From Podarcis cretensis (lineage: Eukaryota): 64,000 nucleotides of DNA. How positions within the stretch are numbered: position 1 is the first letter of the stretch; each line of letters begins with the position of its first letter. Under the pieces are notes generated by a model that was given only the letters and a program-made list of their open reading frames with translations, did not search any database and was not told the DNA's origin. The stretch is from NCBI GenBank assembly GCA_951804945.1, contig OX638158.1, positions 31,930,001-31,994,000 on the forward strand, given 5' to 3'. Positions 1 to 64,000 of the stretch are shown here, piece after piece. Position numbers and translations under genes: made by a program.

Positions 1-3000
1 GGACATGAAACACATGAATAGTGGCTCTGGAGTGATGCAGTTTCCTTTTCTCAATCTATGGGGCTTGTATGTTTTGGTTCCCAAAGCACCTAGAATTCTA
101 AGTTGCAAACATTTTTATTTATTACCTGATTATATCAGGCCCTCAAGGTCTGAGCCAGCAGAAATTCTTACTGGCTCTTTCTTGGTGGCAGTTGTTTAAC
201 CTAACCCTGGTTTGGGAAAGGTTTTGAATCTGAGAGCAAAACTGGTATGTTTACCTAAAGATGCTTACAGCCAATAAAAAATCAATATAGATTAACAACA
301 AAGTTGCAAAGCAACAACACTGTCTTTCAAATGGATGCAAATATGTATTTGATCAACACAGTTATAGGTGGCAGTTTAGAATTTGATTTCATATGGTTGT
401 ATCCAATAGTAGCTTTGCTGTATTGAAAAGTGTTTCTGCTCTCAAGATAGGGAACATACCTTTTACTGATCCCACTACCTTCTGCAGACCTTAGTGCCAT
501 ATTTCATAGAAAGGCTGGTCAAATAACTAGATTTAAACTGGCTAAACTTAAAGGTGCAAATATAATCCTCATTAATTTATTGATCACCTTCTTAAAAACC
601 ATCTCAAGGTGATGTATAATTAAAACAAGTTATAACACAAAAATAGCATATTCATTTAAAACAAAAACGAAATCAAGCAATGTAGACAGTTATGATATAG
701 ACCAGTTAATGTTGCTGGTAAAACCTGTTGGTACAAACATGTCACTTATTTCAGGAAAGTACAGGTAGAGAGGGTGCCTGTTGTATCTTGAGAGGAATTC
801 TATTCCACAGAGTGGGGACAGCCACACAGTGCTCCGAGTTACTGCAGAGTGGGCTTCTGAGATCTTTGGAACTTGCAGGAGAAACTTAACTGCAGGCATT
901 TTCAGATAGCCAAATAGCAGTTAGAAAGACAGTGACCCTGCTACCAGATCTAGCTTTGTGACTTTAAGCCCACAAAATGCAGTGCTGCAACCTTTCATCA
1001 GCTGAAGAAGCTTCATAATTCTGTAATGAGAATTTCAGTTCCTAAAGATTAGTTGGCTTATGTAAACAGATTTTAAGAAAACTATTTCTTTATTACCAAA
1101 AGTTCTTAAGAAAAACTGCAGGTGTCAGGCATAATTTGGGGGCATAACTTTTTTCTTCAGAAAGGCAAATCTTCTAGGATAGTGCCGCCTGTAACATATA
1201 GGCACGAATAATCTGAACACTGAATGTCTTTCCCTTAAACAGTTTCATTCTATGCAAACATTTACAGAGCTAAATTTTAATGCACTTTTATTCAAAATGC
1301 ATTTTTTAGTATTGTGCGTTCTTACTCAAGCAAATCCATTGAACAAAGTAGAACTACTGATAAATGTACGTATCATTGCAGGCTTAGTCTGTTGGCTATA
1401 CTTCACAAGATTGATAAACCCTACTAAGATTTCTTTAATAGCCTGACAACTTTAATAATATAATAATACTTAACATGTGAAAATTCAGTTTAATGTGCAA
1501 TTGGAGTATACTGTCTTCACTTCCTGAAATTTACTTGAGTGGTAATTGGAGAAGCAAAGAAAATTGTTTAACGTGAATTGTAGATATGGTTTTGCTCTGC
1601 TTCTGTCAGTTTTAGCAGAAAGGACACTCTTTTTGGCTTGGACACCCCCCATTTGTAATGTATGTTCTTCAGCTAGCTGAAGAGCCTATTAGAGGCAAAT
1701 CTGAAATGGAGGCTGAGACTCAAGAGTGTATTCAACTGGTTTGGCTGTTGGCAGAGAGCCCAAGTTTCACTTTTTGAGGTGGAGTTGGTACAAGCTGACA
1801 ACAAGCATGCTTGATCTGTGTTGTTCTCCAACCAGCTGTTGTTGATACCCCACAACCGAGTCTAGAAAAGTAAACTGGGAACAGGAGGTCTTTGAGGGGT
1901 CTAAAAATGAAAAGTGTGAAAGTATTTTGTAGCCTACGTATAGCTGAGCTTCATCTTCAAATGAAATACTTGGCTTCTTTTGTATGGCAAAGCAAAATGG
2001 CATGGCTGTTGTGCATATCAGGACGAGCATTTTCTTCTACTTTCATGGGGTTATAATATATAGGTGCTTTATCTGCAGGAAACATTATTGTCAACTAACA
2101 CTTTGTTGTAGAAAGGTTTGATACTTGTGCTTTTATAAAAGCCCTTATCCTGAATTCTAAATACAGTACGTGGAAAGCAGTGGTGTGAATTTCCATTTTC
2201 TAAAATGGATCTAATTTTCCCCAATGCCCTGTTTAAATAAGCTTTACAAATCTGATTATGATAATTGTTGGACTTAGTCTATACTGTACTATATATAGCT
2301 GTCTCAAAACTCTATACCATATAGCACTGTGTACTATAGATGTGGTATAAATGTTAGTAAATCATATTCAAAGCTTTACTAAAAAAAATTTATTACTTGC
2401 AACTATTTTAAGACAATTTAGTGTAATGCACTTTGCTTAAATTTAATTGGGGGAGGAAGCACTGAAAATTGTTAACATTTGCTAATTTTATCAAGCCCAA
2501 ACAGCTGTACATGAGAGAGAGAGAATGAACTGTGTTCATTTACGTTGAAGTGACTTAGTTAGATATAACTGACAGTAGTTTGGAATACTCTGGATTTATT
2601 TTTGTTTTACTTCTGTTCAGGTGTTCAGTGTTTTGTTTTTTAAAAGAGGTGTGTTTCCATCCATTCATATAAATTGGCCTGTTCTGGCTCTAATTGAGCA
2701 CAGTACAATGATTCTACAATCTTCTGGTGTCGTTGAATATACTCTAGAACTCTTGCATTTGAGCTGTAATTTAATTTTATTATGTGTGTGAAAAGGTGAG
2801 TCACGTTTTCTTGAACAGCAGTTAAGAATTATGGATTAGTAGTTACTTGGCATATCATTGGTATACATGAGCTACAGTAAATATCATTGATGGGTGTAGA
2901 ATAACTAGACCTTGATATCTGAACATTATGCAGTCCAAGTGGAATTAAGCAACAACTGCAGTACAAGATCTTGCAGGTAGAACTAGATGAAGTTGGGATG

Positions 3001-3088
3001 TAACTTGGTGGCAAATTTTTGTTTGTACTTTTATTTATTTTTGAATAATTTCAAAGAACAATGTTACAAGACATCCTCTAATAACATA

Positions 3089-3891
3089 CCGTATTTTTCG
3101 CACCATAGGACACACCGGACAATAGGACGCACCTTGTTTTAGAGGGGGGAGAACAAGAAAAAAAAATCTCCCCCTCTCTGCCCAGCGCCCCTTCAGCGAA
3201 GCGGCAGGAGGTGCTGCGCAGAGAGGGGGAGAATTTTCCTCCTCTTGTTTTCCCGCTCTAAAAGGTGCCGTTTAAGGTGCGTTCAGGCGGCTACCTTGGA
3301 AGCCTGGAGAGCGAGAGGGGTCGGTGCACGCGCTCTCCAGGCTTCAGGTTCCTTTCGATTTGCTCTTTGGGGCTGACGGGGGAAGCCCACCACCAGCCCC
3401 AAAGAGCAGGTCAGGGAGCAGCGGAAAGGCGCAGCGGAGAGGCTGCTGCCATAGTTGCACATCACTTCTCCAGCTGGGAGAGAGTAAGTGGGGCTTCTTT
3501 AGCCCCACACGGCTCTCCCGGCTAGAGAGGTGGCGCGCGGCTAAAGAGGCTCCTGCCATAGCCAGGAGAGGGTCGCGGGGGGGGCGCTGCTTTAGCCCTG
3601 GGTGCGCTCTCCCAGCTGGAGAGGTGACACGCGGCTATAGAGGCTCCTGCCATAGCCGCGCGTCACCTCTCCAGCCAGGAGAGGGTTGAAGGGTGCTTCT
3701 TTAGTCCTGCGCGAGCTCTTCCGGCTGGAGAGGTGACACACGGCTATAGAGGCTCCTGCCATAGCCGCGCGTCACCTCTCCAGCCGGGAGAGGGTCGCGG
3801 GGCTATGGCGTCTTCGCTCCATAGGACGCACACACATTTCCCCTTCATTTTTGAAGGGGAAAAAGTGCGTCCTATAGAGCGAAAAATACGG
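3089..3891. mobile_element. Non-autonomous Tc1/mariner-pogo-type DNA transposon with internal GC-rich repeats
   Basis: TIRs CCGTATTTTTCGC...GCGAAAAATACGG, TA on both sides, subterminal ATAGGACGCAC repeats. Confidence 0.88.
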
Positions 3892-4005
3892 TAAATATAC
3901 AACCACGTGTGAAAGGGAAATGTCAGGATGAAATTGGGATTAATCTCTGATTAGGTTCACAATAGGAAGTGTGCACAGTTTGAACCTGGGACACCTTGTA
4001 CACAA

Positions 4006-4142
4006 CCCCTGGCATTTCTAGGTAGGGCTGGAAAAGGCTACTGTCTGAAATGTTGGAGAGCCACTGCCAATCAGACTGTAGATGATAAAGACCTAGCAGC
4101 AGCAATGGTTTGACTTGGTCTAAGGCATTTTCCTATGTTCTT
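4006..4142 (+). mobile_element. Degraded squamate SINE (Squam3-like) 3' part
   Basis: ccctggcatttctaggtagggctgg...ggagagccactgcc...aaggcattttcctatgttc resembles the recalled consensus. Confidence 0.55.
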
Positions 4143-4409
4143 GTGCACCATATTAGCAACACCAAGGATGTGGAATGTGTTTCGTTTCAGATGTTGTTGA
4201 ACTCCGATTCCCTTCAGGCCCAGCCAGCGTGGCCAGTGATCAGAGTTGGTAGGAGTTGGAAGCCCACATAGAGGGTCTCTTGTTCCCAATCCTGGAATTT
4301 TTGTGTGGTATAAAGGATATGGTTCAAAACTTATATGTATGCAAGAACTGACAAAGTCATAATTGAATAGCATAGTTTCTGGGGCTTCAGTAAAAAAAGA
4401 CATGATATA

Positions 4410-4648
4410 CAGTGGTACCTCTTGATGCCAACAGGATCCATTCCGGAGCCCTGTTCGCATCCTGAGTAGAACGTAACATGCGTGTGCGTGGGTTGCGTTT
4501 CACCGCTTCCACAATGCGCGTGACAGCATTTTGAGCACATGCGCGAGTGGCGAAACCCGGAAGTAACTCGTTCTGTTACTTCCGGGTCGCCGCAGAGCAT
4601 AACCTGAAAACGCTCAACCTGAAGCATATTTAACCCGAGGTCTGACTG
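4410..4648. mobile_element. Tc1/mariner (Tigger-like) MITE
   Basis: TA|CAGTGGTACCTC...GAGGTCTGACTG|TA imperfect TIRs with TA TSD. Confidence 0.8.
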
Positions 4649-4945
4649 TATTTGATACATAAATGAACTCCAAGAAAGGACACATTTTGATCCATTGATT
4701 TACATGTTGGCATTGTCTAACAGGTGTTTTGGCCACTTAAGGATTCAAAATGCCACATATTAAAATGAACTGAAAAGTTTGGCTTTGCAATAATAAACCT
4801 CCTTAACTCTTGGTAAATACTGAATTTAATTCAAATGCTGTAATCTTATATGTCTGGGGAAAGTCCATCTTATCTTGTCCTTTATTTTTTCTTGATGATG
4901 GCTCACATGTCTTTTCTTAGAGCAAACATGCTAGAGTAGCCTGCA

Positions 4946-5065
4946 ACAGTGTTTGAAATTAGCCAGGCACATTTTGCACCTGGCTATCAGCCACTTGTGA
5001 CCAAGTAAAGAAGCCTAAATGTGAGGATGGCGCCTGACATTTCCACCATCTGGAGGTGCATGCCT
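4946..5065 (+). repeat. Old interspersed repeat, copy 1 (second copy at 12602..12725)
   Basis: Both copies share GAAATTAGCCAGGCAC...CATTTTGCACCTGGCTATCAG...GGATGGC-CCTGACAT. Confidence 0.7.
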
Positions 5066-6546
5066 CAGGATCCTTGGATTTTGATTGTTTTCACACACTA
5101 ATAAGACATCCTGTAGAATTCTATAAGTTTTATTTTATCTACAAAATCAGAATGAATTTCAGGAACCAACATGCTTTATCTGTGCAGCCTGAGCAGGAGC
5201 AGTGAACAATGTTATAGTTAATTGTTGTAGCTTCTCTTCACCTACCCTACTTACATTATGAATGGTCTGTGTCACCATTAAGAAAAAGAGGTAAGAATAG
5301 GCCTATATGTTTGTGTGAAATGTCCCTGGATAAAGTGGCTATTCCTCCTTAAGTTCACAAAGTTCTGAGTTTCTAACACTGGTTTATAGTGGGAGTGTGG
5401 TCAGTTTGGGCTTTTAAAATGCACATGCTGCAGACTGAATTTAACAGGGGAGGTGGAGTAAATTGCATTCTTGAAACAGAAGTTTCCAATGCCATCTGCT
5501 CTGTTAGCATCTATAGAGAATTTTCCAAATTTGAGTATTTAGAGGATCAGTTTGCTGCCAAGAACGTGTGTGGAGAACCACCCCCTCCCAAATATAGGAG
5601 CTTCTACTACTCATTGTTATGTTTAATCGGTGAATGTGAATATTGTCAGTTCCCTGAGCAATGACTGAAGAATAAATATCCCAAGTTTATTTTAATTGTT
5701 GTTGTTGTTTATTAAATTGATATAGTTTTCTTCAACCAAAGATCACAGAGTGGTTCGCAACATAATATGGCCTTAACTGGGATTTAACAATCGGCCTGCT
5801 TATAGTACCCTGTAAGAGAGCCAGTGCATTGAACAGATCTTCTCTTCACATCTCAGCCATATTACACTTAATGGTAGTCGGCTACGCTGGTGCAATGACA
5901 TTGATAATTTAGTTAGAGGCTTGGAAGAATGGCTCATGAAGATAGTTTAGTTATGAATCCAAATGGGTACACTTTACAAACATTAAACTTAAAATCTGTT
6001 GATATTTTGGAATCGTAAGAGTTGCAAGGGACCTTGGTGGTCATAGCATTTATCTCTTGAGTTTTACTTGTGAATCTAGGGACTGCTGATAGTCCATAGT
6101 GAGTTTTCACATGAAATCATGAATGGAAGAGAATGCTAGAGGTTATTCCCAGACCAATCAAATATTAAAAAATAATAGGATTATAACAATTGTGCACAAG
6201 CTTTCTCAACTGGATAAATGGGTCTTTGCTGTATCTACTTTATATTATTTGAGTTTTGTTTTAAATGTGTCTGCTGTGTTTTGTGCTTTTAACTGTCTTT
6301 TCACTTTTCATTTTTATTATCTTGTGCATAACTTTGAGATGATTGTGCAGAAGGCTACTTAAAAATTAATGACAATAATAATATAAATTGGCCACAAAGT
6401 TAACAGCCAGCCAAAAATAGTACTCAAAAGAGGGGCTGATGGAAGATGGATAGAATATTTGCCAGCCCCTGCTCTGGGTAAAAAGCAGAGTGAAGAATTC
6501 TACAGGCTAGAAACACAGTAGGCACCAAGCCTTTTGTGTTCCTTTA

Positions 6547-6754
6547 CAGTGGTACCTTGGTTTGCAACTGCTTTGGATTACAACCATTTTGGATTACAAA
6601 CACATCAAACCCCTTTTTTGGGATTCTAACCCATTTTTTTTTACAACACATTTTTTGGGGGGAGGCCCCATTTGCGAAAGCGCACCTTGGGTTACAAACT
6701 GTTTTGGTTCACAACCGGACCTCCGGAATGGATTAAGGTACCAAGGTACCACTG
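6547..6754. mobile_element. Tc1/mariner (Tigger-like) MITE
   Basis: Perfect 14-bp TIR CAGTGGTACCTTGG/CCAAGGTACCACTG with TA TSD. Confidence 0.9.
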
Positions 6755-7505
6755 TACCTTATGTCTTGAAAATAAAGACTCGTTCTGCAAATCCAGCAAA
6801 CAAAGCAAATGGACTAGTGGCAGAGGCATGAGTCACTGCACACCTCCCTGTTCTTCCTTTTCCTACTTATGTAGCATAGAGGTACTACAGGCTGATGGCA
6901 GAGGAATGAAGTGCTTCATTTCTCTGCCGCCAGCTCTCTTGCTTTCTAGGATGGACAGGTATTAGGGAGCTTGACCTCTAGAATCCAGTATGAAAATTCA
7001 GTGGGCTGGCAGTGGTGCGTTGAAATGTTTCATCTCTTTGCCAGCAGTCCACTTGATTCCTGTGCACAGCATACTGAGCACCTTCCCACCTCCTATGCTC
7101 TAGCAAATGAAAACTTTAAACATTCTTTAAAAAGCAATAATAAACTCTAACCAGTCACTCTGAAGTTGGCTACAGCAACTACCAGAGGAACAACATATTG
7201 TGCCTGCCAGTTTATGTATAACTTCATGATCTATGCTGTCAAGGTAGATCTAAACCTATGTAGTCTTAATTTTCAGGGTTGCCTATGTGGCATGTTTTGA
7301 GGTACACAAACTGAAGACACAAGGATGACAGAGCAAATGGGATGACTTAGCAAGTGCCGAACACCTTGCAATTGTCTTCTGTTCCCCAGTAGAAGGATAG
7401 TAGAGAGGCTCCATTCTCCACTGATGTAACCAAACTTGTGTGTTCAGTTATTTTTCCATGCTTCTCTATGTTTGAGGCTAAGGAACACAGATTCCCCATT
7501 ACTAC

Positions 7506-8407
7506 TAGGCCTGGGTGATATATCGCCCAAGACCGGTATGAGGAACAGGCCGCGATGTCTGCTTCACTCAGCGGTATTTCGCTGAGTGAAACAGCCATCC
7601 CACTTCGTTCTCATATGACAGAGAGCTGTATCTGTGAAGTGCATCTTTAAACTGCCCGACTGAGGAGTGTGCAGTTGCCCTTGCATCAGTCGAGCAGTCA
7701 AAGGAGCCCCCAGCCCTGCGCTAACTCCCGCAGGCTGGCGGTGCTGTGAAACTGCTCAGCTGAGGATAGCGTGATTACTGCTCCCCATAGCGAGCCATTA
7801 AAAGAGCCCTGATGCTCTGCCCACTCACGGGCGTTCCCTCCCCCAGCTGAGTGGCACAAAGCAGCTCCAATGCTATTGCTGCTCACACGAGAGAGCACCG
7901 GGGCTGTGAGAGCTGGGGCAGTTTCAGCTGGTGTCTCGTTGGCAGAGGCCAATGCATCTTGTTTTTTCAACATTGTGGTATATCGCCAAACTGCGATGTT
8001 TGGCTGGCAATACACCGCTATGTTGAAAAGCGGATGATGATGATGATGATGACGACGACAACAACAACAACAAATTTATTACCTGCCCATCTGGCTGAGT
8101 TTCCCCAGCCACTCTGGGCAGCTCCCGATCGAGTGTTAAAAACAATACAGCATTAAATATTAAAATCTTCCCTAAACAGGGCTGCCTTTAGATGTCTTTT
8201 AAAAATAGGACAGCTGCTTATTTCTTTGACATCTGATGGGAGGGCGTTCCACAGGGCGGGCACCACTGCCGAGAAGGCCCTCTGTCTGGTTCCCCATAAC
8301 TTCGCTTCTCCAGTGAGGGAACCGCCAGAAGGCCCTTGGCGCTGGATCTCAGTGTCCAGGCTAAACGAAGGGGGTGGAGATGCTCCTTCAGGTATCTCCC
8401 AGCTCTA
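7506..8407. mobile_element. Non-autonomous hAT transposon containing a nested LINE fragment
   Basis: TIRs TAGGCCTGGGTGAT / ATCTCCCAGCTCTA; exact 8-bp TSD ATTACTAC at 7498-7505 and 8408-8415. Confidence 0.85.
8033..8393 (-). mobile_element. L2-type LINE 3' fragment
   Basis: Minus strand ends AATAAATTT plus a (GTT/GTC/ATC)n tail; body resembles lizard L2 3' ends. Confidence 0.7.
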
Positions 8408-9105
8408 ATTACTACTACTATACTACAGAATTATGTCTGTTTTATATTCACCTCAACTTATTAGCAGTGTGACCTTTTAGGGGGTGGCATCAGTTGTCTC
8501 TACTGGAGAACAGGGTATGTTGATGAGTATTAGATAATGTAAAAGATAATGATATCAGAAAGTTTTGGAAGGGAATTTCCAGTATGTTACAGGAGTGCAT
8601 AGAATAGACTCTTCCACTGTAGCCATCTAGGTTTATTTAACTGATGCTGGTTTCTTAATTATGTTCGTACCTGCTACTTTGTCTAAACCACAGATTTCCT
8701 CTTTTAAAAACAATGTGCTTGTTTTCTCTGCAACTAAAATCTCTGTGTAAAATGGACTGTGGCCAGCAGAGCTTTCTTATAATTTCCAGTAGAGATTTCC
8801 TGCTATCTAGGAACTCTACTAGCAAAATAGTATTAAATGAACTTACTTGGACAAGTAGATAAGATCTGAGACATAGAAAATCTTCCTGTATAAAGAACCA
8901 GTCATTGAAAATTACCTGCTCTGGTAGACCACACTTCTGAAAGAGGCACAGAGATTGTGTATTTTATTTATAATGGGCAGGGGTCCACCAGCTTGGAGCC
9001 GGGGAGAAGAGCAGAGCCTTGTTGCTTCAATTTCAAGTGAAAACTCATGCATTTTTTTGATAACTGTTTAAAGATTGTCATGATTTAGACCAGTCCAACA
9101 TTGTA

Positions 9106-9142
<37 letters not shown>
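9106..9142. repeat. (AAT)n microsatellite
   Basis: About 12 perfect units. Confidence 0.95.
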
Positions 9143-9143
<1 letters not shown>

Positions 9144-10201
9144 CACCACCACCACCATACGGAGGAATTCAGCTTCATGCTGTAATGATTGTTCTATCAG
9201 TGCATGCATTTCTGCTTGTCAGGTTGAACTGTCCCTTCTCCACCCCCCCGTGCAATGTTCTAGGGATTCTCTTGACTCGCCAGAGTAGATTTGGTGGAGC
9301 AGGTGAAGCCCCAGTGTGCTAGTGGGAGACAATTTGCTGGCTTCCACTAGCATGTTAGGTTAGGTGATTCTAGGGTGTAGTATCCACACATGTCAGGAGA
9401 ACTGTTGGATTACTATTCAACAGCTAATAGTGAAAAAGTCAATAAATGTAGAAAACATTAATTTAGGCAGCTGCCAGATTCAGCTGTGTTTTCCATATAT
9501 ACTCACGTGTTCTGCTTATTTTGTGTGTATATATATATATGCCCATTTGACAGCTTCAGTCTGGAGCACTGACACTGTTACAGGTGATTCATAATACTCA
9601 TTCTGCACTTGTAAAAATTTTACATTTAGGAACTATCAATAATTGTATTTTATATTTTTGTGATTTGCTTAGAGGTTTTCTTAGATGAAGTGATATATAA
9701 TTCTTTGTTAAACAATTAATGGCTCGGGTGTTGCTTTGATATAAAATCTTTAATCTGCCAAACCATTGAGACATTCTTTCAAATCTTCAGTTTCTTCATG
9801 ACCTATGATCAGAATCAGGTTCAATATTCAGATTGTAAAATTGAAGGTGTGCCTTTGGATCATAAGCATTCAAGGATAAATTAACTTTTGAGGTGCTCAG
9901 TCAATATAATTCAATATCTGGAGGAATATATATATGAAATGCTTGATTTAAAATGAAGGGAAAATGGAAAGTATTGAATGATAGCAAAATTTTATTAATT
10001 GTCAGTACAACCAATATTGAATTGGGATTTGGAAAGAGATGGATAGTATTAAGAGGGTATATGTAGATCAGAATTTGTTAATACTTTACAGTTTGTTGAT
10101 ATTCCATTCCTTGAACCAAACAGTAGTTAACCATAGTGTATACCATGAAATGAACAGAAGAAAATGAAAATATTCCTTAATTGTCATTCTTTAATTTCTA
10201 G

Positions 10202-10378
10202 ATGGGAATGATGAACAACCCCGGTCCTTATGTACCACCATACAGCCAGAATCCTGGACAACCAATTGGAGCCAGTGGACTTGGTCCCCAGATGCAAAAT
10301 AAGCCTGTATTACCTAACAGTTTACCCCAGTTTCCAATGGACAAGAAGCCAGTGCCTGGTCCAGTAATGCCTAATATG
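10202..10378 (+). CDS. EP300: EP300 exon 3 (177 nt)
   Basis: ttctag|ATGGGA...AATATG|gtaggt; MGMMNNPGPY...MPNM. Confidence 0.95.
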
Positions 10379-12601
10379 GTAGGTAGTAACTTCTATTTCA
10401 AATTATTGTAGAGCTAGTTCAAGATATACCAGTATTTTGTCTTAAAGGCTTCCATATTGTGCCAAATCATGAGAAATAAGGCTATTCAACCTAGAGGAAA
10501 AAAGCATCTTAATTGAGTTTTAATTTCTTTTGAATGGCATTTCTACTTGAACCATATCTCCTTGTCTTTTGCATAACTCTCATATCTACCCTTTCATCAT
10601 CTGAATTCTAGCCTTTTAGGGGGCAGACAGTATACTATTTCCATCCATATATTGGAGGACATATAGAAATAACAGTCTGTGATGTGTTCTGAAACTGTGT
10701 TCATGTGCTTGTTGATAATATGAGTGGAAGGTTCAAGGGGAAATGGGATATAGGAAGAAATGGATGACATAACATTACTTTTTGTTGAAAACTAACTTTA
10801 TGTGAGTTCACATAGGTGCATTGTCATAGCAGGATGTAAGATGTATTTGATGAGGAGTGATTGCATCGGTTCATTCATTTGCCAATCTATGCTTTGCAGC
10901 CATTGAGCCAACACATTCAGTGGAGCATTGCACCACAGATACACCTGAGCTCCCAATGAGCAGACAGTGTAATGTGCACACACTTAACTTGATTCTTGTT
11001 AATCCTGCCTTCCACAGTGCTGAGCTAGTAACACAGCAGTACAAGAGAATCTCTGTGTACATAGAGATTCCATTCCCAGTAACTGTGCATGTCAGTGGGA
11101 CACACACAAGTCCTTTCTGTCCTATTCTGCCCCCCTTTGGCACCAAAAATGATGCATGTGTCAGTGGTCGTGTGAGTGGGAAGGTGCCTGTACATGCTCA
11201 TAAGGTTCTTAGGATCCCTATTCCCTTCCAGATGATGTGTGCCTTATTGGTATTTTTAACAGCAATTTTTGGGAATGGTGGAGAGGTTGGAGGCAGGGGG
11301 TATCAAGGAACATACTCTTCTTACTGGACAATACAGAGGTGGAGGAGGAGGCAGAATGTAGCTGGGTAAGATGTTGGAGGAGCCAGGCTGGTTAGAACAT
11401 GGAGAGTGTGACACTTCCTTGGAGCTTCCAGTGTCCCTTTCTCCTTGCTGTGGAGTGTGGTGAAGATGGGCAAACTGTGTTACTTGGATTGTGAGGTCTG
11501 CAAAGGCCATGCAGAGCTACCACCTCTCTCTCTGGTGGCCTATATTGGCCTTTTTTAGGTTTCAGTGCTCCATTCTCTGGGAAGTCGGGGGGGGGGCTGG
11601 GCGGTGGGAGATGAAGGCACCACACTGAAAAGCAGGCTGGAGCTGGGGAGGGGAGCACTGAAGAGGCTGTGTAGAGCTGATTCCTGGGTTGTGTATAGCC
11701 TGTCTTAATTTTTCTACCACCCTTGTGGGGATAGAATTGCAGGTATGCATGCAGTATTACTTATCTCATGTTGCATTGTATGTGTGGCCTAAGTGCATGC
11801 ATGGAACCATGCTCTTAAAAAGTGGAAAGCTAAGAGTGTAAGTCAGACCCCCAAACATTCTTAGACTGCTGTTTCTGAATGGCTAGCTGTTGCCAGTAAT
11901 CTTTGTAGCCAAGTGTTGCTCTGTAAAAAGTGGATTTTTTAAAATCTTCGTTCATCATCTTCATCTACTCTGAGCAGCACAGGTGTGTAGCTCTTCACTT
12001 ATTTCAAGCTAATTCTGATTGCTGACTAAAAAGAATGTCTTATGCACCTTATGGTTAAATTGTACATCCCTAGATATTGGCATTTTAAAAGTGATATAAC
12101 ATTGTATAGATCTTAATAGAACTGTGCTGAACTTTTGCCTAAAAAATACTGGGAACAAAGAAGATTAGGAGAAGTCAAAACATCTTACAGTGCTCCTCTT
12201 TGCTTGCTTCCATTATGTACTGTTCACATTAACTTTTAAACCATGTCCAAACCAATTGGGAATCACGTGGGCAGCATGTTGCGCTGCTCATCAGATCAGC
12301 ATGCCAATAAGCAACAGTTGGTTTGGCTCTCAGATCTAATAGATTCCAATAGTGAACTAGTTCACACAATACATTAAACTAGAGCTTATTTTAAAGTATG
12401 TTTTAATGAGTATAGGCAGTATATTCTTCTACTGTTATAACATTCATGTCTATGAATTAGAGTGAGGGCAGAAACATCAGCCTCCCTCTGCAGAGGCTTC
12501 CTGACACTGGCACATAATGAGAATTGACTAACCTAAGAAATTCAAATGTGAGGTGAATTCTACTTACACTCCCCTGAATGGGTAAAATTCCCCCCCCCTT
12601 A

Positions 12602-12725
12602 CAGCATTCGAAATTAGCCAGGCACCATGCTCATTTTGCACCTGGCTATCAGACACTTGCAACTAAGTGAAGATGCCTGGGCATCAGGATGGCACCTGAC
12701 ATCTCTGCCACTAGCTGGCGCACAG
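12602..12725 (+). repeat. Old interspersed repeat, copy 2 (related to 4946..5065)
   Basis: Direct similarity to the 4946 copy. Confidence 0.65.
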
Positions 12726-14478
12726 CAGCATTGTTGTTTTTTTGCTGCCGTGCTATGGCATGAGTCAGATTTTAGCTGGAGCTGACAGTATACAAAATTC
12801 ATTTTTGGCTTTGTAATCATGGGTTTTGTCGTTTGTTTTTAGTTTAAAAAAGTGCCTAAATATTCCATTAGTGGGTCTGTAACCTAGGTTTAAGGGGCCA
12901 TATGACAAATAGCTTTAATATCTCTGTTTTTAACACTGCTCTTCATAGAACTGGTCAAACAGTTACCTCAATGAGAGAGGGGCAGGCACATGCAGGAGTA
13001 GGGGAGGAACAAATTATTGTTGTTATTATTTATTAAGTTTATATACTACCCTTTATCCGAGGATCACAGCATGGTTTAGAATATAAAAATACATAACATA
13101 GTAACAAGCAAAAACAATAACCCACACCCATTCACGGTTTAAAAGGCCATAGGGACTATAGAGTGGGCAGGAGCACACTTCTCATAGTTTAAAATAAACT
13201 ATGGAGTAATGTTATGTACAAACTGAGCCAGTGTAAACTTGTACACCATAATCCATATAGCATTGGCAAAGAGCACTTTAAAAGCTTCACTGTATGACTA
13301 TAGATCATGCTAATTAGGTATGTTGTATTACTATTTATTACTCTAATAAAGGGTAAGTTTATTAGTTGTGATTGAAATACAATTGGTATTGGGTACACGA
13401 ATTAATTTGAAGAGAGTGAAGCTATCTGTGAGTGCCACAATCCTACCACATGTATAGGGGAGTTCCATTCATGTCAGTGGGGTTTTACTATGAATCGCCA
13501 TAATACCCATACATGTGAAGAGTCAAAGATCTGGAATTTACAGCATTGCTAAAGGGTAATTCAATTGTAGTATTATGATATAGTCAGTTTGGGAAGGATG
13601 AAACATGGTTCATGTGGAACAGTAACGCAGAGGAAAGCTCATTTCAATTATTAGTGTAACTTTTGTTCAAACTGGAGTTAGCCTTTGCCTATGGTGCCCA
13701 GTTAGTTTCAAGCTGTGAAGCTCCAGTATACTTGAAAACAGGCTGAAAGTGAAGAAATCCCTTTACTACTGTATTTGGGTGAAGCTGACATGAAAACTGA
13801 ATTTCTCCCATGGATGGTACAATGTTAGTTGTGCTGAACTCTCATACCTTGACCCCTTGTTAAAAGAGAAAAACAATAATTATTCCTTCCCAGTTAATGA
13901 AGCAAGCCTGAAGATCCTTAAAACCAAATCAAGTCAAGCTCTCTGAAGTTGAATGAAAAGCAATATGGAATAATGCTTGCATTGCCACTTCCAAAGATCA
14001 GCCTCAGAAGTGGTGTTGCAAGGTGGTTGCTAAGCAGAATAGGACATATATTTCTAATTATCACCTCAGCAATATTAGTTTGCTGTGTTGTATTGGTAGT
14101 GGCTACAATAACTATGTCTTCTGTGCTTGATCTGTCCTTTGCATTGCTCCATATTTAGGGATGGTATGTTTATGTGTTGGCTGCAGGAGGTTAGAAAATA
14201 TTGATTCATGAAATCATTCCTCATACTCATTATATTAGTAGGCTGTGTTGTATGGCTGCTTTCTTTAGGGACTATATGAGCATTAAGTTGCATTGTGGAA
14301 TTTTGCTTGAGAATGGGTTTTCTTCAAAGGAATAAGAGCTTCCTCTGAGAGAGAGGATTTATTAAGTTATCTTAAAGTAATTCATATAGCTGCTGCTTCC
14401 ACAGGTTTAAGCAAACTTTCAAAAGACATGAATAACTTCTTTGTGTTTTGCTGACTTCTAGAGAACTGTCAGGGTTAG

Positions 14479-14865
<387 letters not shown>

Positions 14866-15291
14866 TAGGAAGCTAATACTGTTTGAAAAACAATTTTGCA
14901 GTAATTTGTGCTCACAAGTTACAAGGTCAGGATGAGAGATACAGATACTGAAGTTTTAGCAATCAACTTTGGCCTCCACTGTGCAATAAGTAATAAGAGA
15001 TCTAGACTGGGTGACCTATTGCAAAGAGCAGAAAAGCCTTGATCTGTACTTGGGTAAGATAAGTTTCAATCAACTAAGATTTCCCTTGACCTATCAGTCA
15101 AAAGAAGACTTAAGGGGAAAGTTTTCAATTCTGGAGATATAGATATATGCAGTCCAATATACTCAGAAGCATGAGTCACACTGTACTCCAAGTAATTGTG
15201 CATAGATTCTGTGCATCAGTAGCACATGTATAGCTGGCTCAAAGAAATTTAAAGTTTTAAGTGTAAAATTACTTTTTAACCCTCTTTTTAG

Positions 15292-15405
15292 TGGCTCACT
15301 GTGCATCTTCACGACAAATCATATCGCACTGGAAGAATTGTACACGGCATGACTGTCCTGTGTGTCTCCCTCTCAAGAATGCTGGGGACAAAAGAAATCA
15401 ACAAT
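15292..15405 (+). CDS. EP300: EP300 exon 5 (114 nt), TAZ1 C-part
   Basis: ttttag|TGGCTC...CAAT|gtaagt; [29 protein letters not shown]. Confidence 0.97.
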
Positions 15406-15824
15406 GTAAGTAGTCACTAATTTATTTCTTTTTAGGGCATTACAGATTTGCAGTATCACTCCATTTCTCATAATGTTTCTCCTAATACTATTAATGGCTG
15501 GTGTGAGAGACAGCTGCAGGATCAAGTTCCTACAGGTCAAGAAGTGCTCCTGACAGCAGGGACCCTCGATATACATGGACCCTCTACTCTGGCCTCACTA
15601 TCATATTGTGATGGCAGTCGTGTCTGCAAATACAGTAGGACGCAGCCATAGCTGCCCAAGTTGTGGTAGGCAGCAGCCTCCATGCTTATCAGGTCAGCAA
15701 CAGACACAGTTTAATGCCCCAAACCTTATTGGTGTGTTACTAAGGACTTTATAAAAGGGTTGGTGTGTTTTATGTTCATTCTAGTCACTGTTTTTGATCG
15801 TTTTCATGTCTTCATTTTTTCTAG

Positions 15825-16061
15825 CATTACTAGGTGGTGCTGCAGTAGGACTTGGAAATTCTGGCTCTGTAGGGGTTGGTCAGCAGACAACCCCCAACAT
15901 AAATACTGCTAACCAGATTGACCCCAGTTCGATTGAGCGGGCTTATGCTGCCCTTGGACTGACGTATCAAGGGAATCAGATGCAGACGCAGACACAAGCT
16001 CAAGTGAAGAGCCAGCAGCAAGGACAGTCACCGCAGGGACTTCGCCCCATGAATCCTACAA
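15825..16061 (+). CDS. EP300: EP300 exon 6 (237 nt)
   Basis: ttctag|CATTAC...TACAA|gtatgt; QIDPSSIERAYAALGL. Confidence 0.94.
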
Positions 16062-16661
16062 GTATGTTAACTTCATTTTTAAAATGTATATCCCACCTTA
16101 TTTCAGAAGGAAGCTAACAACTCCAAATCATAGCAACAATAAAATATGTAATTCCACATTAAAACAAAAATATGACCATCAGCACCTAAGCTACAACTTA
16201 TTCAAGTATTTTACTAAAGGCATTTGTGAAGTTTTGCATCCATTGGGAGAATGGGTGATAGTGAGGCGAGGCTTTGTACATGACAAAAGCAAGTTTTCAA
16301 GGTTTCATTGTTCTCTAGTATAACCAAAAAGTTGAACTCAGGGTAGTCTTAGTGAGGGGTTATCTCAGTGATTCCCATTGAGTTCATTTTTAATTTGATG
16401 AACAAATTAAACACGCTGCAATCTGAGATTCAGTTAAGGAAGCAAAATCTGCCTCTGCCATCATAAGTGCTCCCTCCCCCCTTGAGCTGCTCCTACACAT
16501 TCATATGGAGGGAAAGAAGCCGTTTTGTAGTAGGGCCAAAATCTGTTTTGCAGCAATGATAGCAGCATGTGTACCCTAGAATATTTGGAAACAACTTAAG
16601 CACCCAAAGCAATTAATCTACAGTAGAGCATATTTTAATTTTTTTCTTTCTTTTGGTCTAG

Positions 16662-16755
16662 ATGCTAATCCTATGGGAGTGAATGGAGGTGTTGGTGTTC
16701 AAGCCCAGAGTCTTCTACCTGAATCAATGTTGCATCCAGCTATGAATTCTCAAAA
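16662..16755 (+). CDS. EP300: EP300 exon 7 (94 nt)
   Basis: gtctag|ATGCTA...CAAAA|gtaagt; NPMGVNGGVGVQ...MNSQ. Confidence 0.93.
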
Positions 16756-17901
16756 GTAAGTTTATTTTTAATTGTATAGAAAGCAACTTTTGGAATAACA
16801 CATTGAGGAAAGAATTCACAAAAGTGACAGAGCTACAAAATAGTAACTTTGAACAAGAGGGATTTTTACAAAAGGAAAATATTGTATACTTTAAAATTTT
16901 ATCTGTGACCTCTGAATAAAGCTCTTTATGATAGAGATGGCTTTTTTGTCTGCCTGATCTAAATCTGAGTTAGCATAGAGATACTCTGTCTGTTCTGCCA
17001 TAGGGGCTCCACATTTACCTGAAAAACTTTTTGTAAAGGTTATAGGTAAAGCAAAATACCTTGCAGTAGCTGCATTGCTTTCATAGTAGATATACATGCG
17101 TCTTGTTACTGAATTCTGTAGTGCTGCTACACGCTCTTAGATCGCCGGTTCTATTTTGACTGGAAAGTGTTGGCATGTAAATGTTGTCAGTGAAGTAGTA
17201 TAGCGCATTCTGCTAGTGATACACATGCTATATAGCACATGTTTTGAACTATGATATATAATATGAATATATATCATATACTGGGCTAAATAATTAATTC
17301 TGTTCCCCAAAAAGGTACATGTTGTGATTGGTAGATATTGTACAAATTAAAGTTGGTTATTGTGCATAATGTTGCTACTGCTGCTCATTGCTTGGGACAC
17401 AGGTCAAGTGAGGACACCGAAGCTTCAGCTCCTGACCACTGTAAATTATTGTTGGTTAATAACAAGTACTCAGGACTTTCCAGATGCAAGAAATGGCAGC
17501 TAATGTTCAAAATTGTATTTCTCCATCTATAAAGTGGAAAGTGAATGAATATTGGAACTCACCTTAATGTAGAGCCTTGCCTGAAAGAAGAGTGCAATAT
17601 CATCCATATGTATTTTAGCACCAATAGTGACTTGCTATTCCTTGGCCCCAAGGTATTAAGCCATTATTTATTTACAGTTGTCTCTTTACATAAAACAGTG
17701 TTTCAGAAGTTCATAAGTGCACGCGCACACACACACACACACAGAGAAAAGAAATGTTTATCCACCTATGGCTGAGCAGGAATCTGAGCATGAGTAGGCC
17801 ACTTTCATATACAATTACTTGCGATGTGTTTACATATAAAGAAAGTCTCACTTAACAAGGTTTATTGTGTCTTTGATAATCGCCTCTTTTTTTTTTAATA
17901 G

Positions 17902-18039
17902 TACCATGATGAATGAAAATGCCAATGTTGCCAGTTTGGGAGCGATGCCTACAGCAACACATCCTTCTGGCATTGGAATTCGGAAACCATGGCATGAAGA
18001 TATTACTCAGGACCTCAGAAATCACCTTGTTCATAAACT
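17902..18039 (+). CDS. EP300: EP300 exon 8 (138 nt), KIX start
   Basis: taatag|TACCAT...AAACT|gtaagt; GIRKPWHEDITQDLRNHLVHK. Confidence 0.97.
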
Positions 18040-18906
18040 GTAAGTATTGATCACCAAATCTTCAAACATCTAGATGAAATAATTGAAATAGTGCAATAAA
18101 AGTACTTAAACCTTCTAAATGTATCTGCTGCATTCCTTCCATAGGTGATGGGTGTAACTACTCACTTTGTTACCTCGTTAACTTTACAGTTACTGGTATC
18201 CCTTGTATGGGAGTTGTGGGAGACTGAGCAGGAGTCTAAAGATCAGACAGAGTTATTAATGAAAGGAGAAAATCAGCCTTATGACCAAAGATGGCAATAC
18301 TTCCAATTTGCTGCCTAGCTCATTTGGAATCTCTACATTGAACCAAATGCCTAAAAGGGTGTTGTAGTTGGAATTCAGAGGAAACAGCCAGTGGGGGCCA
18401 AGTGGTGTGATCTGGTTCTAGCATGTCATCCATGTTGTCTTAAGCTATCTTTTTTTTGTCATTAGAGTTTAATTTCTCAGTAATTGTTTCCACACCCTGC
18501 TCCTGAAGACACAAGTCATTTCCAGGGCTAAATGGCAATTCTGTGCATGATGTGATGGGTGAACAAACACACAGCAATTGCCCAAATAAATTATCCTAGG
18601 TTACGAGCCATTTTTCGGTACTTAGAACATTTGCCACATAAACTCCCCCCCCCCCCCCCACCAAGGCATCCATAGGGTAATTGAAATGACTTCCAATAAA
18701 CCAAAGAGAGATGATCTTGAACATGCCCAGAACATTTTTCTATACTGACTCAATAAGGAAGAAGAAATTATTACTGGTTTCGACCAGGAGACAGACTCAT
18801 TGTGATAGATTTATTTGGAAGATTTTTATTTAACATCGCTGTTTTCCTCCAAGGTAGCATACTTGGTGTATTGTCCTCTATCCTTCTCAGTTACAACAAT
18901 GACAGT

Positions 18907-19256
18907 GGCCTAGTTTGCATGTCACATTAACCCATAGTTAAACAGTGCTTTAATATGCTGATGCACACCGCTCAAAACTTTCATGTTGCTTCTCCCTTGC
19001 TTCTGCTGTGCTAAAGATGAAGCAAATCAGACTCTAGCTTGTCTGGAACAAACCTTGGTTTCAGTCCACAGTCTGGACAAAATGATCCACAGGCTCGGGT
19101 TTGGCTGACAAGCCAGGTCGCTCTGGCTTATTTTGTCCACAGTGTAACATGAGTGTGCGTGGAAGGAGTGCCATGAGAACTTTCGAGCAGCATGTTTCTC
19201 TTTCACATTAAATTATAATTTGTTTTAAACTATGGTTCAATGTGATACACACCAGG
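18907..19256. mobile_element. Degraded palindromic MITE (possibly PIF/Harbinger-like)
   Basis: Left arm TCACATTAACCCATAGTTAAAC pairs with right arm TTTAAACTATGGTTCAATGTGA; inner CTTGTC...GACAAG symmetry. Confidence 0.5.
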
Positions 19257-19711
19257 TTAGTGAGAATTTGAATTTACCTCCCCAGGCTAAATGCATTTTC
19301 CTTAGCACTGTTCCACTCAGGATCTTATGCATCAGCTAATTGGAGTGCAATAAGCTGGGGGAGACTTCAGGCTTTAATACCCCCCCCCCAAGAACCTTAA
19401 GTTCTGCCAGCAAGAGCTAGAGGAACTATTGGGTGGATATACTTAAAATTCAGAATCTCTTGAGGCTGAACACATTATCAGGCTAATCACAATTTTAGTA
19501 CCAAAAATTAGCTGACAACCCTTTCACAGAAAAATCAATTCCTGCTAACGCACTCCCTGCCCCCCAAGTTTTCTTTTGAGTAACCCATTTTGCTACTGAT
19601 AAACTATTTGGAGTCAAACCATTGTGGATCTTCAGCAAATCATCCAGAGATCTACTTTATGCTTACACATGGATTAAGGGGAATGTAATAAGTAGTCTAT
19701 GTAATCTAGAC

Positions 19712-19848
19712 CAGGCATAGGCAAACACGGCCCTCCAGATGTTTTGGGACTACAACTCCCATCATCCCTAGCTAACAGGACCAGTGATTAGGGATGATGG
19801 GAATTGTAGTCCCAAAAACATCTGGAGGGCTGAGTTTGCCTATGCCTG
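19712..19848. mobile_element. Young palindromic hAT MITE (137 bp)
   Basis: TIR CAGGCATAGGCAAAC/GTTTGCCTATGCCTG, near-perfect fold-back, exact 8-bp TSD ATCTAGAC. Confidence 0.92.
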
Positions 19849-20742
19849 ATCTAGACCATTGCCACTTCTTCATGATGGGGAAAAACAGTTTAATTGAAAA
19901 GAAAAAGCCCAGGTTGTATTTGCTAGGATGCTTCAGGGGCTTGCTTAGTAGTGCTGTAAGTAACAGTGTTGCTCATCGGACCGCACACTGTTGAGTAAGG
20001 GACAGTTCTTAATCATAATTCACATATTGCACTGATTGGATGAAGATTGGTTTTGTTGTCTGTCTTCTGGCCCAGTTTTATTGAAACAATAGGTGTTTCA
20101 GTGTGGCAAACTTCGGTTCTTATTCAGACATCATATTCAAAGAGCGTATGAGTGGAAAGTAGCCTTTTGTTAGGAACCCCTGGAACTAGAACTGAGAACT
20201 TTTGGATCTATGCTCTGCTGCCCCTTGTGGTAAGACACTTCATGTTACAGATTGAAAGGTTCAGAAGACTATCATTTCCTCTGAGGCTGTAGGGTGATTC
20301 TGCTGGATCAGTCGCATTCCCTGAAATAACAAGGTTATAAAAGCATGTTTTGCCTGAGAAATGGTTATCATGACTTTCTCTTTCTTCCTGTTGTACCAAG
20401 CTATACTCTGCTGGATTCTCTTCAATTTCTTTTTCCAGAATTTGTTCTGCTTGTGAGCTAGCATCACAACCACTAAATTCATATTTGTACTGAACACCTA
20501 TTCCTAATTAAGGCATCTTATGTTATCTGGATGTTGCAATCTTTCAGTGAGTTGAATTAGACAATTTGTACCTCTTGGTGCAGTACAGCTACAGAATTCC
20601 CATCTATGATTGTTCTTGGCTTTTACCAGAAGTTGACAAAAATTAAGAATAGCATAAACTCTAGCTGTGGGCATTAGATTTTTGGATCCAGAAGTTCAGG
20701 AGACAAATAGTTGGTTCAAGGTTTCCCTCTATATTCTTGCAG

Positions 20743-20860
20743 AGTACAAGCCATATTTCCAACTCCTGACCCTGCAGCACTAAAAGATAGGCGCATGGCA
20801 AATCTTGTTTCCTATGCTCGGAAAGTAGAAGGGGACATGTATGAATCAGCAAATAGCAGG
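20743..20860 (+). CDS. EP300: EP300 exon 9 (118 nt), KIX
   Basis: ttgcag|AGTACA...GCAGG|gtaagt; [18 protein letters not shown]...ESANSR. Confidence 0.97.
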
Positions 20861-22416
20861 GTAAGTTATTTTGTAATTTTCTGGTATCAAAGTATTAATT
20901 TATGAATTGATTTGTCTTTTTGTCATTTCTATAATTATGTTGATCAAAAGCCAGTCATGTTCTTTTCCATTGCATGGTATATATAATAAGTATTTGGAAG
21001 GAATGCTTCAGTAATACTAATGAATCATCATTTGTAGCAAATTCCAATTTTCTCTGAAGCAAGTTCCAAGGATTCAAACATATTCTATTTTAGGAGCAGG
21101 AAACATTTTAGGTTTTGCAACCCAGATCCCTAGTAGATGCTAGCTTTGTGTCTACCTTCCTGTCAATCACTGGATGTCAGAATGGCATCATTGCAGAGAG
21201 CCTTGCACAGTGCTTTAAAGTGTTTGAAGCTTTAGCTTTGTAGAGGCAAAGTCTGCCTTCCCTGCCAGGACACAGTGGCACTGTTGTGTATCAATAGCTG
21301 TGTATCAACAGCTGCATTGACAGCTGCATCTCTACCTATCCCACACCTGATGTCATATGTGACATACTTTGGGGGAAACTGCTTTGCAGGCCAAATATGA
21401 AACTCTGGTTTGGACTGTGGGCCAGAGGTCCCCCCCCCCCACTGCTGCTATTTTCACCAAGAAACAGAAGCCAGATTGGGGTGACAAAGCCCTGGTTCTG
21501 AGCAGTTCCTGCTATACCTCATATAAATAGGATAGTATTTAGCAAATGTGAGGAATGAAACCTGCTCTGACCAAGAAACTAGCCCCCATTTCAGTAGTTC
21601 TCCTGGTTATACTCCTTTGCTTTTGTCCATTTACTCCAATAATGAAGTGCTGCAGTTGGGACAATGTTGCCTTATGGCCAAACCTGCCTACCATGCCAGA
21701 CACTGGGTATTTGCATGCAAAGGACAGACTCTTGAGACCTTGTATTCTGGGACCTAGTAGAGTGCTGTCTGTCAGTTGAAGCAGGAGGCAGAGGCTGAGT
21801 TCCAAAGCTACAAACAAAGAATATTAGCAAAATATCATTCTGGTGTAGGCTCATTCCAGTGATGAGTTACTTGGAATAAGGAGTAAACTTTTGAGGCTAG
21901 TATTTTATAGGGCCTGCTGACTAGATACTTGTACTTGTGGTCAGCTGACTGAATGCTCAGGCAACCTAGAACTGCAGCCTAGATGATGCCCTTGAATTAC
22001 GGAACACAATCTGCCAGACTTGAAGTGTAAATTGAACAGTTTTGCCATAGGAAGTAAGGCACTGAATCTTGATTGCCTGGGCTTACATGTACAAGACCAC
22101 TCCCTGGTACTTCAAAGTATCCTGGCCTCTACTGATGGGGACCCCAGTCACATTCTCCCCACTCCCCCTTTCTAGGTCAGTACAGTATGAAGGGCAACCT
22201 ATGTGTGTATACCATCCATCACAAGGATCAGCATTTTACTAGTATGGATTAAAATGAAATTCTAATAAGAATGTGGCCACTATTTTCTGTGCAGGAAAAA
22301 AAGATTACAACTTAATATGGTGTAGCTGGAGGATTCCTTCAGTCTCGGGTGGATTGGAAATATGCATGTTGTAAGCTTTCCTTATGTATGCATCTCATAT
22401 ACTTTTCTCATTGCAG

Positions 22417-22588
22417 GCAGAGTACTACCACTTATTAGCAGAGAAAATTTATAAGATCCAGAAGGAACTGGAGGAAAAGAGGAGGACCAGGCTACAAAGG
22501 CAGAATATGATACCAAATGCCCCAGTCATGCCACCAGCTCCTATCAGTCAGGGCCCCATGGGGCAGCCACAACCCGTGATGACAGCAA
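22417..22588 (+). CDS. EP300: EP300 exon 10 (172 nt), KIX end
   Basis: ttgcag|GCAGAG...AGCAA|gtaagt; AEYYHLLAEKIYKIQKELEEKRR. Confidence 0.97.
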
Positions 22589-23345
22589 GTAAGTGTTGTA
22601 CCCTTACAAAGTTTGATTTAACAATAACAATGAATTTAACAACAAGAATAGACATTTGAATCTATTTGATTCTTGGGCACTCAAGAATTACAAGGGTGAC
22701 AGTCATCCTCCAGCTGGGTACAGAGGGAATAATCCATATGAGCCTTCACCCCATATAGTTGTGTGATTTGTTCAGAGCCTAGAAGTGCATAGTGTGAAAA
22801 CATGGCAAAGTAGTTGTGTCTGTGTGAAAGGTGGCATTGGGACAAGCATGTGTGAAAACGGCTAACTCATTATCAGCATTCTGATATATCTGTATAATTG
22901 CAAACATTTGATCAATAAAACATATAGTTCTACACAAATGACATTACACCCTTTAATCTCTCTTCAGTTACATATAGTTCTGTTTAAGGTTTCCTTTGTT
23001 CTGCTTGTGATACATAATCGTCAGTTTCAGGGAGGATGCTTGGAGAACTGTGCATGCTTTCACATTCTGTTGAAAGTACCTTCAGAATAATGCCCTTCAT
23101 CCTGGCATTTCATTTCTAAAGATACATTTGGTTCTTGAAAATAGAACTTGGTTGATCAGCTGCTGAATTTTATAAAGATAGCGCTGCTGTTAGGTTTTTA
23201 GCATCCTAGATGTAAAAGTTAATATTCCCCAAATGCTGAAATATGTCCAAGAATTTAAGAATTAAAGTTCCCCGTACCCTAAAGTGACTTTTTTAAAAAT
23301 GAAAATGTCTGAATTCTTTAATTTTGGTGTTCAACTACATTACAG

Positions 23346-23423
23346 ACGGTCCTCTTCCTGATCCATCTATGATTCGTGCCAATGTGCCAAACCAGATGGT
23401 GAATCGAATGCAGACACCATCAG
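23346..23423 (+). CDS. EP300: EP300 exon 11 (78 nt)
   Basis: ttacag|ACGGTC...ATCAG|gtaaga; NGPLPDPSMIRANVPNQM. Confidence 0.93.
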
Positions 23424-24340
23424 GTAAGAGTTCAGAAAAAGAGAGGTGAACAACTTGGCACTATAGTAGGGACATTTCATTGTCTCTACCACTTCCCATG
23501 CCAGCTCCAGCATGGTCCCCTACCTGACAGTGCTTCCACCCTATTCGGCTCCCACTTCGGTGCTACCACAGCATGCCACCACCATCAGTTATTCACCTTC
23601 CTCCAGATATGTTTCCTGCATGGCATGCTTTGGAATGGGTGCTGAGCTAGTGCTTAGCAGCTGCCTGCCAATGTAAATTGCCCCAAATGCTATGCTTGAC
23701 ATTGCCCATCATGCAATGTCCAACATCATTCTAAAATGTCAAGCCACCACAAGCAGATCAGAGCCGAGCACTGAGTTGGCATAGATTCCAAAGTGCTGGC
23801 ACATGTTGGGTCAGTATGTCCAGATGTGAGAGGCCAACAGCAGCATTGGGCAGGACATGGCAGTGGAATGGCAGGACACAGCAGCAGCAACGTCAATTGC
23901 CAAAATCTTTCCACATACTTTACAGTGTCTCTAAGAGCCACCCTTTTCTTTTTATTGCAACAGGCCATGTCCATATGTAATCATTTTCCCCAAGCTGTGT
24001 TTTCTTGATTTTTCTGCATTTCTGGTACATTTTCCTCTCTTGATTTGTTTCAGAATGTCAGTGCTGTAAGTGTCTCTTTCCAGTGCCATGATAAAGTTCC
24101 TATTTGCCTTTGCTTCCTGTCTCTATTCATTTTAACTTCAAGCTTCACACTCCCTTGGGTCTCCTTATTCTCTTGCACACAGTCCTGATACTGGTTTGTC
24201 CCTGACATCTTCCTCCTTCTTTCTTGCCTATTTAAAAGATTCCCATCCTTCTCTGATTTTTACAAATTTAACTTTTTGTGTGGCATAGTATAAATATTCT
24301 GATGAACTCACCAATCTTGTTTAAACATGTAAACTTCCAG

Positions 24341-24450
24341 GAATGAATCAGTTTGGCCAGATGACCATGCAAATGCAGTCAGTTGGACCCCGGCAAACTC
24401 CTCCCCTTCAGCACCCTGGACAGCTAAGCCAGACGGGGACCATGAACCAG
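24341..24450 (+). CDS. EP300: EP300 exon 12 (110 nt)
   Basis: ttccag|GAATGA...ACCAG|gttggt; MNQFGQM...RQTPPLQH. Confidence 0.92.
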
Positions 24451-24909
24451 GTTGGTTGACTTTGCTTTCCATTGTTGGCTGCTGTGCCCAAACTATATAG
24501 GTGCTGTTTGACTCAAGTCCTGCTCAGAGTAGACCTGTTGAAATTAAGAGATCTGACTTGGTCATGTTTATTAATTTTGGTGGGTCTACCTTGAATACCA
24601 CCCTATATATTTAAATGTGTTGGTAGTCCACTCTCTAAATAGGGAGTACTGTTCATATTTTAACCAGTTATGTTAACTAAGTTAGACCTGCAACATGCTT
24701 CAAATAATGAATTTTATTGGGCTACTGGGCTGAGAATCCAGAGGCAGTACCATTTAAGTCTCTGGCCATGATAGTCCCTGGCAACTTATCTGATAAGAGG
24801 GTATCAATAAATTTGCTATGTTAATGTCTGGAAGTACTATGTCATTCTTAACATTGACTATTAGCTTGATACAATGTTTTATTCATTCATAATAAATACT
24901 TTGTTACAG

Positions 24910-25062
24910 ATGGGATTTTCCCCACGTATGCAACAAGGGGTGTCACAACCTTCCAATCAAAGTCAGTTCCTTCAGCAGACCCAATATCCTACATTGTCTC
25001 CTGGAATGAATCCAACAAGCACGCCTATGACTCAACCTGGCAATCAGACTCCCACGTCTCAA
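24910..25062 (+). CDS. EP300: EP300 exon 13 (153 nt)
   Basis: ttacag|ATGGGA...CTCAA|gtatgt; MGFSPRMQQ...PSNQSQFL. Confidence 0.9.
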
Positions 25063-25524
25063 GTATGTTGAGAGAAGTTCTGTTGGCAGGCTGTTTGGAT
25101 GTGGATTTGATTGTGTGTGTGGTAGACCTGGATGAATGATAAAAAGGGAGCAAAATTATTAATTCAAGACAGTTACTGGCACTACTGATTATCTAGTGAG
25201 GACCATCTTTCAGGCAAGCGTACTTAGTACTTATCCTTAAGTTCTCTGTGCACTGCCTTCCATTTTACTCACATTCTCATTGGTTGGCAAGTAGTTCTAC
25301 AGGAGTGCCACTGAGTGGGAGAAGGAGGAGGATGGGCCAAAGCTCCACCATTCTCCGATGTGAACTGCCTGCAAGTCACACCACTCCCTCCACATCCTTT
25401 TCTCCTTTGTGTTCCAAACTGAGGGAGCAGGAGCTGATGGAGACTAGATCTGCCCCTGGGACTTTCAGTTGTTGATACCAAACATAGTTTATTCAGATAC
25501 TGACAATTCCTTTTTTTTCAACAG

Positions 25525-25995
25525 GCACAAATGACCAGCTCTTCCTGTCCTGTGACTTCTCCAGTAGTGGCGCCAGGTTCTCAAGGGAGTCATATTCATT
25601 GCCCTCCTATTCCACAGTCTACTTTACATCGAAACTCTCCTTCTCCAGTACCAAGTCGTACTCCCACACCTCACCATACACCCCCAGGACTGGTATCCCA
25701 GCAGCAGCAGCAGCAGCAGCAGCAACCAGCACCACCACAGGCAACAATTGCGTCTGCTCCTGCCACTGTTCCTCAAGCGATGCCACCTGGACCACCGTCA
25801 CAAACTATGCACCCCCCACAGAGGCAGACCCCAACACCTCCCCAGGCTCAGCTGACTCCACAAGTGCAGCCTCCAGTTTCTGTTACCCCTTCTGCAGAGC
25901 AGCAGCTGCCACAGCAACCTCTTTCGCAACAGAGCACGACTGCATCTGTGCCCACCCCTACAGCAGCACTGCAGCCTCAGCATCCTACAACACCC
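25525..25995 (+). CDS. EP300: EP300 exon 14 (471 nt), Pro/Gln-rich
   Basis: caacag|GCACAA...CACCC|gtaagg; AQMTSSSCPV...SPSPVPSRTPTPHHTPP. Confidence 0.95.
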
Positions 25996-26473
25996 GTAAG
26001 GAAGTTTAAGTTTTCTAGGGCTATTAAGAGTGAAAGTCCAACCTTGGGCAAAATCTTTTTAGGTTGTTATATACAGTATCAAAGGTTAAATGGTTTCTGC
26101 TGTCTCAATAGCATGCATTGCATGAAGGTATAGAACAGTATGCTGGACTTTGGAATGCATGCTGTCTTTTGTATAGCAGAGTTTCAAAGAATTAATTCAG
26201 CTACAGATGTCTGATAAAAATATGTGTGTGTGATTTCTGGGGAAGAAGGTGCAGAAAGTGGTATAGCTAGACATAATTCCGTGGTAGGCTAGTATTAAGA
26301 TATTGGGGTTTTTTTGTGTAGCGCCTCTTCTTATTGAGATGCACGTGGCATAAGTTGCTTGAGATACCATCTAGCTTAGAAGCACAAAATAAAGCAAAGA
26401 ATACAATTGCTGCAAAACTGTGTAGCACTACTTGACATGTAGCTTTACTAGTTTTGTTGCTTTCATTCTGTAG

Positions 26474-26665
26474 CTTTCACATCCAGGTGCAAACATTGAT
26501 GGGCAAGTATCAAACCCACCATCCACCAACAGTGCAGATGTGAACTCTCAACAGGCTGCTCCTGAACAGCAGCAGCAGCAGCCTTTGCCTGAAATTAAAA
26601 TGGAGATTAAAATGGAAGAGGAGGAGTCAGAACAAACAGATCTTCAAATGGAGGAGAAGCCAGAG
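26474..26665 (+). CDS. EP300: EP300 exon 15 (192 nt)
   Basis: ctgtag|CTTTCA...CAGAG|gtgaga; IDGQVSNPPST. Confidence 0.92.
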
Positions 26666-27406
26666 GTGAGAGTGTGGCATTCACACTGGATATGCCTAGG
26701 AATTCATTCATTTGATCACATCTGGATCTTTTTCTTCCAAGAAGAACAGGAGAGATACGGGAAAGGGGGGCTGCAATATATCCACTCAACCCTATGAAGT
26801 AGATTAGGTTGAAAAGAGAGTAAGTGGCTCACGGTCGCCCTGTAAATGTCATGGATTTTAGCCCAGGTCTGCCCAAATTGGTACTTTATCTACTATACCA
26901 GTCTGACTTGCTAATTAAGAAAGTCAATGCACTAATTTTTAAAACATTTCAGTTTTGTTTTTTTGATCCAGATCTCCTGTCTCTGTAGTCTCTGATGCAT
27001 GATACAAGCGGGGTTAGAAGTTTTCTCTCAAGTGATGACCAAGCAGTTTAATTAGTAGCACTTGTGTGGGGAACAGTTTCTGGCCAGCTGGTCAGATTCT
27101 GAACCACCCCCATCCTGTGGTCCATTTTAACAGGTGGGTGGGGTCACCTGCTGTCTCATTGACACACACTCTTTTTGGTGCAAAAACTCATTGTGACATC
27201 AGAAGACCCAGACTAAAAAAAATGTTTTATGGTTATAGCCCAAGCCACACCTGCAGAGAACAATAATTTATCTGTGGCTTCTTTTCATGCTGGTGGTGAA
27301 ATATTTGGCTTTCTGGAAGTGCTGATCCCAGTGGCCTTGCTGTAAATTCATCTGCACTATTAATTTGACAGCACTTGTGTGTGTTGTGAAGCACTCTTGG
27401 GATACT

Positions 27407-27651
27407 TTCCCTGCATGTTCCGCCTGGCCTTTGGTTTGGACTCGGTCTGCTGACCCTTATGTTTCCCTCTCCTTATGGTCTTGATTTATCAGCTATTTTA
27501 AAATGAGGCTGCATTTAAAATTTTATTTTAACCTGTATTTTAAATTGGTTTTCCCCCCCTCTCTTTTTCCCCTATTATGTTTTTACTGTGGTTTTATTGG
27601 TGTTAGCCGCCCTGAGCCCGGTTCTGGCCGGGGAGGGCGGGGTATAAATAA

Positions 27652-27695
<44 letters not shown>
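27407..27695 (+). mobile_element. LINE (L2-like) 3' end with (ATT)n tail
   Basis: ...ttagccgccctgagccc...gggcggggtataaataaa followed by (TTA)n; 5' boundary approximate. Confidence 0.6.
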
Positions 27696-27697
<2 letters not shown>

Positions 27698-28536
27698 GTG
27701 GGGAAGTGTGTGTGTCTGTCTGTTTCTCTCTCTCTGCGGCCCCTTCTGCGGCGCTTCTCTCCCGGGCATCGGAGAACAAGAGAAAAGCAGAGAGGAAACA
27801 GACAGACAGACAGACACAGACAGAGGACTCAGCGTGGGACTCGGGAAAACCAGGAGCTGGCTGACCGACCCATTCACCAGGGAAGCTGGAGTCGCTCTGT
27901 TGGGTTGGGCTTTGGGTGGGCAGGAAGGAGAACTGAGGCTCATTGGCTTCGCAGCGTGCAGGCAGCAAGGTCTCCTGTTGTGAGGTGTCTTCAAGGAGCA
28001 GCTTGCCTCCACCCCTTCACTTCTTCTAGCCCCGCTTCATGACATTCACTCCTTCTGCGCCTCGCCCGCCCTCTCACTGGCTCTCCCTCTTCCCCACCCG
28101 GTCCGTGCTCTCCAGCACAGGCGAAAGAGCAACCTCCTTCTGAGTTCAAAAAAAGGAGGGAAAGGCAACGAAATCAGGCTTATGCAAAAGCCAGGCAGAA
28201 GCATCCCGATGTGGCACATTGCAAAGCTGCCCCCTTTCCCGTGTGTGTGTTTTGCTTCGCGCAAGCGTGGCCCAGCGTAGCTCTCCTCTCCCTGGTGTCG
28301 GAGGGCAGGCTCCTCCACCCCCACCCTGTTCTGCATCATGGATCTTGAAAACAGCAGCACAGCCCGAGCCAGCTGTTTGTCCTCAAGGGTAAGAGACAGA
28401 CCCTTCTGTTTATCGATGGCTAGCTGAGCTGTTGCTCTCCGCCAAAATAAAAAATAAAAATCCAAACCTGCTTCGGATCCAAACCCACACCATCACAACC
28501 CACCCTGGTACACGTGTCATAGGTTCACCACCACTG
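27696..28536. mobile_element. GC-rich hAT (Charlie-like) element remnant; only one TIR visible
   Basis: Right end reverse-complements to CAGTGGTGGTGAACCTATGACACG; partner TIR and TSD not found. Confidence 0.5.
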
Positions 28537-28663
28537 CAGTAGAGGGAGTACATACAGTGTCACCCAGCCACTTTCTTCATTCTTATTCTTGAAGGTGTGG
28601 TAATTTATTATTATTTATTTTATTTTTGCTTTTTTGCTCATAAAAGTCTTCTTGCTTTTCCAG

Positions 28664-28820
28664 GTTAAGGTAGAATCCATGTCTGAGGAATGCAAATCTG
28701 AATCAACAGAGCAAGAAGAGAAAAAACCAGAAGTGAAGCAAGAAGTGAAGGAAGAGGAGGAAAGACCTAGTACTCCAGGTACTCAGTCTTCACCAGCTTC
28801 AGGACAGTCAAAGAGGAAAA
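28664..28820 (+). CDS. EP300: EP300 exon 16 (157 nt), CRD1 region
   Basis: ttccag|GTTAAG...GAAAA|gtaagt; VKQEVKEEEE...QSSPASGQSKRK. Confidence 0.94.
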
Positions 28821-29217
28821 GTAAGTTTACTGTTTCTTTTCAGCTACATAGAGAACGTGTGTAGTTTTCTTAAGTTTGAGACTTGAACTTCGGTACTTGA
28901 ACTTGAATTTCGGTAATAGGACATCCATAGAAGGATGTGCCTTATCTAACGAAACACTGGTTAGGTGGCAGGCCTATGAAATTTAATTATTAGCCAAACT
29001 TTACATTTACTGTGCACATTAGCTCTTGAGTAAAATATTTTTAATTCCTACTGTTGTTCCGTATCAGATTCCTGTTCTGACTATTGTAAATTAGTCAGTG
29101 CCTAACACTTCACCATTGGATAATGAGTGGGGAAACTGGAAATGAAGCATTGTCTTGATGTTAATCAGATTTCTAATTCTCTTGGTTAATTTTATGTTAT
29201 GTGTCTCCTTTCACAAG

Positions 29218-29336
29218 TTTTCAAGCCAGAAGAGTTGAGGCAGGCACTTATGCCAACATTGGAGGCACTTTACCGTCAGGACCCAGAGTCCCTTCCCTTC
29301 CGACAGCCTGTGGATCCCCAACTACTAGGAATTCCT
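29218..29336 (+). CDS. EP300: EP300 exon 17 (119 nt), bromodomain
   Basis: cacaag|TTTTCA...TTCCT|gtaagt; IFKPEELRQALMPTLEALYRQDPESLPFRQPVDP. Confidence 0.97.
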
Positions 29337-29630
29337 GTAAGTGTATTGAAAAGAAACATTTCTCTCAATGCATAACTACTTTTCCAGGGCTTTGGTGTGT
29401 AACAACAAGATCCTGTAGCTCCATCTTTTTCCTTTTTCTTTTTTTCAGATTAGTCTCCTTCAGAGCAAAGTTGTCTTCTGTACTGGGCATTTTTAAATTT
29501 GTCTGACCGAAAGCAAATGTCTTACCCATTACTTTCTGAGATGGGGTTTCAGGCTTTTGTAGATGAGATAAGCAAAGACATTCCAGGTCTGCACCCAAGG
29601 GTTCAGAATTCTTATTTATTTATTTTTCAG

Positions 29631-29870
29631 GATTACTTTGATATAGTAAAGAACCCCATGGATCTTTCTACAATCAAGAGGAAGCTTGACACAGGACAGT
29701 ACCAGGAGCCCTGGCAGTATGTCGATGATATTTGGCTCATGTTCAACAATGCCTGGCTTTACAACCGCAAAACATCTAGAGTATATAAGTACTGTTCCAA
29801 GCTGGCAGAGGTGTTTGAGCAGGAAATTGATCCAGTTATGCAGAGCCTTGGCTATTGTTGTGGACGAAAG
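29631..29870 (+). CDS. EP300: EP300 exon 18 (240 nt), bromodomain
   Basis: tttcag|GATTAC...GAAAG|gtaagg; DYFDIVKNPMDLSTIKRKL...GYCCGRK. Confidence 0.98.
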
Positions 29871-30652
29871 GTAAGGAGAGTCATCTTAAGCTGAATTTCA
29901 GGAAGTTACCCAAACACTTCAATGTCTAATTTTAAGGATCCCTTAAGTCTGTTTTGAATGCTAATATAGAAATCAAGTATGGTGAACTATTTTAGGATTG
30001 TCTTAAATTGTGTTCCGTACTTACTCCAGAGTCTTAATGTGCATCATTAAATACAACATTCAATTGTTTTCCTACTGCATGTAAGCAATAAAGCAGATGG
30101 TCCTCCAAGGCTAAGAAGTTTATTGTCCCTGGTCTACCCCTACATGTAGTTGTGTACAAAATATTTTGATGGCAAGGTTTTCTTTGGGGTAAACAGCATT
30201 CCGAATGGATAAAACTACTGCCTAATAAATGTTATGTTGTACAGGAATCATCATTAGCACCACAACATTTGTAGGTTGTGCTCTGATTCTAGGAGCTTGG
30301 GGAGGGGCGGACAGTGTTGATATTGAACTACCACCACTGATACTTCATGAATACTTATTCATGAATAATACTTCATGAATACTTATAAACAAAAACCTGA
30401 GGTTTCTGTGCAATCCCAAGTATGGGCTTTCTGCCTCTTCAGGACAGTGTCTGGAACCTTCTAGAGCTTATCCATTAGGAAAATTTGGAGCCCAGCCTGC
30501 CCTCTGGAGATAGTGTACATGCCGTCATTGGGTGGGATCTGTGCATTCGCTGCTTTTGGATTACCAATGTAGTAGCAGCTTTTGAAACTTTGCTTTAAAG
30601 TGTCTTATTTCTTGGATACCTGTAAGCAACCTGCGTTCCCCTCTCTTTTCAG

Positions 30653-30741
30653 TTGGAGTTTTCACCACAGACTTTATGTTGCTATGGCAAACAGTTATGC
30701 ACAATCCCACGAGATGCTACATATTACAGTTACCAAAACAG
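30653..30741 (+). CDS. EP300: EP300 exon 19 (89 nt), RING
   Basis: tttcag|TTGGAG...AACAG|gtaaga; LEFSPQTLCCYGKQLCTIPRDATYYSYQN. Confidence 0.97.
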
Positions 30742-32849
30742 GTAAGAAAATGCTTGGGTACAGCATTGCACCTGCTGTGAAAAATTATATTAGATATAGG
30801 CAGGCATGCACTTATATTTGTAGCATTCTCAGCAGATTACTTCCCATGCAAGCCAAGTGCCTTGTTGCATCAATTGACTTTTACTTCCTGTTTCAGAAAT
30901 TAGGATGTTAATATAAACTCTCCATATGCTTTAGATAAGTTCAAAGCTTTTGCAGTAAAACCATCATTTTTTCCTCTGTATGAAACAGTGCACAGAAAAG
31001 CATGCATGTTTGCATCTTGAGTTCACTGCATTTAACATTCAGTCTTGTCCTAAGGGATACACATTTCCTGTTTTAGATCAGTTATTTCAACCAAAGCTGT
31101 AGTTGTAAAGCTGTGTTTTGTTTGAGCCGCGTGAAAAGCAGGGTGCTTGCAAGGTCAGAGAGGGGCTGACTTCACTCTGCCTCTTACAGTCTCTCACGCT
31201 CAGCTAGAATTTCTATGGTAGTAGCACTCCTGTGTGTATGCTTGGGATCTCTTAACTATTGAGGCATAACTGTCAAGTGTTCCTGAGTATGTACTTTTGT
31301 TTAAGAAGCTAAATCTTTCACTGCATCAGACCAAGATCTACCTGGTCCAGCATCTTTTATGGGAATTTCAGTAAACCAGCAACTTCTCTGTACTCCATTG
31401 GATCTGCAGCCTTCAGTTTGTTCTCGATAGCTCTTTTCTGAAGTGGAAATTAACTGAGGAGTGAATTCTGGAGTTGTTTGATTAAATAATCATCACCGTG
31501 CATCTTAATTTTACCACCTACATGATGATGGCAATCTTTCTGAAGACTTGCTTTCTGTGATAGCACGGTTCTATGTTCTGCTTTGGGGTTGGAAAACATC
31601 TGATAGGAAAAACTGTGTTTGGAGCTCTTTTAAGGGAGGAAGCAAAACTGAGAACACAACTTTTTCACGTTTTTTGTCAGGAGTATTGCTGCAAATCATG
31701 CTTTGGGTGGGTTGCTGAAGTAGATAACTAGTTCTTTAACAAATCTAAAGCTAAGCTTTAATTTATTTCTATAACTTTACAGCTTCATGCCATAAGTCAT
31801 TTTTATCACAAATGCCCACTTGAGTAAAGAAATCATCATATGTATACATATGAGCTGAGATCCAAAGAACTGCTGTAGGTGTGTACATGGGCTAGGGCAT
31901 TGCTACTGGATTTTTTTACCTTTAATCAGCAGACTGTCATGCCATATCACAGCTTTTGAAATTAAGAGGAGTTTCAAAATCAATGTCGAATGGAAGGTTG
32001 CTGTCCAAAACATGCAAGGCAAAGCCCCCCCCCCCCCCCAGCAGAAAACACTAAGTGGTTCTTTGGACACTGGTCTTTTGAATGTCCAAATCAATGTTTG
32101 TCATTGTATCAGTGTAATAAATAAACTAACCTGTTATAGATAGGAAACATAGGTGGTGAAGAAGTGATCCGTTCCTTAGCAATTACATTTCCTCTAGTGT
32201 TGGTTTTGCTTTGCTTTATAATACTGTCACAGTTTTGTTTTTTGTTTTTGTTTCTTTTTGTTGTATGTTTGCACTCAAATTAACTTACTTAGCAATGGAA
32301 AGGCTGCAGTTTCTGTGCACTCTTGAGGGTAAAAAAACATCTTGAGTAAAGCATTCAACATTAATTTAGATGAAGATGGAATCCTTTTAATATGTCAATT
32401 ATACATCAATTTGGAGGCATGGAACATCAGTACGTCACATATTAAGAACATACATATGCATATCTGATTGTCAGATGCCTTAAAGCACCTGTCATTTTGG
32501 CAGATCATGAACAATTACATAGAAATTGTTTTGGGGATGGTTACTGCTGCTTTAAACAGATGTTGCAAACAAAAAATGCTTTGAGGGGAAGGACTGGCCT
32601 GTCAACATTTGAGCATTCTCAAGATGGATTGTTTTCACCCCTTTCCAGCCCTCTCCTGGCAGATGTTCTTGTGAAAAGAGTTGCTACCCTGATGCAGATG
32701 TCAGAGCAGCAATTGCTCTTACCCTTTCTTCATTTTGATTCTCTGCTTTATTGTAGCATTGATTATTGAAATGAGGAGGGCATGGGCATACTAAAATGGA
32801 ATACTCTTTTTATTTGCTATAATTTGCTGCTTGTGATCCCATTTGAGAG

Positions 32850-33196
32850 ATTTAATGCTAATCTGTGCTTTGCCTTGGCTTTCTGCTTTGTGTTGTCCTG
32901 TCTTGCTTCTGTGTTTTTGTTTTTCGTCCTGCAAATCCCTATTTCTTTGTTCGTGTGTGTGTGTTGTTTTTTTATTTCTCCTTCATGCTTGTCGTTGTCT
33001 GCACTTGGCTTTGATTGCAAAAAAACCAACCCAAACAAAAAAACAAAACAAAACACAAACTCTGGGTCCCATAAATCTTCATCATTGAATGTCCCTGTCG
33101 CCGTTGATGACCTGCTCTCTGCTCCCGCCCCCCTCCTTGGCCTGCTGTGATTGGTGGCTCCGTTGCTTGGCTTGGGCTGTGTTGTGTGGACGGAAC
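32850..33196 (+). promoter_or_regulatory. AG-exclusion zone with distal branch-point candidate (TGCTAAT, 32856-32862) and long U/UG-rich tract upstream of exon 20
   Basis: No AG dinucleotide between 32848-49 and 33197-98, checked line by line. Confidence 0.75.
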
Positions 33197-33228
33197 AGTT
33201 CACCCAAATATGGCCTTCTTGCCGACAG

Positions 33229-33309
33229 GTATCATTTCTGTGAGAAGTGCTTCAATGAAATTCAAGGAGAGAGCGTTTCTTTGGGGGACGACCCATCACA
33301 GCCTCAAAC
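33229..33309 (+). CDS. EP300: EP300 exon 20 (81 nt canonical; 111 nt if the upstream acceptor at 33199 is used), RING
   Basis: cgacag|GTATCA...CAAAC|gtgagt; RYHFCEKCFNEIQGESVSLGDDPSQPQT. Confidence 0.95.
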
Positions 33310-33845
33310 GTGAGTAGCTATCTCCTTTCTAATTATTTTTAAATTTCTTAACAACATTTATCATAGCATTAGTCAATCTCATACTCTAAATACTATTAAA
33401 CAATTTACATCAAATTTATGGTAAAATTCCTTATTTAATGCTGAGGCCTTGTGCAATTATGGGAGGAACAGAGGACAGGAATATTATTTGAAAACTAGAC
33501 AAACCTTATGTTTCAGAATGAGCTTTAGCTTTTAAAACACATATTTTGGTGAGAATATGAAAAACCACTTTTGAAAAGTAGAAGCATTCTTCCAGTTTAT
33601 ATGCTAGATTTAGTAACGACCTAATGTTTAAGAATTCCAATCCCACCTGAGCCTGCAAATTTTTTTGTTGCTTCTGCTTGTAGAAAAGAGACTTCACAGC
33701 TTGCTTTAACTTTTAACTATTTTGTGCATGTGCATGCACACACATACACACAATGACTACCTTTAATCTGTTGAGCAGGAGATCCAGTAAGGAATTGTTC
33801 AGGCAGGTACCTAACTGAAAGCAGGCCTAAATTTGAAAACACGGG

Positions 33846-34669
33846 TGTCAGAGCTGCTTCTAGGTCCCAGCTCACAGAGGACCAACGCGAGGCTGTCGTT
33901 ATGTACAAAGTCTTTATTGAGGTTCAGTTTCCATTTCAAAAGCGCAGCGCGCAGCTCTACGTCTTAACCCTAGACCGGCGAAGTACCGTCTGAGTCTCCT
34001 CACCTATGACACCAGTTTAAGATCCTAGCCCTGCTCCACCTTTTACGCTGCTCTCTCCTCCTCTGGGTCTTCCTGCCCGCTGGGGCATTGCCCTTTCTGG
34101 ACTCTTCCGACGCTGAGTCGCTTAGCTCCTCCCCCTCCCTCCGGCGGGCTTTAGGACCCGGTTCCCAATCCTCATTCTCTGCTGTCCCGCGCTCCTGTAC
34201 ATTTGAACTTGCCTCTCGCGCCAACCCAGTGACCTTCTTCCTGACCGTTACACTACTTCTGTCACTGCTTCCCTCTTCCGGGATACTGGCCGGATCTGAC
34301 CTCCCCTCCGTTGTCTGACTCTCCGATGGAGGTGTGGTCAGCCCTGCCTTATCTTCTCTCCCTGGTGGGGAATGCACTGGCCCCGATCCTTGGGACTCTT
34401 CCCCCCCACTCTGCTCTGGTGGGGAAGCTGGTCCTGATTTCCAACTACTGCTCTGGGAGTCCCCGCTGCCCCCTTGCTCCTGGGGCGTTCCCCTTGGGAA
34501 CCCCCTACTCCTGGCCACTGGCGCCCCCTTCTGTGAATCTTCCGATTCGCTGGAGAGGCTCATGGAATCCCTCAGTCCACTGTCCTCTTCTCCTACGCTC
34601 CCCTCGGATTCTTCCCCTTCGCTCTCCATCTCCTCTCTTCCCTGTGCCTCTGCTCCTGAACCCCTGACA
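33846..34669 (-). mobile_element. Solo LTR (824 bp, Gypsy-like), antisense to EP300
   Basis: TGTCAG...CTGACA termini, exact 5-bp TSD ACGGG (33841-45, 34670-74), minus-strand AATAAA at 33913-33918. Confidence 0.88.
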
Positions 34670-36159
34670 ACGGGTGACAGATTTTCCTGCTCAAAATAGG
34701 GTTATGTTGGAGCAGAGTGTTCATAGGAATTGTTTGCTGGAGGTTGCAACCATGTTCTGACACTTAGAATATTTATGTGCCTTTACATATTGGCCATATT
34801 TGAACGCCACATCCTCTTCTCCTTAGGCACAGCTACAAGGATGAGATGAGAACTGCATGTTGTCCAAACCCTAAACTGTGACTAACCTTAACTATGGCTT
34901 GCAACAACTCAACTTCAAACCATGTGTTATGAAGCATGCTTGTTTCAAACAACCCATAGTTAATGCTAGCCACAGTTTAAGTTAAGTTCAGATGACATGA
35001 TGTTGCGGTTAATCTAACCCAGAAGTGGAACCATTGGAACTCTCAGGAGGGGAGTGCACAAGCTCAAGGCTTGTGGCTCACTCTTGTCATGATGATGTGT
35101 GACTTGTCGTGAAATCTGGACTGGGTCAATGTGTAAGGCTCCCTTGCTTCAACTTCAATATTTGTAATGTTGTTCTGATAGTTCCATAATATGTGAAATA
35201 GATTACTTAATTGCAGTAAGTGGGGGTCCTTTGCCTGATGAATTCTGGTTATATGTGAAAATATATAAACAGGGAAGGTTTTAGAAGCAGGAAAGAGCCT
35301 AATGCCGAGGATTAAACAAGAAGCGCTTGGAAGGAGACTTAGCTAAAAACTTAGTCTTCAGTCTTGTCCACCACTAATTTAACCTACAGGAGAAAATATG
35401 TAGTTGATTTTTGGAGAAGAAGTGCCTAAAATGCTTTTAAATACAATTTTAATGCTAAAATACACTGGATCTCAAGAGACATAATTTTTAGTCTGGTTGG
35501 ATTCTGAGGCAGCAAATGTCTTCCAGAAAAGGAAAGTTTCCTACCCTTCAAAAGGTGAAAGGGAGCTAGCCAAGAACATCCTAGATGTCCAGATTTTTCC
35601 TCTAGTCCAAGAGCACTCTTTGAAATCTGAGAAACTGTTGTAGGCACTACAAAATAACCTTTCATATCCAGGCCAAGTTCAAGGTGTTACTATTGATATA
35701 TTAATACAAAACCCTCAACAACTTGGGATCCATTTACTTGTGAGATCACCTTACCTCATTATATGCACATTTAATCTTTGAACATTTTAAAATACCTATT
35801 TTAACTTTTTTTGTTGACATTACATTAACTTATGTCTTGTAAACTACTTAGAGGTTTATTACAATTAAGCAGTACGGTATATAAACTTCGTTAAATAAAC
35901 ATCACAGAAGGTTAACAAGTAATGCTTAGATACACACACACCAAAGCAGGCAGAATACCTCTCCCCCACAAAAAAAAATAATACAAACAATTGCCACTCC
36001 CCTGTCCTTCCCCAAACTTGACATTTATTCATTTTGTATACTGCCCTTCACCCACAGATCTCAGGGCAGTTAGTTCACAACATTAAATTACAATATAAAA
36101 ACCACAAAATACATAGTAAAAAAGAACAACATCAACAACTTATAATGAAGGGATTTGAG

Positions 36160-36620
36160 AAGTGGGGTCCCTAAGAATTTGGGTTAGTACTGGTGCTTTT
36201 TAACTTGTTCATAAATCACCTGAAATTAAGCACGAGCAGTGTATTAGCCAGTTTTACTGATGATACTGAATTATTAAGGTGGTAAAACCAAAAGAGTATT
36301 GTGAGGACCTCCAAAAGAATCCAAACTGGATGAATGGGCATTAAAATAGCAAATGCTGTTCAGTGTAAGCAAGTATGAAGTAATGTGCAACGGGGCAAAG
36401 CATCCTAACTTCACATATATGCTTATAGAGTCTGACCTGATGGTTACTCATCAGGAGTGAAATCTTGAAATCATCATTGGTAGCACAGTGAAAATGTTGA
36501 CCTATTGTGTGGCAGCTGTGCAAAAGGCAAATTCCATGTTTGGGATCTTTGGTAAAGAGACTGGGGAAAACTCTAAATATCACAATGTGATTATACATAT
36601 TTGTAGAGTGACCACAACTC
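36160..36620 (+). mobile_element. Degraded CR1 LINE reverse-transcriptase fragment
   Basis: Decayed SGVP...LFNLFINHL...FTDDT-L motifs, corresponding to GVPQG/LFNIFINDL/FADDTKL. Confidence 0.8.
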
Positions 36621-36829
36621 CCCATTAAAAAGGGTGGGCAGAGGGTCTTGGCTTGTACCAAGGTGGGTGCCTGGGGGCAATGTGATACTTGCAGGTGTCA
36701 AACTGGGGACCCCAGCCTATATCTTACAGCTGCTGTCCATACCTCTTTGAGAGGATACAGTAATAGCACCACCTCCCAAAATTTCAGTTCCATATGGGGT
36801 ACCTATGATATTCCTTCATGTTATGAGGG

Positions 36830-37050
36830 CCCAGATCAGGTAAGGCCTTAAAAGCTGAAACCAGAAATTTGAGTTTGTGGTTGGAAGCAAACCAGTAATC
36901 GATCCTATTAAGTGTAGCATAATTCTTATGGCCAGCAAAAGTCTGCTACATTCTGAATCAACTTCTGAAAAAAATTCTAAAGCAGCTTTATAGACAGCAC
37001 ACTGCAGTAGTTCAGTGGTGGAAGTTACAAAAGCACGTGCCACAACAGTT
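36830..37050 (-). mobile_element. Degraded L2 LINE ORF2 fragment
   Basis: Frameshifted AFVTS...YCS motif on the minus strand. Confidence 0.55.
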
Positions 37051-37191
37051 ATTAACAATAATTTCCTAACCTAATTTAATTAGTTTGATATTGTTCTAAA
37101 AGGGTGCTTTTCAACAAAGCCTCTTTGGAATAGCTTACCATAGTAGAAAAGAATGAAATAGCTAGCAACATTGCGATAAACAAAATCATGT

Positions 37192-37308
37192 ATCTGATAA
37201 AGTAAGCTCTAGTCCGTGAAAGCACATGCCATAATAAAATGTGTTGGTCTTTAAGATGCCACAAGACCCTGTTAATTTTGCTGTAACAGACTAACATGGC
37301 TACTACCT
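37192..37308 (+). mobile_element. Penelope-like element terminal fragment
   Basis: CTGATAAAG...GAAAGC...AATAAAA...GGTCTTTAAGATGCCACAAGAC...AACAGACTAACATGGCTAC resembles the recalled reptile Penelope repeat end. Confidence 0.6.
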
Positions 37309-37589
37309 GTCTGGTAACAATAAACCCAAGTAAACAGCAAGGGGGGGAAATATGACAGTCACTAAAATAATAGATCAGATTGCAGCAGCAATTTGATTAA
37401 AAGCCTTCGTAAAAAGGAAATTGAGCTGAATCAAGGTAGAAGTAACTGCCATATTTATGTCTAGAGAGACTATTCAAAGACAAAGCACCATCACTGAATA
37501 GATGCTCTCACTAAAAGAGTTGAGGGCACCTGGAAAAGGGTGTTGGAAGGTGGACACCCTTTTATAAGAAAAGGTGGTCCTTCTTAAGT

Positions 37590-37850
37590 ACTCTAGTGTT
37601 AAGCTGTTCAGGGCTTTAAAGGTATAAAAATGACACTTTGCATTGAACTTGGAAATATTGGTTAACTTTGTAGAACTATTAATACTGCAGAGGTGCTGAA
37701 ACTAGTGTGTCCTGCTTAACAGTTTATCGGTTGAGTTTGGAACCAGATGAAGTTTCTGAACCAGTTTTAAATGCAACCCCATATACAACATATAACAGTA
37801 GTCAAACTCTGAAATTTCCAGAGGGTGTAAAACTATGTCTAGGCTATCAT
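37590..37850 (-). mobile_element. Degraded L2 LINE ORF2 fragment
   Basis: FDYCYMLYMGLHLKLVQKLHLVPN resembles L2 LDYCNALYxGLPLKxxxKLQLVQN. Confidence 0.7.
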
Positions 37851-38448
37851 AGTAAAAGCAAGTATTACAGTTGAGAGAAGAAAAGGAGGTCTCACTAACC
37901 CAAAAGCTAGTCATAAGTTGTATATTAATAAATTTCAGTCTTTAAAGCTGATGTGTTTTATAAAATGGGGTTTCATGATACGTCAAACTGTAGAATGTGT
38001 TTAAATAGTATGTTCTGTACTTCCTAGTAGCCTCTTTGTGCTTGTCTGCTCCCCAATCTGTGATGAGGGTTGAATTTGGATGGTTAGAAGCTGTACCTAG
38101 TGAGGAAGAAATTATCTGTAGCTTCTGATGACACTGCTAAGCCCTAAGACTTTCTGGATTTTTAAGCATTTGCAGAGGGGGAGGAGTGCTTAAGTGTGTG
38201 GTCACAGGTTATGAATGGCAACTCCGGTGTCTTAAAAGCTTTTAAGTAGCCACTACATTGCCCTAGATATTTGAATTCACCTGTAGTTTTCCTTCCTCTC
38301 AAAATTTTTAATTCTTAAGAAGCAGAATGCATATGGAGTCCTATTGGGCTATGTAGCAGGGTTTCCTGTAGGTGCTAGGAAGATTTATTATTATTATGAG
38401 CAGCTACTTATTTTTGTTACAACTGTGATTATCAATTTTTCTCCTCAG

Positions 38449-38505
38449 CACAATAAATAAAGACCAGTTTTCTAAAAGGAAAAATGATACACTGGACCCT
38501 GAACA
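38449..38505 (+). CDS. EP300: EP300 exon 21 (57 nt)
   Basis: cctcag|CACAAT...GAACA|gtaagt; TINKDQFSKRKNDTLDPE. Confidence 0.95.
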
Positions 38506-39193
38506 GTAAGTCATGCTTGAGCAGCTCAAATCACTTGTCATTTTAAAGATGAAATAAAGTTTTTTTCACCATTTATTCATTTATTTATTTTTGCAGGGTG
38601 TGGGAGGGGTGGGTGGAAGGCTTTAGCATTATTCTCTTAGTTTATCACCTGCAATATTGATGATGTGTTGTACTTTAAGAAAGCAAATATTTGCCTGCCT
38701 AAGTATAGCCACATAATCTGAGTTTGGGGTAGAAAAGCCTTTGATTACTTTAGTCAATATTACAAATTTATATTGAATATATTTGTTTTGAAGTATAAAA
38801 AATTGACTTCACTTTTTCAAAAGCCTCCCAATCCTCTTTGTAAACATTTAACTGTGCTTTGTCATGTACCTAGTTCTGCCTTCAGACTTAGATGTACAGG
38901 AATCTTAGTTGCTGTGAATTCTTTTAGTAGTGGAATGTAAGAAATGAGAAGCTATATAATGCATAACTAAAATCAATGTAGACCATATGGGGAGTAGTGG
39001 TTTGCATTTGGGCATAGTACACTAGACTGTTGCTGAGAAAAGATGCATGTACAGCAGATCAACAGGTTTGAAACTGTACAGTTCTGAATATTTTGTACTT
39101 GGGCTACATAATCTTCAGTTCCAACACATTTTTTCTAAATCAGTTATCTTCAACAACTTCCTGTGTTGCTTATACTTTGATTCTCTCTTCCAG

Positions 39194-39271
39194 GTTTGTT
39201 GAATGTATAGAATGTGGAAGAAAAATGCATCAGATTTGTGTGCTTCACAATGAGACAATCTGGCCATCTGG
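39194..39271 (+). CDS. EP300: EP300 exon 22 (78 nt), PHD
   Basis: ttccag|GTTTGT...TCTGG|gtgggt; FVECIECGRKMHQICVLH. Confidence 0.96.
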
Positions 39272-40098
39272 GTGGGTTGCTTCCTGCTTTTTCTTTCCTT
39301 TTTTCTTACAAAAATGGTAATTTGTTGATGATGTGCTTCTTGTGTACAATTAAAAATGACAAAATGACTACAGTTCTATCTGAAAAGAGTGCTGGTGATC
39401 TAATTAAAAACAGCAACCATGCTAGCTTAAAATTGTTTTTCTAAAATGCTTGCCATTAAGTTACTATTTTCAAGTCAGTTGATAAACTTGCCCTCTTAAT
39501 ATACATTTGTTAACATGCTCCTATGTAATATCAATGCTGCCTTTAGAGGGACTTTCTACAACTCAGATCCCAGGAAGCTTGATTTTCTAGTTCCAATAAC
39601 CTTACTACTGCTGCCACAGATCACAGAATGCACAGAGAGCATCATTTATATGGTCCATGATGCAGTATTTCAGAAGGCAGGCCAACATTCTCCACAGCAT
39701 CCTCCATTCTGTCCATCTGGTATATTGTCCTAGTTGGGATTTATGCTCTCCTTTGAAGAAAGTGCTGTAGGGAAACTGCTGAAGTGGTAGTATAGTGTAC
39801 ATTAATCATTGGATCAGCTTAAAATTAGTGCTCATCTTAAACCGGAAAAGGGAATTTAATTGATAAAACATATTTTTGGCAATAAGACCTTTCAGTGATT
39901 TTCTAATTTATTGTTGATACATACTAAAACATTGATCAAATCCAATATGCTATCCTTTTTTAAAAAAAGAAATAATGGTTGAAATAAATACTGGGTATCA
40001 GGATGTTAGAAAATATCAAAGGAATATTTTTGTGGAGATTATTCACCTTTTTGTTAAGAATATATTTTGAATTTCTTTTTTCCCCATTTCTATTTCAG

Positions 40099-40166
40099 CT
40101 TTGTTTGTGATGGTTGCCTAAAGAAAACTGGGCGGACCCGGAGAGAAAATAAATTTTGTGCTCGAA
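40099..40166 (+). CDS. EP300: EP300 exon 23 (68 nt), PHD end
   Basis: tttcag|CTTTGT...TCGAA|gtaagt; FVCDGCLKK...ENKF. Confidence 0.95.
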
Positions 40167-41574
40167 GTAAGTGAAGATACTCCTTGTCTTCCTCAACCCT
40201 TTGGCTGCTTTATTTAAAGCATTTTAATCCTGTCTTTCCTTCAATATGGCTAACAACAACATTAAAAATCAATACAATAGAGAATTTCAAGTACAACAAA
40301 AATAAAATAGCAAGTTAAAATAACAGTCCCAATTGCCCACTTATAACTTTTTAGCAAAATTAAAACTCTAAAGTCCAAGAGCCTTCATAAAAAGAAGAGT
40401 TTCCCTTGGCAGGGAGTTCCAGAGGCTGGACACAGAACCTGAAAAGGTCTCATGGACCCAGCAAGATGCATTTCAGGGGTCAGAGCATCCACTTGATGCT
40501 CACTTACCGATTAGGAAATAAATCTTACTAATTTCAGAAGATCCTATAGCTAAGTGATACGTTGAGAACTGTTGTTATTACATGCTGTTTTTTTCACTGA
40601 GCCACAGAAATTAACTTGAGGTAGTCTATTGACCAGATCAGTTCCATTTGGGTACTGACAATATTCCTCTATCAGGAACATGATCCTAACGTTACTCCGC
40701 CTTTAAGGTGGAATTTTGAATCTTTGGTCATTTTTATAATAAGAAATTAGGCAAGTATAGAAGTCCTTGCCTATCAGTAACCGCCTGGTAACTTGCTCTG
40801 ACAAGGTGCAATAGGAGGCCCAGATCTCTGCACATCCTTGAAATATGGAAGACATTAACTTGCAGCCAAACACTTGGAGTTTTCCCCATTATCCTAAAAT
40901 GGAAACCAAGCCACTATATGAGCCTGATACTTAAAGTCTCAACATCTGTTTGCTTTCCCCCCATAATTAAAGCTTCCTGGATTTATTGGGATCATTGCTT
41001 GAGAATTGGGGTGGGGGTGGGGATGTTGTATTGTGCATGCTATTTGATTTCCAGTTTCTTTCCTAATCATTCCCAATACTGTTTGCCTTTTTTCTATGCT
41101 GCTGCATGCAGTGTTTTTAGTGAGCTATACACAGATAACTTTTTCCTAAGTAGTCCGTTCAGGAACAATCTTGCTAGTATGGCGGACAGTTTAAGGTGCT
41201 GGAGATAGATCTTAAAAGAGCTCTAGTGCCCTGCTAGGGACATCATGACAAGCATATGGTCAAAAAGTACTGGAATCATGCTTCTAGATGAATTCTACTT
41301 TCTTCATTTAGGCGATATATATGCCTGATGCTATCCTCTTTTCTTGGGGAGAACATTATGCAGATGTTAATTACTAGCTTTATTGAAAACTGTTAGCAGG
41401 TTAGTTCAGTTCTACATCATTCAGTTGGTAGATTAATAGGCAGAAGTTTTAGATTAACATCAAGGGCAAAAGCGTGCAAATTTTAATCAGTGGGTCTCAA
41501 GGTATATTATATTAGGCGATTTTGGTGTTGATGTTTACTGTAATAGTATGCTGAGAGTTCTTTGTTTTATACAG

Positions 41575-41725
41575 GGTTACCAGCCACAAGACTTGGTACA
41601 TTCTTAGAGAACAGAGTGAATGAGTTCCTAAGAAGACAGAATCACCCTGAGTCAGGCGAAGTCATAGTTAGGGTGGTTCATACTTCAGAGAAAACTGTAG
41701 AGGTAAAGCCAGGGATGAAAGCAAG
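41575..41725 (+). CDS. EP300: EP300 exon 24 (151 nt), HAT
   Basis: atacag|GGTTAC...GCAAG|gtatgt; LPATRLGTFLENRVN...VEVKPGMKAR. Confidence 0.97.
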
Positions 41726-42687
41726 GTATGTTTTTCCTCAAGTCTTTGAGTTATGTTTCCTTATGAATCCTCTAGTTGCACAGTTACTATGTGTGTTAAA
41801 GCAATGCATAATATATCATTTTCGTAATCAAAGAGCACTTGGCAATATCTTTGCCATCAATCGTATCTCACATTTATGAGTTTCAAACTGTTATTTCTAT
41901 GACTTTCCCATTATAACAGTTTTTTTTTTTAAAGTAAGGTGAATTAATTCAAAAATGTTGATCATAGGGATTAAATAGAGTATTGGCTTTTCATAATTTA
42001 TATCTAAAAGATAAAATTTAAGGAGTAAAACATAATATTTCAGTAGGCTGTAGATACCCTGAACTGCTAAGTTTTCATTTGCAGGCTAAGGTGGTCAGAT
42101 CTCTTCTAATGTTAAGATACTTCCTTGCTTCCCCACACTCCCCATGGAATGTCATAATGTGAAGTGTTTTTAATGCTGCTATTATAGTATGAATGATTAT
42201 AACAATTAGGACATTCACTGTTGGTTGCATATCTTGTTACTTAGATTTCATACAATGAATTGTAAGGGTGAGGAGAAAAGGTATGTGGGAGATGTTGGGA
42301 AAGACTAGGAAATGAAGGGTAGTAAATTAATCACATTAAGGAGACTGAACAGGCATCTCTTATTGTTTAATTCTTATCAGAGATGGCTCTAATTCTCTCC
42401 ATAGTTACCGGTGTGCTCATTTAGGTTTTGTGCAGTTTATTAATTAGACACGTGGTTATGCTATCAAGACATTTAAAGCTGTTTTCATCATTAAGGTTAA
42501 ACTACAGCAGAACAAGGCAGTTAAAACAAATCCATTATAAAATAAATAGCAGAAGTTACTAATTTTTATTTTGGGTACGATATCTGCATTTTTGAAACTG
42601 TACCACATGACTAGAATTTCGGTTACCTTTATTCTGTCATGCTTGTATTCAAAGAATGCCTTTAAATTATGTCTTTACATTTTGCAG

Positions 42688-42834
42688 GTTTGTAGATAGT
42701 GGAGAGATGGCAGAACAATTCCCTTATCGAACAAAAGCCCTCTTTGCTTTTGAGGAGATTGATGGTGTCGATTTGTGCTTTTTTGGTATGCATGTTCAGG
42801 AGTATGGATCAGATTGCCCTCAACCCAATCAGAG
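42688..42834 (+). CDS. EP300: EP300 exon 25 (147 nt), HAT
   Basis: ttgcag|GTTTGT...CAGAG|gtaaag; [30 protein letters not shown]. Confidence 0.97.
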
Positions 42835-43607
42835 GTAAAGAAATACACTCATGAAGTTTTATTATTTTGATGGTAGTTAGGTTTGGATTGTTGCTAGATA
42901 TGCCATTTTGAAGGTTTAAGAAAGGTTGAATTATTTGCCCAAAATCAAACTGCAAGATTCGTTGTAAATGTCTACAGTTACCCTCTACTCCTGCTCCATC
43001 TCTGACTTTCCTTTCTGATGGTTGATTCTCTCCCCCCCCCCCCAAATGCAGGCACAACTGTGTTTACTTCATAGAAGCAACTGGAATGTTTTTATCTTTA
43101 AGGTTTTATGGTTTTTGGCTAGCTTTGCTAGGCAAGCCAAAAATTGTGGTTGCCAGGTTCGCTCTTCCCACCCTGTCCCATCCCCCCGTGGCTTGATGGA
43201 GGCAATCGCCTCCACTCAGCAGCAAAAGAAGTCCTGTGGGAAAGGCAGGCCAGGACCATTCTGGCTTCACCAGTGCTCAACAAAGGAGCTCAAAGTAATG
43301 GCCAAAGACTGTCCCCCTTCTATGGGAGAGAGGGAGTGTCACCATTGAGCAGCCACTGAAGAAGCCCTCAAAGCAGATTGGTGTTGGTTTTAAGCCCATA
43401 TGTTCAAAGTGGGGGCTTGGAGCAATGAAGATGATAACCAACCCACACCTTCTTCCTAACCTTAGAACTGGGGAGAGGGGCAGGGATCATCAGAATGCTT
43501 CCAGGGGACAATCTCCACCCATCTTTGGAGCATCAGAGTTGGCAGAAGACTCCCCATGGCACTCCCCATGGCAAGCATAATTGTTGAAGCTTGTTTATCT
43601 TTTATAT

Positions 43608-43609
<2 letters not shown>

Positions 43610-43660
<51 letters not shown>
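43610..43660. repeat. (AAT)n microsatellite
   Basis: About 17 perfect units. Confidence 0.95.
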
Positions 43661-43661
<1 letters not shown>

Positions 43662-43923
43662 TTTTCCCCTTAAATTCAGTATTTTCTATAGTATTAAATG
43701 AATAAGCTCATCTGCTCATATTGGTCTTCTACTTGCGGATGGATTGTTAAACTATTGCAATAACTGTTGGGAGATGTATCCTGAGACCATTGTGCTAGCC
43801 ACATAATGTGCCCATATCTCTTGAATGGGGGAAAGTAGCCTATGAGTGACCTATTTATATAGGTCAAGTAATGCCTAAAGTTTTAATGCAAGCTAAGTAC
43901 TCGGTATTTGAGAGATGTTAATA

Positions 43924-44210
43924 CAGTGGTGCCCCGCAAGACGAATGCATCGCAAGACGAAAAACCCGCTAGACGAAAGGGTTTTCCGTTTTGGAGGTGC
44001 TTCGCAAGACAAATTTCCCTATGGGCTTGCTTCGCAAGACGAAAATGTCTTGCGAGTTTTTCCGACTTTTCCCCCCTTTCCCCCCCTTTTGCTAAGCCGC
44101 TAAGCCGCTAATAGTGCTAATCCGCTAAGCCGCTAATGGGCTTGCTTCGCAAGACGAAAAAACCGCTAGACGAAGAGACTCGCGGAACGGATTCTTGCGA
44201 GGCACCACTG
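43924..44210 (+). mobile_element. Tc1/mariner MITE, copy A
   Basis: TA|CAGTGGTGCCCCGCAAG...CTTGCGAGGCACCACTG|TA; internal CGCAAGACGAA repeats. Confidence 0.92.
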
Positions 44211-45151
44211 TACTTCTTAGAAGTGGCACCATGTAAACCAGTACCACATTCTTTTCTCCTGACATTATTTCTATTTATTATGCTGCATTGTTAATGAGAC
44301 TATATATGTTTGTTACTGTAATAGACTTGCCTTACAAAACACTTGAGAACATCCAATGTCTGAGGCTTGCATGCCAGAGAGAGATCTAGCCCAACAAGTT
44401 TGCAGGACTGGTTTAAATATCAACTGTGACTTGATACTATAAAGACTCTCCTCCTGCAAGAGAGGGGAGTGGTTGTGGTCGGGAGCCAGGCTCCGCCTCA
44501 AGCAGGGGACATTAGCCCCCTGCCTCCCACTCACCTGGCTGGCGCCCACGCCCACGGGCAGGCACCCAGCCAGGTGCCTGCGAGGGGGCGTGTTTAGCAG
44601 CCTAAATTGCTGCGGCGCCAGCCTTCCGGCCTCACTTTTCGTCGTCCCGTCGCGAGTCTATAAGTACAAACCTTCAAGGAGCTTTTGACTTGTATGTGCA
44701 CTTTTTGCCCTCCATTGCACAGGACAGTTCCCTTTCTGGTCTGAGGCAAGTCAGAGTTAGTCATTTTGTCTGAACTGTCAAACTATGGTTAGTACTTCAC
44801 CTGTGGGCCAGTATTGGAAACAAAAGTTTGATCCCGTTTTCTGGCCAAAGACAAATCCTAGTTTTCCAGTTCACATAAAATCACAGCATGCAAGCCTAAA
44901 GCTTCTTGAAGGTTCATTCTAGTAGCACCAAACCAAGGTTTGACATTATGACTGAACCTTTCTGACATTAATTTCTTCCAGAGATGAGTGCTGTAAAATA
45001 AAATATAAAACAAGGGCACCCAACTTTTGGAGTTTTAAGGCCACCTTTGGAGATCTAAAACTCTCATGGGCATCCCAAGATATAAGTTTCAGAGAAGAAG
45101 AAAATAGTGATGCTCAGAATACCCCCCCCCCCAACAGACAAAACACCTATA

Positions 45152-45430
45152 CAGTGGTGCCTCGCAAGACGAAATTAATCCGTTCCGCGAGTCTCTTCGT
45201 CTTGCGGTTTTTTCATCTTGCGAAGCACGGCTGTTAGCGGCTTAGCAGCTATTAACGGCTTAGCGGCTTTAAGAAAAAGGAAACAAACTTGAAAGAACTC
45301 GCAAGACGTTTCGTCTTGCGAAGCATGCCCATAGGGAAATTCGTCTTGCGGAACGACTCAAAAAACGGAAAACTCTTTCGTCCAGCGAGTTTTTCGTCTT
45401 GCGAGGCATTCGTCTTGCGGGGCACCACTG
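45152..45430 (-). mobile_element. Tc1/mariner MITE, copy B (same family, inverted relative to copy A)
   Basis: TA-flanked TIRs; the reverse complement aligns with 43924..44210. Appears nested in an older hAT-like remnant (about 45012..45615). Confidence 0.92.
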
Positions 45431-45868
45431 TACAAAAAGCAGTTAACATACCCTCTAAAATAGGCAACCTTCCCCAGAACAAATACAAGACAAGCAAGCC
45501 CCCCGAAAGCTCATTTAAAGAAACATTAGAACTGAAGGGCAAGAGGTATTGGTGGCCACTAAGGGGGTGTCAATGAGGACACCATGGTGCCCACAGGTGC
45601 CATGTTGGTGACCCAAAGTATAGAATATTACATGGCAAATAGAGAAAAAGTTTGGGCAGGGAAATGGCAATGTAATTGAGATAGCTATGTAAACAAAACA
45701 AAAATGTGAAGGAAGACAAATTACTCAAATGTTGAAAGTACCTTAATTCAAACACCAACAGACATTTTTCCGTGGTAATGGGGGGGGGGGGAAATGGAAT
45801 GGTGAGGTATTTGAATAATGCTTCTGGTTATGGCCTGGATTTATGAATGTTCTCTGTTCTTTATCTAG

Positions 45869-45982
45869 GAGAGTATACATATCTTACCTTGACAGTGTTC
45901 ACTTCTTCCGCCCCAAATGCCTGAGGACTGCTGTATATCATGAAATCCTAATAGGATACCTAGAATACGTTAAAAAGTTGGG
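45869..45982 (+). CDS. EP300: EP300 exon 26 (114 nt), HAT
   Basis: atctag|GAGAGT...TTGGG|gtaagc; [33 protein letters not shown]. Confidence 0.97.
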
Positions 45983-47883
45983 GTAAGCTTTCTGTTCTTT
46001 TGCAATAAACTCCATACTATCCCAAATGATTGAAAATGATAGATCTTCAGAAGTAAATTGTGGGTATAGTTGTGCCCAAATTAGTAATTAACCTTAATGA
46101 GCAAGAATATACAGTTAGGTTGCTTGTGGCAACCATACAGTACATTTTAGGTCCCTTCAATATATGGGCAGAAGTCAGTATATAGAGAAGTTCCAGCTTG
46201 ACAAGTCTGATCTGTTTGTAAAGGAAAACAATTCCTGCAGTGCTGCCTTACAAAAATAAAAATAGTCTTAAATGTTGTCTTCTATTATTGTATTGATCAG
46301 TGATATGAAAATCTCTTGTAATTGCTTTCAAATAACCCACCTATGGCGTAAAACTTCTTTTCCGTCTCTACCTTTTCACTGAATTATTTTCTTTAATGTC
46401 TCTTTTTAAAAGTTTGTATATCTGAGGGCAGAGCCTATGTCTCATTTTATGTAGTGATAGTCACCAGCACTGAGTAGAAATTTTGACGCATGAGGTGCTT
46501 CAGGAGATAATGTGTCTGGAGGGGGGGAGAGAAAAGAAACCAGGGTGGATTGATTGAAAATAAATAAAACCAGCATGATGTAAGAGGACTCATTTAACTA
46601 GATTAACCTGAATTAATTTAACCAAATTGTAGACAAAACTAAGTAAATGACAAAGTGAAATAAGCCAGAGGAAGTGGGGTGGATTTGAAGAAAATGTAGA
46701 ATAATTAGTGATATGCTTATAAAAAGAGGTCCCACAAATATCTCTGTTGTTAAAAAGGTGTCTAATTATACAAATTTTGAAATCTAAGCAAAGGAACAGT
46801 TTAAGATCTGTATCAATGGGGTTTTGATGTTTCTGCTTTTTTAAATCATAGTTGCTACATAATTCTTGCCTGGGTAAAGTAACCCTTTTCTCTACTTAAA
46901 TGTTCTTTGCTATCAAATGAAGCAGATAGAAGTTGGCTACCCAAAATAAACTGTCACAGATTTATAAGCTGCTGACCACCACATCTTGGTTGTTGAGAAG
47001 ATAAGCTGTAGAAGACTGAGGAAAGGGTGCATTCTGCCATTAAATTGTAACTATAATGGTAGAAATGGGCACACAAGCAAACGTTAAAGTAGAAATTGGC
47101 TGATAAAGCAGCAGGAAATATTGGTCAAGTTGCTTCAAGGGGAAGAAGCATAGGCAGTAGATTCTGAACAATTTGACTTCAGGACCTAGCATTTCCTTGA
47201 GCACCCCAGAATCTCCTCCCATCTGTCGTAAGTATTGAAAGGGAGTGGTGCTGGCAGTGATTACCAGATAGTTCAGGTGCAACTGGTCTGCCTTACAAGG
47301 CTGTTGTGCAGCAGTTGCACAAGGAATTATAGATAAATGGAAGGGACAAGGAACTACCCAGCATCTGGTTGGGGAGGGTATATAGGGCAAAATAGTTTAG
47401 AAAGAATGGTGAGCATTCTAAATCTGACATATCTTTCCATCCCCAAAGAAAAGGAGCCTAAATTCAATAAGACAATATTAATAAAACCATTAAAAACTCA
47501 GATTTCTCCCAGTTTTGCAAGTATTATTGAGCATAGCCTGTAACTGTTTTCAAACAGAGATTGGGTGGGTTGAGTTAGACAATAAGCTCTTTCCATCAGG
47601 CTTCTGAATCCCTTAGAATAGTTTAAAGGTATATGAATCAGTTCTGTTTCTGAAGCTAAGCAGTTTTGGGTCTGACCAGTTAACTTGGATGGAGAGGTCA
47701 TCTGCATCATTTATACATTGCTCCTTAGATGCAATATTTCTAGGCTGACCATGGCTCTGCTTGGAGGTTGTAAAAGAAACTCTTGCTCCTGAAAAGATGG
47801 ATAAATGAAGTGGGCAACACAGTGAAACACTATAATGAATAACAGAACTAATGGTATTGACTTTTTCCTTTAATTCCTATTAG

Positions 47884-48049
47884 TTATACAACGGGACATA
47901 TATGGGCCTGCCCACCTAGTGAAGGTGATGATTATATTTTCCATTGCCATCCTCCTGACCAAAAGATACCCAAACCCAAACGACTGCAAGAGTGGTACAA
48001 AAAGATGCTGGATAAATCTGTGTCAGAGCGCATAGTGCATGATTACAAG
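47884..48049 (+). CDS. EP300: EP300 exon 27 (166 nt), HAT catalytic core
   Basis: tattag|TTATAC...ACAAG|gttggt; HIWACPPSEGDDYIFHCHPPDQKIPKPKRLQEWY with the catalytic Trp/Tyr intact. Confidence 0.97.
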
Positions 48050-48353
48050 GTTGGTTGTGAATTAGTTTAAATATCACCTTTAGTTCTTGCCCCTTACATA
48101 TACTGGAACAGGAATTTATTTTGAGGAAAATGTCGAAATATTTTTGAGAATATTGCTTAGCTAACAGTACTTAAAAGGTAATGTCCGAGAAGCATTTGGA
48201 TCTTATGAAGCATTTCAAATTTGGTGGGTAGAAAAAAACTTGCACCGTAAACACCAGCACTATTTTTTAAAAGAATCCTGGAAGAAAAACAACTTTGAAG
48301 AATTAAAGTGTCCCAGCGTGGCTGGGGCAACCCAGTCAGATGGGCATGGTACA

Positions 48354-48403
<50 letters not shown>
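48354..48403. repeat. (ATT)n microsatellite
   Basis: About 16 perfect units. Confidence 0.95.
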
Positions 48404-48405
<2 letters not shown>

Positions 48406-48476
48406 TCTGCATGAGAATTTTTGCTTTTGCTGCTGTCATCAATGTGATGTGTACTGAGAAACATTTTGTGTTGCAG

Positions 48477-48641
48477 GATATTTTTAAGCAGGCAACAGAA
48501 GACCGTCTGACAAGTGCAAAAGAGCTGCCTTACTTTGAAGGAGACTTCTGGCCTAATGTTTTAGAAGAGAGCATTAAGGAGCTAGAGCAAGAGGAAGAGG
48601 AGCGAAAGAGAGAAGAGAACACTAGCAATGAGAGCACTGAT
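48477..48641 (+). CDS. EP300: EP300 exon 28 (165 nt), HAT
   Basis: ttgcag|GATATT...CTGAT|gtaagg; ELPYFEGDFWPNVLEESIKEL. Confidence 0.97.
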
Positions 48642-49061
48642 GTAAGGAAGTCATGTTTTCCCAACAAATGTCATTCATCACTTTCTTTCCTAAAATCTAC
48701 AAATGGCATATTAAACTGGACCCAAGATTCAGGAATCCCCTCTAGAATTAGTTATTAATTTCTAATAGGTTTGTTGGTGGAAAGGAATAAGGAACCAACC
48801 CCCAGCATTTTGTTTTCATTCAGGAATTACTTCTTAAAATTGCCTGAAGAACATTCTAGCTGCCATAGTTTTTGCCTCTTGTGTGAATAAGATCAAGACA
48901 TGAATATGTGCCTTACCTGGCTTAAGTTGCCACCTTTGCTTTTGGGACTGATGGATAATTGATGTGTTGTAATGACTTCTTGGTGGTTGCTTGTTTACTC
49001 TTGGGAACCAAATGTGTCTTGCCATTTTCAAGTTAGACTCAATTCTCCATTCACAATGCAG

Positions 49062-49223
49062 GTCAGCAAAGGAGATAGCAAAAATGCCAAAAAGAAAAAT
49101 AATAAGAAGACCAGTAAAAATAAGAGCAGCTTGAGTCGTGGTAATAAAAAGAAACCTGGAATGCCTAATGTCTCCAACGACCTTTCCCAGAAACTGTATG
49201 CCACTATGGAAAAGCATAAGGAG
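49062..49223 (+). CDS. EP300: EP300 exon 29 (162 nt), autoinhibitory loop
   Basis: atgcag|GTCAGC...AGGAG|gtaaga; KGDSKNAKKKNNKKTSKNK...KLYATMEKHKE. Confidence 0.97.
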
Positions 49224-49722
49224 GTAAGAACAATATTTAAAGTGTCTGAATGGCTGCAGCATCTAAGTGCAAGTGAAATATATCCTTGGACTGTAAAAGT
49301 AGGGGGTTTATTACTTCCATGTTGACTGAGGGAACTTTATGACCAAATAATAATCTTCTTTTCATTTGCCACACAAGTTAGACACTTTGTTAATTTAATC
49401 CAGTGGTCTGAGGCTTCTGACGGAATGTATTGAAATGAGCAGCAGGCTGCACACATACATTCTCTGTGGAACATTGTGGAAAGTAGTTGCATACATGTTT
49501 CTATTTGTGTTAAAAAGGGTTTTTTTAATCTTATTTCTCCTGGGTATTTAGATAATATAAAAAACAGAATCTTTTCGTATCTAATAAACCTATATAGATA
49601 TTTTAAGGGCTGTATTGTAAATTGGAAAGTTGAGCATTTTTGCCAAATTCTAAGGCATACTGTAAACCTATGAGCATATTATCAAGCACATGTGAGAGTA
49701 AGGAAAAACTGTGAAAGAAAAC

Positions 49723-49860
49723 AAGTGATTTTTTTCTAGAAAAATAGGCACCAGTACTCACCATGAAGTTGTTACAGTAAGTGCCACACTTTTTAACAAC
49801 AACCAAAGAGGTGCTGGTACTGCATACCCTTGAGGACCCCCTGGGAAAAAAAAAACACTG
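49723..49860. mobile_element. hAT MITE (older)
   Basis: AAGTGATTTTTTT...AAAAAAACACTG termini; TSD AAGAAAAC/AAGAAAAT. Confidence 0.7.
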
Positions 49861-50318
49861 AAGAAAATGCTCAATTCTGATCACATTGGGACATGCAATC
49901 AGGCTGACGTTGTTGAGGCACCATTGTGGCCAAGTGATTTTGGGTTGGTTTTGTTGTGGTAAATGAAGTTAAACATACAAATTGGAGCATTATAAACCAA
50001 ATAATCTGAATTTGCTTTGTATAACACAAAGTATTATAACTAGGTGTTTTACTATTTCAGGTATCTTTTAGGGCAGGGGTGGGAAACGTTCTAGCCCAGA
50101 GAGCCAAATTGTTATCTCTCCAACTCCTTGTAGGCCAAGTTTGACAGCTAGTTGTCCCTTAATTTCTTACTCTCAATGCTGCTGGGCCTGGCCCCTGATA
50201 TGTACAGCAGGGTGGGGCCCAGAGACATTGAGAATAAGGTTGATGGCACTTGTTGCCTAATGCCAAGCTCTTTTCTCTACAACACTGGGCCAAGGAAGTA
50301 CAGGGGGGCTAGAGTTGC

Positions 50319-50319
<1 letters not shown>

Positions 50320-50346
<27 letters not shown>
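50320..50346. repeat. (CTG)9 intronic microsatellite
   Basis: Direct reading. Confidence 0.9.
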
Positions 50347-50349
<3 letters not shown>

Positions 50350-50533
50350 CCATCCTGCAATAAACTTGACAAAATACAGAGCAGTTGTGGCTTGTTCCTG
50401 ATGTTCGGAGCATGTTGACTACTTCAGACTCCACAATGAGACTGAAAGACAGAGAACAGAAGGCATTGTATAGTTAAGGGTGATAATCAAACCTCTTGTA
50501 ATAAAGCCTAAACTCCACTACTCTCTTTTTCAG

Positions 50534-50815
50534 GTATTCTTTGTGATCCGTCTCATTGCTGGTCCTCAAGCCAATTCCCTGCCTCCCATCATTGAACCTG
50601 ACCCACTCATTCCGTGCGACTTAATGGATGGGCGTGATGCCTTCCTCACCCTTGCTAGAGACAAACACCTTGAGTTTTCCTCACTACGAAGGGCAATGTG
50701 GTCAACCATGTGCATGCTGGTAGAGCTGCATACTCAGAGCCAGGATCGTTTTGTTTATACCTGCAATGAGTGCAAACACCACGTGGAGACAAGGTGGCAC
50801 TGCACAGTCTGTGAG
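50534..50815 (+). CDS. EP300: EP300 exon 30 (282 nt), HAT end and ZZ start
   Basis: tttcag|GTATTC...GTGAG|gtatgt; CDLMDGRDAFLTLARDKHLEFSSLRR...CNECKHHVETRWHCTVCE. Confidence 0.97.
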
Positions 50816-52312
50816 GTATGTCTCGCCACTGGTGAAATAATTTGTTATACAAATATTCAGAGGTTTATATCATGAAGAGGTTTTTGGAACTGAAGTGGAG
50901 GGTTTCATTAGTGTTGTCTACTGCAATATTAGGTTTTATTTTAGGACATTTTTAAAAGTAAATATTCCTTGCTATCCTACTCCAGTGTCTTGATATTTAT
51001 GTTGTGACTACCAAAATACTTTATAGCTTACGCTTCCATTTTAACATGGCTCTGCTTCAGAGTAAAGAGCTTTCTTAGGATATTACAGCCAAAAAAAGTG
51101 ATGAAAATGTATTCTCCTTAAGGCCCTTTTTTGTTAGGGTCCCTGTTTGCCTGAGGCAGGGATCATCAGCCATTTTGGAACAATGGACACATTTCAAATT
51201 TTGAGAGTGTTGTGGGTACCAGTGACAAAATGGCAGCCATGGGGGCATGTCATAACACAAGATTAGAGAAAGTACAGTAATTGTGAAGTTTCTTATAATT
51301 GTATTTCCTGATGAATTTCTGCCTACCATAAAGCTATTAAAGGCACAACAGTGCTCCCTCCCCCCATTTTTCAACCCTAGACCAAAGCCTAGGCTGCCAT
51401 CCTATACCAGCTTACCTGGGAGTAAAGCCCATTAAGTGCAAAGGGACTCAAACTTCTGACTCTGCCATTCTTAGTAGGTGTTCTTTAGCTCCTGCAAAGC
51501 AGAAGACATGCTTAAGCCACTTTGCAAAGATTTCAGATTTTCCTTTTGGAGACAAGGGCATTCTTCAACCCACATTCGTTGTGTAGTAGTATTTGAGAAA
51601 ACAACTTCTAGGGATTACCTGACCTCAGATGAATTCACCATAGGAAAGATGCATTATGGTTTCTAGGGGAAAAGAAATGGCAAATTACAGAGATTCCAAG
51701 GACTACTAGAAAATAAGCATGGAGAGTGCTCTGAGGGAGAGGGGAAACAACAGCTCTTCAGAACCCAAGTAGTTCTTGTTACCTAACTTACTAATCACAG
51801 CTGGCTTCACTTATTGGCTAAAAAATAAAAACATTGACAGGTGGCAGAAGTCAGGCTGACTATTCACAGAAATTGCTTAGCAACATATCTGCACTTTTTC
51901 CTCGTTAACTTTCTAGGCTGTCAAGCAATTTCTTTTTAAAAATAAATATATGAAAACTCAGAACTTAGGACCTTAGGAGTCACTGGTTGGTGACTCCTGG
52001 CCTGTTTCAAGTCTGCATCTGTCTGAGATGGGAACAGCCTTTCACTTTTGTTGCTCACCATATCAGTCTTGCTGTTCTTCCCCTAAGAACTGACACTTGA
52101 GCCACTTTGGCTGATAGTCATTGCATAGTTTTCAGTGAATGCTTGTTTATGCCTTTCCAAGTTTCATGATTTTTTTTGGACAGGTCATCATTAGTATTTT
52201 GAGATTGCATTGTTAATTAAGACTATCTTTTATCAGCTATTTAATTTTTTAGTGATGTGTGCCTCTGTCAGGGAATAAGGCCAGTTATCTGACTGATCAT
52301 TTCTGTTTTTAG

Positions 52313-53944
52313 GATTATGACTTATGTATCACCTGCTATAACTCTAAAAACCATGAGCACAAGATGGAGAAACTGGGCCTTGGTATTGATGATGAAAGCA
52401 ACAACCAACAGACAGCCACTACGCAGAGTCCTGGTGATTCACGTCGCCTGAGCATCCAGCGCTGCATCCAGTCTTTGGTCCATGCCTGCCAGTGCCGCAA
52501 TGCCAACTGCTCATTGCCGTCTTGTCAGAAGATGAAGAGGGTCGTCCAGCACACCAAAGGTTGCAAGCGCAAAACCAATGGAGGGTGCCCAATTTGCAAG
52601 CAGCTCATTGCTCTTTGCTGCTACCATGCTAAGCACTGCCAGGAGAACAAGTGCCCAGTGCCCTTTTGCCTCAACATCAAACACAAGCTTCGTCAGCAGC
52701 AGCTTCAGCACCGCCTGCAGCAGGCCCAGATGCTCCGGAGGAGGGTGGCAAGCATGCAGAGGACCGGCATAGTAGGCCAGCAGCAAGGGTTGCCCTCGCC
52801 AACACCAGCCACACCAACAACTCCGACAGGCCAGCAGCCACCAACTCCTCAGACCCCACAGCCGCAGCCTCCACCCCAGCATGCCTCGCAGCCACAACCC
52901 GTACCTCCCAATAACATGCCTCCGTATAGCATGTCAAGAACTCAGCCTCCTGGTGCTGTCTCCCAAGGCAAGGCAGGTGGCCAGGTAACTCCTCCAACAA
53001 CTCCTCAGGCTACTCAGCCACCCATGCCGGGGCCCCCTGCAGCTGCCGTGGAAATAGCCATGCAGATCCAGCGAGTAGCTGACCACCAGCGGCAGATGGC
53101 TCATCCCATTTTCCAGAGGCCAATTCAACACCAGATGCCCCAGATGAATCAAATACAGCCTATGAGTGTAACACCACCTCAGATGGCCAGAGGTCCTGGG
53201 GGCCACATAGATCAAGGGATGGGACCATCAGGAATTCAGCAGCAGCCCGCGTGGGCCCAGGGAGGCTTGCCTCAACCTCAGCAGCTGCAGCCAGGAATGC
53301 AGAGACCATCAATGATGTCGATGGCCCAGGCTGGGCAGCAGATGAGTATGTCACCGCAGCAGCCAGGAATGGGTCAGGTCCCTGGCGCTGCTCCGTCAAA
53401 GCAAAGCTCTGTGCCCCAGGCAGCCTTACAAAACCTGCTGCGGACTCTCAGGTCCCCCAGCTCTCCCATGCAGCAGCAGCAGGTGCTTAACATCCTGCAC
53501 TCCAACCCTCAGCTGTTAGCTGCTTTCATCAAGCAGAGGGCTGCCAAGTATGTTGGGAACCAGAATCCACAGGGCATGCCGGGACAGCCTGGAATGCCTC
53601 AAGGGCAACCAGGGATGCAGCAGCAGGCCATGCCAGGACAGCAAGGTGTGCATCCCAATCAAGGCATGCAGAATATGAATCCGATGCAAGCAGGGGTCCA
53701 GAGGCCCAGCATGCCCCAGCAGTCGCCACCCCAGCAGCCACCACCCCAGCAGGCCATGGGAGGGATGAATCCTCAGGCACAGCAAATGAATATGAATCCT
53801 GCAGCAACCATGTCTCCCCAGTTTCGGGAAATCCTAATGAGACGGCAGCTGATGGAACAGCAGCGTCAGGGAGCAGGACCAGGGCTGGGGCCTGGCATGG
53901 CCAACCATAATCAGTTCCAACAGCCCCAGGGAGTTGGGTACCCT

Positions 53945-53980
<36 letters not shown>

Positions 53981-54553
53981 CGGATGCAGCATCACATGCA
54001 GCAAATGCAACAAGGGAATATGGGACAAATGAGCCAGCTTCCACAAGCAATGAGTGCAGAGACGGGATCCAGTTTGCAGCAAGTGTTCCAGCAGAGGCTA
54101 CTTCAGCAGCAGATGGGATCACCAGCTCAGCCCAATCCTATGAGTCCCCAACAGCACATGCTCCCTAGCCAGGCCCAGTCCCCACACTTACAAGGCCAGC
54201 AGATTCCGTCATCGCTCACCAATCAAGTGCGTTCTCCACAGCCTGTCCCTTCACCACGTCCCCAGTCCCAGCCACCCCACTCCAGTCCGTCCCCTAGGAT
54301 GCAGCCACAACCTTCTCCACATCACGTCTCCCCGCAGACCAGCTCCCCTCATCCAGGACTGGTAGCTGCCCAGGCTAACCCCATGGATCAAGGGCACTTT
54401 GCCAGCCCGGACCAGAGTGCAATGCTTTCTCAGCTTGCTAGCAATCCAGGCATGGCAGGCCTCCATGGTGCAAGTGCCACAGAACTGGGACTCGGCTCAG
54501 ATAATTCAGACTTGAATTCAAACCTTTCACAGAGTACACTAGACATACACTAA
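52313..54553 (+). CDS. EP300: EP300 exon 31 coding part (2241 nt): ZZ end, TAZ2, NCBD/IBiD, Gln-rich C-terminus
   Basis: ttttag|GATTAT; DYDLCITCY...[15 protein letters not shown]...[15 protein letters not shown]...[12 protein letters not shown]. Confidence 0.98.
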
Positions 54554-55315
54554 GACACACTGTAGCATTTTGGGAGCAAAAAAAAAACTTATTTTCTCAA
54601 GACTTTTTGTACTGAAGACAATTTTTTTTGAATCTTTCTTAGCAGAACATTTTTCCCTGGAATACATCTGAACTCTGCAGCAGTAGTTTGTGGTTTTAAA
54701 AATGAGAAACCAACAAAATGAACCTGAGGGACAATAGAATACAAAGAAAATATATTTTTGTTATGGCTGGGGTCATAACCAGTCCTTTTACTTGTTTTTT
54801 TTTCCCTTCGCGTGCGTTGGGGAGGTGCTTGGGAGGGGATAGTTATTTGGCTGCTGACCAAATGGCTTCCTTCTCTAGCCTCCAATAGGTTTTATTTTTT
54901 TTTTAAATTAATGAAAATATGTAATATTGATAGTTATAATTTACTGAGGCAGATGGTTAACTTTTTTCCCTATTCTGGTTTTTCTCATGCCTACTGCAAA
55001 AAAAGAAAAAAAGAAAAACAGAAAAAACAGAACATTTCCTAAAACTGGAGGACAAAAAGGGTGAATGTTGCTTTAAAATACAGTGCATATATATAAATAT
55101 ATAAAAATATATATTAAAGATAAATACCAATTTTTCCTCTTTGGTTGGAAAGATGTCAATTCTTTTAAAAACTGTAAAAATTATTAAGTAACCCAGTCTC
55201 CCTCCTGAAGTCTACTTTTGTCCTCCAAGAATTTTCTATACCAGAGTCTGAGCTTAAACTTCAAGTATTAAAATTTGTACATGTAGAGAGAAGACAACCT
55301 TTTGCAAATACACGG

Positions 55316-55322
55316 GGCAGCT
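55316..55322 (+). promoter_or_regulatory. miR-22-3p 7mer-m8 site GGCAGCT
   Basis: Seed match in a short GC-rich patch of an otherwise AU-rich UTR. Confidence 0.5.
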
Positions 55323-55580
55323 GCCAAATGGATGTAGTATATATATTGTGGTTTTGTTTTCTTGAAAGAATTTTTTTCGTTATTTTTACATCTAACAAAG
55401 GAAAAAATAAAGAGGGTAAGAAACTATTCCAAGGGTATAATTTTAACCTGAGAGTAAATCCCTGGGGTTTCTTCTTTATGCTTGCTTTCTCTATCCCTCC
55501 CCTCCCATTTCCTCCTCTTCCATTTTCTGTAAAACTTGAAAATAGAAAGCAAAAAACCCTCAAATGTTGTAAATCATGCA

Positions 55581-55586
55581 ATTAAA
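55581..55586 (+). terminator. Possible proximal poly(A) signal ATTAAA
   Basis: Second most common PAS hexamer, with a UGUA element upstream (55568-55571). Confidence 0.45.
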
Positions 55587-55625
55587 GTTGATTACTTATA
55601 AATATGAACTTTCGATCACTGTATA

Positions 55626-55633
55626 GACTGTTA
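55626..55633 (+). promoter_or_regulatory. miR-132/212-3p 8mer site GACTGTTA
   Basis: Exact seed match in the 3' UTR; p300 is a known miR-132 target in mammals. Confidence 0.7.
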
Positions 55634-55658
55634 ATTGATTTCTTATTACCTATTGTTA

Positions 55659-55664
55659 AATAAA
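55659..55664 (+). terminator. Distal poly(A) signal AATAAA
   Basis: Canonical hexamer followed about 18 nt later by a U-rich tract (55683 onward). Confidence 0.8.
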
Positions 55665-58600
55665 CTGTGTGAGACAGACTGATTTTTTTATGCTTCCCTT
55701 CTTCTTTTCCCCTTCAATTGGTGCTTATTTTAAACTGGGGAAAGAAGATGGTATGCTTTTGCAAAACAAAAAACTACGGCGATCAATTTGATGTATAGTA
55801 ACATACCATTATGTGTGTTTTTGAAACATGCGTATTTTGGGCTGTAATGAAGATGATCAATGTCCATTTTGCTGTGACACTATATTCGCTTCTACTTGTG
55901 CTATGGAAACTTTTTTTCATATCTAGGTGGGATGCTGTCTGCATATTTCACCTGGACAGCACTTGATCCTCAAAAGAACCTCCAGAGTCCAGAATACTGC
56001 CCAGGGTTTGACTATTGGAACAGAAGTCTCAAGACACCATTCCACAATTCAGTGGGTTGGCATGCAAGGCGACCTGAGGAATTTGTGGTGATTGCAGGCA
56101 AATTATAAGCATGGCAGTCTGCTCTGACATCAGCAGTGCTAATTTAATTAGATGAGTGCTGTGAAGACTGAGCCTCCCTCTATAAATGAGTGCCATCCAG
56201 GGGCAGCAATTTGGTAGTCCGATTTTGTTCATGCCCACAAGCTTAGATGGAGAAATAGTTAGCTACACATACAGTGTTTCGTGTAGTTAACATTTAACTA
56301 CTGTAGATGCATCTTTGTTTCTGCTGAAGTGGATAGTCCTGAGTGTTTGAGGAAGGTTTTGCATTATTAAGTACTACAGAATTCCTGTCAGTTTGGTGCT
56401 TATCTGAGCTACTACATACAAGGTCGTCTAAATGTTTCTCCACCTGTTATAGCCCTTTCTGGATTGGCTTAGTTTCAAAGTCAGGGTCTAGCCTTAGCCC
56501 TGACAAACTCTATTTAGAATACAGTAGTAGATAAACAGGGCAATGCAGGTTGGATGGAAAGTACAGTGAAAGAAGTAAAATTTAATACATATTATCACAG
56601 ATGATAAAACTCAGGATAATGTACAATTATTTGTGTTGCAAAAATACAATAAAAGTGGCTCATAGAAAATTGTTGTAGGTAATAACGTTGCCAGAGGCTT
56701 TAGTTTTAGGATGAACTCTGCATCTACAGTCCTATGAGTATTTAGAGTGTTTCCTGTCTGGGTGAAGGTGCAAAGCTGCAATGCGCTCAGTGTGATAAAT
56801 TTGAAATTGTAGTTCTTCAATAGATTTTGGAGATACAAAATTCCATTTTTAAATTGCAATTGTTGATGACACATCACCAGCTACAGCTTTTATTTTTATC
56901 TTCTATGAATTTTCATAATCACTGCGTTTTTGTACTGTCACTCTATGCATCATTCTTTGTCTCCTTGTTAGGTTGTTTTAAATTTATTAGCTTAAATCCT
57001 TTTCCCACAAGCATGCTTACACACATACATATATCGCACACATACATGTATAAAATGAAATTGCTTTCCAGTTCTTGAGCCAAATGCTCATTCAAAACTG
57101 ATGAATTAGAACTAACGCTCACTTACAGCATTTATAACAGATGCTTGCAAACAAAATATTAAGTATAATGAAATCCAGCCAGGATTTTATAAAAACAGTG
57201 AGCAGATTTCTGCATAAGAATTGAAGCGCAGAGTAAAATGACAGAGAAACACAGTGTCCCTAAAGCCATATAGCAGAGCCACAGTTCAGTGGATTGAAAA
57301 AGATCCCTCTTAATTTTAGGATAGAAATTACATCAAGTTTCTATAGACTGACTTGCTTCATCCTTTCTTTAAAAAAAAAGGGGTGAGTTAATCTGACACT
57401 CAGTGCATTCTTCTGTAGCGAGCCTGCAGTGCCTTTACAGGAAATAAGAGCTTACAGCTCTGCAAATCAGTGGAGGTGTACTGCCATGAAAAGACACTTT
57501 GGGTCTAAATCTTATTAAAACAGAAAATTCTCATACCTATCTGGTATGCAGATGGGTCTAGCTTTCACAACATGCAGCCTGTCATGTTTTATTTGTAATC
57601 CGCAATGATAAACACTATCCCAGAATTTAAAATGTTGTGTCCTGTAGTTAGGCAGAATGAGGTTACTATCTCTTAGGCAGAAAAGGGTGAAGAAGTAGGA
57701 AGGTAATTACTAAATGTGAAGTTCTTTCTTGGGGAAAACCTAAGCAAAGCCAGAAGCCCACTCCTTGTCTTCAGTATGCACCTCTGACTGACTTCAGCTC
57801 TCTTCTTGCCATGCAGAAATATAAAGTGCATTTTCCTTCTGTTCTGCAATAATGTCAGGAATACAACTTCCCTACCTCAGAAATGCATATGCTTCCACCA
57901 TAGACATCTTCTTGGTCTACAAGCCATTTGACCATGCTAAGACACTTCTTTTCTAATTTTATTTACTTCAACTATTAGCCCCCACAAGTATGGCCAATGG
58001 GCAGGGATGATGGGAGCTGTAGTTTAGCAACAGCTGGAGGGCCAGAAGGTCCTTTCACCTAGGCTGCAAGCTTGGAAATCTTGAAATTATTCAGCCATGA
58101 CAGCAACACTCAGAGAAGCCATCATTAAAAGAAAAAAGGCAAACCTACATTGGAGATTGAACTATAGGTGGTTTCTGTAGCAATAACTTCAAATATTTAA
58201 AATATATGAAACAGGCTTTTCCCTAACCATCCAACCTGCCTTAATTCTCATGCTTTTGCAAAATAACCACAGCTCCTAATCTTGAATTCTCATTGTGTAC
58301 AACAATGCAAAATATACTATCCATAATAGGGATATCATAAATTCTCATATGTATGAAAATTATTGTACACCTGAGGGCAGGAGTACCACCTCCACCTGGT
58401 TTTCAAGAACACCTTCAACCTTAACTATACCTACTCACATGGACCTCGTGGGAATCGGTGTGTTTGAGATGCAGAACTGCCATTTTTTAACTTGTTGCAG
58501 TTTTCTTGTGATTGCGGGGGGGGGGGTGTACATGTAACAAGAGGCATTATTTGTATCAGGTTCTTAAAAGGTGAATGAGCAAGGGCAGTACAAAGATGGC

Positions 58601-58711
58601 AACAGTAGACAATCATGGTCATTGCTTCAAATGTTACCTCTAATTGTTGGTACAAAAAATGCAGAATGCACTCATTCCTCCTGATAATAGAAGCTTGACA
58701 TGCAGGAAATA

Positions 58712-58853
58712 ACACAGGAACCTAGGAAGGTGCCTTAAACAGGGTCAGAGCATTGTAGCATGAGTTTCAGGTAGGGTCCTCTCCCAGCCATATCAGTAGA
58801 TGTTGGGGATTGAATCTGCCTGCATACAAAATGAATGCTCCAACTGAGCTCTG
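58712..58853 (-). mobile_element. Degraded squamate SINE (Squam3-like)
   Basis: ggaacctaggaaggtgcctta...ctcccagcc...ggggattgaa...actgagct, the reverse of a tRNA-derived SINE. Confidence 0.5.
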
Positions 58854-59675
58854 ATTCTTCCTAAAGAGCACAAGACAGGGCAGGTTTTTTCTTTCTCTGG
58901 GTCTGTTGATGATTGTAGGACCACAAAGTTATGACTGACCTGCTCAAGCTATGATGCAATTGAGATACTTGGAGACAAAAGAGAGAGAATAGGATAAAAA
59001 CAAAACAAAAAAACAGCGCTTACTGGCCCTTAGGGAAAAAATACCCTAATTTGGATTTAGGAATAACAGAGTACAAAACCGTGAAACTCACTTTTTACAA
59101 GCTTTGCATTATATGCTCACTTATTTGAAAGTTAACCCTACTAATTGCATTGGGATCATTAAACATAACAGGGTGATTGCATGTTACTTTCAATGAGTGT
59201 ATAATCTCTGTAAATAGCTGGGCGGCATGAATCAATGCAAACACTTGTACATGTGTAGACAGACAACTTGTACCTGTGTTTAGGGTACTATGAATAACCT
59301 TAATGGGATCAAGTTTCAAAGGCATTCATTTATTGCAAACTTGCATTATAGCCAATGAGACCACTTAGCTGAAGAACCAGCTGTGTTTTGAACTTTAATG
59401 CTGCTTGGCAGAGCAATACTGTGCATGTCTTCTCAGTCATAAACTAAATGGGACCGGCAGGGAAGTATATATATGATTGTAGTCTTCGTGAATTACTTGG
59501 AACTAATGGGGATTAAAACAAGGCAAGTAATGTGTAGCCAGAAATAATATCATTTGGATATAATAATTTATATCCATGCATTTTGCATAATTTAAGCTGC
59601 AATCCCATACACATTTATTTACCTGCAACTGAACTTAGTGAGGCTTCTAAATTGACAAATTTAGGATTGTACTAT

Positions 59676-59881
59676 CTGGAGAAGACCCTGATGTTGGGAA
59701 AGATGGAGGGCACAAGGAGAAGGGGGCGACAGAGGACGAGATGGTTGGATAATGTTTTCGAGGTTACCAGCATGAGTCTGACCAAGCTGCGGGGGGCAGT
59801 GGAGGACAGGAGTGCCTGGCGTTCTCTGGTCCATGGGGTCACGAAGAGTCGGACACGACTAAACGACTAAACAACAACAAC
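59676..59881 (+). mobile_element. RTE-BovB LINE 3' end (5'-truncated)
   Basis: LEKTLMLGKMEGTRRRGRQRTRWLD...VHGVTKSRTRLND, (CAA)n tail, TSD ACTAT. Confidence 0.92.
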
Positions 59882-62429
59882 ACTATTCTCAGTGTCACAG
59901 CTAGTAAAGTGGAGGGCCTGTCATTTTTAATTTCATTTCATTTTCCCAAATCGGAACTGAAATAGTATTAACAAATGAAAATGTCCCTTTAAACTTGAGT
60001 TGAGTGCCTCAGCCTCCCTCCTGCGAAAGGAACTGTTCCGTACCCCTCATTAGATGGGGGTGGAAGGGGACAAACAGCTTTCAGACAAAGGTGAGTTCCA
60101 GCATCTTTCATATAGAAATTAATTATGGAATAATTAAATTAAGGCACATTTGTTGGAACACGCCCATTCAGTGCCAAAAATCAAAACCTTACATGCCAGG
60201 AAACACACTTCTCAAAACCAAGGATTGCATTCAACTTGGTTCTATTCAGAGCAGACTCACTGAAATTGGTTAAAATTGTTAATGTAGGTGCATTGATTTT
60301 AATGTCTTAGGTAGAAGCTGGAAACAACCTCAAGTCCCTTTCCTCCTCTAAAACCCCAAAAGCTAATTATTTTAGCTCTATAGACAAAATATAGGAGTTT
60401 AAGTGAAAGCCCACCACATCTTAGCAGTGGAACCTATTTTCAACTCAATGGCTCAACCTCAGATATTTGAAGGAAAAAACAAAAAGTTAGAGCATATGCA
60501 CCACAAAATAATTACAACCATCCTCTACATATCTAAAATTAGGAATAATGTCTTCCAGATTTTGACACATCAGTCGATGTGACAGGCAAACCATTTTGAG
60601 ACCCCATGTTACATATTTTAGAAATCCACTAACAAAATGGGCCCCAAAACAGGATCACAGGCATTGCTAAGCAAGCTAAAAAGTCTACCTTGCTTGCCAA
60701 CACTGCAAAAAAGCGTATGCTGAATCACTCCCTACTTGTATTTCCCAACCAGTGGGTCAGAAAACCTGTGGCATCTACACATCAGAGGCAAGTTGTAATA
60801 CTCAAAACAACAACTTGTATGAGCACCTTATGGTGAACCATCAGGTCTACCACCAGGGTTAACTAATAGTTTAACCAAAGGTAATTTGAGTTTGCTTAGC
60901 CAACATTTGTCCACAAATTGTCTGCTGAAGAATCAGAAGTGTGAATGTGTGTGAAACACATTTGCAACTGATATCACAAAGTTGTATTTAGCTGTGTACA
61001 TACTATACATTTAAGACAATTTAAAGCACACACACTACCCCAAAGAATAATAGAAACTCACTAGTGAGTATCCTGAGCTTGCTAATGAAACAGTACCTTT
61101 GCTGCTGCCATTTGGTAGCCCATACCTTTGCCAGAGGTTTTAAAGCAATGACTACTATGAAGATGAAATCTCAGGTCCCACATTGAGTACACATTGGCAA
61201 AATGCAAGCTTTAGGGATCCCACCAATACTTGCCAAAACAGAGTTGACCATGAATGAAAAGATGACAACCTGAACATTTTTAATAGTTTCATCTAACACC
61301 ACTTTGGTATGTTTATAGAATACATTTGTATGGTTTATGAAGCAATATTCTGAAGTCATGACTGCTGTTCTTACATTCTCATTAAAAAAAAATAAACTGA
61401 TTTGACTTTGTAAGTACTATAAATAGTTCAACAATTCCACATTAATGGGGGCATCAAGTACAATTTTTGCTTGAATGGTTATAAAGTCAGCAAAGCTTCA
61501 CTTAAAATGCATAATACTGATGGCTGCCAAAGAGCTAAGGTCCAAAATTCATGTGACAATAAATCACTGGGTCAGTAAATACAAAGTAAATTTGGACCTG
61601 TGGATCGTACCAAAAAGGTTGAAAAGCACTACCCTACCACATGCGGTTTTCTGGAAAACTTAAGGAAGCTGGCAAGATACTACTCCTGCTTCCCCCTTCC
61701 TTCACATTAATTCCATTGCAAGCTGATGCTGTTCTCTCAAGGCACAGTTTAAATAATAAATTGTAATTAATTATTTTTAAGGAGCACACATAGGTTAGAA
61801 ATTTATCTCAGTACTTTTCCTCCAAGAAAGAGTGTGAGAATTTGGCTGCTCAGACTACAACCCAAGAGAGTAGTATGCAAAAAGTACAAAACCCTGTTAT
61901 GCAGTTCAAACACAGGCTGTTGGGAACGAGAGTCTGAATCAGCCAGAAGTTGGGAACCTTTGACTCTTCAAATGATGTTGGACTCTGACACCCATCATCC
62001 TTGATCATTAGCCATGGGAGTTGGGCACATGGGAGTTGAAGTCTACAGCGTCTGGAAGGCCTCAGGGTCTGATAATTGAAATAAATCAGGTGGTGACCGT
62101 GATTCTTGGCTGCCTTCTATTGAGAATGGGGCTGGATAACAAGTTTCTCCTCACACAGTGAGATCTACTGAACAAGCATTAAGTTGTTTTCTCTCTGTTG
62201 TGGCAAGAGGCAAGCATTTCAGTTTTTTTTACAGGGGGAGGGAGGAGCTAACAGGCAACCATAGGCAGCTGCAATTCTAAGTGTAACACTTTAACTGAGA
62301 GAAAACACCCCAATTATGTGGGGGAGGGATGTCTGGCAATATTCCCAAAAATTGGAATATGGGGGGGCTGGAGAGAATGCAGCCTGAATCAGCTGCTGAA
62401 CTTAGTTTAACTTGAGGTGTAGGCTACAC

Positions 62430-62595
62430 CAGTGCTTTTTTTCTAAAAAAAAAAAAGTTTAGGGGTTCTCTCATTTTGACTATTTTATAGTTCAAATCAT
62501 GAAAAATAAATACAGTAAATGGACAAAAGTACAAAGATTCACAAAATGTTTAGGGGGCATGCGTACCCCTGCATACCCCCAGAAAAAAAGCACTG
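62430..62595. mobile_element. hAT MITE
   Basis: 15-bp TIR CAGTGCTTTTTTTCT/AGAAAAAAAGCACTG; exact 8-bp TSD GGCTACAC. Confidence 0.92.
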
Positions 62596-63339
62596 GGCTA
62601 CACTGGAAAGAAAGAATGATTAAGATGACATAACTGTCTTTCAGAGTTCCTCAAACTAAACATTTTATTTGTTTAAAAGATAAATAATAAATGAGACCAA
62701 AAAGCATACCTTTAAAACACTTTTGATTCTGTAGTGCTCCACCCTTCTGTCAGTGAGCGGCTGCCCCAGCCCGCTTTTAGGGTTCTATTTTTCTAAATAT
62801 TGTTCCTGTTTATGCAAACCTCCCAGTTTCCTCAGCCCTTATGTTAGGTCCTTGTGTGAGGATAATGCCATTTTGTCTACATAAGGATTCACACTCAAGA
62901 GAATGAGTTCACTGTTAGTAATGTAAGTTAGTAATAGATATAGATGTAGATGTATTAGTATAGTAATAGATATTAGTAATATATGTACAGTATATTATAT
63001 ACTCTGAGCATTTTGCTAAAGCTATCAACAACAAGCATCCTGTTATACCATTTAGATATTTGTGCAATATCTAATTTGTGCAAACTAGTGTGAGAGCTGT
63101 CATTTCTGAGCCCACAGCCCAGGAATTGGTTCTGAGTGTCAGTACAGAACTCAGTCCTTCTACACAAAACTCCAGGTTTCCCCCGCACACAGCTTTCTTA
63201 TTTCAGTAGATATGTATGTATGTATTTTGGAGGGAGAGAGTAATTTTGTTGCTGCCATTGTTATCAACGAGTCAAAAATCCTTGCGACCTGCTTCAAATC
63301 ACCCAGAGATCAGTAAAATCCCGGTCCACTTTCTGCCTA

Positions 63340-64000
63340 GCTCTGTAGTCGAAGGTGGCCGCTGGCTTGCTTGTAGTCCTTAGGGGCATTTTCCAAATAT
63401 TACTTGGCAAGCCCCATTGAATCCCCTGGATAGACTGAGGAGGAGTTGCTGTGATCAGCCCCGCATTCAAAGGGCTGTGGGAGGCAATATAGAGGGAGCC
63501 CTGGGCCCTGCTCGCTCGCTCGCTCGCTCGCTACGTGCCAGAACGCGAGCGGTCGGGAATGCAAAATGCAGGCGGCGCTTCGCTTTTCAGGCACCCTCCT
63601 TGTAACGCAGGGCGAGCCCGACTGCAGCCTGGCCTTTACTAAGGATTGCTTGGCGGGCAGCTGCTGGCACAGGAGAGCGGGTAGCGTCGAGCCAAATAAT
63701 GTTAGCGGTTTGGGGGGCTTCCCTCAGGGACGGCTGCTGCCTGCAGGGCCGACGGACAATGGCCTGGGAGGCGGTGCCTTTTTCCCTGCGAGGAACGGAC
63801 TGGGCACATGGTCTGCATTCTCTGCAAAGTAAACACCCCACTGAGAACATGAGGAGAGGCGTTCTAAGAGTGTGCTTTTGGTTTTTCTCCCCAACGGGTC
63901 TACAGCCTGAGTTAAACTTGGTTGCACCCCTTTAGAACTACAACTCCCAGAATCCTGCGCGCTGTGGAGCGAAGGCTGTTTACACGCCGCACGCCTCCCC
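63340..64000. promoter_or_regulatory. CpG island, likely promoter of the next gene (L3MBTL2 by human synteny; inference only)
   Basis: Abrupt GC and CpG rise; ACTACAACTCCCAGAATCC ZNF143/THAP11-type motif at 63937-63955. Confidence 0.65.

What the first reader, a model, noticed from the sequence alone, without database searches (positions are those of the whole stretch)
32850..33196. 347-nt AG-exclusion zone with a distal branch point before exon 20
Seen: no AG from 32850 to 33196, where roughly 20 would be expected naively, even through an A-rich stretch. The zone opens with TTTAATGCTAATC (candidate branch A at 32861), followed by more than 110 nt of U/UG-rich tract with many YGCY and (UG)n motifs. 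Established: long AG-free zones mark distant-branch-point introns in which the spliceosome scans to the first AG, typical of regulated exons. YGCY and UG repeats bind MBNL and CELF/TDP-43. Inference: a dedicated splicing-control module at the HAT-regulating RING domain.
Basis: partly seen in the sequence, partly recalled or inferred. Interest (0 to 1): 0.8.

Follow-up and report, generated by a model that had tools for sequence, protein, structure and literature searches.

The report
Conserved AG-free zone before p300 RING exon
A 347-base stretch with no AG in an intron of a reptile p300 (EP300) gene is real and is kept in fish p300 and in the sister gene CREBBP; together with an almost unchanged branch-site-like element at its start, it looks like an ancient distant-branch-point module for an upstream splice acceptor that adds 10 amino acids to the RING domain.

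Summary
Window 32850-33196 has no AG, against about 24 expected from the window rate and 6-12 from local composition. It is three times longer than any other AG-free gap in the window.

The gene is a squamate-like EP300. The zone does not end at the canonical acceptor (AG 33227-28). It ends at an in-frame AG 30 nt upstream (33197-98).

The key result is comparative:
- Six metagenome loci (amniote EP300, two teleost ep300 copies, CREBBP, one distant gene) all keep the -32 AG.
- All keep a 246-414 nt AG-free zone above it. In five independent zones AG is 0 against 43 expected, while GA is 39.
- More than 60 database p300/CBP models carry the 10-aa insert (SSPKYGLLAD) and 111 lack it.

Best reading: a distant branch point plus AG-exclusion zone serves the upstream acceptor, and the canonical acceptor probably uses its own branch site (TTCAC) inside the 30 nt.

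No branch was mapped and no RNA reads could be laid. The MBNL/CELF/TDP-43 claims are untested. No paper describing this was found.

The parts
30653..30741 (+). Upstream coding exon (LEFSPQTLCCYGKQLCTIPRDATYYSYQN, ends AG|gtaaga). It is the splice donor partner of the intron that holds the zone.
   Evidence: the translation matches p300 chains in the PDB, residues 12-40 of 7vhy_A.
32595..33315 (+). Conserved non-coding element plus exon. Apart from the upstream exon and a 140-nt piece, this is the only part of about 6 kb that still aligns with a non-squamate amniote EP300 locus (L001).
   Evidence: blastn HSP 32595-33315; identity is 92% in the zone and 91% in the exon, and 51-59% (unalignable) in the rest of the intron.
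32848..32849 (+). Last AG upstream; 5' border of the AG-free zone, 12 nt before the candidate branch A.
32850..33196 (+). AG-free zone (347 nt).
32856..32862 (+). Candidate distal branch site TGCTAAT (branch A 32861). It is 337 nt from the G of AG1 and 367 nt from the G of AG2. The heptamer is identical in five lineages.
32854..32900 (+). Conserved block 1: the branch site plus the start of the U/G-rich tract. It is 93.6% identical over 47 nt in CREBBP (L003/L004) and 93.3% over 45 nt in teleost ep300 (L005). It is unique in the window.
   Evidence: also seen translated in ORFs P0009, P0010, P0014, P0015.
32863..32980 (+). U/G-rich pyrimidine tract following the candidate branch site (Py 0.76-0.77, U 0.56-0.57), including a (TG)5-6 run followed by T7.
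33018..33060 (+). A/C-rich microsatellite-like stretch (AAAAC-type). It holds 31 A and a single G, and that G follows T, so no AG arises.
33101..33147 (+). Mid-distance alternative: branch-like CGTTGAT / TGATGAC (A 33107, A 33110) followed by a C-rich tract of 80-88% pyrimidine, 88-91 nt before AG1.
   Evidence: It is kept in L001 but only loosely in the other loci.
33138..33171 (+). Conserved block 2 (CCTGCTGTGATTGGTGGCTCCGTTGCTTGG), 27-60 nt before AG1. It is conserved in CREBBP and partly in teleosts. Function unknown.
33197..33198 (+). AG1: upstream, in-frame acceptor (YAG in all six loci) with no adjacent pyrimidine tract. It is the 3' border of the zone.
   Evidence: Database isoforms that start the exon here.
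33199..33228 (+). 30-nt extension. With the upstream exon's AG it codes SSPKYGLLAD in the long isoform. It also holds TTCAC (A 33202, 26 nt before AG2) and CCTTCTTGCC (33214-33223), the likely branch site and pyrimidine tract of the canonical acceptor.
33227..33228 (+). AG2: the acceptor that gives the canonical protein (…YSYQN|RYHFCEKCF…).
   Evidence: the two exons abut in PDB p300 chains with one residue (R) between them, which is the split codon AG|G.
33229..33309 (+). 81-nt RING-coding exon ((R)YHFCEKCFNEIQGESVSLGDDPSQPQ(T)), with donor gtgagt at 33310.

Best explanation
The zone is the AG-exclusion zone of a distant-branch-point 3' splice-site module in the EP300 intron that precedes the 81-nt RING-coding exon.

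Proposed mechanism (inferred unless marked as shown):
1. U2 snRNP and SF1 recognise UGCUAAU (branch A 32861), and U2AF recognises the U/G-rich tract just downstream.
2. After lariat formation, the 3' splice site is taken as the first AG downstream. That AG is AG1 at 33197-98, 337 nt away.
3. Any AG arising in between would be used instead and would break the reading frame. This explains why AG, and only AG, is purged from the zone.
4. Splicing to AG1 adds 30 nt, giving the insert SSPKYGLLAD between YSYQN and RYHFCEKCF in the RING domain.
5. The canonical short form uses AG2 (33227-28), most likely with its own proximal branch site (TTCAC, A 33202) and short pyrimidine tract, both lying inside the 30 nt.
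6. The choice between the two protein forms would therefore be a choice between two branch points. The highly conserved sequence between them would be the place where regulators act.

Shown here:
- The zone and its borders.
- Its conservation in EP300, teleost ep300 and CREBBP.
- Conservation of the branch-like block and of AG1.
- Both protein forms exist in database gene models.

Inferred:
- Which branch point is used for which acceptor.
- That the choice is regulated.
- Any effect of the insert on acetyltransferase (HAT) autoinhibition.
For: (1) AG-specific exclusion.
- Window zone: 0 AG against 6-12 expected, with 7 GA.
- Five independent zones totalling 1610 nt (window, L002, L005, L003, L006): AG 0 against 43.4 expected, GA 39 against 43.4. 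No other dinucleotide falls below 0.48 of its expectation.
- The part lying more than 100 nt from AG1, taken alone: 1110 nt, AG 0, expected 23.3, GA 23, Poisson P 7e-11.
- In each locus the zone is the longest AG-free gap wherever its 5' end lies within the contig (L002's zone runs off the contig start).

(2) Borders.
- AG1 sits at -32 in all six loci and is always YAG.
- The 5' border lies within 12 nt of TGCTAAT in the window, L001, L003/4 and L006. In L005 the zone extends 73 nt further upstream.

(3) The TGCTAAT heptamer is identical in five lineages and lies in a block 93% identical between EP300, CREBBP and teleost ep300 (E about 1e-14).

(4) Pyrimidine content is 0.68-0.77 over the 60 nt after the branch site, but only 0.50-0.55 over the 40 nt before AG1 in the jawed-vertebrate loci. 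AG1 therefore lacks its own tract, as expected for an acceptor found by scanning.

(5) AG1 is a real acceptor.
- Conservation begins sharply at SSPKYGL.AD in read-through ORFs of many species.
- The 30 nt never vary in length and stay open in frame.
- More than 60 full-length p300/CBP models carry the insert, from teleosts, frogs, a snake, mammals, a turtle, skates, a shark and beetles. 111 models lack it.

(6) This architecture matches the defining description of distant-branch-point exons in PMC1431707.

(7) The whole zone is as conserved as the exon between a squamate-like and a non-squamate amniote gene, while the rest of the intron no longer aligns.
Against: - No branch was mapped and no RNA read was seen. 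Use of A 32861, and even the ratio of AG1 to AG2 in this animal, is therefore unknown.
- Other branch-like sites with a strong C-rich tract lie 88-91 nt before AG1 and could serve AG1 without the far site.
- 92% identity over about 450 nt is far more than a branch site plus an AG-free spacer needs, so the element must do something more, or something else.
- The database isoforms are mostly automatic predictions.
- In L005 the zone starts 73 nt before the branch-like site, and in L002 the contig ends before the site could be seen.
- The host species of L001 and L003/L004 are unknown.
Confidence: 0.65

Rival explanations
1. The far TGCTAAT block is a binding platform for a splicing regulator (intronic enhancer or silencer), not a branch site. 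The branch for AG1 would be one of the mid-distance sites (A 33107 or A 33110, with the C-rich tract 33113-33147). The far part of the zone would lack AG only because any AG downstream of strong U2AF/PTB-type tracts risks becoming a cryptic acceptor.
For: - Mid-distance branch-like sites with an 80-88% pyrimidine tract exist.
- Conservation of 45-47 nt in block 1, and of the whole zone, is more than a branch site needs.
- Block 1 is rich in UGCU/UGCC and UGU motifs.
Against: - The far part of the zone alone shows AG 0 against 23 expected in 1110 nt. This is hard to explain unless lariats form upstream of it.
- The 5' border of the zone coincides with TGCTAAT in four of five lineages.
- The mid-distance sites are not conserved in CREBBP or teleosts. 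For example, A 33150 is G in L003.
- YGCY is not enriched beyond composition.
Confidence: 0.2
2. The distal branch point serves both acceptors. The choice between AG1 and AG2 is made at the second catalytic step, by masking of AG1 or competition between the two, rather than by two branch points.
For: - One conserved branch-like site and one long tract.
- Conserved block 2 just upstream of AG1 could bind a factor that masks AG1.
- Synonymous positions vary less in the 30 nt (3 of 11) than in the exon (17 of 26), so the 30 nt carry constraint beyond coding.
Against: - Published rules, as summarised in PMC1431707, say that AGs compete only when less than about 12 nt apart. Here the distance is 30 nt.
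- TTCAC plus CCTTCTTGCC inside the 30 nt form an ordinary branch-site/tract unit at 26 nt from AG2 and are conserved.
Confidence: 0.1
3. The conserved element works at another level, as a DNA enhancer or an unknown RNA, or the AG-free run is simply low-complexity T/G-rich and A/C-rich DNA.
For: - The zone contains microsatellite-like parts and separates A-rich from G-rich parts.
- ATTGG (reverse CCAAT) motifs occur in block 2, twice in the teleost loci.
Against: - AG is uniquely absent while GA is at its expected count.
- The zone ends exactly at a conserved, annotated acceptor.
- There is no Rfam match.
- The fold is no more stable than shuffled sequence, z 0.47, and there is no block1-block2 duplex better than shuffles.
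- Zones that do not align with one another are all AG-free.
- ATTGG is not kept in CREBBP.
Confidence: 0.04

Closest known systems
Distant-branch-point exons with long AG-exclusion zones (Gooding et al. 2006, Genome Biol 7:R1, PMC1431707). Examples: PTBP1 exon 11 (zone 381 nt, branch at -351), PTBP2, alpha-tropomyosin exon 3, GABBR1 exon 23.
   Same: - An AG-free zone of hundreds of nt ends at a used acceptor.
- A consensus branch site and pyrimidine tract sit at the zone's 5' end, and AGs occur at the normal rate just upstream.
- The arrangement is conserved in orthologues.
- It is associated with alternative splicing.
- The size (347 nt; branch at -337) lies within the range of the verified cases.
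   Different: - The zone belongs to the upstream member of a pair of acceptors 30 nt apart, not to a cassette or mutually exclusive exon.
- By the paper's own algorithm, the canonical acceptor has a zone of only about 30 nt, so a screen of canonical exons would miss it.
- Conservation reaches across the EP300/CREBBP duplication and into teleosts.
- EP300 and p300 are not mentioned in the main text of that paper; its data files were not searched.
- The branch is not mapped here.
Elements separating the polypyrimidine tract from the 3' AG (REPA, G tracts; PMC6339879).
   Same: A G/U-rich, purine-containing spacer (33148-33196, with GG/GGG runs) lies between the pyrimidine tracts and AG1. According to that abstract, this class is linked to alternative 3' splice sites.
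   Different: Only the abstract was read. The spacer here is far longer than a G tract. No hnRNP H/F-type regulation was tested.
Tandem alternative acceptors (NAGNAG and longer in-frame pairs).
   Same: Two in-frame acceptors produce protein forms that differ by a short insert. L001 additionally has AGCAG at AG1.
   Different: The spacing is 30 nt, too far for direct AG competition by the published rules. The two sites appear to have separate branch sites.

Membership tests
Distant-branch-point / AG-exclusion-zone exons (Gooding et al. 2006) | AG-free zone of at least 100-150 nt directly upstream of a used 3' splice site (AGs within 12 nt ignored) | tested here: met
   347 nt upstream of AG1 (33197-98). 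AG1 is used in more than 60 database models. For the canonical AG2 the zone is only about 30 nt, so the feature is not met for that acceptor.
Distant-branch-point / AG-exclusion-zone exons (Gooding et al. 2006) | Consensus branch site towards the 5' end of the zone | tested here: met
   TGCTAAT lies 12 nt after the last AG. All six pairing positions can pair with U2 (two of them G-U wobbles, by my own reckoning). The heptamer is identical in five lineages.
Distant-branch-point / AG-exclusion-zone exons (Gooding et al. 2006) | Polypyrimidine tract adjacent to the distant branch site, and no good tract at the acceptor | tested here: met
   Pyrimidine 0.77 and U 0.57 over the 60 nt after the site; pyrimidine 0.53 over the 40 nt before AG1. 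Caveat: a C-rich tract lies at 33113-33147.
Distant-branch-point / AG-exclusion-zone exons (Gooding et al. 2006) | Arrangement conserved in orthologues | tested here: met
   Zones of 344, at least 351, 414, 246 and 252 nt in L001, L002, L005, L003/4 and L006.
Distant-branch-point / AG-exclusion-zone exons (Gooding et al. 2006) | Branch experimentally mapped to the distant site (lariat RT-PCR, mutagenesis) | not testable with these tools
No lariat data were available.
Distant-branch-point / AG-exclusion-zone exons (Gooding et al. 2006) | Associated exon is alternatively spliced | tested here: inconclusive
   Both forms, with and without the 10 aa, occur among database models, including isoform pairs within one species such as Myripristis murdjan and Sphaeramia orbicularis. 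No transcript reads were examined here.
p300/CBP acetyltransferase gene (EP300 orthologue) | Exons encode the p300-type core (bromodomain-RING-PHD-HAT) with p300-specific residues | tested here: met
   Exon peptides are identical to PDB p300 chains and score higher against them than against CBP. Further core exons were located in the window. tblastn identity is 86% to snake p300 and 64% to turtle CBP.

The most novel reading that the evidence does not exclude
The intron before the RING exon of both p300 and CBP carries a splicing switch older than the EP300/CREBBP duplication (the insert itself is also present in beetle CBP). In this reading, a distant branch point about 340 nt upstream selects an upstream acceptor and inserts a strongly conserved 10-aa segment into the RING domain, the domain that blocks the HAT active site. 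Vertebrates would then make two forms of each enzyme with different autoinhibition, under control of the ultraconserved intronic element. A 2025 review of p300/CBP regulation does not mention this layer (no occurrence of 'splic').
Probability: 0.3. Interest if true: 0.85.

Novelty: new member of a known kind. Interest (0 to 1): 0.7.

Why it matters
p300 and CBP are central transcriptional co-activators, disease genes (Rubinstein-Taybi syndrome, cancers) and drug targets. Their RING domain holds the acetyltransferase in check (PMC12547938).

If this reading is right:
- A conserved alternative acceptor puts 10 residues into that domain in both paralogues. That points to a functionally distinct enzyme form which structural and biochemical work, done on the short form, has not examined.
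- The module gives concrete handles for testing: the branch A, AG1, and blocks 1 and 2.
- About 340 nt of 'deep intron' in EP300 and CREBBP would be mutation-sensitive. Any new AG there should be harmful, which matters for interpreting intronic variants.

For splicing biology, it would be a distant-branch-point module of unusual evolutionary depth, coupled to a pair of acceptors rather than to a cassette exon.

Tried and rejected
No junction or lariat evidence was obtained. No letters of 29694-29746 were sent to any search tool afterwards; local scripts that compared sequences used only 30001 onward.
- RNA structure. The zone folds no better than shuffles, z 0.47. A block1-block2 duplex is no better than shuffles in three lineages. 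Rejected.
- Known RNA families. No Rfam match in the six loci at E up to 0.01.
- Tandem-repeat origin. Only the A/C-rich 33018-33060 is repetitive, which does not explain the zone.
- MBNL and TDP-43 motifs. YGCY is not enriched beyond composition, and the (TG) run is short and not conserved.
- Exon skipping. No database model lacks the 27-aa exon, but the search design could not have found one.
- Literature. No paper holds the insert peptide, and none links EP300/CREBBP to this acceptor or to a distal branch point.
- Joined models.
- Human check. The hosts of L001 and L003/L004 are unknown. I did not take them for human, for two reasons: there are no Alu or 7SL-like matches in about 12 kb, and the extension has K where the two eutherian p300 models have Q. 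This is not proof, and I searched for no more of these contigs.

Full report
**Observation.** Window 32850-33196 contains no AG. The bordering AGs are at 32848-49 and 33197-98. At 349 nt the gap is three times the next longest on the + strand (119 nt), and longer than any CT-free gap (174 nt). The window-wide AG rate predicts 24 AGs in a stretch this long. The zone's own composition predicts 11.8. Composition taken in 20-50 nt blocks predicts 5.8-8.8, which allows for the T/G-rich part (32850-33016) and the A/C-rich part (33017-33062) keeping A and G apart. Block shuffles gave zero AG in 2e-4 or fewer of trials. GA, the mirror control, occurs 7 times.

**Gene and exons.** The + strand carries an EP300 orthologue.
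- The exon after the zone (33229-33309, 81 nt) translates to YHFCEKCFNEIQGESVSLGDDPSQPQ, identical to p300 chains in the PDB and a better match to them than to CBP.
- The exon before the intron (30653-30741) gives LEFSPQTLCCYGKQLCTIPRDATYYSYQN.
- In the PDB chains the two peptides are separated by one residue (R), which is the split codon AG|G. The canonical junction is therefore 30741>33229, using the acceptor AG2 at 33227-28.
- Further core exons follow downstream.
- tblastn of database p300 proteins against the window is best for a snake (86%), against 81-84% for birds. Other notes of the scan mention Sauria SINEs in this genome. The animal is squamate-like.

**Where the zone ends.** The zone ends at AG1 (33197-98), 30 nt upstream of AG2 and in frame. 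Splicing to AG1 would add SSPKYGLLAD. Between the two AGs lie TTCAC (A 33202, 26 nt before AG2) and CCTTCTTGCC. Together these form an ordinary branch-site and tract unit for AG2. Under the published definition (PMC1431707), the canonical acceptor's AG-exclusion zone is only about 30 nt. The 347-nt zone belongs to AG1.

**Is AG1 real?**
- A word search with the 74-aa in-frame read-through ORF (33089-33310) returned three ORFs from other organisms. In these, conservation starts exactly at SSPKYGL[LIV]AD.
- The exhaustive search with 38 aa (33197-33310) returned 79 proteins. Many are read-through ORFs that keep this segment. Some are full-length CBP/p300 models with the segment between YSYQN and RY.FC, and others lack it.
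- Two further word searches, with full-length fish p300 as query, showed more than 60 full-length models with a 10-aa insert (11 aa in beetles). They come from many teleost p300 and crebbp-b genes, frogs, the snake Pseudonaja textilis, mammals (Tamandua and Ursus p300; Pipistrellus CBP), a turtle CBP, skate and shark CBP, and Diabrotica CREBBP. 111 models lack the insert, and some species have both forms.
- The 30 nt never change length in six loci. Among five loci their variable sites fall 0/1/3 by codon position. Third positions vary less there (3 of 11) than in the exon (17 of 26), as expected if coding and splice signals overlap.

AG1 is thus an annotated, ancient alternative acceptor in both paralogues. 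This agrees with the sister note s1-839473.

**Is the AG-free zone conserved?** A scan of metagenome contigs gave six loci:
- L001: an amniote EP300. Its next exon reads TINKEQ…PEL, as in birds, a crocodile and mammals, not TINKDQ…PEQ as in the snake and the window.
- L002 and L005: two teleost ep300 copies from one assembly.
- L003 and L004: CREBBP, 99.98% identical to each other; the exon matches CBP best in the PDB.
- L006: a more distant gene.

All keep an AG at -32 and a long AG-free zone above it: 344, at least 351 (contig end), 414, 246 and 252 nt. In each case this is the longest AG-free gap of the locus wherever the zone's 5' end lies within the contig. In five independent zones (1610 nt), AG is 0 against 43.4 expected and GA is 39 against 43.4. 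No other dinucleotide is nearly as depleted. The part more than 100 nt from AG1, taken alone, has AG 0 against 23.3 expected and 23 GA. Outside two blocks these zones do not align with one another, so they are independent evidence.

**The branch-site candidate.** It opens a block (32854-32900) that is 93.6% identical over 47 nt in CREBBP and 93.3% over 45 nt in teleost ep300. In both cases this block is an isolated island of similarity, and it is unique in the window. The last upstream AG lies within 12 nt of it in four of five lineages. The distance from the branch A to AG1 is 337, 337, 338, 236 and 259 nt. The 60 nt after it are 68-77% pyrimidine. The 40 nt before AG1 are only 50-55% pyrimidine in the jawed-vertebrate loci, so AG1 has no tract of its own. 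This is the signature described for verified distant-branch-point exons.

**More than a spacer.** Against L001, only three parts align: 32595-33315, the upstream exon, and a 140-nt piece. The zone is 92% identical, the same level as the exon (91%), while the rest of the intron sits at chance level. A second block (33138-33171) is shared with CREBBP and partly with teleosts. This degree of constraint suggests dense regulatory use of the region. Which factors bind is unknown. YGCY motifs are not enriched beyond composition, and the (TG) run is short and not conserved, so the MBNL and TDP-43 suggestion has no support yet. RNA structure is not indicated, and no Rfam family matches.

**Reading.**
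- Most likely (0.65): a distal branch point at 32861 with its tract forms lariats, the first AG downstream (AG1) is used, and the long isoform results. The short, canonical isoform uses TTCAC and AG2.
- Rival (0.2): the far block is a regulator platform, and a mid-distance branch (A 33107 or A 33110, with the C-rich tract) serves AG1.
- Rival (0.1): one distal branch serves both AGs, with the choice made at step 2.
- Rival (0.04): a non-splicing function, or chance.

**Limits.**
- The hosts of L001 and L003/L004 are unknown. I did not take them for human, because there are no Alu or 7SL-like matches in about 12 kb and the extension has K where two eutherian p300 models have Q. I searched for no more of them.

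**Novelty.** Distant-branch-point exons with AG-exclusion zones are a known class. I found no paper that describes this instance, the insert peptide, or a RING splice isoform of p300/CBP. A 2025 review of p300/CBP regulation has no occurrence of 'splic'. The long isoform is present in automatic annotations. I file the finding as a new member of a known kind, notable for its depth of conservation and for where it sits in the protein.

Noticed in passing
window 32192-32329: A second, isolated piece of the same intron still aligns with the non-squamate amniote locus L001 (72% over 142 nt, E 1e-8). It lies about 500 nt upstream of the zone. Function unknown.
   Followed up: no
proteins P0021-P0057; P0024, P0038, P0046, P0052, P0074: Invertebrate CBP genes and models carry a related segment at the same place, before RY(T/I)FC: SLKAYGLASD, NPTPSLFSD and SGQFGISCD types. 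Some full-length models include it and others (P0073, P0079) do not. The insert, and perhaps the alternative acceptor, may predate vertebrates.
   Followed up: partly
L001 3070-3075: L001 has AGCAG at AG1, that is, two AGs 3 nt apart (a NAGNAG-type tandem) at the upstream acceptor. This would add or drop one further codon.
   Followed up: no
L002 about 270-340 and L005 about 380-455; window 33148-33156: The motif TGATTGG (a reverse CCAAT box if read as DNA) occurs twice, about 35 nt apart, upstream of AG1 in both teleost loci and once in the window. In the reptile-type CREBBP locus it reads TGGTTGG. It also appears as 'LSVIG' in several fish read-through ORFs.
   Followed up: partly
window 32782-33150 (+) and 32817-33203 (-): ORFs of 122 and 128 aa span the zone on both strands. 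They are by-products of the lack of AG/CT (no TAG on + and fewer stops on -) and of low A content. Gene callers have predicted such ORFs in many species, which is what made the cross-species search possible.
   Followed up: yes
window 33229-33309: The RING exon is 81 nt, a multiple of three, so skipping it would stay in frame. Known distant-branch-point exons are often cassette exons. No evidence for skipping was seen or could be sought here.
   Followed up: partly
window 32951-32975: GTGTGTGTGTGTTGTTTTTTTA, a (TG)n(T)n arrangement like the polymorphic tract before CFTR exon 9 (from my own knowledge). Here it lies about 230 nt from the acceptor and its length is not conserved in L001.
   Followed up: partly
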